Positions 1 through 64,000 of a stretch of DNA of 64,000 nt are shown here, piece after piece. Under the pieces are notes generated by a model, which saw nothing but the letters and a program-made list of their open reading frames with translations, ran no database searches and was not told the DNA's origin. Source of the stretch: Calcarisporiella thermophila CBS 279.70 (Eukaryota > Fungi > Calcarisporiellomycota); contig NW_027192200.1 of assembly GCF_041956535.1 (NCBI RefSeq), positions 453,477-517,476 on the forward strand. Reading direction: 5' to 3'. Each line of letters starts with the position of its first letter. The stretch's first letter is position 1. A program made the translations under genes and the position numbers.

Positions 1-300
1 AGATATATGCAGAATCGCCAGGTTCGCCTGGTGTGCGTCTTCATCCAGTCGCTTCTGCAACACGGGATCATCGACGCATGCCGCAGCGAGGAAGATGGCT
101 ACTTCTTAATCGAGGTGCAGCACTTTTGTATACATTTTTCGCGGGTCCGGGAGGCGGCGGCCCTCTTCAGACTCCTGGTGGAGGTACAAAAGGCCGCCGC
201 GGCAAATCTCGGCACCGGCGGCAATTCATCTGCGTCGGGTACAGGGGTATCTAGCGCAGGAACGCACTTTGGATCGTACGAGCCCCCCACGGCATTCTGA
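1..300 (+). CDS. CNOT11: CCR4-NOT complex subunit 11, 3' end (gene begins before the window)
   Basis: [18 protein letters not shown]...[23 protein letters not shown] matches the conserved CNOT11/DUF2363 C-terminus; TGA at 298-300. Confidence 0.88.
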
Positions 301-805
301 GGAGGGAATAAAAGAACAATGATAAATATCTAAATATATATATACATACATATATATAAATAATACTGCACCCATGAAAACACTAATTGCTGCGCGATTT
401 TTTATTCTATTTTATTTTATCGTTGGGGTGCTTCTTTCTCCTAGTTTCAATAAGACACCCTCTATTGTTGTGCTCCTTCCCTTTTTTCCTAGCTATCAGT
501 GAAAAGGAACAAGCTGAATTTTTTAGAGTATATAGTTAACCCCCTTCCTTTTTCACCTGTTTTTTTTTCTTTTCACAGATAATATATTGTTTTTTTTTCT
601 TTTGTTTTATTGTTTTTTTAGCCGAATAAATATATATAATATATTAATGAAGAGAGATTGCTTTAGTAAATTAAAAATAATAAAGCTTGATTAGGAGAAG
701 AACGAAATGTACAAAGGAAATTGAAATAGAGAAAGTGAGGAGTGCGCGGGGAGAGGAGGGATGGGGGGGTCGAGCGACTCGATTGCAAGACGAGCGCTGA
801 GATCC

Positions 806-1888
806 CTAAGGCTTCGGGCCCTTTTTCTTCAACTTCTGAAGTATCTGCTTGCTTCTTTCACGCGACTCCTCGATGGCTTTGGTCAGCTTGGCACTCTGGG
901 CGTCGGGTTGTTTCGCGCCCGACTTCTCACCCTTCTTTCCTTGTGGTGCTTTCTCTTTCCCTTCCTTCTCTTTCCCTCCCTTCTTCTCCTCGCCTTTGGC
1001 CTTTCCTCCCTTCTTGGCTTTCTTTTCCTTCTTCTCTTGCGACTTTGCGTGCTTCTTGAACTCTTCCTTGCTGACCTTTTTGCTCGGCCCCTCCTCAGCC
1101 TCCAAACTAGCCATCTCATCCAGAGCTTTCTCCAATGCCTCCAGCTTAGCCATGTCCAGCTCTTCTTGCTTTCCACCCTTTCGCTTCGACACCTTGGCAC
1201 CAGTGGTGATAGGCTTCAGCGCCTTCTCGATGGCTGTGATGATGGAGGAGGCCTCATCGCCATCTCCCTTATTGGCCCCCTTCGCCTTCTTTGCCTTCTT
1301 CGCCTTCTTATTCTTCTGCTCACTCTTTTCGGCCTTGGCATCCTCCGCCGTCAACGCACTAGTCATATCCACCTCATCCTCCGAGCTCTCACTATTTTCT
1401 TTCTTTTCATCCTCTTCTTCACCGTTCGCCTCCGTCGATTTTGCAGAAGTGTCCCGTTTTTTTGGTGAGGCCTCTGTCGTGTCTGTAGCCTGGCGCTTTC
1501 TCTTCCCACTTTTCGCCTCCACCTGGGCCCAGGTGGCATCGGGACCCTGTTCCAGTAGCTTCTTGACTCGGTCTTGGTCCTCCTCCCGGAGCTGAGGGTA
1601 GCCACGCACGAGATGAATCGGAAGCTTGGTCAACAACTCTGGCACCTACCCGTGCGTGAAAAAAAAAAAATAAAATGAGAAAGGCAAAATGCCTGCAACC
1701 TAGGCGGCTACCCGGGGACTAACCTGGAAACACTTGAAATGATACCATGTATGCTTGCCATGTTTCTTTTTCTGCTTTGGACTGGTGAGTTCGATTTTGC
1801 CACATCGCAGGGATTTATTGGGGATTTGCTTTCCGCAGGTGCCGCATTTTGAGTCTTGCGACTCGGCTAGATAGGAAAAGGGTTCCAT
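806..1888 (-). CDS. PARP-type zinc finger protein with Lys/Glu-rich tail (2 exons, no catalytic domain)
   Basis: ATG 1888; SKCGTCGKQI...LRCG...WYHFKC (C-x2-C...H-x2-C); intron 1646-1723 joins FQ to VPELL..GYPQLREEDQDRVKK, the typical zf-PARP end. Confidence 0.75.
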
Positions 1889-2140
1889 GAGTTCGCAGGC
1901 GCCGAGATGACAGTGAACCAAGTTTAAAAACAACCCATACCATATTCCACGCAATATCTTGTCACTTTCTCCATGCTATTGTCTTGTTGATAGACCGAAA
2001 TGGAGAATATAATACAAGAGGGAATACACGAAAAGGTTAGGATAAACACTCGTGACTCTCTTCATTGCTGCGCCGTTTCATAAGGTGGCGATTTGCATCC
2101 GCCAGATTCTAGTGTCGACAAGTTCCGCCTGCAATTAGAG

Positions 2141-3516
2141 ATGCCACGCTCGCATTCGCGATCCCGATCTCCAGATCGCCATCAGGAGGAGGAACGCGTT
2201 TCCAGAGAGAGGGAACGGAGGCGATCTGTCTCCCGTGAACGCTCGGCCTCTCGTGGTCATCGGGCGCGATCACGATCACGATCTCGAGATAAAACACGGG
2301 ACCATTACAGCAGTAGAAGCGGCAGAAGGCATAGGCACCGGTCACGGTCCCCATCTCCACATTCAAGGCATCACAAGCATCGCCGTTCGCCGTCCCGCTC
2401 ACGCTCTAGCTCTCTATCTTCAGACGATTCTCGAGAACATCGCCGCCGCCGTCGTCGGCGACGTTCTCGTTCGAGATCCTCCTCTTCGGATGCGTCATCC
2501 GGAGACGATAGCGATGATCGCCGGCATAAGCGGAAAAATAGAAAGGAGGAAAAGAAGAAGAAAAAGAAGAAAGAAAAGAAAAAGTCCAAAGATAAGAAGG
2601 TATGACTTGAAATTTACCATTGTGCTCCTGAAATCCGGCTCACTCGGGATCCCATCCCCCAATATCCCCTTCTGAAGGATAAAAGAGAGAAAGATAAATC
2701 CAAGTATACCGCGGTCACCGACCAGTGGGGGAAGTTTGGAATTCTCACGGAAACAGAGTTCGTATTCCTTAACTTCAGAGACTTCCATTGCCTCCTTACA
2801 CTCACTCCTCCCCTTTTTTATTCCTAGTATCTACTCGAAAGAAAGCGTACGTATTCATTTTATGTCTGCTCACAACCCCCCACCCCCCATCCACACACTT
2901 GTCTCTTAGAATTCGACCCATTAACCTCGCAAACTCTCCCCTATAGGAATTCAATGCATGGCTGGTCGAGGTCAAGAATGTCATGCCCGACCAGATACTC
3001 CCTCGCGCGATGAAGCAGTACTTCAAGGAGTTCATGGAAGATTACAACACCGCCACCCTGCCCCATGAAAAGTGAGATGCTACACTTTAGTCAATCCATC
3101 TTTCACTACCTGCTAAAATGAGTTTTCAATTTGAATTTTTTTATTTGAATACGTCAAGGTATTACAATCTTGAAAGGTGGGAGTCAAGGCAACGCGCCAT
3201 TCGTATGGGAGAGGTGGTGAAGGACGACGAGAGCAGGGTGAATTTATTCAAGGATCAAGAGCAGATTCGGTAAATCCCTCTTTCCTCCACTTTCACAGAC
3301 TGATCCATCTGACCCACACATCACATCACTCTTTCATCCCCCAATAGACTCCAGGCTCGGTCGCGACAGCACGTGCAGCCCTCAGGCTCCCTGCTCACCG
3401 CTGACCAAATCAAAGAGCTCCATCGCGTGGAGAGCGAGCGCGTGCAGGCCAAAAAACTGCGGCAAATGGGATATCAGCCCAACGAGAACATGGGGGTCCG
3501 CTACGAGTACGAATGA
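2141..3516 (+). CDS. RS-rich nuclear/splicing-associated protein, multi-exon
   Basis: RS/RH-rich N-terminus and poly-K, then conserved-looking blocks DQWGKFGILTE / EFNAWLVEVK / FKEFMEDYNTATLPHEKYYNL across GT-AG introns; stop at 3514-3516. Confidence 0.7.
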
Positions 3517-3776
3517 GTGTAATGGTTGTTGCTTTTTTTATATATTGCAAACTAGGATCAGTATTTTTTTTTTTGACTGTTGGAGAAAATGTGGACTATG
3601 TAAAAATCAGGGAGAAAAAGCAAAAATAGATAATGTCTTTATCTGATCTCTAGATGGGTGGGGGGGGGGGTTGGATATAATATAGAAGAGATAACAAAGG
3701 GGGATAGCCCAAAAGAAACGTACCATTTAAACACGGAAATGATATGATAAACATCAACACAGACATAGAAGCAATC

Positions 3777-6700
3777 TTAGAACCTTGGCGGATTGCCGAA
3801 TGAGCCCATGCTATTGGGGGTCATGACGGGCACTGAGGGCATACCGGAAGACATGCCCGAATAGGTGAGCATCAGGGGCGCACTGAAGCTACCGGCCGGG
3901 GGGATTACGGCCGTATCCTGCGTCTCCTTTGCCTTCTCCTTCTCCGCCCTCTCGGCCTCCTTCTTTTCCAGGGCCTCCACTCTGTCCATGTATTCCCGCG
4001 TTACCTGGATGATATAGGGCATGGCAAAGTCGTAGAGTTGGTGGCGCCATGCCAGCTCAATGACCACGTCGGGCCGCAAAAGATCGTAGCAGGTGAAGAG
4101 GCATGCGGCGAAACATTCGCGATTGGCGACCTCCACAAAGTAGCGGAGCAGATCTTCGGCCACATCCGCGTCGCGCGATTCCCATGCCGTCTCCATCGCA
4201 TCCTTGTAGAGCTTATCCTGCTTCGAGAGCTGGATGGACTGCCGCCAGCGCTTGTTTCGCTTGTAGAGGTATGCGGCAATGCGACGGAACTCGAGCAGCT
4301 CGTGCTTCTCGAGGCGCACGGCAAGATCGTGGCTGTCGATGTTGTCGAAATTCTCGATCGAGTCCCGCAGGGTGGCAAAGTCCTCTTCCTCAATCAGTAG
4401 GTCGTTGTAAGCGGTGTTAACCACCCGGTTGTTAGCCTGCGAATCAAAAAACACAAAACGCTTTAGTTCGTCCCGCAAAAAAAAAAAGCAGGCGAGTGAA
4501 GCAGAACATACCGGTTGCACCGACACAAGGTATGGCTTGATGAGCGGGATGTTGTCCGACTTTTGGAACATCTTCACCACGCGAGCGTGGTCGAGGCGGG
4601 GGGCCAGCACCGAGAGCAGGTCGTTGATCAGCAGCGGCTGCTCGTCGAGGTAGAAGCGCAGTGCACGATAGCAAATCTCCAGGTTCGAAGCTTTGGCAAT
4701 GATATCTTTAAACGACGCATGCTCCCAAGCGTCCGCTGCATGCTCCATCATCGTGGTAGCTGCGTTGTCGTACTCGTCATAGTGGACATGCAAGAACACA
4801 AGCTCGGGCCAGAGATGGGCCTCCTCACAGGCGCGGATCACCTTTGGAATGTTGATTCGTGACCAGAACAGCTTCAGGTGCTCCATCATGCGTTCGGGCT
4901 TGTACTTCGCATAGAGGATCGAGAGCTCGGTAAACATCCCCATGTGCGCACGCTCGAGGCCAAGGCCTGCCTCGAGGAGCTGGATGAGCTCATCCAGGTA
5001 GCCGTTGCTTTCGTACACCTTGATCAGCTGCTCCAGTTCTTCGGCATGGATGATGAGGTGGAGACCACAGATCTGGGCCAAACGGAACTCGCGGCGCTCC
5101 ACGCACGCAGCATTAACCTCCTTCCACACCCTAAAGATAACCAAAATTCATCATTGAGTCCTGTTATCGAAAGGAAAATAATAAATAAAAAAATTACTTG
5201 GTATTGTTGGCTTTACGTGCTCCATCCACTGCAGCCTGATATTCGCCCAGGTGAACCAGGGTCGAGGCGAGTCTGCCCCAGTTGGAAATGTTCGAGTACA
5301 AGATCTTAGCCGACTCGAACAATTTCTCGTCGTAGCAGCGATCGGCCACATTTTGAATATTGGCCACATTTGCGACGCCAAGAAACTCTTCCATATCCGC
5401 AATACAGTCGATTTTTGCATAAGCAAACAGGAGCTCGCTGTCGATGAATGGTTCACGCAGCTTTTGTCGTGCCATCTGCAGGAAACGCACCAAATCTTCG
5501 TACTTGTTTGCGCGCGATGCATAGCTCACGACCTCAAGGTAATTACTTGGATCGCTTGCGCGGATGTACGAGTCGACGGCATCCTTAATGCGCATTCCCT
5601 CCAGCTGTGCCTTTGCCAGGCGGCTCCACACTTCTGGCTGATCGACTCGGTCGGCGTATTCATACGCACGATCGATGCTACCAATGTGTTCAATGAGGAC
5701 ATCGACGGCAGGAACATGCACTTTGTACTTTTTGTAAATAGCGAACGCCTCCTCGTAGAGACCAGCCCCAATGGCAATGGTAGCAACATCCGGCGCGTCA
5801 AAATTGTCCAGGCGTTGGATATAGTCCATAACTTTAGATTGCTCAGCCTAGAATGAAAAAAAAGTCAGAGTATTTCCACAAGATTCACAGGGCAGCTTTC
5901 TTACTTTGATGGCAGTCAACACGAGCAGGTTTTGCAAATTGCGGTTATCGCTGAAGGCAGAATTCTCCAGGATGATTTTTTCTAGCAATTCGATCAGCTC
6001 GTTGGGCAGGTCGGACGCCATAAAGGCCTTGACTGTGAAGGACACGTCTTCAGGGTCCGAAGTCTCCGGGAGTGCTGTCCCGACAACCTGGTCAATGAGC
6101 TGACGTCGGTGCGGATTTGCATCATCAAGCACATGAGCCCAGAGTGCGGCATCGCGGCGCTTCACAAGATAGCGTGCTTGGTGCTTGAACATGGAGTTTT
6201 CATTGGTGATTTTAACAAGCTCATAGTCGCACTGGCCTCGTTGGTAAGCAACAAAGGCAAGATATGGATCGCGTTTTTCGCAGTATTTACCGATCTCAAG
6301 GAAATTGTAGTACTGTGACGGGATTGAAATGAAGCATGAGCATGTGCATATTGAATGTTTGATACAGCGTTACACGGGGATAATACTCACCGGGTTCTCT
6401 TTGAGGAATGGCTCAGGGTTATTGTTGGTATCGACATATATCTTGGCGAGAGCATTATACACTGCTGGATCCTGACTGCCCTCGTTGACACGAATCTGCA
6501 GCCAAGGCAAGAGCAGCTTAAGTCGGTTGCGCTTTTCCACCTCATCAACAAGCTGATCAATCGGTACAGGACCATGGACTGACATAAGTAGACTCTGAAT
6601 GATGCTTTCATTACAGTCGACATCGAGCAGGGCCCCAATCACGGCGGGGGTCCGAGCGGAATTCACCTGCTGTACATACACCTCAATGTACTTGTGCAGG

Positions 6701-9700
6701 TTGTTTTGGTAGAGGTAGAGGACGAGATCGTGCACAAGATCGAAACGATCGCAGACAATAATTAGGGGCAACTGGTCGCTAAGCTTGGCTTCCTGCAAAA
6801 TAAAACCAACCCAAGAGAGAATTTTACTCCAGCTATACATCTTTGCGTTAGGAAGCATCCCAAGCATTACCTTTAAAAAGTTTTTGACTTTCTCTGGGTC
6901 GTAGTAGTTGCTCTCGCGACAAATTCGCTCCACTTCCTTCATCTGGCCCGTGCGACATGCAGCCTCGATATACTTGAAGTGGACAATCGGGTCTTGGCTC
7001 AAGTTGACGATAGAACCCAAATAATAGTAGAGGGCTTTCAAGAAACAAAGAGTTAAAGGCATAATTAAAACCATGAGCAATTCAATAAAAGATTGCTCAC
7101 CTTCAAAGCTTTTGAATGACTCAAAGATGTCGATGAGGTTCTGCGGGCCAAGCTGTTCCGAATACTTAATGGCAATCTGCACACAAATTTGGAGATTCTG
7201 TCGTAAATTGCTGGACATCATATCCTTCAGACATTCGAGCGTTTGCTCAATGGACAGCGTGCCGAAATAGTTTACAATCCACTAAGAGAAGAAAACCAGC
7301 ACGGGTGAGTATCGTATGGAAATGAATACAGTGAAATGGGAATAAAAAATACCTCGGGGTTCATTGTATGCCCGGAGTTGATTAAGACACGCTTAATATC
7401 CTTAATGTCGGTATAGTGCTCCAAGGCCTAACAATGAGATAAAAAATTAAGCATTTCCTAACAAAGGCTTTGCCATAAGAAATAGCAATTTACTCTCTGG
7501 TATAATCCAGCTCTCTCGCAGAGCGGCGCAATTGCGCTCCGGTCGTAATGGGTAAACATCTGATTTCCAAGAATAGCATCGGCTACCTGCGGAGCATGCA
7601 AGAGATTCATTTCAAGTAATCGGGTCTGAAGGTGTGCCTGCTCCGGTTTATTATCCTTGAGCGCATCAAGTAAGAAGGACGTAGCCTGCTGGATCAAATT
7701 CTGTGAGATGAAGATATCGACCACCTAATCACAACACAAGGATTAGACTAACAACTCAAGGTTTGGTGCACACAAACGCTAAAATCTTACCCGCTCCACG
7801 TCAATAAGCGGCCCACTTTCATCGTTCACCAAAGTGGAAGCGAATTCAGCACCACGCTCAGGATCCATGCGCATGATATGCTGTAATAGAGAGACATAGT
7901 CGGGTTGATAACCCACTTTCTTTGCATACAAAATAATCTTGGCGAATTGATGTGTTTCTGCGAAGCAGGCGATCACTTTATTTGGTGCATTGGCACGGAG
8001 GTAGACGGAGAGCGCAAGCGTGACATCGTGCTGCTTCACAATGTCGCCCAGCTCCTCGCTGCATTCAAGCTAAATAGCAGGGAAAAGCCACAAATGAAGC
8101 ATATTAAGATGGACACTCCAACCAACAATGCACCCTACCTTATTCTCCTTGAGCCATTTCTCGAGAAGCTGTTTGCGCCCTTGAAGCAGTACTGGGCGGG
8201 CAAGTTCAATCGACTCGTACTTGTTTAATTCTCCCGATTCCAATAGGAATCCGAAATAGGCCAAGATTGGAGGAACCTGACCTGGTATCGCTTGGAGATG
8301 CTTGAATTGCTCAATCGTTTGGGGTGTACGCAAAATACCCTATTGCGAGTTCAACATTATATCAATTATACAAAAAACTCAAAACCCCAGTGAATAAACT
8401 TACATTAGGTGACGTTGCAGCCACCTTTGCTGCATCGTTGTAGCTTCCAGACTGCAATAGTTGCTGGAACCGAGCAACGCATAAGTCTTCAGCTCCTGGT
8501 AAATTATTCTGTGATGCGATTTTGAGGGCTAGCTCGGCGTTACCAAGGTTGTTCATGATATATGGAACAATATTCTGCTCATCCACAGTAACGGATAAAA
8601 CCTGCCCCTTACGATTAACCCCAATGATACCCCCTGTCGCCTCGTGCTCAGCAGTAACAAATATTGTCTCTCCGCTGATGCGATTCATATAAATGCATGC
8701 TCCTGTCTCTAAGTCATAGAGGTGGCAAAAACCGTATTTCGTTACTAGATAGATGATGTTGTATTGTTTGCTGATCTGCATTGCAACTGGAAAATCATTC
8801 ACTGCCTCCGGAGGGAAGAAAATATCAACAGCCTTCTTCTGGAAGATTGGATTGGAGTCTTTATGATCAATTTCGACGATATGTAACTGTTGGGTAATGG
8901 GCATACTCAGTAAATATATCAACTTCAACACAACTATATAGTTTTTGACGAACCTTGGCAGAAGTGGCAGAGCGTACAGCGAAGCTAAAAAGCTTGGTTG
9001 GCAGGGGTGCACCTTCAAGCCTAATCTCTGCAAACGCCCCTGCGTGCCCCTCAATAGGCTGACTGACCCCACGATCCTTAGAATAGAGCTGCATAGCACC
9101 AACAACCCTCCCATCCTAAATGAACAAACATGAAAAACACATGGAGCAACCTGTGCAAACATAAAACTCTTCAACTTCTTTACCCTTGCAGAAATCCCAC
9201 TAAGCAGCATCCACTTCTCGTCTGAATTAACCCGATAGTTGATAATCTGACAACCACTCAAATTTACGTGACGATCAAATATCTTTGTAGGCTGTGTATC
9301 ACTATCAATAGACCAGTGATAGACAGAGGAATCGGTCACAATTCCTAGGCACTGGACGGATATCCATTTCCAGAACTGAACATCTTCCTGCATGTAATGT
9401 GCTTTGATCTTGGATTTTGTCTCTAGATTGAATATCTGTAACTGACGCCCAGCTTTATAATAGAAATGGACATGTTAGGAACCGCAAACATGTAACTCCT
9501 GGTAAAGTCACTATACCTTTGAGGGCGATAATCTTGGAGGTAGGATGCATGATCGCCGAATCAGCTGAAATGGGTCGCCGTATCAAATTGCTTGGATCAG
9601 CGAGATCAACAATGACAACCTGATTCTGCTCCCCGATTTTCTCACGGACACAGATAAACCGATCTGATTCAAGTGTGAGTGTGTTAAAGCTGATGCTAGC

Positions 9701-9963
9701 TGCATTGATGCCAAGAGATTGGAGCTAAAATGGTAGAGCAGAGATGAGGGTCAACAGGGTTTTAAAACGTGGTAAAGTCTAGAAATTAATGTATGATGTA
9801 GAGATGATTTTGTTGGAGTGCCGACACAAATGTCATGGTTCGAATTCTCTCTCAATGATGTCATTGAAGCACAAGAATTTTGTACCTCGCGAGACATGGT
9901 TATGTCAACGCGTCCATACGTTACCTGAAGATGCTCTTGGAATTTGATGGGTAGTTGCTGCAT
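3777..9963 (-). CDS. CHC1: Clathrin heavy chain, many exons
   Basis: [88 protein letters not shown] are all clathrin heavy chain signatures. Confidence 0.98.
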
Positions 9964-11082
9964 GTTTGTATAGTCAAGGTATTGGGCGTGGTCCCCCTTT
10001 GCAACTTCAATCCAACAATTGCAAATGAAAGGATCAGAAATGTCTGTAGGGTTGATGAGAAAACAAAGAATAGAATCGAAGCCGCGAAGCCCCTCGTCTA
10101 TTTCAAACTATTATGCGGAGACCAAAATATTTTGGTCCTGACCGTTACGAAACCATGTCCGGTCCACATTAGGAAATCAGAATCATAGTCATCGAGGCTC
10201 TGCTCAGCCCACTTTTCATGCAATTTCTTCCGCGCATAGAAATCTGTGCGTTTGTGACTGCATTGTGGCTATTGCACTGAAATCGCATACTTTAAGCACG
10301 TTTTTAACGGAAAAGTATACGGGATCGTGAGTCGATTATAAAACTCAGTGCATCTTCGAAGAATCTTCATGGGAGCATGTCCACGTAAGGGGATCGCAGG
10401 TAGGATGATAACCTCGATTCCGTTTTCTTTTCATTTCCAGGTCATATTAATAGGCGGGTTGATTTCTAAAATGTTCAATGCATTCGCATGGAGATCAGCC
10501 GGGAGAGAAACATTTAATAGTTTGTATGAGCAATACAAATATGACACCTTGTTTACTGCTATATAAGCAAGGATATCCAAGCCGATTTCTAACTCCTCGG
10601 TGCTTATGCCGAAGATGCCATTGACGTGCGAACCTGAGGTACTCCGGCATCCGTTCGCTAGTTCCAGGCTTGGCATGCCAAGTTGCTTAAAGGGATATTT
10701 TATCCCGAAACTGCATCACCCCACTCTAGCAATTGAAGAGCGATGCCGGGTAACTGTATTCATGATTTCGCGGAATGTACATTCCGTGGAAAGAAATAAA
10801 AAATGTCACTTTTGTATTCAGGATTTTTGCTACACAATTGAGAGATTACCGCAACAAGGTTGCAGCCCTACCATAGCGCCAGATGTTTAGACTTTGCTTT
10901 TGGAGTCGGTTTCTCAACCGGTGTGCAGTTTCGAATGAAATTCATTAGACCCAAAATAATAGTGCTACGAATGTAATTTTACGATTTCACAAAAAGCCAG
11001 TTTGGCTCTGAATACAAAGCAAAGCCTATTCACTCTTCAACTAAGGCTTATATTTTGCAAGCTTTAGCTCAACTATAAAGCG

Positions 11083-12671
11083 ATGCAAAATCATTCTACT
11101 GGCGAGAAACAAAAATACATTACTTCCTTTCGTCTCTGTGAACATTGTCAATACATCTACAGCATTATTATGGCACATACAACGAGTCTGAAGAGTGAAT
11201 ACGGTGACGCAAATGACAAAATGAGTGGGTGTCTAAACCTAACGGTGTCTCATAGAGCTAATGAATTTAAGAGTGAGATGTTAACTGAGACAACCCTAGA
11301 AGAGGGATTCAAAATGAGGACAGAAGAGACTTCTGAAGGAGCCTCAAAATCACCTCGAACCAGCATGCACCTATTACGTGATCTCTTTCCCGTATATCTT
11401 GTGGTTACCGCCTTCTCACTCGATATGACTCTCTATCTGCCCACTGTTAATCCATACATCGAGAGTATTGTCGGCATTGAGAAACTTACGTATTATTTTT
11501 CCCTCACTCAATCCGTCAGCTCTGCGGCGCAAATAATCACCAGCTTTAGCATCGGCTATGTTGCGGAGAAGATCGGCTCCATCAAGTGGGTATTTTTCTC
11601 CTTGATGTCGTTATATGTGGTTGGCAATGTGCTTTATTCGATCGGTTCACCAAGCGGCTTAAACAGCATAGTACTTGTAATTGTGGGGAGAATATTATGT
11701 AGTGTTGCAGAAGGCTCCGTTGGACTCGGGAGTTCATATATTGCTTTGGTGACAACAGAGGAAGAACGTCTTCCTGCAATGTCGCAGTACCGGAGCTTCA
11801 TGGGCTTTGCACTTATAGGACCTGGTCTGTCAAGTTTGTTTGGTCTCTGCGATTTTTATATTGGCTCCTATAATATCAACGCACACACTGCTCCAACTCT
11901 GTTTACTGCTCTCTTAATGTTTGCGTTTAATATGATAATATTATTTAGGATGAAGGATAGAAAGACTAAAGGTAAATACAGCTAGAACCAATGGCCCACC
12001 CCATTGCATTATTGATTGCGTTTTCCTTCAAAATAGCCGCTTCGCTTTTAAAGGGTATCCAAACCTTCTTCAGGCCAGGGCCTTTAAGTTTGCTCTTTCT
12101 CCAACTTTTCTCATCTTTCTCCATTGCTACGACCCAATATTTGATGCCTGCCACCTTCTGGCAGCGCTATCATTTCGACACCGGACTTCAGGGAGGCCTC
12201 ATGGTGGCAATCGGTATCGTTGCACTCTCAGGTGCATTATTTTCACACAAACTCCATAGTGTTTTCGAACAATTTTCAAGGACGAAGCAGGCGGAAGTGC
12301 ACATGACTGCCTTTGCGTTTGGCATCTCAACTGTTGCCTACATTGGGATGCTACTTGCCATAAGACTGGACAGTGAACCAGCCACCATTGGTGGCAAACT
12401 TGTTTGGATCATAGCGTGTACGCTGCTGTACACAGCTTACAATTTGCAATCGAGCATACATCCGAGTATTTTCTCCAAGATCATCGACCCCACACTTGTC
12501 GTCTCACTCATGCCGTGGCTAATGGGGGTTTTTGCAGTAGGAAAGATCATTGCCCCTGCAGTAGCAGGCCCTCTCTTTCCTTGGCTTGCTTACATTGCCC
12601 CACTAGCGATGGGAATCCTTGGGTTCGCAATTGCTATGCTCGCCAGGAACACTCTCTCTACATCCAAGTAA
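11083..12671 (+). CDS. Major facilitator superfamily transporter (MFSD8-like), 2 exons
   Basis: Many TM helices, GYVAEKIG motif-A-like segment, VGRILCSVAEG. Intron 11972-12036 (gtaaat...aaatag) joins the two ORFs in frame. Start is 11083 or 11170. Confidence 0.8.
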
Positions 12672-13304
12672 CACAAACCCAAGGGAGAGCTACTGCGAGG
12701 CTATTGCGGTAACGATTAAGATGCACTGCACGTGATCAAATAGTTAGTTGAACTACCATATCCTAAATTTTTGGATTTTTATTCCATTCATTCAAAACTT
12801 TTAAATCATGTTCTCTACCACTTCGACTTCAAATTCGACCATTTTGATATATCTAATTTTTATAATCCATAATTTATTCCGATTCTTTTGAGTACTCAAT
12901 TACTCGTGCATTGTAATTCAGGTTACTCCAGGCTTCTCTTATCAGTGTGCTAATCTGATTTTGATAAAAATGGAGATTGATTGAATAATGGAATATATTA
13001 ATAAAAAAATTGTGTCCAACATTATTTTTTGTGAGCCACATCGTCAAAGATTGAACAAAGCCAAGGTTGTCCACGCGCATATATATACCCTAAAATAATG
13101 CCTGTACCGGGGCCAAAGGATGTTAAAATCACCTTATTCCATAGCATCACATGCAGTGGGCAACTTATTTTTGGTGGGTTACCCAACCTCCTTAGTTACA
13201 ATTTAAACATGGCTTTGAGATTAACTCAGAGTACAGTCAATATGAACGGAGCACATCATAGCCTTTTTGCGCAGTTCGAGTTAAATGCGTATTGAGTTAG
13301 GCAT

Positions 13305-13359
13305 CACTTCATCCTGTGAATAAGTTGGTTGCCTACCAACTTATTCACAGGATGAAGTG
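13305..13359. repeat. Perfect 25-bp inverted repeat with 5-nt loop
   Basis: cacttcatcctgtgaataagttggt-tgcct-accaacttattcacaggatgaagtg. Confidence 0.95.
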
Positions 13360-13691
13360 TCGCAAGCCGTCGCTATCAGAGTTATGGACTAAGTAAAAGC
13401 CATAGCAACTCTGAACAAACTCGCCCGATTCTTAGTAAAAGGGAGTGCTGAGACAAGGTCCAGGTCCAAGCCATTCCAAATAGTATCCTTAGAATTAACA
13501 ACAGTTATTTTCCATCGCAATTAAGTTCAACTTTCTCTTCGACTATGTTGTGAGAAGCAAAACTTGGCAGCTACCTATATTGGCACTATAGGTTCCGAGT
13601 AGTTTATATAACCTGACAGAAAGGGGATATCCTGTTCCTCATCCACCTACTTTTAACAATTTTTTTTATTCAAATTTATCACCCTGTACTC

Positions 13692-14840
13692 ATGAATGAA
13701 AGCTTGCATCGGATCCTAGTGATTGAAGCCTCCTATGCTGGATCCAGCGCCGCCCAAATCATCTAAAGGCAGTGTCGTGGGCTGAACGTGAAAGTCACCG
13801 TGGTAGACAAACGAGATGCAACTCTACATCTAATCGGTGCTTCACGCGCCCTCGTAGATGAGTCCTATGCTCATAAATTGTGGGTTCCCGTCAAATATCT
13901 ATTTGACGAATCGTCATCCACCTGGTCAACTCTCGCAACTAAAATCTCAAGATTTTCTTCCGGAGCCTTATCTCTAATCGAGGGACATTTCATTAAAAAT
14001 TAGGGAACTTTGAAGGTCCCTTCTTCTTTCAACGGTGGTGCGAAGCTTGATTTCTGGTCTCCTAATTGTCTGGTCAACTCTCCGTCATCGACTTTCATCA
14101 GGTTCGACAGGGAACTGTGAAGAAAATCCATCAAAACTATGCCGTCCTTGACAATGGGGAGGTGACAAGTTTTGATTATTTGGTAATAGCAACGGGAGCC
14201 TCCTATTCAGAGCCAATTGTAATTGAATCAAACAACCGAGAAGAAGCAGTCGCCAAGCTGTCTAGCTACTGGGAAGCATTGTGCAAAACGCGAATCGTTC
14301 TCATAATAGGTGGAGGCCCACTTGGAGTGGAGCTTGCAGTGGAAATTTTCTACACCTATCCCTCGAAGAAAGTTACCTTGGTCCACCCTCGAGAAAAACT
14401 TCTCTCGGATATTTATCCAAACAATATCAAGGCTTCTGCCGCCTCTCTGCTGCAAAATCATGGCGTTCATTTAGTTCTCGGTGACCGACTTGTGATGCCA
14501 GAGTCTTTACCACCTAGCGACGTTGTTCAAGAGAGAGTTTTCAGTACAGTCAAGGGAAAAGATATTCACGCCGATCTTCATGTAGGTGTATGCGAATACA
14601 CCGAAGAATAAGTGAGATTGTGGGTACCAAAATATAATACTCATTTCTGGCATATATTATTCTACGATCGTAGTACTTGTGTACAGGGGCAAAGATCGTC
14701 ACTGATTTTTTACCCACGTCTACCTTCGAGTCCAAAAAGCTATTGGATTCGAAGACCGGTGAAATCCAGGTTCGTAAAACGCTCCAAGTTGATCATCCTG
14801 AGTTAACTCACATATTTGCCGTCGGGATCATGCCATCTGA
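13692..14840 (+). pseudogene. AIF/AMID(FSP1)-like FAD/NADH oxidoreductase pseudogene
   Basis: RILVIEASYAG (degenerate GxGxxG) followed by a premature TAA; VTVVDKRD..RALV; FDYLVIATG; IIGGGPLGVELAVEI; HIFAVG. Interrupted at ~13920-14090 and truncated at the C-terminus. Confidence 0.8.
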
Positions 14841-15067
14841 TTAAAGTACAGTAGGTTGTCCTATTTCCTAGGTAACCAATATACTCACTACACAACCCAA
14901 GTCTCAAGCACTCAGTAGATTATAGTATTGATGATTCAAAGGAGACGCCTTGCTTTATCTCTACATTTATTGAATTTTAAATATAATATATATAAGAACA
15001 CGGAATTTTCCTCTGAAGGACTCAGCAGTTTTGGTTCTATTCTTAAACAACATTTTAACTTCAAGCA

Positions 15068-15270
15068 ATGCAAAAACTACCCTTTTTATTTTTCTGCTCT
15101 TGCACTTTGCTTGTATCTATGCAAACAGTACGGTTGATTTGACTTCGGAAGAGCTAAAAGCTTGCAAAGAAAGGAAAACTCAGGGTGATTTATGCTGCGA
15201 TTACCACGATTGTTCAATCTGTTTTGTATCACAACAATGCTGCTATAAACCAGGAGCTATTCATTTTTGA
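15068..15270 (+). pseudogene. Small Cys-rich secreted peptide, ATG out of frame by 1 nt (pseudogene or homopolymer error)
   Basis: KTTLFIFLLLHFACIYA is signal-like, followed by ...KACK..LCCDYHDCSICFVSQQCCYK. ATG 15068 joins this frame if the A5 run were A6. Confidence 0.4.
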
Positions 15271-15422
15271 AATAACATTCTGGAGGGAGACTTATCCTGT
15301 GCAATTCTAGAAGATCGGAGGCTCCTGGGCGAAAAAGAAAATGGTTTTTGTGACTGCTTTGTGGCACTCCATTCTGTTTACGGGGTTAATTCGAACGAAA
15401 TATATATGATTGCTTCTGCATT

Positions 15423-17280
15423 ATGTACGGAGAACCGGACCCAATCCTTTTACCTATACCCTTCACTTCATCACACAGCTACGCGCAAGCGTTAATCGAT
15501 TTTGCACAGCGCTATACACATCTTATCACCCCACATATAGTTGACTTCTTCACACTTCCTGAACGGTCATGGGAATTAATAGACTCTACTTGGAGAGAGG
15601 CACTCGAATCGGCATCCAATGATGATCTGCTGCGAATGGCAAGCCAGAGCGAGTGCAAGGTTTGTGAATGATGCAATTTATGATAGTGTTGGTATGAACT
15701 AACATTACCGAAGCGTTTAGGATGAATGGCCAGAGTCTCTTAAAGAATTTGTTAAAGAGGCAAAAATGCTTTCACTTCCTCGAGAGAAAAGATCGCAAGA
15801 AAAAGGTGAAATATAACTTTGAATTCTAATTGGAAGATTAACTAACTTCACTGTATATTGATGAAGATATCTTGAAAATTTCGGATTCGATAGCTGACTT
15901 TAATCCTCTATGTCTCCACGGAATGACTTCGAAGAAACTCCACGAGGTGATGTTCCACATTGTTACATAAATTTTATGACAGTAGGCATAACCATTCTTT
16001 GCTTTTATTTATAAAGGTTGAAATAATGAGTGAATTGATTGCGAAAATAGCCAAAGAGCAAGGCATTCGAAAGGTGATCGACTTGGGTGCGGGACAGGTT
16101 AGACATTTTGCCTATCATGAACAATGGAGATGGCTTGCTAATCACTCTGTGAGTAGGGATATCTAAGCCGATTCTTAGCTCTCCGTGGCCTAGACGTCCT
16201 TGCGGTAGATGCCTGCGAGGTGCAAACGTGCGGTGCTCAAAAGTTTCAAGCTCGGCTCTCCAAGACGTTAAAGGGAAAATCTCCACCCGCCTCCGCTTCT
16301 TCCACCCCAACAATCGAGGAAGAGGAAGCACTGTTGGCAGAATTCGCAGCAGGGCGACTGCGGCATATTACTTGGAAAGTGACTCCCCAAACAGCCCCGG
16401 ACCTCCTACAAGAAATGCAGTGCGGTGACGATAAAGCAGAAGAAGGATGGTTGGTCTGTGGGCTTCATGCGTGCGGGGACCTAACTCCACTGATGCTACG
16501 TCTCTTCACGCAACAGAGCGAGATTCGCTGCGTGGTGAATGTTGGTTGCTGCTACCACTTTCTGACCGAAAAGTTCGAAACGAAAAAACCGGGAGAGGAT
16601 GTAAGCAGGGGGACTGATTGTTTTCCGATGAGCGAACATCTGAAGAGCGCCCGGGTGACCCTTGGTAGACAGGCACGGATGTTGAGTTGCCAAACCCCTT
16701 GGAGATGGATTTCCCAGCGAGACGAGACCCTTGAATCATTTAAACACCATTTTTATCGAGCACTTTTACAGGTAATAATAAACTACCCGATTTTAAACAT
16801 GCTCCCAGACAAGTAGCTCATCATCCCACTCGCCTATTTATATTCCAGTATATCATGGTTGAAAAGGGGCTATGCACACCGGGTGAAGCCCCAACCATAG
16901 GCCGCCTGCGACCGCGCCATTTTCGCAATTTCAGGTCCTATTGTGAGGCTTCGTTACGTCGTCTCAGAAGCAGATCCCTTACCACGACACCTACTCTAGA
17001 ACAAGCGGACGAGGACATTGATGAAGGGGGACTTGCCTGGAAAGCGGGGGAAGAGCTTCTGCACGATTGTGAAAAATACCATGAGCGCTTCCATCCGTGG
17101 GGCCTGCGCCGCGTCACGGTGTTCTGGGCCCTGCGGTCGATCCTAGGACCGGTCCTTGAGAGTCTTATTCTTCTAGATCGGATGCTGTATCTTCAAGAGC
17201 AGGGCGTCCAAGCGCAGATGTGGCCCTTATTCGATAGGGTGATAAGCCCGAGGAACTTTGTGGTGGTGGGGATCAAATAA
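15423..17280 (+). CDS. METTL25: Methyltransferase-like 25 / RRNAD1 family (Methyltransf_32)
   Basis: HIVDFFT, GMTSKKLHEV, VIDLGAGQGYLS, GLHACGDLT, VGCCYH, LESLILLDRMLYLQE, LFDRVISPRN. Confidence 0.85.
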
Positions 17281-17717
17281 TACAATATACTTTTTTTATT
17301 ATTTGAATTGGCTCTCTTCTCCGTCTAACTACACTGGCAGCCCCGAAGAGGAAAACCAAAACAATAATTAGGTTGGAAATTTCTAGCCTACTAGCCAATC
17401 ACTCAAAGATAAAAGAAAAAAAACCAAACAAGGATACATAGTCGAAGTAAAAAGAGGAAAAAAGAAGAGATGGTTAAAAGGGGGGTGTGGTGACTTTAGG
17501 AAGAAGGGTGAAGCGTAAATAAGGCGAAGCAAAGATCAGGGGGAAGAAGAGAGTAGAAAGAAAATATAAAAAAGAGGAAAAGAGGTGCAAATAAGAGAAA
17601 AATTTTTTTAAGAAATAAAAATGTTTTCCAAATGCTTTATCGGGATTTTTTTTTTTGGAGTTGTATATTTTAAGATTTATATATGTTTTATAACAACGAA
17701 TTCAAGTCGTATAATCA

Positions 17718-20450
17718 TTAGCCATACTTGATCTCCACATCGCCTTCCGCTGGAGCGTCCAAGTCCACGTACGATTGGATTTGTCGAGGGTCCGAGCGAG
17801 CGCCACCCGGAGGCGGTGGCAATGACTCCTGCGACGCGCGTAGCCCGCCTCGGCCCGACAGTCTCTGATACGGATGGTAGCGCCCGCCGCCTAATCCTCT
17901 GTGATGGGATAGCATTGGTATAGGGCCAAATCCTCCAGCGCCCCTTACGCCCCCAGCAGCACCGGGTGGCTGGGGAGGCCAGCCTGCTTCGCCGGGAGCA
18001 GGGAAGGCGGGGAATCCGATCCGTGGGATGCCCTCGAACGGCATGAAGGCTATTCCAGTCGGAGGGAGACCCCCTGGAGCCGCACCATTGGGTATTGCAA
18101 ACTCCATTCCGGGAGGGATCATTCCTGGCGGGAACATTGGAGGGAAGAATGGAATAGGAGGAGCGGTGCCGGTTGGCTGGGTCATATGGCCGGGGTCCCG
18201 GATGAAATTGTTGAGAAAATCGATCGAATCCTCGTGCTCCTTGACCTTCTCGGCATGCTTCAGATTGAGATGTTTGCGCACGAATTCTGGCCCACGGAAC
18301 GGCTTATTGCAGATCTTGCAGCGGAACTTGCCTTGTTCCCGGTCATCAATATTCTCGGTAAGGAAGCGATCCATTTCCCTTTAGAGTAAAAAAAAAAAAA
18401 GGGGGGGGGGGTAAAGATAAGCTCTTTGTGTGCATGTTTAAAAATTTAGCCATAAAGGGACCACGTACTTTTCTTTGTTCTTGCCTCCATATTTCTCCAA
18501 GTCCAAATCTTTTGGATCCTTGAGCAACAGGTCGAGTTTAAGGTCCAGATTCTTTGCCCATTGTGCGGCTACATTCCACCGAGGAGAGGGTTGAAGTGAA
18601 TCCATGCCAAATTTAGATAAAGAGGGGCAACTTACTATTTTGCTGCTTCCCGGTGTTGGAGGAGCTTCCGGGGGGAACGCGGTAATGCCTTGGACATTTG
18701 CGACGGAACTCTTCGACAGAATCTGCATCGAATGCGTCATAATAACAGAATAAATGGACTTGCCTCATATAATTTAAGAACATGTCCAGTTTAATTTTAA
18801 TCTGTGCCAAATAGAATAAGAGAGAGCGATTAGTCAACGAGTCGCCTCGACCTTCCCCGGATGGTAATCCAACACTCACTCTAGCCATTTCCGTCTCTTC
18901 CTCGGCCCTACTAAGACCCTCTTCTCCCTCCTCTCCCTCTCTCGATTCCGGTCTGGGCTTTCGCTCTAAAATGTGTGCAACTCGTTCCCTGACCAGCTCG
19001 GTGCCCTTGATCTCTTCGCCAAGTTGCCGGTCAAGCACTTGGGCCAGCTGCTCCGCCTGCTCGCAGTCATGTCTTAGGCGCTCAAGCGTACACGTAATGT
19101 CGGGAGCTACGCGGGGCCGCAACACGGAGGGCGCAGTTGGTATTGCGACGTGGAGCTGGAAATCATCAATCTAACGCAAACATGGGAGGGGGAGAGGTTA
19201 GTGAAGGGGAATAATGACCGCCGTACAAAGAACCACCTTTTGGCCATCAATCTCGGACACGGCCTTCTTCAGATCAGTGCCCTCCTTGAATTGTATCCAC
19301 CCGATGCGATGGAACTTCTTGGTGAACATGGGTTCTGATAACGCCACGCCCTCAAAGCCCTCCACCTTTTTGCATAGCTAAACGAGTGAAAGAGACGTCA
19401 GAGCTATTCGAGCTATACCACGACGGAAAAACCACACCAAATACCTCGATGAGTTTATTTTTCTCTACATTTGGAGACACCGATTTGATCACAAGATGGT
19501 TTTTCAATGGATTTACATCGGGTTTCTTTTCGCCTGAGCTCGCTTCTGTGGCTGCGTCTACACCTTCTTCTGCAGTACCCTCGCCCTTGGCCTCTTCCTC
19601 TCCTTCTTCTTTTGTGTCCTGTTTATCCTCGCCCTCTTTCCGTGCCTCACCTCCTTCAGGTTTAGTCTCCGTCCCGGGCTGATCAAAACAAACCTCATCA
19701 TGCTCGCCCTGCATCAACTCTTCCACAAATCTTGTGTAGAGCCGTTTTCGGAGGGCACGTACCTCCTCTAAGCGCTGCACGCATACGCCTGGAGCGTACT
19801 TCTCCCGAAACCAAGCCTCCTCTTTGTGCTCTTCAAAGAAACGCACGGCCTGGCGAGCAGCGTAGTCTTCCTTATAATCGCCGTAGCGTTGTCGTAGATC
19901 ATCTTCTTCAAATGAACGCGAAGGATTTTCCGCACGCAGATATTCGCAAAACTGCTTGAAGCTAACGAGGTAGTCGAGTTTGTATGGGTCAGGGTGACCG
20001 GATCGATTACGTGAAAACGAGGATTGGCCAGAGGAGGTGCTCTCTCTTGATCCGAATTCGGGGCGATTGCCATACCGAGGAGCAGGTGAATAACCATCTC
20101 GCTCATAATTGGGAATATAATGATCGCCATCACTGGGTGGGGCTCCCCGCCTTGGAGACACGGAACGACGGTACTTGTGCCGTCGATCTGTTGTCAGAGA
20201 AAGAAGAAAATAAAACGACCATCAATTTAGTACAGGGTGGAGCAAAAATTTGCCGAAAATGCTTCTACTGACCACGCTCATCTGGTGAAAGACTGCGATC
20301 ACGTTTGGAAGCAGGTCCCTCATAATGCCGATCTTCATCGCGCCTCTCAAATCTATCACTTCGACGACCTCCCCGTTCGCGCTCACGCTCCCTACGGAAA
20401 CGATCACGAGAGCCTGATTCCTCGTCGGAAGGGTAACGATCGTCGAGCAT
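17718..20450 (-). CDS. SRRT: Serrate/Ars2 RNA effector, multi-exon (start uncertain)
   Basis: SFKQF..Y..YK....FFEEHKEEAWFREKY (DUF3546), RRM-like segment, YMRQVHLFCYY, C2H2 finger CKICNKPFRGPEFVRKHLNLKH, and C-terminal DPRQIQSYVDLDAP. Confidence 0.92.
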
Positions 20451-21386
20451 CAAAGATCAGTAAGCAAATTTCCAGAAGGAAAATCTAAAAGAAATAGAAA
20501 GATAAGAGTTAAGATCGCGCGGAAATTATTCGAATAGATAACAAAATAAAAGTCATTAAAAATAGAAGAAAAGCTAAGGAAGAAAAACAAAAGAATATAA
20601 TTCCCAATGAAAGCACCTCAAATGTAAATGGATCGTGATGTTAATAAGAAAGGGAGGAGAGGAGGCTATGAAGACTACGACAAATCAAAGAGGAAAAAGG
20701 AGAGAAAAGAGAAAGGGAGGATCGATCGGGGGTGAATGTGAAAAATATGGGACCAAGGGAAATAGGAGTGAGAGTCAAGATTGTTCGTAAACAAAGACAC
20801 GTAAAATATCCTTGGATCTAAAGATCATTACAGAGATGTGAGATCATGATCACTTTTATCCTCTTCACTCATAACAGCATCCTCTTCCCCGGCTATATTT
20901 GTGTGACATATATGCAAGGAAGCCGCGAAAAAGAGGGGGAGAGCAGGGAGGGGAAAGGGGATCAAAAGGGAAATAACATAAAGCGCTAATTCAATCAAGA
21001 ATCAAAGAAAAACTCACCCAAAAAAAATAAAAAATAAAAAACTATAAAGAGAGACAGGAAGATGCTTTCTTGTCTGAGGAAAGAAAGAGTCCATGATCAC
21101 TCTTCTCTTGACTTTTGGGAGAAGTGGTGACGTCGACAAATTCATTTGAGGAGAATATTATAGTTTTCGGATACGGTCTTGGATTTTTTTAATTCAAGGG
21201 GGGAGAGGGAGGGAGGGGATATTAACCTAGGTAATATTCATTAATATTAGGAGGACAATCATCATTAAGAGAACTAGAGAAAGGGTATAAATAAAATATG
21301 CAGAAAGAATAGAGATAGTAGAGACATCAGAGTAGAGCGGGTATTTCATATGTACAGAATCGATAGAAAAAGTAGACTTCTAGCCT

Positions 21387-23441
21387 TTAATAATAGGGTG
21401 AAGCTGAGCGTGGAGAGAGGGGTTTATAAAACATGGGTGCGCTTGGGAGGGTGGGCGAAGCCTGCATCGAGCTTGTTGGAGTCAATATAGGGGAGAGATA
21501 CGGTCGATAGCGGTGGGAGGATTTACGAGAACTGGGCTCGTTGTCGTGGAAACCTAGTTCTTTTGTTGCCGAGTCGCGATAATGCGGCGACACGGGCGGC
21601 TCTTTTGAATGGTGGCCCGGTTGGTGAGTACGAAGGGGCGATTCGTAAGCGGGCTGCGTCTGAGAAGCCAAGGCCGCTGCTGCGGCTTTTCCAGCTCGGG
21701 CGATGGATCGAGAGTACCGAAGACCGCATGCGTTGCACAACCTATTATAGACCGAGATTCGTGTATTTGGTCAACCCCATTGTGGCTAAGTGTATTGAAA
21801 AGAGGCTACTCACGTTTTATGTCCAGTCGGCCCGCGTCTCCATTCGGGACTCGCGCTTGTACCACAGCTTTCACAAAATTTCGATTTTGAGGGCGGAGCA
21901 GACTTGCTCGACCGATGAGAGGGAGGTTGGAACTCGAGTGTAAAACGAGGATCCGAGGGAGGGGGGAACCCAGCTGAGGACGGCTGCTTTATTCTTGGCT
22001 TCGCCTCTGAGTAAACCGTTCCCATTGAGGAATGGGCTGCGACGGTTTGATCCGTGCGGGTAAAAAGTGGCAGTGTGGAAACGGGGGAGATGCGGCGAGC
22101 ATAGGGTATGATGGGATTAGCTGGCGAAGACTTCTGGGATGGAATCGGAGATCCAGGCGACGGCTCCACAAGTTGGCTGGCTTTTGCACCGGTGGATTGG
22201 CCATCTCTCGGATAGAAGGCATGGACGGTGTCTCGCGACGACAAGGTAGAGATGGGAGGAAGGCTTGGGGCAGGGGAAGGGTTGATCCGTGGGTGGGCTT
22301 GGTGAGCCAAACTCGGGATTTTAGTTGCTAGCTTGGTCGAAGCCGATACCAAGAAACTGGCAAAGGTCAGGACCCCATATCGGACTGCCATGCCCTCAAT
22401 GACCCTCGTGGTGCCTTGAGGGAAGGTTAGAGATTGCCGAGCGGTATAACGCTTCATACATGGCGCCTGATACTCTTCATAGGCTCGATTCGTGCTGAAA
22501 GCCGAGGGAGAAGATATCTCTTTGGCGAGTCTGGTCAAATCCTCTGGCCAACACTCGACGGCTACAGGAGCGTTGGTACGATGGAAGGAGGAGGTCTTTT
22601 GGACGGGCGGCCAGCAAAGTAGCTTCTCGCCCGATTCGGAGAGTATCTGGAAGATTTGAATCTTGTCGGTCACAAGCAGTGCATTGTTTGCCTCAAGCAG
22701 CAGGGGAGCTATTTGCCTGCCGCTGTTGAGCTGTGCGCGTTCCAGAGATTCTACGATGTGGGTGATCTCCTAGATGAAAAGAGAGTGAATGGTTTGGCTG
22801 GACGCCTAGGGAACACATTTAGCCTACTCTTGGAAAAAACTCGGCCTCCCCGCAGCTGAAAGAAGAGGGATATGACGCCCCGGCTGTTGTTTTTGAAAGT
22901 TTGTGTGGAAAGAGAGAGATGAAGAGATAAGGATCAGAATCGAATCGGATGGAGAATGGACGAACATCCGCACGACTTACCTATGTGGAAAAACATCAAA
23001 GTCACCTGGTCGCACACCGTGTACTTGGCCACATCCATGACGGTCCACTCGCAAGGCCTTGCCTCCGACAAGGGCTCCTTGAAGAAGTTTCGTAGCCGGC
23101 ATCTGGGAGCGAAGAAGATCAAGGTTATGGTGAGAAGCATTATCACTAGGAGGGGGAAGGGGGGATGTCAGAACACTTAATCACCTTGTCAGCGACCCAG
23201 ACAGGCTCTGGCCGCTCTTGGTCATGTCCGCCTTTGCGAACTGCACCTCGTCGGGATGTACGAACTCGAAAAATGAGTGGCCCATGAGCTGGATGGAGTA
23301 GCGCTGGAGCGACGGGCAGAGATAGGCAAAGGTCAGATCATCGCCCGCCGACGAAAACAAGGCCCAGAAGCATCGAAGATAGGCCGCCCTGAATTCCATG
23401 AAGTCCACGGAGCTGGGGCCAGGGCCGAGAGGTGGTTGCAT
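21387..23441 (-). CDS. PAS-domain GATA zinc-finger transcription factor (WC-2-like architecture)
   Basis: CESCGTSASPEWRRGPTGHKT|LCNACGLRY (C-x2-C-x18-C-x2-C split by an intron); N-terminal PAS-like GHSFFEFVHPDE. Confidence 0.85.
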
Positions 23442-25352
23442 AGCGTGGCTATTCGAAGGCAGAGGCAACGCAAGCGGAGGGGAGAGGGAGGGAACGAGTG
23501 GGGCTGAGACTCCCTGGCGGTGGGTGTGCGTCGACGGAGGAAGGCTTGGCAGAACGGCTGGTGCCAAATGGGGAGATGCCAATGACAGCAATGAAGGGAT
23601 GGCGAAGAATTAGGCTGCGAGGGCTCGAGGAATGAGCTTGCGCAATGAGCTGTGAGGGCTGCCGAACAAGGTAACGAAAGCCGAGGAGCACCAGCGGAAG
23701 CGCGGCGAAATAGGGTGTAGAGAGAGAAAGCGGCAGGGAGAGAGAGAGCAGGAGCCGACAGGGCGATTATGAACGAAGATTAAGGTTCTGGTTACCATTT
23801 TCTTATTTTTAATCCGCGCGAAGTCTGTGCGGCTGGTGGATTCCACTGGTAGAGAGGTTGCACCCATCCAACCTTGAAAATTGTAGTCAGAGTTCCTAAA
23901 CTAGGCATTCCGGCTCCGCTCGGCACCACTTGGCCGCTGGGCTCTGAAATCGAGCCGCTGCATACTCCCCGAATTGCCCCTTGCCTAGCTCTCGCTGGGC
24001 CGGAGAAGGCGGGCTGGAGCCTGGAGGCCTCCGCCGGACATGATCTTCTCGCTCGCCCCAGGAAATGCCGCCGGTTGAAATCCCGCCGCTAGGAATTGTA
24101 GTATAAGGAATAGGGGGATTTGGAGAACCTTACACCAGGTCACAAAACAATGATGCGATTGGGAAACGTGCCATTGGGGGCAGTGATCGAGACCAGTTAC
24201 AGAGCGCTCTCCATTTTCCTTGTGCGCGATCGCATCCGAGGAACAGCCAAAAGTGATCGAAACCGTATGGTAAGAGATTTGGAAAGCCCCCCCACGCCCT
24301 AAACCATAATTCGGCGAATAATCGGGACCCGCAAACGTAAGTTGCAAACTGTAGAGCCCGGTCTTCATTACGAGAGAGGGGAGAGGAGAGCGACGGAGGT
24401 CGCGGCCGAGACTGTGACCGGCCCTCGTCTCGACTCTTTCCACTGCAAACTGAACAGCCCGCGGCCGCGTTTCCTCCCCGTGCTCGTTTCCGCCCGATCC
24501 TTTCCCCTCCTGCTTCCCCCTGCAATGAGCACAAGTCTGACAAGGCCCCCCGGCCTCTCGTCTCAAGTATTTCTCCGATTGCACAGTTACATCGGACCCG
24601 GCCACAGCTGCATTGCCATTTTCTCCACGCTCGTCCAACTCAGGGGTATACAGGAGAAAAGATCAGAAGACACTGAAATGCCTCGGCTGTGCCGATTCGC
24701 AAATAAGGTTCTGCTAGATCAGAATTAAACCCTCTTGGTCGCAGCACACGTGCTCGCCAGAAATCACGTTCTCTCGAGCTAGGGCTGTTATGTTTGACGT
24801 TACTCTGCGAGCTCCTCCCCTCCCCTCCCCCCCCCCCCCCTCCCATTCTCTGGTGCTCCTGACCAGCGCCCTCGCCCGATTTTCTCCCACACCCCTCCCC
24901 GCATCGTGGGCCATGTGGCCGGATTATTATGGGGAGGCGTGAATGGTTGCATTTGGGGACGGGATTATCTAGCTGATTATCTAACCCGCCGCTTCCAACT
25001 CAGGAGAGATTTGGAGATTGAACTCTGTCTGGCCCGTTTCTCACGGGTCGGGTCGGCCCAAAACACATGAATCGCTGCACCCCTCCCCTCACCCCCTCCA
25101 GCTTAGCCTCAGAGTGCACAGCACGCTGCTCGAGTGCATGCCAAAAACCCATTCACGGATTTAGGGTTTATTTAGTTTCCCCGGTCCTTACGTGGACCTG
25201 TTGCAGGTGGGATGATTCATCAAATAAAAACAAAGTCAACACGATTCCCAATATATATGCGTATATATATAGATACTTGTTTTGAAGGGATAATCCATTT
25301 ACATAGAAAAAACAAATAGGTTCAAAGCGAAAAGAGAGAAGAGACTCGGCTC

Positions 25353-26684
25353 TCATGAAATGATTATCTGGTCCTTCTCCGGTCGCATGGACACATATTG
25401 AACCGCGGGCGATGCAACATCGCCTCCGTTGCCTCTGCCCGGCCCATGGTTCAAACCGTGGTCTAGCTGCGGTATGGGAGGCACAGGCGGGATTGAATAG
25501 GGCGGAAGGTGCTGCTCATCGGTGCCGCCGTAGGGATCATCGGGCTCCTCTCCGCCACTGCCGCCACCCCTTGTGCCGTACTCGTGGAGAACGTCAAATT
25601 CCGGCGAAGCGGGACGCTCGTAACCTATCGCGGTATAATTCTCGCCCGGCATGAACTTGACCGAGGGCAGTGCGGGTATGCCGGGAGGGGGCTGCTGAGC
25701 GAAGGGAGAACCATGCGGAGGCGGCGAACGAGGGTGCTGAGAAAACGCTGGTTTCAGCATCGGGGGCTGGGGAGGAGGCATGGCGGGAGGGGGAGGCGGA
25801 TGATATAAGGATGGGGGGAACAGGGGAGAGGCTTGGTGAATGGGAGGCAGCTTGGGGGGATACATCTTTTGTCCGGGCGGCGTGGCCGGCGCCGACGAGT
25901 AGATCAGATGGGAGTCATGAGGAGGGCTGGTGGGACCCATCGGGCCTGGAGGAGGCGGATGGCAATCCTCTAGGTCCTCTACCCATTGCTCTCGAACACT
26001 ATGCCGCATCTTTTTCCGAATCAAAAATCCCGCCACCGCAAGCACCAGTAGCGACCCGGCCACGCCGCCAATGATGGGCCATGGAGATGGCCCTGGCGCG
26101 GGCTTCTGCGGAGGGATCACGGTGGGGGAGGCCACCAGGGAATTGAGGGATGCTTGGGAGTTATAGGGGGGAGTGATGGAGTTTGGGGGGAATGCGAGGG
26201 TGGGCGTGGGGCCAATGGCATGTTCGTGAGGAGGCAAGGGGAGCGACTCTCTTGCAGCATGGGGAGGTGCGTTGGGGATCGCCCTCAGCTTCTCCTTTTC
26301 CTTGTTCTTGACCCCATGATTCTTCTCCTCTCGGTGCTCTCCGGCCCCACCCCGGCCCTTATTTTTGTTCTCGTCGTAGCCTTCGTCCCGGACAGCCTGC
26401 CTCTCCCCGCCTCGATTGTTTGCTTTCTCGATATGCTTGTACACCTTTTCAAAGAGGTCCCTGCTCCCCTTCCGATGCTTATGCCCCCAGAGGAAGAGCA
26501 CCCTATTGCGACAGCCTTGGCATAGCTCCGCTTGAAAGGGGCTCTCCAACATTCGCCTTTTCACAATCCTCATCTTGCGCAATGCAGGATGCTCAATGAT
26601 GGAATGAGTGGACGGGTGAAAACAAAATGAAGGAACCAGCGAAAGAAATATCAATGCTAACAATGTTGCGTGTATGTCATGCAA
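25353..26684 (-). CDS. Pro-rich single-pass membrane protein (start uncertain; first ATG at 26573)
   Basis: 443-codon ORF with one TM helix (IIGGVAGSLLVLAVAGFLI-RKK) and a Pro-rich cytoplasmic tail containing PPY. Confidence 0.55.
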   Translation of the reverse strand: MHDIHATLLALIFLSLVPSFCFHPSTHSIIEHPALRKMRIVKRRMLESPFQAELCQGCRNRVLFLWGHKHRKGSRDLFEKVYKHIEKANNRGGERQAVRDEGYDENKNKGRGGAGEHREEKNHGVKNKEKEKLRAIPNAPPHAARESLPLPPHEHAIGPTPTLAFPPNSITPPYNSQASLNSLVASPTVIPPQKPAPGPSPWPIIGGVAGSLLVLAVAGFLIRKKMRHSVREQWVEDLEDCHPPPPGPMGPTSPPHDSHLIYSSAPATPPGQKMYPPKLPPIHQASPLFPPSLYHPPPPPAMPPPQPPMLKPAFSQHPRSPPPHGSPFAQQPPPGIPALPSVKFMPGENYTAIGYERPASPEFDVLHEYGTRGGGSGGEEPDDPYGGTDEQHLPPYSIPPVPPIPQLDHGLNHGPGRGNGGDVASPAVQYVSMRPEKDQIIIS

Positions 26685-27339
26685 TATGGAACGGTGACAT
26701 GGACACTCTTAATGACGGGGGTGAGAAAGATGGGGTGAAGTGTGAGTAGAGCAGGAATATATGGTTTATCTTCCCCCCCTTTTTTTATTTTTTTAAAAAA
26801 GGCGAAGAACTGAATGTTGTGTAAGCGAGTCGCGACTTAAAGTCTCATTGTTGAAGATTATTTGCTATATTTGCACATTATTGCCACCATTTCGATTTTT
26901 AGCCTTTATTAGAATTTTCCCATTAATCCTCCATTGTCCTTTCAGAATGAGCCTCAACCACGATAAGCCCAAGACAATACTCAACAAATTAAAAATATAT
27001 CGAAGCGTACCTAACCCTTCGCCTATCGCCTCCAATAATACAAGCTCCTATCAATGGCGAGGGAGGCTCCCCCCTCTCCCCCTTTTTTTTTTGGCTTCTC
27101 CCCATTCTATTCTCGAAAAAATTCCATGCCCTAAGGGAAAAAGGTAAATACATTTGAAAAATGTGGGTATACGTCATCACATCTGCCCAATGGAAAGGGT
27201 TTTTATTAAAAAGAATGGGGCAGCGAATATTCCGTTATAACCTACATCCATTTTTAAATTGGCCCATAATCTTTGACAAGAAATACGAATTCATCGGATT
27301 ACGCCGTCAAATCAATAACTTATTCCTGTACTTTTGAAA

Positions 27340-27920
27340 ATGTAAGTACCAATCGAAGGTGGCTGCGTGATGGAACGGATGGTCGCGGTTGAATGTAAAC
27401 AATTTGAACTCATCGCTTCTTTTTTTTCTTTTTAAATCCTCGCAACAGGTCAAACCAACCCTACGATCCATACGTTCCCAATTCCTCGCCCTCGCAACCC
27501 AACCCCAAAATCGGTCACATTCAGGAGCAGGTGCAAGAGGTGGTGGGCATTATGCAACAAAATGTGAACAAGGCAAGTCATCCGATGTTTGTCCCATCTC
27601 TGGGTGGCTGTCTCTCTAACAAGATTAAGTACAGGTTATGGAGCGTGGCGAGAGACTCGATGATCTGCGTGGTAAGACAGAGGATCTCTCCAGCACTGCA
27701 ACCCATTTCCGAAGGGGCGCAAATCAAGTGAGGAAACGCATGTGGTGGAAAGGTATGTAAATCGATCTCTTTCATCGTGATTCTTGCCTGAATTTAACGT
27801 TGAATTGTGTGGCCACCCTCCTCTTTAGATATGAAAATGAGGCTATTAATCATTGCTGCTATCATTATTCTTTTAATCGTCATAATTGTCCCCATTGTGG
27901 TTCAAAGCCAGAAGAAGTGA
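27340..27920 (+). CDS. SNC1: Synaptobrevin/VAMP R-SNARE, 4 exons
   Basis: MSNQPYDPY...[18 protein letters not shown]|[11 protein letters not shown]...[15 protein letters not shown]|DMKM plus TM helix. ATG is split by intron 27342-27448; intron 27573-27634 is GC-AG. Confidence 0.93.
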
Positions 27921-28246
27921 TTGCTTGGCCTTCATATATTTTCCATCTTTGATACTTTGCGGATCCTTTATTCTATATTTGTTTTTTTTTCTCTTCTTTC
28001 CTCCTCTTCTGTCTATTACTTTCTCCTGCATTCATATGTTTGTAATGGTGTGCTTGAATTTTTCGTAAAATATTTTATATTAGATAGCCCTTCCATGCTG
28101 AAGTCCTTTTCCCAAAATATTCTCAAATCAATTCGAGGTGACTAAATTGGGCTTGAGCGATTTTGACGGCTCAGTGAATTCTCTAAAGTTGGAACTCTTG
28201 CCGATATTGTATCTCATCGTATTAAAGAAATACTGATCGCTGGTTG

Positions 28247-29542
28247 ATGGATGCTCGAGCGCAAGATGGAACAAGCTCGGGACATCATGCACGTCCACGC
28301 ACATTACAGGTAATGTCCCGCTATTGCTTCTATTTACTTGCGTTTCTTACCTTGATTGCCATCGACAGTTGCCTCGACACTGGAGCAATGCGTTCGATAT
28401 ACCCCGCCACGAGCTTATCCCAACCCTGAATGAGATGAAACGCATTCTATTCAGTGATTTATGGCAAAATACTGGCGAGCTCTCCAGTACACAGGGAGAA
28501 ATAGAGGCGGCTGTTTTGAATGAAGGTGAATAGTGATTGAACTTGGGATTATATATTCTCGTGTTAACCAAATCCATTCCCACTGCCTATCCAATTCTAT
28601 GTGCATATATAGAACCCCAAACGAGATCTAGATCCACTACTGACTCCAGAGAGAGTAGCGCTTCCAAATCGCCAGCACCATCAGGAAAATCACCAGCACC
28701 GCGTGGTGTCACTGATTTGGAACTGAAAAGAAAAGTTGAAACAGAAGAGGAAACTAATTCCGCTACCAAAGTCTGTTTGATTCCTTTATTTGAACATGTT
28801 CGATTTAATTCATCTTGTTTCCCTTTATCCTTCTACAGCGACCGCGTATTGGGCTCCATCCAAAATCTCCTCACAGTGGCCACTCGACTCCCCGGTTGGG
28901 GTCTCCCGCACCTGGCGTGGTTGTCCCAGCTTCTAATAATAATGTGCCCGACAAGCCTGTATCTTCCCCCGCCCCTGCAGGCGCTCCATCCCTTGAAAAG
29001 CAAGTGAAATCGCCATTAATTCGAACGGCTTTGCCCAAATCTCCCACACGGAGGCCCATGTCACCAAAACCAGCGTCGGCAGAGAGTAAACAGGCCGCGG
29101 CGACGACCGAAGCTAGGCAACGAAAAATATCTTCCACCGCAATGGAATCGAAGAAAGAGACACCTTTGGCCTCTACGGCTACAAAACCCAAACCTGCCAA
29201 GCCTCAGCCGCAACCGCAGCCTACTGGCCCCACTATGAAAGAATCGGTAAACGAGCTGAAGAGCTTGCTCTTGAAGATGATCAAGGCGGATGCCAAAAGT
29301 AAGTTGACCAGTGCTGCCCCCAGCCTGCCCTATTGAATCTATCGGAGATTGACTCTATCATTCATCTTGAAGGTTACAATGAAGCCGATATACTGTCGAA
29401 ACTCTCCCAGATTGAGGCCACTGTCTCTTACACAAAAGAGCAGAAAAAAGGCCTAACAACTTCCCTTCTCACCGTAGCCAAGGGAATGCGACGGAAAGGC
29501 GTCATCGAACGATTGGAACAGATGAAGCGGTCCTTGTTGTAA
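28247..29542 (+). CDS. Hypothetical multi-exon protein with Ser/Pro-rich middle and helical C-terminus
   Basis: Consecutive ORF segments linked by plausible GT-AG introns; no family recognised. Confidence 0.5.
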
Positions 29543-30128
29543 AATAGCATCTGCCACTTGTAAATATATAAATTCCACTGTTGCAACAACTTTCCTGAAC
29601 GCTCCTGAACAGGAGCTATTATTGAAGGAGAATGGCAATTGCACCTATGAATCATTGAAATGCTGCATTGCGCTGTCGGCATGCAAATGGCCACACATTC
29701 ATCCATGCTGGCCACAGGATATAAGAGGATGCGTAAATGACTCCTTTACTTTACTACTCTTTCGTGAATGGATAAACTTGCTTGAAAACTAATTCAAAAC
29801 ATCGTCCAATGATTTGAATGTCCACATTCCTTATGGCCTAAGACTGAGGCTGTCTGGCACATATCCAGAAAAGGGTTCGGTCCGCAGGGCTTTTCGCAAG
29901 TTATTCCGAAAATTTAAGGTTAGAGCAGGTTACTCCCTGCACAATTTGTCTCCTATCCTAAAGTATCGAGAGATGATCACACGACTGAGTAACAATCCAG
30001 CGAATGTTTTTGGCCCAAAAAAATTTCTCCACACTTGCATTCTCATTGCCACTACCGTCTCATCACCATTCGCCAGCCCTTTTCTTTTTCCCCTCTCTCA
30101 CTCCGTACTCGCTTGTTTGAACTCTAGG

Positions 30129-32395
30129 ATGTCGGAATCGCAGCAACAGAAGACTGCCGAATACTCGCATTTCTCATTCGAAAAACCTGAGGCCGATTCG
30201 CAGGGACTTGCCACCGACCCCAATGTCGCTGGCCAGGCTCCTGCAAGGCAGTTCCTACACAGCCTTTGCTCACGCAAGCCTATCGACCGCATCAGGAATG
30301 AGACGGGAGCGGAGAGGAATACTCTTAAGCGTGACCTGAATGCTCTTGACCTCACGTCCATTGGCATCGCAAACGTAATAGGGACTGGGATATTCATTAT
30401 TAGTGGTACGAAATCTGAGCCTTATCTTGCCCATTGGATTTTATTTCCCCTTCTTCCTGCTGTTTTGCTCAATCTTGTATCCGTGTGACGGGCTGTAGGA
30501 CACGCCGCGGCTGAGAATTCGGGGCCAGCCATAGTCATTTCCTTTCTCATCGCCGGTTTCGCCTGCATCTTTGTCGCTATGAGCTACAGCGAGATGGCGT
30601 GTATGATCCCGGTGGCAGGCAGTGCCTATACTTATGCATATGCGACCCTGGGCGAGGGAATTGCGTGGATTATTGGTAGGCGTTGATGATTAGCTAGAAA
30701 GAACCGTTGGTCACCAAGCATGTGCTAATTTTGGCATGTCCACGTTAGGATGGGATTTAATGATCGAGTATTTGTAAGTAGAGAACAGTGAAAAGCATAC
30801 CCGACGAGAGCGAGGCTAAATCTGAACTCTCGCTGGTAGATTTGGAGTGTCCACTGTGGCCGTCGGATGGAGTCAATACTTTGCAAAGTTTATTGAATCG
30901 TTTGGAGTCCATGTAATGCACATGTCCGCATAGGGAAAACCCCCCACCTCTCTCTTAACACCCAGTACCCCATTTATAGGTAGATCACCGGTTTACCGAC
31001 CCCCCTCTCTCGTGGGACGAGAAGCTGCAGCAATTCAATCGTACTGAGGGATACATTAACATACCCGGGATTGTGATTGTGGCGACGTTGACTACCATCC
31101 TCATCCTGGGGATCCGTCAATCCAAGGTTTTCATCAACACCATTGTAATCATTAAACTCACCGTTATAGTGCTCTTCATCTGCACCGCCGCAAAGTGGGT
31201 GAATCCTAGTAATTTTCAGGTGAGCGGGTGGTTTGGGAGGGTTGATCTTTCATATCTTCCAAATCGACGTGATCTAAGCTTCTCCATTTGATGATCAATA
31301 CAGCCATTTGTCCCGCCGAATGAAGGTGGAGACTGGTAGGAGCCCTATATTCCAGCCGGATGACCCTCATATCTCCAATTCTAATTTTTTAATAGGCGAC
31401 ATTTCGGCGTTTCAGGCATCTTTGCGGCGGCGTCCATTGTCATTTTCTCCTATCTCGGATTCGATGCCGTTTCCACTGCGGGGCAGGAGGCCAGAAATCC
31501 GCAACGAGACATCCCCATCGGCATTTGCATGTCACTGTTCATTTCCACCGTCCTCTACATTTTGACCTCGTTGATTATGAACGGCGTGGTTCCATACTAC
31601 AAGTATAAAAATGACCCGGCACCCATTGCAACGGCCACCGCGGCAACCGGAATGCCCTGGCTAACGGTACTGGAGAAGATAAAGAAAATGACGGATTTTT
31701 TGTCATTTCTAATTGATCTTAATGAATGCACTTTGCACCCGCGTTCCCCTATTGGATAGATTGTTGTCTCGTTGGGCGCTCTCGCGGGCATCACCAGCAC
31801 TATGACGATTGGCCTTCTTGCCCAGTCCCGTATCTTCTATGCCATGGCGCATGATGGCCTTCTTCCACGAGTATTCGCGCGCGTCCATCCCCGCTTTCGT
31901 ACGCCTTGGGTTGCTACCCTGGTCAGCGGATTGGTTTCTGCAGCGTTGGGCGCCACTCTTCCCATCGATCTTCTTGGGAACATGACCAGCGTTGGTACAC
32001 TTATGGCCTTTATTTTCGTCCACATAGGGATCATTGTGCTTCGCTTTACGAAACCGGACTTGCCACGCCGATTTAAAATACCGGGGCCTAAAGGAACGTG
32101 GATCATCTTCCCTCTGATGGGGATTGTCAGCTCAATCATACTGATCGCCCTTGCGGATAGGGCCACTATTTACCGAGTATTCGCGTGGATGTACGTGTCT
32201 TCTACCCCCCTCTCCCTCTCCCTCCTGTATCAAGCTGCACCTAGCTAACGACTGCATCTCTTCTTTGCTTTCTACTCCAGGGGACTGGGCTTGATCGTTT
32301 ATGGCGTCTACGGCTATCGTCACAGCAGGCTCCGCAACCCTCAGAACGACTTGAGGCTTCGAGAGCTGGAGAGCATGGCCATTCCAAAACTTTAA
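30129..32395 (+). CDS. APC-superfamily amino acid permease (cationic amino acid transporter, CAT type), many exons
   Basis: LKRDLNALDLTSIGIANVIGTGIF, GPAIVISF, YSEMACMIPVAGSAYTYAY, IAWIIGWDL, FSYLGFDAVST.GQEARNP, RIFYAMAHDGLLP. Confidence 0.92.
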
Positions 32396-33517
32396 TCTAA
32401 TGAATCTTCTTGGATTATTTATTTTCTTTATCTAATTCTGCTGTAGACATTTCTCATTTTCGAGTAATAATATGTAGCTAGTTTTTGTCTCTTGATGCGA
32501 AAAGTCGAACTGGTTCTTTCATCAGCTTCTATCATCACGCCTCCTCTGAGGGTGCCAGCTGATACAATTCAATAAAAGGAATAGGACAAGGGAATAGAGC
32601 GTTATTTTTGAGATTTGTTCCACGAACGAACCACATGGCTTAATCCACCTCTCGTTGCTCGACTAATATTAGTGGACCACTAGGAATCATTATCCTACTC
32701 TCTTAGCCCAGCGGGGATATTGAACTATACTACCACGGGTCTAGTATTCACCAAGAAATCCTTAAGTGTAGCGGTTTGAATTGACACCATTCCTTTCGCC
32801 GTGGCTAGCCAGGCTCTCCGCCCTAGTAGAACGCCGACATCTTCTAAGCCGGCTTCCACCCAGAAACCGTACTTTCTAATTTTATATTATAACCATATCG
32901 AAATCAAGTGGCGGTCGCATACAATCTCGATGATTATCGCCTCTTTGAACAGGCGAGCATAGGGTTGGCTTGGCAAGCGCCTAGAGCGCTTGAGAGCCCA
33001 CTTCGTAGGACAGCAATCGAGAAATTCCTTACAAATTTAGGGGGGGTGGTCCGCATAATGGTTTCGGGCCAGATATTTTTAAATGTATTTGTGGCGGGAA
33101 TTGGGGTGGGCAAATGCAAGGATCCATTGAGAATTGATTAGAGTTCTGCGCCTCGTTTAGAAAACGTGGTCTAAGATTCCGAAGCACCGAATCGAGTAAT
33201 TTGCTTTAGCCTAATCGGTTTATCTATTCTCATTATCACCGGCTTCCTTTCATTTAACGATGCCCAAAAATCTTTGATATCCGCCATGCGTACAACCCAT
33301 GTGTAAGTTTCTGACTAAAGGCTAGAGGGGTGTGGAGAGCGCGAATTAAACCGGCTTGGCAAGCGTGAAAAAAATTACCGCTCGAGTCCGATACCGAAAA
33401 TTCCGAGGACGGCACAAGCCTCGCGAGGAAGTGAATAAATGGGAAACAGCCCGTTGCGAAAAGAGAACCTGTTTTTAGTTTTCTTCTCTTTGTTTCTCCA
33501 TCCAGCGCCTAGCCAAA

Positions 33518-33607
33518 ATGAATGAACGCAACACTTGCAAACAATGCGGCCAAGGACCCTTTGCTTCCTGGCAAGAATTCCTCAACCACCGCTGCGTGCC
33601 GCTCTAA
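33518..33607 (+). CDS. 29-aa CCHC zinc-finger-like microprotein, copy 1 (MNERNTCKQCGQGPFASWQEFLNHRCVPL)
   Basis: AAAATG start context, TAA stop; paralog at 34109 differs mostly at synonymous sites. Confidence 0.75.
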   Translation: MNERNTCKQCGQGPFASWQEFLNHRCVPL

Positions 33608-34108
33608 CCACCCGGAGTTGTTTCAGCGGTCTCCCTCTGATTACCTCCAACGCGTGGCCACTGTCCCGGTCCCTAAGGGACCTGCCTTCTTCCCTCTGCT
33701 GCCGCCTCTGCCATTTGTACGCGGCCCAAATGAGAGAAGCCCGCCCAAAACCACTCGTGTCCTTTGCTTATTCAGCCATTTTGCTACCGAAGAAGTTGGC
33801 TAACAATAAATTTTGTAACACGCTTCCCTCACGTATACCCGTGATTTCGGCAAAAACCAATCCGATCCATTTGTAGAGGATGGAAGAATATTCCAGCATG
33901 TTTCAGAAATCGAACAAATATGGCAATCTGACACCAAGGGGCCAAGCGTTTCTGGCACCAAGATTCTTTGGAGAGAGAAATTTTAAAAACTCAACTTGTT
34001 CTGTTTTTCCATCCTCTTCTCTCCCGTTCGCCCAGAGACGCTTGCTGACTCTTTCTGGAGTACACTTGTTCTTCCATTCACGTTCCATCTTTGCATTCCT
34101 CAACCATA

Positions 34109-34198
34109 ATGAATGAGCGCAACACCTGTAAAATATGCGGGCAAGGTCCCTTTGATAGCTGGCAGAGCTTCCTGAACCACCGCTGCGAGCCTCCTTAG
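34109..34198 (+). CDS. 29-aa CCHC zinc-finger-like microprotein, copy 2 (MNERNTCKICGQGPFDSWQSFLNHRCEPP)
   Basis: ATAATG start context, TAG stop; 24/29 aa identical to copy 1, with the same length and stop position. Confidence 0.75.
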   Translation: MNERNTCKICGQGPFDSWQSFLNHRCEPP

Positions 34199-35865
34199 CA
34201 ACGCTTTCACCTTGCCTCCTCTGCTAGCAGCTCACTCGTAAGCGAGCGAGCTTGAACCCATACTAAATAGCCTATGCGATCACATACACTTGATCGACCA
34301 AAAGTAGACGCGATGCTCAACAGAACTAAGAGAAAGAGAATCGACTTGACCTTCCCTCTACCTATTTTTTTTATTGAGCTCGAATTGTCTATCAAATATT
34401 GTTTTATTTCCTCTGTTTTTTACGGCTGTCAGGCAGACTCCCTTGTGTAGTGCTGCGTACTAAAGCAACAGCCTCAAAATCATGAATAAATATTTACCCT
34501 TCTTTATACGAATTGAATATGAAAATATAAACCTAAAAGAATTCATTTTTCATTCAACTTTTGAAGTTCTTTCAATTGAAATAGGTGAAGGATTAACCTA
34601 TACAGTCTACACAAGTGGGGCCAGTTGAGTTGAGAGGCCGCTAACTCTCAGTGCATCTGCCGGATCGAGAGCGCGCGTATGCCTTTTGGATTCATATTAC
34701 CATCCATTATAAATAGGAGAAGTATTTTTGAAATCTAATATCGTATTTCTAAAAGGAAGCTGATGCGATGGATGAGACACAGTATTGCCATTTATATTTG
34801 GCTATATGGTCCATGTTCCCCGCCTTGGTTTATTATATTCCCTTCAGAAGCCAGAGTTATGAAGCTATATTTCAATCGAATGTCTTCTAAGTGCTGTAAA
34901 TCTCTAAACTCGATCCTAACCCAATTTCTGCAGCTTCCCCCAGATACACTTTGCCAGGTAGGTTAATCCTCTTTCGCTGGATTCCAAGTCTTTTTGAGCA
35001 ACAATTAATCAGTAGTTTTAATTTCAGACCTGAATTCTGCATCTCTCTCCATGGCATTTAAACACATTGCCACTTTACCACCTTTTATTTTCGCTAGATT
35101 CAAAATCAATGGAGCGTAAAATAAACCATCAGAACAATCAACCATAAAGCCTCTTCCAAAATAAACTTTTTCCTTCATACCTTATAATATACGGTTTGCC
35201 GAAAAATTGTTGCAGTAATATGACGCATTATTTATGTGAACTAAAACAATGAATAACTACCGTAAAAGAATGGGCGGAAATATTATTGAAAATATCTTTT
35301 TCGATCTACACTGCTTTTAGGAATACGTGCAAGACATGTTTAAAGCAGAGAAACTAAAACCCGGGGGCGAATTTGATATAAGAGTTGAAATACATTTTTT
35401 AGGCTTAGTCTAAAGGTTAGCAAGCATTATGCAAGTATGCCGGAACGGACGCGTGCTATATATAATGCAAAGAGAGGACACACTGGGTATTAGTGTACTA
35501 GAGGACATTTCACGATTTGTGAAAACGGTATACAAAAATGTCCTCTTCTAAAACAGCATTTCGACACTTCTCAATTTTAACCCCCCGGCATTATAGTTTT
35601 TCTTTTTTAAACATTGGCGTCATGTAATAATAAAACTTTTACAAGCTCAGTGTCGTATATATTTTCAACAATATTCTCCTCCATATTCTACAGGGGGTTT
35701 GCTGGGATATTCAAATTATAGGTAAAAAATTATCAAAATAGGCAACCGTCTTTCCGTCAACTATATATAATCTGGTTCACCTAGCTCTCTCTTTCTTCCC
35801 CACCCTTCTTATTCAATTTTGGCATATTACAAACTTTATCTTGATTTGAATTTTGCACATCCATA

Positions 35866-36231
35866 ATGAAATCAACTGCCACTCTCATAGCTTTTATGCT
35901 GTTATATTTTGCCACGTCCTCTCAAGCAAAGGAACATGAGGCTATACGGCCCATTGTCGGCCGCTTAAAAAGGCACTCATGCGAAATTACTCCTCAATCC
36001 GTCACCCGCGTCCTCGCCGTTGCAGATGCTGTAGTTTGCATAGAAGAGAATGAACCTGTTCCTCCCGCAGTTGCAGCTGCAGCCTTGAAAGGATCTCCCA
36101 ACTGCGACAGCATTAAAAAAAGAGTAAGAGCAGCGATAGCTGAAACTGGACAATTGAAAGAAAGAGCAATTGCCTGTGAACCGGATATCGTTGTCTATGT
36201 TACACCCTTAAAAAAATCCCAATCTCGCTAA
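35866..36231 (+). CDS. Small secreted protein, 121 aa, 4 Cys
   Basis: Signal peptide MKSTATLIAFMLLYFATSSQA; intronless; TATATATAA about 100 bp upstream (35762). Confidence 0.7.
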   Translation: MKSTATLIAFMLLYFATSSQAKEHEAIRPIVGRLKRHSCEITPQSVTRVLAVADAVVCIEENEPVPPAVAAAALKGSPNCDSIKKRVRAAIAETGQLKERAIACEPDIVVYVTPLKKSQSR

Positions 36232-37083
36232 TTGCAGAATGTATCAATAATATTTCACATCATTGATATGCAATATTATTGATAGATTATGATATGATAT
36301 GAATTAATTCCCACTCAAAATCTTTCATTAATTTGCTGCTCAGATAACCATTTCTCTTTTTACTTAAATAAAGACTTATCTGGTGGTGTGAACAGCCCTT
36401 TAATGGAGAAAACTCGGCCTTCTGGGGGGGAGGGGTGGCTTTTGCTTATTATTGTTCTTGACTGAGGTATCCCTCAACAAGATATTGTTTGCACAAGAAG
36501 GAGTATAAACTAATAAATTAAGCATAAAATGGTATACACACACATAAAAAAGCGTATGCGATTCATGAGTTATAAAGCTTACTATTTTTGACAAACAGGA
36601 ATTTGATCCACTTCCAACTCATTTGGTGTGACTATCGTATTCTTCACCTCCCCGAGCGCATCCGTTATGTCATATATAACTTTCTGCAATATTTCTCGTC
36701 TAGTCTCAAATAGTTGCGTAATCCGCTGTAGTGTCTGGTTGAGCAAATGGAACGATTTTACTCAACTAGTATTTATATCGAATTTTTAGAAAATATTATA
36801 AACCCAGCCAGACTGAACATGGTTTGAGTTGGATGAGGTGTTATCCTTCACTTTCTGGCCCACAGGAGTAGCCCCCACTCATTAACATGGAAGAATATGC
36901 TGATATAGGATTCCTTCCAAAGAAGTTGCAATAATCCCTTTAAGAAATTCTTATTCCAATAATATATACACTTTTCAAAAGAAAATAGCGATCTAGAGTG
37001 ATTACAAAAATGAATTTCAAAATTAGAAATGAATAAAAAAAACTCAAGGCAAGCAATGGAATATATCCGTTATACACTCGTAT

Positions 37084-38383
37084 CTACTTCATCATCTCGG
37101 CCTCCATAATCTCAAGATTTTTCTCTTTCTCCTCCCGCTCTTTCTCTGCTCTTTCCGCATTCTCTTGCTGCTCCCGGGCTTTTCGCTCCATCTCCTTCTC
37201 TTTCAAGTGCTGTCGATTAAGCTTTGTCCACTTTGGCAAGTCGATGCTGGATGGTGAGTATAATTGGCCTTTTGCCTTGCGATCCCGGAGTCGCGGTGCA
37301 CAAAATCGATCTTGGTGGGTTGCCACTCCAAAGGTCGCAGGAGTGCCCTGGCACTTGAAATGATAGGTATCCTCGTTCTTCACCACAAGATAGGTAAGTA
37401 CAGCTTGATCCTGGCGATGATTTTCACTAAGCATGCAAATGGCATAGATTAGGAAGCATGTTCTTCAGGGCATATCTATCAAAAAAAAAAAGCGAATTAC
37501 CGATTGCTGCCACGAGGCGCTATGCACTCGTGCACTTTTGCGCATGCAAGCCAAGGTCGCAGCAACTTTTCCATAACGTTTGCGTTTTCTGCGTCAAATC
37601 CAAGGACGGCACCATTACAGTTGGGCTTTTTTGCAAAATGCTCCGGATTCTCATGGAAATACTCAAACATCCCTGGGTGTGTAAAATCTCGCATGGTACC
37701 TGCTGATTGCGAAGAGAAGAATCCCTTTCTTCTTAAGATAGCTGGAATCGTGCGCAAAAAGTCGGCCGATGGCATATCTCCGGCGTCCATCCACACCACA
37801 AGCCCTCCATATCTATCCGCCATTTCGTTAATTATTCCCGCTTTCCAAGCATACTCGCCACGAGGGGTCGCCTCCAAGTCCCAAAAAGCCGGATAATTGG
37901 AAAAGTTAAATGCAACATATTCAGAAATAACGCCTTTCTCACGCAGATTCATCAATATTTCAACCTGTTCAGGAAGTAGCCCTAAATCGTAAATGACGAA
38001 GCGTGGCCGTTGATTTGGCTCGAGGATGTCGGATGCATCTTTGACCGAATAAATAAATGCTTCCATCTCACAGAAGTGGCCCATACTTGCTGCCGAGACG
38101 ATCGTGAAAGCGGGCCCAGACGAATGAATCGGTTCAAGGTCGGCATTATCGCCCACTGCTTCACATCGCCCACTCTGGCAATAATCTGATGTTGGCTCAT
38201 GATGAAGGTATCCTGACGTAAAGATGTTAATAGAGCATTCATGAGCAATGGCTAATTTTCTCTCTTGCGATTACCTATTAAGTTGCTGGATGCACGATAG
38301 TAGAGAACATTGGCTATGAGAAGAAAGCCAATGAGGATGATGGCGATTTGTAAATATCTGTTGCGTACCGCCATCGCTGACAT
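37084..38383 (-). CDS. DUF1647-family type II membrane protein (glycosyltransferase-like)
   Basis: N-terminal TM; TIVSAAS..HF, VIYDLGL, FNFSNYP, YAWKA.II, VVWMDAG, CIAPRGS..NHRQDQAVLT. Confidence 0.8.
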
Positions 38384-38654
38384 ATGATATACGAAGAATG
38401 TATATATGTATGTAAGTGCTTGTGAAAGCAACCGATGGGTGTTATGAGGTTCAAACTGAAATGTTCAAAATAATATAGTATTCCTTCACATCAATGGCTT
38501 AGATTTATTTTTAACTCTGAGACTCCTTCACTTATTTGCTGTGGCCCTGGGAGCCAAAAGGAGGCTAACTGATTACCATTTCAGGAATTATTTCTATATT
38601 GACAACTCGATGCCTTGGGTCAGATTGGTATTCTCGACGATTGGATTTTCTCCC

Positions 38655-40600
38655 CTATTGTTCTCTAATGTCTTCTTCACTCTCTTCCCCCATCCCCCCG
38701 CCGTCATCGACCACATCCTCCACTACATCTTCCACCTCATCTTCTATTTCATCCTCTATGTCGACCACAATACCTGCATCACCCTCATCCTCGTCGTCCA
38801 TTGGATCTTCCGCTTTTCCTGATCCTTTGGATTTATGAATTTGATCAATGATCTCCTCTAACATAGCCTCAATTCCCGCGAGCGTCTCTTCCCCAGTTGG
38901 TACAATTTCTTCGGGTGGAGCCAGAAAACCATAATGCCCCGTGTCTCTTAGTTCGATGGAATAAGAGTAGGGAATATCAGCAACTATAAGCATAATAACT
39001 GAACATGATTAGCAAAATGCATTGAAGTGTTCAATAATTATTCAAAATGTGCCTTCGTATGCCCAATCCACAGCGCTTCCACTGGCAGGGTATATTGTCG
39101 TGCATACCGGGCCCATCTTGTACGAAGTACCATGGACTTTCTTCAATGCATTAACTCCTGCTTTTGCTGCCTCTGTGAGTTTCGAGTTGTTTGGAGGAAC
39201 TTTTTTGCATCGCCCCCCGTATGGCCACATCCCTACAAACAACCAAAAATGAGGCTTCTGTCAATATTTTTTTAACAAAAATTCATAACCTACACAATTG
39301 GCTATAAGAATGGACGTCAATATAGGATACAAACTCCTTGGACTTTAGGAAATTCGCCATGGCTTTTGTTTCTGGTGCCGAAAATTCCTTTGGACCTCGA
39401 TAGGCTATAACAAGAGAATAATTCGGGATAGAATGAGATAATAAGCTGAGGGAAGCGAAGCTGTTTGAAACACATACTTTCATCGCATGGGTCCTCTGAT
39501 GAGCCTTCTCCGCCAAAGAATTCGCCCTGTGTCGAATATAAGAATGAATATTTTTGTGATTCGTGCCATTTAAGCAAATAAAAAAAGCCTATATACCCAA
39601 TTTCTATTCAAGTCTACTCCATCGCATTTGGAGTTCTCATTAGGCTGTCTATTCTTTCGCCACTATGCAAATATATTCATCAGTTTTAAAGCGATTTTCA
39701 TCTAAGGGGCTAGTTAGAAGTTCTGGTTCTCACAAGACGGTTGTGCGTGTGGGTATAGATATAGCCATCGACGTTCATGACCGGGATGGCCGTCACCTCA
39801 AAAAGATCCAGCAGGGAAGTCGAGTTATCGTCTTTGTTGTGCTGAGACAGCAACGAATGGATGATGTAATTGACAGTGGACTAGTGTAAAACAGAAGCTT
39901 GTTAGAGACTGACGAGTTTCCTTGGTTCTGAGTGGGCACATCAAAATCAAAGAATTTACGACAGTTATCCACTCTCTCGCGTGCTGTCCTCCATGCAAGA
40001 CAAATCTTCTCCGTAGACCATTACGGCCCCACATGCGGATCCCTATCATATCCTTGCCCTCATAGGTTTTACCTATGTTGATTAGTTCCGTCATATGCGG
40101 ATATTTCTCATGCATTTCGTGCAAAAATTTAATGGTTTCCGCATAGGTAGGAAAATGATCAAAGAAGCTAGCGCGCATGGATTTTCCGGCAGCGGCAATG
40201 CGATTTTGCTGCTGGTTAATGAGTTGTTGAACATCGGCAATCTTGACTTGAGGTGTGGGGAGTGGGTCAAAGAGCACCTTGTGGTTGAGATTGGGAGGGA
40301 TTCGGACATCCACGGTGCCTAGTTTGAGCTCTGTCCATGGATCAAGGTGATTTTGCTACGGATGACGAGGTGGTTCAAAGCTCTCGGAGTCAATGCTACT
40401 TCTAAGAGAGCATAGAGATTTGGAAAAGAAAGGGAACTTACGGATATAATTTGCGAGAGGAGACCAAGCTCTTCTTGGCTGCGAACGGTTACTGAAACTA
40501 CCTGGTGTCCGCTGAAATTCTCCTGCTCTTGAGTGGGGACAACGTAGCCGAGAGACGAAGGGAAGAGGGAATGGAAAAATAGAAGAAGGAGAATCAACAT
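38655..40600 (-). CDS. Secreted zinc carboxypeptidase, family M14A, with propeptide and acidic tail
   Basis: Signal peptide; [47 protein letters not shown]. Confidence 0.92.
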
Positions 40601-40951
40601 TATAACTTAGAGCGACGTTCTAAAGAAATGGGGGTCATAGACAGAAACAAGAATGAGAAAGCTTTTTAAGATTCTATCTCGTTCATTTAAAAATAAACCG
40701 TTAACCAATTTCTTTACAGTTTATATTATAATATTCTACGATGCCACTCGATCCATCACCCTAAGGCCAATCTTGCCCTTAATTTAGTCTAAGATTATTT
40801 AATTTCCAACCGTAGGCAGTTATGCCTATTTCTTTATTGTTTTTTTCTTGTCATTTGATTAAAATAGGGTTTATTACGAACCGAGAAACATAAAATGCAT
40901 TGGATGCACCATCACTGTCCTATTTTGTGTTGTTTTTTAGCCGCTTCACCA

Positions 40952-42651
40952 TCAAGCGGCATCCTTCATCTCTATATTTTTCAAAATGGTGATCATGAAT
41001 ATTTATAATAGGAATATGAAAGATAGATTGTAAAAGCTCACCTCGATCATTGTTTTTGCCATGCTCGGGTTCCGGATCCCGGTCTCTATGTCGCTTTTCG
41101 CGATCCCTATCCCTTTCTTTTTCCCTGCCTCTATCTGCTTCTTTACTTCTTGCTCTGTCACGGTCTCTCTCACGATCTCTTTCACGATCTCTCTCTCGGT
41201 CTTTCTCTCGATCCCTATCCTTATCCTTGCTTCTGTCTGTCTCTTTACTTCTGTCTCTATCACGATCTCTCTCTCGATCTTTCTCTCGATCTCTCTCCCG
41301 ATCTCTCTCCTTATCCTTGCTTCTATCCGCTTCTTTACTCCTGTCTCTATCACGATCTCTCTCCCGATCACGTCTGTCGCGAGTGCGATCTCGGTCCCGT
41401 TCATAGCCTGGACTTCGATCTCTAGAACGTGATCTTCGGCGTGAAGAACGATAACGATCTAAACATTGCATAAAGTTCAATAGTTAATATTCAATAAAAC
41501 ATAACTGGGACCTCTAAAAAATATACCAGAGGAGCGAGACCGACTCCTGCGTCTTCTTCTTGATTCGTGCTCCCTTCGTCGGTCATGGTCTCGACTTCTG
41601 GATCGAGGCGGTGTTCTTGACCGTGATGGAGATCGTGTCCGAGATCGGGAATGCGACCGAGCGCGACGCTTCCGGCGCCTGCGCTCCTCTGAATAATCAC
41701 GGTCATCTCTATCTCTAGAGGAGCGTCGGCGGCCGTTCTCTCCGGACGGCGGGGGTGAAGGAGTGTGTGTCACGATCTTGTTGGAAATGCGTTGCTGAGC
41801 TTCGCGGACGCGGCGCATTGCTTCAGAAGCTGCAGGTGAACTAAAGTTGGGCTGGGGTTTGGAGATAGGATTTTTTGAGTGGTTCACCCTGATGACCATA
41901 GGAGTAGAATCAATTAGGTATTAATGCGCGAAAGTGGGTCAACAGTATTTACTTACTTGATGGGTCGATCAGCTAGTATAGTGCCGGTCATTTCCATCGC
42001 TGCGCGCGCACCCTCCAGGGTTGCAAACTCCATGAATGCGAATCTTGTGGGCTGTGTTGCATCTCCACTCATTTTCAAATAAGCAACCGGGCCACAGTTC
42101 GAGAAGAATCGTATAATCTCCTCCTCGGGTAATGAGCTCGAAAGATTTCCAATATATACTGTGCGAGCGATTTCCTCAGCTTTAGCGGGATCATAATGCG
42201 CTAGCGGAAGCACAGGATTTATGGGTGCCTGATTTCCCCCGGATGCACTCTGACTGGCCGTGGTCCCTGAGGGGGCAATGGATGTCGTGGCAGTTACAAC
42301 AATAAGACGATCACCCAATTCAAGCCCGGATAGATGAAGAGCAGTAGTTGCGGCAGCGGGTGTTTGGAATTCAATCGTGCACTCTTTCAGCCCATCATGT
42401 TGACTAGCGAAAAGATTACATGTTAAAATCCGCCATTTCGAAAGCAAGAAAAACTCAAGATCTACTCAACCTGTTATAGAGCTTGAGATCTCGGATCTCT
42501 CCAAGGAAGCCGAAGAGACCTCGGAGAATGGGTTCGGTGACTAGCGAGGAGATATTGGCCACCTTTTGTATGGAAATTTTGTGATTTAGTAAGCATAATT
42601 TTGCATCCGGAAAGAGAACTAGGATTTCACCTTAACAACTTTGTCCGCCAT
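40952..42651 (-). CDS. SREK1: SR-related splicing factor with two RRMs and RS/RD tail (SREK1/SRSF11-like)
   Basis: VKVANIS...LFGFLGEIRDLKLY; AEEIARTVYIGNL; TRFAFMEF; EAMRRVREAQ; RS and RD/RE repeats. Confidence 0.82.
41080..41400 (-). repeat. Coding imperfect tandem repeat (RDRDRDRSKExDRSKDK units)
   Basis: About three repeated units at both DNA and protein level in the tail of the SREK1-like gene. Confidence 0.8.
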
Positions 42652-45189
42652 TTCGCGTTGGGTTTTCAACGAAGGGATTGGAAATTTGATTTCTACTTAA
42701 ATCCTCTCAATAGATTCTGTAGTTTGATTGGCCAGTGACTAGCCCAAGTTAGACAATAATATTGTAGATTCAACAAACTAATAAACTCTTGCAACCGAGA
42801 AGAGGCCATTGTGAATAATATACCACCCACCTTTGTCATTGGAAATATAAAAGGTCAGGTGTTCATTTTCACCTACTTCATTAGAATTGCTTAGGTTATA
42901 TAAGTGCTTTCGTATATTGATGCAGTTATAACTAGACAATCACCTAAAGCGGTGGCTTAAATGGAGTATTCGATATTAATGAATATCGCTTCAGATTATT
43001 TAAGAATTACTTGAGACGATAAAATCATTTACTGAAAAAATCAGATATTCTGGTCGATCCAATCTTTTATAAGTTTTGTTAATTTAATCCATTGTGTCTT
43101 CGCGGAAACTAAGGGTAGGCTAATTTTACTTACAAGGATTGAATCTAATAATGCTGAATTCTATTGAGAGATTTCATCCGTTAGTTGTTGGTTGCAATTC
43201 TTCATGGTGTATAAAAAGGCTTATAAAAAGGCCATGATATTTTCGAACAAACCCACAAGTGATTCGCCAGGTTTAAGTCGACATTCGTTCATTGTTTTGC
43301 TTGGATCCAACTTAGCAGACTTCAAACTCCTTGAGCTCTCGCCCGTCAATCTATATTTTTTGTCAACGAATTCTGTGCCAATTTTTGCGCCCGATCAAGT
43401 TTGCTCCCGCAGCACAGAGTCTCGTCCTCTAGATTGGGCAACCAACATCTATATCCTTAAGCGGTATCATGAGGAATAATGCTTGCACTCCTAATGCAAA
43501 CTAGCGTTGTGTCAAGTACAACAAATGCACTGTGCTGAATTGCTAATTACACTCCCGCCTGCTTCTGCCCCTGGTATCGCTATAGTTGCTTCGCCTCTGA
43601 ATCAGCCATAAAGCTCACAAAATGGGGTCACCTGGGCTATCCTTTGTATTGTAGGCTTTAAGAGCTTGTCCACTCGACTGTCCCTTGGATTATGGCGATT
43701 GACAAATCATTGTTCCAACCGCCCATGATGCCTTAGCCAAGGATAATAACGCCGGCTTTACACAGAAGTCTGAAGAGTTGGCCTCTCAAAGAGGTTTGGA
43801 GCCAACTAGGACCCCAACCATCTGCACCTATCTAACTAATCTAAGGTTGCTGTCTGTCTTGGATTGGAATTTCATGCATCCGAATATGGATTTATCACCT
43901 TGACCATATTTGCTATTATAGGCCTATCCTTTTATGTATTACCATTGTCAAGGGACTACGGTAGGGAGCCGCCACGTTGTTCCCCACCGAATATGAAGTT
44001 GCTTAGCAACATCGTTTTATTCTAGATTCATACTAAACACAACGGGAACACCGACGGATATAGGAGATTAAGGAGGGAAAGAAAAACGTTCTCTAGCAGA
44101 TTTGTGGTTCCAACTCGAGTATCGACCTATGAATCGCAATATGGCCTACAAGCAATAACCCTAACCCACTCGCGACAGCTGATATTACACTGTCGAACCA
44201 GCCCAGCACAGCAAATCCCTAAATCCCTCCATCTGTTTTCCAAAACTGAACGTCATTCCAACGTGGTATTTGCAAGTTCCAGTCTAAGCTTCTTCCGCTC
44301 TCCGAATCGTCTTTTTCCGTTGTAGCCAAGAGAGCGGCTGTAATGACTACAGTGGAAATGTGCACGGAGATTTTGAGCCAATTCTATGCCCCTCCGTAAT
44401 TGAAAGGGAAAGCGAAAGCATGTAGAATAAAGCTTATATAAAGTTTGTACACAATTATGCGGTCGGAGACGGTTTATCAATTGCGTAGCCACGAAGTTAT
44501 TGATTTTATGGATCCGGCTGCGAATGGTCGCAGATTAGACTAAAGTTCAACAAATAGGCCTTTCTTTTTACTGGGCGTCTAGCATTTCAAAACCTTGTTA
44601 ATATCTACCGTAAGCTAGTCACATATTCAATGGAAATATCTTATTGCGATAGCACGTGTAAGCTTGTTTGGGGATGATCTATAGCTCGCCTCTCAGTTCG
44701 TTCACAGAGCAGGCGAAAGTGCATGGTGCTATAGTGGGCTTCTTTGTGGAGATGGCTTCTTAGTCCTGAAGGATTTAATTGCGTCGGTTTCTCCCCAACT
44801 TTTGGTAACAAACAACTAATACACAGGAACATACACCCCCTATTGGGACAGTTTTCAGGCAAAAGCGGCACAGGCGTGCACCTCTGGGACGATTCTGACG
44901 TATACACTAGCCATTCGCTGCGCCGCTGTAGATTTTGACATATTTCCTGATAGAATTTGCCCTCGCCACTATTTAGGGTGTCTGAACACAACCGAGACCG
45001 CCAGCCCAATCCCTAGTGGTGTAGTTTTTAGCTCTAGGTTTGCGTGCGTAAATTGCTGTTGCGGACCTTATCGATTCACTAGTACAATGGCCGGGCCTTC
45101 TAAGCATTTTTGTTTGCTATTTTATTTGTTCGACCGCTGTACTTTTTTCATCCCTTCATTCTTTTTCATACTCCAAGATAACGAAAAGA

Positions 45190-46877
45190 ATGGGAGTCGA
45201 TTGGGACTATGATCCAAGCTACTCCATGAAAATGGAGGGCGAGGAGTCGCTCCGCCTCTTTGTAAATCTCAACGTCTCTCTAAACAGCATCTCGATATTC
45301 GCCGGCTCTCTCGTTATTCTTCTAATTCTCGCCATTCGCTCTTACGATGCCAAGTTAATGGACCGAGTGAGCCTGCGATTGACCGCGGCCATTAGTGCGG
45401 TACGCATTCTTTTCATTTACCCTTGCTTGCCGTTGTTTGATAATTCTGACTTGTCATTGTTATAAAGGTGGACGCCCTAAGGGCAGCAGGCTATATACTC
45501 TTCACCTACGTTCCCCCTAATGGCGGAGTCTGCGACTTTTCTTCATGGTAAGATAATAGGACTAATAGTTCTTCCAAGATTCTCTTCACTCTTACGGAAT
45601 AACCCTAAACCTTAAATTCTATATAATCTTGATTCATCCTAACTTTCCGGTTTCCCCAAATATTAGGATTGTCCTGTTTCTTACGAACTATTATGTATTT
45701 CTCACGTGTGCAATAGCATTCAACTTACAATGGGTCTTCATACATCAACGGCCATTCTACCAGAAATTTGAAATCGGCTACTTCCTAGTTTCGCTTGCAT
45801 TAGCTCTTGCCACCTCCGTAATCCCTTGGGCGTTTGGGCGTTTGGGTTGGGATGAGGGGCTAGCGGTCTGTTGGTACAAACACTATAGTAGCCTGCGCAC
45901 GATTGCCTGGGAATGGGGCACATTTCTCTCCTGGAATATTTTAGCCAATCTTTACTGCCTCATCGTGGTCATTTGGGTTGTAATCAAATTAGAGCATAAT
46001 TCGCGACGTCTACTCAAAGCCACCGCCTCCTCAACTCATGCCAGCTCGACAGATCGAGTCGATCTCTCTAGTACTGTGGATAGTCGAACTAGAAAAACCC
46101 AAACTCAACTGCGCAAGCTAGTGCTGCGAGTGTCTCTCTATGCTCTTATACCACTTGTTACTCAGGTAACCCTATGACGCTATACTCCATCCCTAACAAG
46201 CAGGATTGACTATTTATTTTCTCCAGGGCGGATGGTATATCCAAGAAATATGGTTCCAAACACAACACACACTCCTTCCTTGGCTTAATTATTGGGTGAT
46301 TGTGGGAACTGATAGTCCTGGTATAGTTCCTTTTTTCATCACCCTGTGTATTCAGGCCATTGATCTTAATTTCCTATCATCTTTAGGCATTTTTAACCTT
46401 TTCGCGTTTCTTCTCGACCCAGCACTACACAATTCGCTCAAAGTCATCCGGGACGATCTAATAGTAAAATATAGCGATGATATGCCCATGAATACATCGA
46501 AAGACCAGGGACAGCATCGTTTCCAGCGCTGGTTCGTACGCCGGTTTCTTGGTACAAAGAAAGTCGACGTTTCGGGCTCCACCTTTTATCGTATGGATTA
46601 TTCTCCGGCCTACTCCGTCAACCGCGTTGATGCAGATGCGCTTACGTTCGCCCATTTAGGAGACCCCGAAAAAGAGGATCTCTACGAGATGACTAAAGTT
46701 GAGCCTTGGGATGAAGAGCGTGGAACAGCAGGGTGGAATGGAGCCCACGCCGACGCTGCTCACCCTTGTGAAGATAGAGCTGGTAGAACGGCGAACCCTG
46801 AAAACACCTCTCAACGGATACGCGCCCTCCGTGAGAAAGAAAAAAGAAGAGTTTCTAGAATAGTGCGCGGTTTGTAA
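45190..46877 (+). CDS. 7-TM G-protein-coupled receptor-like protein (fungal cAMP-receptor/Git3-like)
   Basis: Seven hydrophobic segments; DRVSLRL, conserved Cys in GVCD and AVCWY, AIAFNLQ, RVSLY.LIP, G.FN..AFLLDP. Confidence 0.78.
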
Positions 46878-47318
46878 AATTTTTTTCTCTGTTTTTATAT
46901 ATTAGACGTTTGTATATTTATTAGCAACTATAATTTATCTTATACTTTTTTTTTTCATTATATCACTTTTTTATCTTAAAATTAATGAGTTTATACACTA
47001 ATGATTTGTCTCTTTTCTTTCGTATTTTGTTGTTTCTTTATGCGTACTTTTTCCTGTCGATGTTTAGTTTTTGTATACTTTGTTCTCTCCTTGTTCCGAT
47101 CCAGTCATTAAATCCGCTCCCACTTCACGAACTCTTCTTGTTTGCTTCACTTATCAGTTACTAATATTTTGAATACGAAGTCCTCTATAAATTATAGCCT
47201 GAGTGTGCACGCACCTAACTTTCATTAGAATTTTCCAATAAGCGAGATATCTAGATATTAAAAAATGAATTCTTTAACTTGCAATTGGCTATATTAGAGA
47301 TTCAAAGAATGAAAAAAA

Positions 47319-47391
47319 TGCTCCGAGTGAGGATCGAACTCACGACCTTGAGATTATGAGACTCACGCGCTGCCAACTGCGCTATCGAAGC
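47319..47391 (-). tRNA. tRNA-Met (CAT), elongator type
   Basis: GCTTCGATAGCGCAGTTGGCAGCGCGTGAGTCTCATAATCTCAAGGTCGTGAGTTCGATCCTCACTCGGAGCA forms a cloverleaf and is followed by a T7 terminator. Confidence 0.97.
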
Positions 47392-47481
47392 TTTTTAAAG
47401 AACGAAAGTTCAGTTAGAAAAAAATATAAAAAATAGAAAAAATGAAAATGAAAAATTTCAGTGAAAAAATGAAAAAATGAA

Positions 47482-47832
47482 GGGGAGGGTTAGTGTAGTG
47501 GACTATCCCTGGTATGTCGATGAGAGCGGCGTGGGTTTGAATCCCACTTCCCCCACCAGCACTTACTCTTAGCTTGTGACTACTGTCCACTTGATCAGAA
47601 ATTGAGTCTTCATAATTGAAAGGTCGCTCCTACGATAAGTACAAAGATTATATCGGTTTCACGTACATGCTATTCACGTACATGCTATTCACGACAACTA
47701 CAATACACGCATATTAATTGAACGCCTATTGATCAAGGACCTATATCTCGTTACGTTAAGTCCATTGACATTAACTTCATGTAATATATGGAAATTAAAT
47801 AAAAAGTTTCCATTGATTGATCAAAAAAAAAA
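47482..47832 (+). mobile_element. tRNA-derived SINE (~350 bp) with poly(A) tail and target-site duplication
   Basis: A box TAGTGTAGTGG (47491), B box GGTTTGAATCC (47534), ...CCCCACCA; AATAAA then A10 tail; flanked by ttcagtgaaaaaatgaaa at 47457-47474 and 47833-47850. Confidence 0.85.
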
Positions 47833-47850
47833 TTCAGTGAAAAAATGAAA

Positions 47851-48436
47851 GAATGGTCATGACCAGAAATGTACCCGCTGTAACCCTCCGGGGGACACCA
47901 TCCGTCATACCTTCTTCGAATGTCCCGAACTCACACCAGTGTGGCATTGGGCGGAGAGGTGTATCAACACATCGCAGGCCCCCTAAACACTCAGGTGCTG
48001 AACCCCAGGAATCTCGTACTTGGCGACCTACCAGAAGCCCCGAGGACAGTAAGAAACGCGGCTCAAATCGTCTTCGATTCGGTATTATGGCAAATCCATC
48101 GGGACCGAATCGCCTACCATTTCGAATGCACTCGAGCATCACCCGAGACAATCCTCGTCCGTGCCAAAATGGACATCGAGGAGGCTATCGGAGCTGAACT
48201 GATAAAGGCACGGAAAAAGACGAGAGATAGAGTTATTCCGAAGAAGGTGGTGCACTCAGGGAGCGGTAATAGAAAGTTCGGATAGAGCAAAACTAAAACT
48301 GGAGTGACGAAGCAACCCTTCCTCTCTCTCTATCCACTCTTTATCTCCTCTCCTCCTCTCTACTTCAGATGTTCTTGGGTTATATGATGATGTTTATGAG
48401 CTTCTCCGCTCGTTGCCACAATAGTGTAAATAAAAA
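47851..48436 (+). mobile_element. 5'-truncated, decayed non-LTR retrotransposon (L1/Tx1-like ORF2 C-terminus plus 3' UTR)
   Basis: QKCTRCNPP/DTIRHTFFECPELTPVW (zf-RVT CCHC motif across a frameshift), LVLGD...VLWQIHRDR; pyrimidine-rich 3' UTR; AATAAA at 48429. Confidence 0.75.
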
Positions 48437-48481
48437 TTATGAAATTTTTTAATCTGGTTAGTCTACAAAAATAAAATCAAT

Positions 48482-48563
48482 CGTCGCCTGCAGGATTCGA
48501 ACCTGCGCGTCCAAAGGACAATGCCTTAGCAGGGCACCGCGTTAACCACTCCGCCAAAGCGAC
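48482..48563 (-). tRNA. tRNA-Ser (GCT)
   Basis: GTCGCTTTGGCGGAGTGGTTAACGCGGTGCCCTGCTAAGGCATTGTCCTTTGGACGCGCAGGTTCGAATCCTGCAGGCGACG has a long variable arm and discriminator G, with a T-run downstream. Confidence 0.97.
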
Positions 48564-48649
48564 TATTGGAAAAAGTTAGAGAAAGTCTCGGTCCCGTTCT
48601 CACAATTGCAATTTTCATTATTAATTGGATTTCCAAATCCAAATCAGGA

Positions 48650-49609
48650 TAGGCTGGGTGGGGGGAGGGATGGTGTGGTGGACTATCCCAGGGATGCCGA
48701 ATAAAACGGCGTGCGTTCGAATCCCACTTCTCCCCCCCCCCCCAGCTATCACTATTAGATCGTGACCGCTGTCCACTTTGATCAATATTGAGTCTCTATT
48801 ACTTGAAATCCACGTTGACAAGCGACTCCTCAGATGGGAGATAGCTTGGATGTACTGGAAAAAGCGGCCGAGTGAATCCAAGCATAGGGCACTAAGATGG
48901 AGACTCTTGACACACAAATTGGTGACAGATATCATCACTAGTAAGTGGACTGGAGAACCTAATATTTGCAAGCGGTGCACAACCAACGCAGTGGAAACCA
49001 TTATTCATGCTTACCTGTAATGCCTGACCATAAATCAGCTATGGCAAACGGTAGACGGTTATGTCTGCCGCATTCTTGGAGTGAGAGCCCACGAATCAAC
49101 CAAGGAAGACAGACTATTCGGAACAGACTACAAAATCATGGGCTACCAACGGGAAGTAGCGTCAACGGTCCATGATGCAGCAATCTGGATCATCTATCGA
49201 TACAGACTATCGATAATAATGGATAGCGCCCAATCTAGCGAAATAGCGCTCGCTGAACAACTAGAACACGAGATGCAAAAAAAAGTGAGATCCAAATGGT
49301 AGTCAGCGTCCATAAAGGGTAAGAAAGAAGATTTTCTAAATTTGGATACCAGTCCAAGGAGACGAAATATCCTTCAACCAAAACACTTAGCTTTAATACG
49401 ACTATGCCGAATACCCTACCACCCGTATTCCAAGTTTTCCCCCCTTTTTTTCTTTTCCTCTCTCGTATACCACCTTCCTTGAAAAATAGGAAGGTATGCA
49501 CACTCTCTACTAATTTTTACATGTGTTTCTTGTTTCTAATGACTATCAAATCCCTTTATTATGAATGAAAAGGATGCTTTTTAATAAAGATCCTCCTAAC
49601 AAAAAAAAA
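48650..49609 (+). mobile_element. Chimeric non-autonomous retroelement: SINE tRNA-like head and core fused to a LINE ORF2 3' end, with poly(A)
   Basis: 48662-48808 is homologous to 47482-47621. It is followed by WKKRPSESKHRALRWRLLTHKL...CKRCTTNAVETIIHAYL*C (zf-RVT, one in-frame stop), a frame continuing to 49302, a 3' UTR, AATAAA and A9. Confidence 0.82.
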
Positions 49610-49713
49610 TCCAACTAAATTTTTCATCGTACACAGATAGCATGGTTGGTTTAGTGGTACAATTGCCGCGTAGGATAGTGAACTACGGATTCGAGAGCTG
49701 GAGACGCTAGGAA

Positions 49714-50399
49714 ATGAATGATGTTAAAACTGACAATGAGACGGGGATCGCTGTCGTTGAGAGTGGTGCTCTGCAGGGTAAGATTTACCTGGAGGCCTAT
49801 AAAGCAGGAAAATTTGCCCTTTCTGCAGGGTCATGCGTAAGTGTGGATATTGCGGGACAGGCAACCTGCGGTGGCTATGGGCATTATACCCGCACCTATG
49901 GCATTCTAACCGATAAGATTCTTGAGATTGAGGTGGTAACAATGGATGGAAATGTGTTGATTGCCAATCAAGATCAGAATGAGGATCTGTTTTGAGCGTT
50001 GCGTGGTTCTGGTACTGGTTTCTATGGAGTGGTCACTAAGTTAAAAATTAAACTGCACGAGGCCCCGCCAGCTATATTCAACTTTGGATTTTCAACTTGG
50101 ATTTATTAACTTCAAAAAAGTCTTTAAAGCATTCCAGGACTACTGTTTAACGGTGCCAATTAAAGTCAACTCCCGTAGTGGTCATTCAATTTGGAAATCT
50201 GACCCCAGTTGGTTCAATATTGGCCGATTGCAAGGAGGAAAGAGAAGAGCTAGTAGCAGATATGCTGAACAGGCTTCCGCCTCCAACAAATAAGGTTATT
50301 GCAAAAGTATCTTATATTGAATCCGTTGTGGAGTTGTCATTAACACGAACTTCAGCACCATGCTGGGATGATTTGAGGCAATTGAAGCGAGAGGGTTAG
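49714..50399 (+). pseudogene. FAD-linked oxidoreductase (FAD_binding_4/BBE-like) fragment
   Basis: AVVESGA..G, AGSCVSV.IAG...GGYG...R.YG..D.ILEIEVVT.DG, NEDLF*ALRGSG (TGA at the conserved Trp); later frameshift; N-terminus missing. Confidence 0.82.
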
Positions 50400-50559
50400 G
50401 ATACCATAATCATTGTACTTTATAAATGCTCTTAGGAAAATTTTGTACCATTTTGGTGGAATATAGATAATTAGAATTGCACAAATATAAATGGTATGTT
50501 AAATTTTATTGAGGATTCCACATCAGTTGGTGTAAAAAGTTACATATATATATGTTTCT

Positions 50560-53166
50560 TTACCAAAGCAAGCATTTCTTTTTCGGATTCATTGGGGATC
50601 CTATTGGACATTTCCAAGCACGTGCGAATTCTGCCGAGTTCATTGCAACTCCATTGACTCGGAACTCATCAGGAGAATGCTCGTCTGTAAGTACTTGCTG
50701 TAGCCGCATCTCTGGGGAAGTGTACCCGCAGTGATAGCGAACTCTCGCAATGAAGAAAAGTTGCTCAGGTGTATAGTAATCTAGCCCTGGCAGTAATTTA
50801 TCTTGCCGGTTGGATTGGAGGTTTTTTTTCCATGCTAGATATGCTTGTAGTATTCCACCATTGTCTGCGATATCCTCGCTGAGAGTGTTCAGACCGTCTA
50901 GAGCAACAGCGCTACCATTGGGTGCACGAATTGTAAAATTAGAGTATTGATCAACGAAACACTGGGCTTTCCTCTCAAAATTGCGTGATGCTTCTTCACT
51001 CCACCAGTTTTGCACTGCACCTAGACTGTCGTATTTGCGGCCTAAATTATCAAACCCGTGCTGTTACAGATCGAATAGTTAGAAAGGGTTAGAAGGTAAA
51101 CTTTTCAATATGAAGGATGGCTACATACTGTTATCTCATGACCGATCACACCTCCTACTGCGCCATAATTGATATATGAAGGTAGATCTATATGGAAAAA
51201 CGGTGCTTGAGCAATTCCAGAGGGTATAGCCAAATGAGCAATACTTGGCCACTAAAATACACCACCATGAAATATAGTTTAAAAACTTCATATCTCTTAA
51301 AATTGAAAGAAAAATAACCCTCACATAGTAAGCGCCAACTTGGTAGGAAACCATCTCCCAAATATATCTATCCGGTACTTTTCCTAATAGCTGAACAAAC
51401 TTATTGAATTTGAAAGCCCGCCCTGAGATTCCCGTGGCCAGATAATCTTCATTATGAGCGGTGAAATTGGCATAGTAACTCTGCAAACTACTCGGGGACA
51501 TCACGTCAGGAGACTTTGATGGGTAGCCAGCCATAGCCTTAATCTTTAGTGCTTTTGTAAGGGCATTCGCGCGTGTCTGGTCATCAAGCCAATCGAGATG
51601 TGGAAGATTCTGGATAAATGTTTGACGAATGTTTTCAAGCATCTCCATAAGAGCATGCTTTCCACTTGGACCAAAGTGGCGTATAGCAAAATAGCGGGCC
51701 GGTATATGCCAAATAGCATTGCTCACTTCACCTATACAAGTGCGCCAACGCGGTGCAGTGATCCCTGATTTCGTACCCGAGAGTATCTCGTTTAGCTTGT
51801 GCAGAGGCTTCCTCTGTTTTTCAGGGAGATAATTTGCATATTCACTGATAATTCGCCAAAGTAAGAATGCTTGGAGCGTGTAAGCAGGGGTGTTTGTAAC
51901 AATCAAAGATAAATTGCCAATATAATCCGGCCAACCCACAACTACATCGACGTTTAAAGGTGTGGGACTAACATTTGCATAAAGATGTTTAAAATGACTA
52001 TCCCAATCAAGAATAGGAGCCAGTTGCTGAAGCATCGTGGTGTTCATCAGGTTGTATGTAAAACTAGGATTATCCTTCTGCTGCCTAAAAAATAAATAAA
52101 AAATAAAAAATCATTAGGAAAAGAGTTTGGAAGATAAAAAAGATCGGGTTTAATGCTTACGGTGCCAGAGTATGTTCTATCAATTGTTTTTCAAAGCCAA
52201 TAATGTGTCTTGAAATAATGCTCCAAATTTTCGGGTCGAACTTTGGTTCATCGGGCCATATTGTCACATCCTCCATAAGTTTCAAAAATGTTTCCGCGAT
52301 TGCGGTGCTATATGCGTTTACCATAGTCTCGTTCTGATAAAATGATAACGCTGGCAGCCCAAACCTTGGTTGAAGTAGCCATAATCTGGTGATGTTTACA
52401 TCCATCCAAGGCTCATATTGGAAGAGTGCATTAACACCATAGTTAGCCAACAACCCTAACACATATCCCAATCTACTCTTTGTGACTTTATCATCGTCTA
52501 CGGAGAATTTCGCTACGTCTCCGCTGAAGTAGTCAGGCAAAGGTCGAGGAAGAGGAAATCCCTTTAACACAAGATTCAGCACGGGAATCATTTTATTCGC
52601 ATCCTCTTCATTAGAAGAAGACCGCATGCACACATCGTAGACCGCTTTGGCCTTTTCAAACACTTCTCTGTCACTACGCTCTTCAACTTGGGATAACCCG
52701 CTAACACCAATATTTTCGTAATCTCCCTCCAAGATGTCTCGAATCGCCAAAAGATTCTCTTTCTGCACTTCATCCATTACTCTCCACTTGGACGAGTCGG
52801 GAGGGATCCGATGCTGCTCATTGAATCTTCCACACACGAAAGTATAAAAATCGTCACAAGGCGAGGCTGATGAGTTGAGGTCTCGGAGAATACCAGCAGC
52901 GGTTTCAAGACAGACTGGTTCTGTGCAATATTCCTGATATTATATAGTTTCATCAGGAGCATATACAACAAAAAAACTCCAACACATTGATAATAATGCT
53001 TTACTTTAATAAAAGGGCGAGGAAATCTCAAGTAAAACAAGTTGAAAAACCCGAGTGTCGACAATACCAGTATGGCTATAGGGAACCGTTTCCTATATCC
53101 TTTTAGCGACTGTTGATATTGACAAACTATATCATTGTCCTGAGGTTTTTCCTTTATCACCCTCAT
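50560..53166 (-). CDS. M13 metallopeptidase (neprilysin/endothelin-converting enzyme-like), type II membrane
   Basis: PCDDFYTFVCG, RWRTC, GHEIT|HGFD (HExxH split by an intron), TLSEDIADNGG, HSPDEFRVNG, CPIGSPMNP..KC.LW. Confidence 0.93.
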
Positions 53167-54191
53167 GGCGAACTAATAGAGAATAGATAGGAAATCTCTT
53201 GGCTCTTTACACTATTTAACTTATTTTTAAAAAGTGAGTAAATATCTGAGATTGGTCGGAATAGAAAAGCTACTACTGTATGTTACATCCCCGCAAACCT
53301 TTTCATCCCAAGTTTTTTATGACCAGAGATACAATAATTATCCATCACGAATATTCCACGTTAATCTCATCATTGGTTAAATCGATGCACTATCGCTCGA
53401 TGATGGACATTTATGGTAAAATGGTTAGATTAATATTCAATCTCAACGCGGCTATTGGACAAACCAATTTACTAAGCCTTATCAATCTTAAAATGCCATT
53501 GAAAACGAAAAGTTAGTTTCAGCTCTTCTTAATCTCTTTTTGGGTGCTTAGAAAATGAATGGCCCTTTCTCTAGCAGAACGAATCGACGTATTAAGAGCG
53601 TAAATATATTACTGATAAGCCGACTGAGTTCTCCGGATAATGTTATGAATCGTAAAGAATGTGGCCCACTTATTTGAAATATCAGTTGAACCTCAAGAAG
53701 GTTGCGTGGAAATACGAGATTTTTGCAGGAGTTTTGGATCTAAGTAGAAGGCTGATTTGAAGAATGAGGGCGGAAATAGTAGATTGACACACTATCCCTC
53801 GTTTAAACTCTAACTTTTACCTTCAATGCATCTTCATATCCAACGGCTTGGCAATAATACCAGTAGCTATTAAGCTCCAGATTATAGGATATCACGAAAT
53901 TTAGGGTGAGTATTTCATGGAAAGTGTAAAGTTGGTATTAATAAAAACAGGAAGCATTTTATGTCAGATTAAGGTGCTCTACAAATAGGGGGGGGGGGGA
54001 AATATCGATTAGATAAAGAAGTTAAGAATAATAAAAAAGTTCAAACAATTATACATATAGAAGAGAGAAAGTAGAGGAGGGAAATGAAAGATGAACGCGT
54101 ACAACACGAGGGAAAAAAAACAATAGAATCAAATTAAAAAAAAAAAAGAAAGCAAAAGCATAGATATAAACAAGGCAAGTCAACACTAATC

Positions 54192-56480
54192 CTACTCCAT
54201 CATGTCGTAGTTTCTATATACATCTTGTCCAGCACTTCTCCCTCCTTGATCATCATCCTCGTCGTCATCAGCCTCTTCCTCTTCATCATGTAGTTTTTCA
54301 ATTGCATCTCTCACCAAATGCGACATCTTCGGATTCAGATCAAGAGCCCAGGTAAAGTGGGATAATGCTTTTGTCCGCTCTCCGAGCTGTTTATATAGCT
54401 TTCCAAGAAGGAAATAAACATTCGCTTCCTCGGGAGCCAGGTCTTTGAGCGTCTCAAGCTCACGTAATGCCTCAGAATACCGTCGCATCTTGATCAGCAC
54501 TTTGGCCTTTTTGAATAACACAATCGCGCTCTCCGAGTTGATCCGACTTGCAGCGTTGTAGGTTGAGAGCGCATCGGAAAGATAATTTTTTTGCTCTTGC
54601 ACCATTCCGATGCAAGAGACCAGCACCGCGTTTGCCGGGTTGATCTCCACTGCACGACGGAAATGGTAGTCTGATTGCTCACATTTGCCGAGTTTTGAGT
54701 AAACCATTCCAAGGCCAAACCTGCGCATCAGCAACAAATTAGATAGTTCTATAACAAAAAGAATCCCTTGTAAACATTACCATGCATTATAGTGGCGATT
54801 ATCTGCACGGATAGCTGAGCGGAAGGAAGTCTGAGCGCGGTCATAATCTTCTATAGACATGTATTCGTGACCAGAAAGTGTGTGCGCGTACGCGAACTGT
54901 GGGTCGATTTGAATTGCTCGTCGGAAGCATTTGACGGCCATGTCGTGCTCCTTTTTTAAGCTGAAGCAATTTCCCACTGCACACCAGGCTTGTGGAGACA
55001 ATCGGTCGAATTCCACCAATTCATGTGCCAAATAGCTCAGTGCTACATCTTTGCGCAAATGCCAAAGAAGGGTGGAGTAAATCTCCATATCAGCGAGGCG
55101 GTGCGGTTCAAGTTCGCGTGCACGATCAAAATTGCGCTCTGCTGCCTGATAGTCGACCATTTCAAAATAGGCCTTTCCAATTTGACACATGACCCACCCT
55201 GTGTTCAACTGTGCCGGTACGACGCTCGAGAAGGTTTCAATCGCCTGTTTACACTGATACCGTGCTAGCTGACATCTTCCTATGGCAAGTATTCGAATCG
55301 TATCGATAAGCTGGTAAACGACTGCTTTTTCTTGTGAGCTAGGCTGGCTTTCGGTAGGAGCTGGGTCAAGTATTTTTTTTCTTAGGTGTGTTGCCGTTAC
55401 ATCTGATGAAGAATCCTGCTGCTGTTTATGGATAAAGGTGAGCTTTGAATTTGGTATTATTATAGTGAACATTCAGTTGCCTTTGCTTCTGAAATCTGCA
55501 CGCTTCTTAGTACGTTAGTTTGGGCTGTTGGGTTGACGCGACCAGTTATTCGGGTTCTCTTCTTCTCTCTATTTGAAATAGGAATGCCAGAGGGTTGCGA
55601 TACCTTCTGCGACTCGGATAACCGAGTGCTTCGACGAACTCCCATTGAAGATGAATTATCTGAAGGTTGTGGTTTTTGAGGCTAAATGTGGCAGAAAACA
55701 CGAGTGAATAATCATAGACTATTTGAAATTCTCGAATAATCATACTCTTAATACATTAGTATTAGATTTTCGTTTTACCATCTCATTGCCATTCTTCAAC
55801 GAATACTCTTCCAAGAGTGGTTTCAAATGATCATCAGGATTAGCAGGTGCTCCTAATTCGGATAAATGATTGAAATTTAAAAATTGTCAAGAAAACAAAC
55901 CCCCAAACAGTAAATCCTACTCACCCAACTGACATAGAGCATCGTAAGCTTGCCACAGCATAGGATTTAGTGAAAGTGCGCTTCGAAAATATCTGATTGC
56001 TTGTTGTGTTCGATTTGATTTTTGACACAACATGCCCAATAAACAATACACTGAAGCTTCATCAGGTATCTTGCACCTTGTGCGTTCGCTCTCCCGCATT
56101 CCCTCCAAAGCTGTGCTTCCGCTTGCATTTTCTGCGACGTCTAGACCCACTAATAGCTGTGCCAGTACCTCTTCTCCTTCCTGAAATTTTTCAAGCTCTA
56201 AACAGCAGCGCGCAAACAGATAACGACACGCGGCGCTACGTGCATTTTGTAGTACAAAATGGGCGGCACAAACTTGCCCTGCGCGAAAATAGCATGTCGC
56301 CAGTAAAAACACGTACTCTTCATTGGTTCGGTCGTATGCGTGTAAGCGTTCGGCATAGAAAATGGCATTCGGGAAAAGATGGTGATCAAGGCTATGATGG
56401 ATCATACCCTTAAGAAGCGAGGAGGATTGCACTGGTAATGGAGATGCATTGAGGGAGAGTAGTGGGGGTAATGTGTTCAT
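54192..56480 (-). CDS. CDC27: Anaphase-promoting complex subunit 3 (Cdc27/Nuc2), TPR protein
   Basis: NAIFYAERL, MEIYSTLLWHL, SPQAWCAVGNCFSL, FAYAHTLSGHE, RHYNAWFGLG. Confidence 0.95.
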
Positions 56481-56844
56481 TCCTTAGCTTCTTAGTGTGA
56501 AGGTGATTTCTTTGTTTGATGGAGGTGAACGCGTATTGCACAAACTCAAGAATTCTTTCCTTGGTGTTAGGTGGCTTGTCACTTTGTCATGACTAGGCGT
56601 ATAATAAACGTAGATCCGCACGATTGGACAAAGGTACAGTTTTTAGCTTAAAGTTTCAGTCCTTGTTCTGGCATCCTTCTTTATAAAAGACTTACATTAC
56701 TCTAAGACCTGTCCCGGGAAGATAACCTACACTCTACCATTCATTTCTTGCTTAGTTTCTTAATCTCCTGTCACAACTTTTACTCCACATTCTCTCGCCA
56801 TTTTTTCGTTTAATCCTCTGTGGCCTCCACATTTAGTGAAAGAT

Positions 56845-58747
56845 ATGTCGAAAAGTACCCACCTCTCCCCCCCCAATGGCCACAGTAAAAACCGATCCCC
56901 CTCTCCCAGATATGGGTCAAAGAAGAGAAGACAAAACGGCAAAATACCCTATCACACTTCCGAGAAAGTTAGACCCAATGGAAAACATGCTTCTGTAGAA
57001 ACAACTCCATCTGCCTCAGAATATATAACACAGCAAAATGCTCTGTCCCGTACTGATTTCTGGAATATAGTGCTGCTTGTAGTATTATGTAAGATGATGT
57101 CTTTCTGTATACCATCATATTAAGAGCTCTAATTCTGAAATCTTACTCTATCCTTTAGATCTATTGCAGGGTGTCCCTGTTGGTTTGACTTTTGGATCCA
57201 TTCCATTCCTGCTTAAACTGAAGGCATCTTACTCGGAAATTGCTGTGTTCTCTCTGGCTTCCTGGCCATATTCGCTTAAGCTTCTCTGGTCGCCCATTGT
57301 AGATGCAACGTACTTTCCACGGTTTGGTCGGCGCAAGTCATGGATTGTGCCTATTCAGCTGTTGACTGGTTTGATCTTTTTGTGGCTCGGGATGAATGTG
57401 GACCACTACATGGCCCAGGAAGAAATCAACGTACAATTTCTGACGATCCTCTTTTTTGTGCTTATTTTCTTCTGTGCGACGCAAGACATCGCGGTTGATG
57501 GATGGGCTCTTACGCTCTTAAGCGAGGGAAACCTGTCTTATGCATCAACGGCACAAACGATTGGAATCAATACGGGCTATTTCCTTTCATTTACTGTATT
57601 TCTTGCATTTAATTCGGCGGAATTTAGCAACAAATACTTCCGCAGTTTTCCCAAGGACACTGGTGTGTTAGGGCTGGGATCCTACATGGTGATGTGGTCG
57701 GTGATGTATATTGCTGTAACATTATGGTTGATAATCGCTAAAAAAGAGGGGCAAGAGGCGGGCAAAGAGGATGACAAAGAGTCGATGAACATCAGGGGGG
57801 TGTACAACATCATCAAAAACATTTGTAAACTTCCCCGTAAGTGAAAAGTTAGTGTCTTCATTTCGGTAGCCTAGGCTAACCAAGCATTCTCCCCTGATAG
57901 ACATGCAATCATTTATCATCTTGTTATTGATTGCAAAGATTGGCTTCATTTGCAACGATACAGTAACCAGCCTCAAATTACTCGAGAAAGGGTTCCGAAA
58001 AGAAGATCTTGCGCTTGCTGTGTTGATCGATTTCCCCATTCAGATTATTGCGGGCTATTATGCGGCTCGCTGGAGCTCGGGCCCACGACCTCTTCGCCCA
58101 TGGCTATATTCCTTCTACGGTCGTCTTGTTTTCGCACTCGTCGGAATGCTTGTTGTTTACATCTATCCCGCTGATGGAAAAGTGACACCTACTTATTTTG
58201 CTCTAGTGATTGCAAATACTGTGCTGTCATCCTTTATGAGCACGGTGCAGTTTGTTAGCATTTCCGCATTCATGACATCCATTGCTGATCCAGTCATTGG
58301 CGGAACCTACATGACACTACTGCAAACATTTAGCAACTTTGGTGGGACTTGGCCAAAATACTTTGTGCTGAAAGCAGTAGACTACTTTTCGGTTGCGACC
58401 TGTCATGGAGTCGAGCAAGGTAAAGTATCTCTAACTAATGCAGGCTTAATTGGCATCGCTGTCCGTCTCTCATCGACTGGGGCAGTAAATGTTACAAAGT
58501 CTTTCGGAGAGTAAATTTATGAATTAATATAACTTTAGGCTATTCCTGTGTATCCGAGCACGACAAGCAACGATGCCTTTCCGAAAATGGCCAGTGTGAA
58601 ATATCTCGTGATGGCTTCTATTACGCAGGAACCCTCTGCGTCGTTCTAGGTGCGATTTTGCTGTTGAGTTATGTGCAGCCGCGCACACGTTACCTCGAAA
58701 AGTTGCCTATATCGAAGTGGCGTTTAGCTTCAAATAAACAGGCTTGA
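56845..58747 (+). CDS. SLC33A1: Acetyl-CoA transporter (Acatn/AT-1)
   Basis: LQGVPVGL, WPYSLKLLWSPIVD, GRRKSWI, ATQDIAVDGWALT, DPVIGGTYMTLL.T.SNFGGTWP, DGFY. Confidence 0.94.
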
Positions 58748-58883
58748 TTTTTTTGCGAATGCATTTTTTTTTTCTTAGGAACACTAACTATATTTTTATA
58801 TGGACTTTTGTGTACACCTGATGTTAGAGAAATATAAATGAAATAAATCTACTATTTAGTAATAACTTTTGTGCCATCTGTTT

Positions 58884-59548
58884 TTACTCTTCCTTTTCCG
58901 GGACAGGATCGCTAGCATTTGCTCTCGCGCCCGAATCCAACCCCTTTAATTTCAGTAGTTCGTCTTCGCTTCGCACAACTTCACTGAGCAACTCGTACGT
59001 CTTATTGAGGATCAATGAAAGCAAGAGAGCGATTCCAGTGAGATAAATATTGCGTTCAGCATAAAACTTCAAAGTGATGATAGTGGTGATATCTTTTGCA
59101 GACGGCAGGCCGTGGATTTCATGTGGAGCTTCTGCATTCTCTGTAAGCATCCACCACTTGGAAACCGCATCTATAAAGTAGTGAAAGGTGGATAGTGGTT
59201 TGAGCTAGAGTACAACGTGGAATTGTTAGCGGGGCCTTACCGATGAACAGGATAAACGTAAAGCTTAACAAGACATAAATTAATTCTCTCTCGAAAAAAA
59301 AATTCAAGACCAGAGCTTACTTACACATGAGCAACCTTCAACCAGTACCATGTTTTAGCCGCAATGGATGACTCGTGCATTGTACGTAGTAATCTCTTTC
59401 TCAATTGAACGGGCATGGGCGACTGTTGAAAATTAAATGGATTAGTGTGTTATGATTAAATGTTGAAAGATGTAAATACAATCAAAACACAGAAGAAGGC
59501 GATTTCGGCCATGAGCAGCACAAAGCAGATTGTGTAGTGAAAGGTCAT
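58884..59548 (-). CDS. BCAP31: BAP31/BAP29 (Yet3-like) ER membrane protein
   Basis: MTFHYTICFVLLMAEIAFFCVL; FILFIDA; KFYAERNIYLTGIALLLSLIL; followed by a short coiled coil. Confidence 0.85.
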
Positions 59549-60134
59549 TATAGTGGACTGTTTTGTAATTTTATAATTTTTTCCAACCTCATTCGAACCT
59601 CTTATAATAAAAGAGTCCTGGCGTAAATCTGTATACCCGCGGTGGCAAATCATGGCGGAGGGTAGTCACGTGAGCTGTGGCAAAAGGATGCGGCATTCAC
59701 AGTAAGTTCTGTATGCAAGCTCAGTATTTGCTTTGGCTTGCTCACAGTCGTACATGGTATACCTAGAATGGTTTCGTCATAGTTGGGGGCGAAAATGCAC
59801 GTCTGCACGATAGATACTAAAATCGGTTCAAGAACTTTCCTTAAGAACGCGATACTCTGTATGAAGCCATTATCTTTGAATTGGCCAGGTTGGAGAAGGT
59901 CGTTCACTTGACTTTCTGAACTTTCATAACATCCGGATATGGAATATCTAATAAATTTTGAGTTAGTAACTTGGAGTGAGAAATAGCTGCGTTTTATTTA
60001 ATTTGATTTTGTCCGCCTCCATAATTTCCGTTCGTTTAGGCCATCTCCTGTTTCCACCTCATTCAATTTCCCCTTTTTTCCCCCCGTATTCTTTAATTTT
60101 CACACGGCTGATATAGAAAATACCCCTAATAGCT

Positions 60135-61951
60135 ATGTCGAATAACAGAATCACCATGAGCAGGGATCGGCTGGCTGAATTGCGAGTATGTTTCCATCAT
60201 CATTTTTTTCCTTACTCTTAGCTAACATATTATTTTATGTTCTTTTATTTCCCAGGCCAATACGGGATAGTAAGTATCCATTTTTCCTTAAGGAGAGTTC
60301 ATCAAGTTTAATCTGTTTATTTTTCAGCGAGCATCCTGAGCCTCTGCCACCAATGCCAACCGCCCCCGTTTCATCATACCGCCAACCTCCTATACCCTCC
60401 TATCGCCAAAATTATTACGAAGATTACGCAGACCCCCGGCAATCTCCTCATAATGACAATCATTCACCATACTACCAGCAAGATTACCTGCCACGCTATC
60501 AACAAAGATACCATCAACAAGTACCTCAAAATCCGCCCGCCCGCATTCAACATCATCAGGTATCTCCTGACCACTATTCTCGCAGTGAGCCTCCTCAGAG
60601 AAACCGGCACCATAATCCTAATCCTCAAAATTATGAAATGGGAGAGCGGAGTCCAGGCAAGGATAATATGCAAGCGTTTTTCAACGAGGTAAAGCTAAGT
60701 ATTGGACGTAAATTTCCTGAATCTCATTAAAATATTCTGGGCTGCTCGCTAGGTGGAAGATATCAAAATTGCAATTAAGGAAATTAATGAAGATATATCG
60801 CGTGTCGATGAGCTTCATAGCGTGTCACTGGACACCGTTGATCCTAAACAAGGTGAGTGGGTGCGCCAGCAGTTGGACGCATTATTGGCGCAAATCAAGC
60901 GAAAGAACGCGAAGCTAAAGGAGAAAATTAAATGTAAGCACTACTTCTCCAACTCTGAAACTAGACGCGTATAATGACAATTATAATGAAATAGCGATGG
61001 AGATCGAAAATGCAAAGATGAAAGATTCCGGTGACTTACAAATACGAAAGACTCAAGTAATTACCAAGCTTTTTTTTTCTATATATCGACACGTAAACTT
61101 ATATTATGCCGTGTTGCAAACTAAATAATTAAAATAGCATGCAAATCTAAAAAAGAAATTTATGGAGACCATCCGAAGATTCCAGGATATCGAGCACACA
61201 CACCAGGGAAGATATCGAATGCGTATCGAGCGACAAATTCGAATTGGTAATTCTATTAAAATCACTTATAAAAATATCTTTTGTCTCACCTATTTATTTT
61301 GTCATCCTCTCCAGTTAAACCAGAGGCAACAGAAGAAGAGGTTGAGGCTATCATGGACTCGGATCAAGCAGAGCAAATATTCTCTCAATCGGTTAGTCCA
61401 AGTTTATGTCTCACTTGTGCGATAGAGTTTTCGCATATTCACCTTTGCAATTCAATTGAATTACGTGTTATCTAGGTACTACAATCCAATCGTTCAGGAC
61501 AAGTTCGGGCGGTTCTCTCTGAAGTCCAGAATCGCCACGATGATATTAAAAAGATCGAGAAGACTATATTGGTACGTCATCTCAATTGAGCTTGTGTCTG
61601 TTCTTTTTCTTTATAGATATTTCCTCTCTAGGAATTACATGCTCTCTTCCAAGACATGTCCCAACTGGTTGAACAGCAAGCTGAAGTCATCAATGACATT
61701 GAGCAATACGCAGACACCGCCGTCCTTAATATAGAGGCCGGAACAAAAGAGATGGACATTGCTGTGGTGAGCGCACAAAAAGCCCGCTCAAAGAAGAAAT
61801 GGTGTTTTCTACTACTGGTTATCTTGTTGATTGTTGTTGGAGTAGTGGTGTACTTCCAAGTAATTGATCCGATGCTTGTAAGTAATGTTTTCCACGGATA
61901 TCCCTATTGATATTTATTAACCATATTCCAATGTAGAAAGCGAAGAAGTGA
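60135..61951 (+). CDS. SSO1: Plasma-membrane syntaxin (Qa-SNARE)
   Basis: MSRDRLAELR, FFNEVEDIK, RIERQIRIVKPEATEEEV, EVQNRHDDIKKIE, LFQDMSQLVEQQ, ARSKKKW plus TM helix; includes a 14-nt microexon at 60256-60269. Confidence 0.93.
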
Positions 61952-62175
61952 AGAAGGGAACTTTTTTTATTCACACTTGACAATATGCTATCATTTCTTT
62001 AATTTCCTATACGGACGCTTTTAATGCTTTCTTTAGTAACCTTTAATGTTTGTGAGATTTTCTCCAGTCAGAAGATTCCCCTACCCATTATCCTACTGTA
62101 ATTTTGTAATCATCATTGAGCTTGCTTTTCTAGTATTACAATTCTTTCTTATATATGAACCTCTTGGGTTTTGTA

Positions 62176-62646
62176 TCAACTCATGTTTGCTTTTAATTTG
62201 GATCTTATTTGTTCTTCTGTGAGTTGAGAGCCACCTATTCTTACCGTCTTTTCGCGGGACTTGTGGCCAGCTATGAGACTAATGTCGGTTTTTCTTGCCC
62301 CAAGCACCTAATATGGAGATTAGTATATATGCAGAAGAGAGTTGTGATAACCTAAATACCTCAGCTAGAAACACTAAAACTTCCTTGTTCGCTTCACCAT
62401 CTCTAGGTGGAGCAGCGATCTACCAACTTGCACCTATTAACCATTGCTTCTCTTTGCCAAATTACTTGAATTTCTTACTTGGATAGAGACAAGGTCGCCT
62501 ATCTCAACTACCTGCGACGCACGAGCATTTGGCTTCACTTGGAGACGAATGTTTACACCTTCCTTTGTTGTTTGTATAGCATCTTGAATGGCTTCGCTCT
62601 GACTTTGGCTTGGAATGAAGGAGGCGGTATTTGGCTTCTTGACCAT
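62176..62646 (-). CDS. UPF0235/DUF167 (YggU, C15orf40-like) protein, 3 exons
   Basis: IRLQVKPNAR, IAAPPRDGEANKEV, ISLIAGHKSREKTV. Confidence 0.9.
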
Positions 62647-63026
62647 TCTGGATTTATGGCGGTGGTGAAGAATTATAGAAAGTAGCTGATAGCGTATGAA
62701 GAAATATTAGCTCAAAATTATGGGAGGAATTAAAAAATCGAATTTTACCTGCCTTCTCACCGGCCAAGTTCCATTTACAAACATATAGCAATTCAACTAG
62801 TCCGCTTTCAATGATAAACCTCGATATAGCTCGAACTCTAGAGAGGATTTGATATGATGACGTCATAAGGATTTTGGGCTTTAAAAATGAATTCGCCCTT
62901 GGCCCTACGTTCTGTTCCTCCTCAGTCTCTAGTGTCAATCCATCATCGGTATGTGTAGTTTTTGTTGAATGACAATCGTATCTGTTTATTCATCCATCCT
63001 GTATCATCTTATCCTTTGTATAGACA

Positions 63027-63170
63027 ATGAGAGCCAAGTGGAAGAAGAAGCGTCAAAGGCGTCTTAAGCGCAAGAGAAGAAAGATGCGCGCTCGTTCTAA
63101 GGTAAAGTTCTTTTTCAACGCTCCATACTTTTACGCCTAGGTCCTTACCCTTTGCTTTCCACTTTAGTAA
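63027..63170 (+). CDS. RPL41: 60S ribosomal protein L41 (eL41), 25 aa
   Basis: MRAKWKKKRQRRLKRKRRKMRARSK; intron 63102-63167 immediately precedes TAA; 5'-UTR intron at ~62949-63023. Confidence 0.96.
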
Positions 63171-63888
63171 ACGAGTAAATGACCGCGCCCAAGGATGATA
63201 CCGGCCGTCTCCTTATTCATTTCGAAGTGGTCATGCTTCATCCCCTTCACCATCTTGGAATCAGCGTCATGAAGAAGAACATGGCCGGAGTTTGACTTTT
63301 TGAACTCTAAGCTGGTGCAGGAATAATAAAAACTTGTTTTTGTATAATTTTCGAACAGTGCATCCCTATTGAAAGAATAAGCAACACCCCCCTTACCAAG
63401 GGTTCACATCTGAGCTAACCTTAAAAAAATACTCTCATTTTTTCACACAAAATAATCTAATCGTTTGGTAAGCATTGATTTCAAAAGGTAACGAGCGACT
63501 CAGATGGGGTGCCTTGTATTTATGAAGAAGGCACTCGCATAAACCACACACTTCCCAGTACGCTTGTTGGGAAAATAGGAGGAGGCTCTCAATTTTTCTT
63601 GAACTGCACGGACAGTTGCTAAATATTTTGTGACTCGAATCCTCGCACAAATTTCAATCTCTTTTTCCCTCATTTTTTCCTTTCTTCTCCTGTAGTTGGA
63701 CATTCTTCATTTTTCTTTTTTTTTCTTTCATCCCATTCTCTTTCTTTATTTTTACATAACATTTTAACTTATTTATATATTTTATCATTATTCCCATCTT
63801 TAAACACAGCCCTTTTTTCTCAGCCCTAATTGCGTTGATTGATCCTTTCATTATTTGCCCAATCTTTTTATTTCTTTTTTGTTAAACT

Positions 63889-64000
63889 ATGTCATCTACC
63901 CACCACACCAACGGTCACCACCATGGAAACAACCACCCTCGCCGCCAAGGTCACTACCAACAACCAATGAACGGCTCAGGTAACGAAAATCGCGGCCATC
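63889..64000 (+). CDS. Probable 5' start of a gene running out of the window (His/Asn-rich N-terminus)
   Basis: ATG after a T-rich leader; frame MSSTHHTNGHHHGNNHPRRQGHYQQPMNG... stays open to the window end with codon-like composition. Confidence 0.45.
   Translation, partial: MSSTHHTNGHHHGNNHPRRQGHYQQPMNGSGNENRGH

Follow-up and report, generated by a model that had tools for sequence, protein, structure and literature searches.

A nine-member family of minimal zinc-finger-like microprotein genes under purifying selection in Calcarisporiella thermophila

Introduction

Two open reading frames of 29 codons each, arranged in tandem and alike in sequence, raise the question of whether frames this short are genes in their own right, and if so, what kind of protein they would encode. 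The pair lies in a 64,000-nucleotide stretch of the genome of Calcarisporiella thermophila, a heat-loving fungus; we refer to this whole stretch as the window. The original prediction held that the two frames, here named c1 and c2, are unannotated and belong to a family of minimal genes for zinc-finger microproteins on which purifying selection acts, and that their products might act as metal sensors, as metal buffers or as interaction modules. Here we ask how far the family extends, whether its members are selected as proteins, what fold they are predicted to adopt and which mode of action fits best.

Results

We re-read and re-translated the two open frames. The c1 frame occupies 33518..33607 (+ strand) and consists of 29 codons followed by TAA; its tandem paralogue c2, 591 nt downstream, occupies 34109..34198 (+ strand) and consists of 29 codons followed by TAG. 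Each is preceded by a pyrimidine-rich leader, a putative 5' UTR, with an A at -3 (33470..33517 for c1 and 34040..34108 for c2, both + strand). Candidate poly(A) signals with the sequence AATAAA are present 198 nt past the c1 stop (33805..33810, + strand) and 287 nt past the c2 stop (34485..34490, + strand); the first of these would weakly suggest separate c1 and c2 transcripts. The pair is housed in a gap of about 3.5 kb bounded by window positions 31772-32248 (+) and 35866-36231 (+). According to the ORF listing, the long open frames on one side of the gap belong to a putative amino-acid permease gene, and a 121-codon ORF lies on the other side. A search of positions 31000-37000 against Rfam returned no RNA family. 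Elsewhere in the window, a 220-codon open frame at 17718-18380 (-) carries an ordinary C-x2-C-x12-H-x5-H finger and is unrelated to the micro-gene family.

Codon-wise comparison of c1 and c2 over 30 positions found 15 identical codons, nine synonymous differences, including a serine encoded by TCC in one frame and AGC in the other, five replacements, and the TAA/TAG difference at the same stop position. Altogether 20 of 90 bases differ. The excess of synonymous change (pS 0.56, pN 0.14) was significant when synonymous and replacement changes were compared (p-value = 8e-4, Fisher test), and the distribution of differences by codon position (3, 6, 10) was not significant by itself (p-value = 0.14). 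A repeat finder run over 3 kb detected a single 99-nt direct repeat with 78% identity and a spacing of 591 nt, and neither ungapped alignment nor BLAST found similarity between c1 and c2 beyond the ORF borders within 1 kb on each side. The coordinates and translations originally reported for the pair, together with its leaders, its codon differences and the restriction of similarity to the ORFs, were thus all reproduced.

To find further copies, we searched the C. thermophila assembly (28.2 Mb, 116 contigs) in six frames with c1 as the query, which yielded five further close copies and a distant one on other contigs. A search of the assembly with a family profile added two more copies that were split or extended. 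Protein, profile and DNA-pattern searches together gave nine members on eight loci, each encoding a protein of 28-40 residues, and c1 itself matched the family profile with an E-value of about 1e-20. A degenerate DNA pattern for F-x-S-W-x2-F-L-x-H had 14 matches in the genome, namely the nine members and five chance sites, compared with three matches for a reversed-pattern control. Besides the tandem pair, the members are c3 (G000:C4:1128092, +), c4 (C16:393627, -), c5 (C12:240919, +), c6 (C21:494996, +), c7 (G000:C14:494587-494676, -), c8 (C4:51494, +), which is annotated and contains an intron, and c9 (C29:132337, +), which has a putative intron and entered the searches as its first exon. 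Two features of the surroundings are recorded here: a UQ_con match lies 2.2 kb downstream of c6, and the stretches flanking c8 read as N near 48.5-50.4 kb and 52.3-53.7 kb of G000:C4 (L037, L067).

Spliced c8 is identical in sequence to KAL1923288.1, a 28-aa entry named 'hypothetical protein VTP21DRAFT_8268 [Calcarisporiella thermophila]', and it is the only annotated member of the nine. A collection of 15 billion proteins did not contain the exact c1, c2, c6 and c7 sequences. The description "unannotated" applies to c1 and c2 and to almost all of the family, c8 being annotated.

If the members are genes, their limits should be conserved as well as their sequences. A homologous ATG starts all nine members, and upstream of it the loci show no relation in sequence. 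The stop codon occupies the same position in c1-c6 and differs by a few residues in c7-c9. In c4, the homologous ATG is the first ATG within a 146-codon open frame. Over all member pairs, pS ranged from 0.50 to 0.96, which is near saturation, and pN from 0.07 to 0.32; selection is read here from comparisons among paralogues, since no orthologue outside C. thermophila was found. The bias was also significant between c3 and c4 (p-value = 2e-10, Fisher test for synonymous versus replacement changes). Among c1-c6, 23 of 29 third positions are variable, compared with eight first and 11 second positions. GC3 was 0.67 against a flank GC of 0.33-0.50, with a strong preference for C-ending codons. No similarity was detected between the flanks of any two loci within 1 kb on either side.

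Introns provide further evidence for coding. The c8 intron is 78 nt long (GTATGT...TAG, phase 0) and follows codon 14; the family alignment resumes exactly past it, and retention of the intron would truncate the finger. Without splicing, the c9 frame reads on to a stop. We propose a putative 65-nt phase-0 intron (GTACTT...TAG) after the His-Lys codons of c9, the removal of which would restore H-x-C and a C-x-x-P-V-V tail like that of c7. Two members, c8 and c9, would thus need splicing to complete the finger.

Because synonymous sites are near saturation, the gene copies must be old. The tandem pair is no exception: c1 is no closer to c2 than either is to c3, c4 or c6, so the pair is not the product of a recent duplication. 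As far as sequence comparison goes, we conclude that these are duplicates of long standing, retained through selection on the protein, with conserved ORF limits. The predicted family of minimal zinc-finger microprotein genes, with purifying selection acting on it, is upheld by its nine members, of which two contain introns, and by their synonymous and third-position variability.

The alignment defines a common pattern C-x2-C-x12/13-H-x-C with F-x-S-W-x2-F-L-x-H, in which 12 residues are invariant (in c1 numbering N5, C7, K8, C10, G11, F15, S17, W18, F21, L22, H24 and C26). The spacing is canonical in c7-c9 (C-x2-C-x12-H-x-C), and c1-c6 have an extra residue in the G-Q-G-P loop between the knuckle and the Phe (C-x2-C-x13-H-x-C). 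The fourth ligand position is a Cys at H+2 in all nine members, in c9 after the putative splice. The zinc ligands of c1 are proposed to be C7, C10, H24 and C26. Against the classical ligand pattern C-x2-4-C-x12-H-x3-5-H, the family agrees in its first three ligands, the spacer being x12 in c7-c9 and x13 in c1-c6, and departs at the fourth.

Profile comparisons place the family near C2H2 fingers. The family profile matched PDB sequences of PRDM9 fingers, with a summed E-value of 7e-7 to which each finger contributed weakly, and of ZFP568, with the Pro aligned as an insertion. The best Pfam scores were 14.5-18.9 bits against cut-offs of 25.2-27, below the gathering cut-off of PF00096 and PF13894. 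Of 12 sequences in the alignment, comprising the nine from the fungus and three repeats of a bacterial protein, P0002, described below, seven gave sub-threshold zf-C2H2_4 matches. The match of c2 was weak and below the cut-off (14.5 bits), and c1 matched no Pfam family.

Structure prediction agrees with the profiles. The AlphaFold model of c7 had a mean pLDDT of 80.9, with a bridge at residues 5/12 and a helix at 16-20. The c1 model, which included one genomic codon before the ATG, had a mean pLDDT of 81.7 and a helix over W18-L22 (19-23 in model numbering). The models contain no metal. In Foldseek searches, all 49 matches of c7 and the single match of c1 were C2H2 or CCHC fingers, with an rmsd of 0.6-2 A over 16-22 residues; all E-values were above 1, because the queries are only about 30 residues long. 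The nearest ESM Atlas clusters were C2H2 proteins of 31-40 residues. The predictions thus contain the beta-hairpin and helix of a finger with an aromatic/aliphatic core. The original prediction had likened c1 and c2 to the beta-beta-alpha finger, and the C2H2 profile matches and AlphaFold models back this parallel. Taken together, the models and profile matches, individually weak in score, are consistent with a C2H2-like finger of the classical beta-beta-alpha type in which a Cys two residues past the His supplies the last ligand. By the score cut-off and by its lack of a final H-x3-5-H, the family falls outside Pfam zf-C2H2, and we describe it as C2H2-like with an altered fourth ligand.

What might such a protein do? 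We conclude that c1 and c2 are probably intact, independent members of the nine-gene family, each specifying a free-standing zinc-finger protein that may serve as a protein-binding adaptor or competitor. The gene and the finger are the firmer part of this explanation, and we hold them with good to high confidence; the more specific proposal, in which the Trp/Leu face of the helix, with paralogue-specific neighbours, lets a zinc-stabilised mini-domain bind a protein, is tentative. In the overall explanation, the protein would be made and would bind zinc through the two knuckle Cys (C-x2-C), the His that closes the short helix and the Cys two residues on, so that H-x-C would replace the usual H-x3-5-H of classical fingers. 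The working surface would consist of the invariant Ser-Trp at the helix start and the Leu beside the core Phe, and the variable positions 16, 19, 20, 23 and 27 of c1 would tune specificity between paralogues. The proteins would then act as small adaptors or competitors.

Residues can be placed on the finger helix by relying on established finger geometry. In classical numbering, S17 would be -1, the helix cap, W18 would be +1, F21 would be +4 in the core and L22 would be +5, with the variable residues mapping to -2, +2, +3 and +6. The encoded proteins have a net charge of 0 to +2 and a pI of 6.5-8.7. DNA-binding fingers have a charge far from this range. Because the net charge is so low, a protein partner would be likelier than DNA or RNA, and charge and conservation together point to protein as the likeliest type of partner. 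The idea of an interaction module, raised in the original prediction for the family, is compatible with these features.

The other role originally suggested was that of metal sensors or buffers, to which we add redox-active C-x2-C peptides. Such a role would suit the four conserved ligands of metal type within about 29 residues and the presence of several gene copies, and metal or redox stress is plausible in a thermophile. However, the capacity of a peptide of about 29 residues is one site, and mere metal binding needs neither the Ser-Trp, which is invariant and exposed, nor the helix positions specific to each paralogue. The proteins have three to four Cys per 28-30 residues, and their conserved Phe, Trp and Leu fit a folded finger core and are atypical of metallothioneins. 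Metallothionein was rejected as a candidate class, which is Cys-clustered and aromatic-poor, as two Phe and one Trp are invariant in the family. The upstream sequences gave no sign of metal response either: no ZRE, MRE or three-unit HSE was found in the nine upstream regions of 500-600 nt, and these regions shared no significant motif, the best 8-mer occurring in five of nine compared with four in shuffles. We consider this reading unlikely.

A further possibility is that the ORFs are exons, upstream ORFs or downstream ORFs of larger genes, with the act of translation regulating a neighbour. Two loci lend themselves to it: an aldehyde dehydrogenase gene of the same orientation follows c7 at a distance of about 300 nt, and c4 lies inside its 146-codon open frame. 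That frame, however, contains no ATG ahead of the homologous one and matches nothing in Pfam, and throughout the family it is the homologous ATG and stops within a few codons of one another that are kept, with unconserved sequence before the ATG. The genes downstream of c3 and c5 (for an MFS transporter and an isocitrate dehydrogenase) converge on them, so neither member can be a uORF. Among the nearest neighbours, seven families unrelated to one another are represented, none of them recurrent: a CBM19 protein, an MFS transporter, a FYRC protein, isocitrate dehydrogenase, aldehyde dehydrogenase, PIGO/PIGG and an amino-acid permease. The only annotated member, c8, is modelled as a stand-alone protein of 28 residues, and selection on amino-acid sequence is untypical of uORFs that act through translation alone. 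The explanation is improbable for the family. For c7 only, a uORF or bicistronic arrangement is conceivable (L036 7146-7676 (-)).

We give little credence to the idea that the genes encode precursors of CaaX-prenylated peptide pheromones, or of any other peptide that is processed or secreted. Six members, c1-c6, do end in a Cys followed by exactly three residues, and their size and multi-copy arrangement are like those of fungal lipopeptide pheromone genes. Yet the Cys is off the -4 position in c7, c8 and c9, and five of the six terminate in Pro, which also occurs at the second 'a' position. A Pro at the terminus or at the second 'a' makes a poor CaaX context. Moreover, conservation extends over the entire finger and is not confined to a short mature peptide, and the proteins have neither a signal peptide nor a dibasic processing site. 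With a Cys at -4 in only six of nine members, we rejected the assignment to CaaX pheromone precursors.

Least probable is that these multiple, dispersed copies derive from a transposon or a decayed multi-finger gene, as fragments preserved merely by recent copying, since every one of the nine retains its start and stop codons, the copies are old, their flanks have no common sequence within 1 kb at any two loci, and the F-x-S-W-x2-F-L-x-H signature occurs at no other genomic place, so that no parent multi-finger gene exists.

We return to stand-alone finger genes and to how common they are in this genome. A six-frame scan of the assembly with zf-C2H2_4 found 150 fingers, 22 of them in open frames of 80 codons or fewer. 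About ten of 17 inspected appear to be further stand-alone CCHH one-finger ORFs of 28-45 residues with the pattern C-x2-C-x12-H-x3-4-H; in this partial census, such candidates number at least 10. Loci in this set (L049-L061) include G000:C2:198635(+), C2:146343(-), C3:1342250(-), C20:443783(+), C23:60826(+), C2:196962(-), C32:200523(-), C17:376524(-) and C4:847302(+). Paralogue groups are present among them, namely one pair of 40 residues and one trio with a Q-L-R-Y-H helix, and none of ten checked was found in the 15-billion-protein collection. It is possible, though we would not yet favor it, that C. thermophila has a large and nearly unannotated layer of one-finger microproteins, made up of the H-x-C family and several CCHH families, that act as diffusible single-domain regulators.

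Discussion

The family offers unusually clean comparative evidence for a eukaryotic microprotein: nine old paralogues with conserved ORF limits and coding introns. It documents, on a C2H2-like finger, an H-x-C ending, whose spacing is unusual where a finger helix ends. Routine annotation drops genes under about 30 codons, and eight of the nine members are missing from it (the exact sequences looked up being c1, c2, c6 and c7), which argues for micro-gene re-annotation of early-diverging fungi. If the proteins are made, they would be a tractable system for the role of a lone zinc finger in the cell, and with a domain of 3.3 kDa that can be synthesised, the chemistry is directly accessible.

Searches for relatives outside the genome returned few matches. 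An exhaustive profile search of 1.84 billion representatives recovered c8 (E-value 1e-7), a protein from Eubacteriales (E-value 1e-6) and multi-finger proteins, and a word-index protein search had no match. A metagenome scan with back-translated patterns gave 49 pattern matches, none of them confirmed, and a strict DNA pattern gave 10 loci, all of them chance low-complexity frames without a start codon. This absence says little about other fungi, because micro-ORFs are rarely annotated and this assembly is the only fungal genome searched as DNA. A described family of fungal one-finger microproteins was not found in the literature, and the word 'zinc' is absent from a review of the fungal 'hidden genome' (PMC11413187).

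The Eubacteriales protein, MDD3336358.1 (P0002, from a MAG), which among the 1.84 billion was the sole match of any strength from outside the family, is like the family in having three tandem C-x2-C-x12-H-x-C repeats with a G after the second Cys. These repeats span residues 196-285 with 30 residues each and pass zf-C2H2_4 (40.7 bits). In contrast to the family, it is a bacterial protein of 314 residues, its N-terminal part comprises a hydrophobic leader and a large domain, and it lacks the Ser-Trp. Its likeness to the family may be convergence.

With classical C2H2 fingers (zf-C2H2 and zf-C2H2_4), the family shares the C-x2-C, the Phe, the F-x5-F-x2-H core and a predicted short helix. It differs from them in having a Cys at H+2 as the last ligand rather than a His at H+3 to H+5, in having a finger that is the whole protein and not the unit of an array, in its near-neutral charge and, for six members, in a 13-residue spacer with an inserted Pro.

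The CCHC variants of the finger, such as those of FOG/U-shaped (PF25445) and the NEMO and UBZ4-type fingers (PF18439), resemble the family in having a Cys in place of the last His. Single fingers of these variants act as protein-binding modules, which for the family we only infer. Structures of U-shaped finger 9 were among the weak Foldseek matches, and weak Pfam matches to CCHC families had E-values of 0.04-0.06. The variants differ from the family in their H-x3-5-C ending and in being embedded in large proteins, and the similarity of the family to them is below any threshold. As a class assignment, UBZ (PF18439) was rejected: only exon 1 of c9 matches it (E-value 0.064, 13.4 bits against a cut-off of 25.6), and the final spacing differs.

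The closest parallel in concept comes from the archaeon Haloferax volcanii, which has many stand-alone, one-domain zinc-binding proteins of less than 70 residues that have largely been overlooked (PMC6562870, PMC11241148). Besides being archaeal, these micro-proteins differ from the family in having two C(P)XCG knuckles, zinc-ribbon-like with four Cys, and another fold, and the two groups have no sequence relation. What the C(P)XCG proteins and the fungal family have in common, by analogy only, is the concept of a single small zinc-binding domain as a whole protein and a C-x2-C-G knuckle (PMC6562870, PMC11241148). If the layer of one-finger microproteins in C. thermophila is real, it would be a eukaryotic counterpart of the haloarchaeal zinc-finger micro-proteome.
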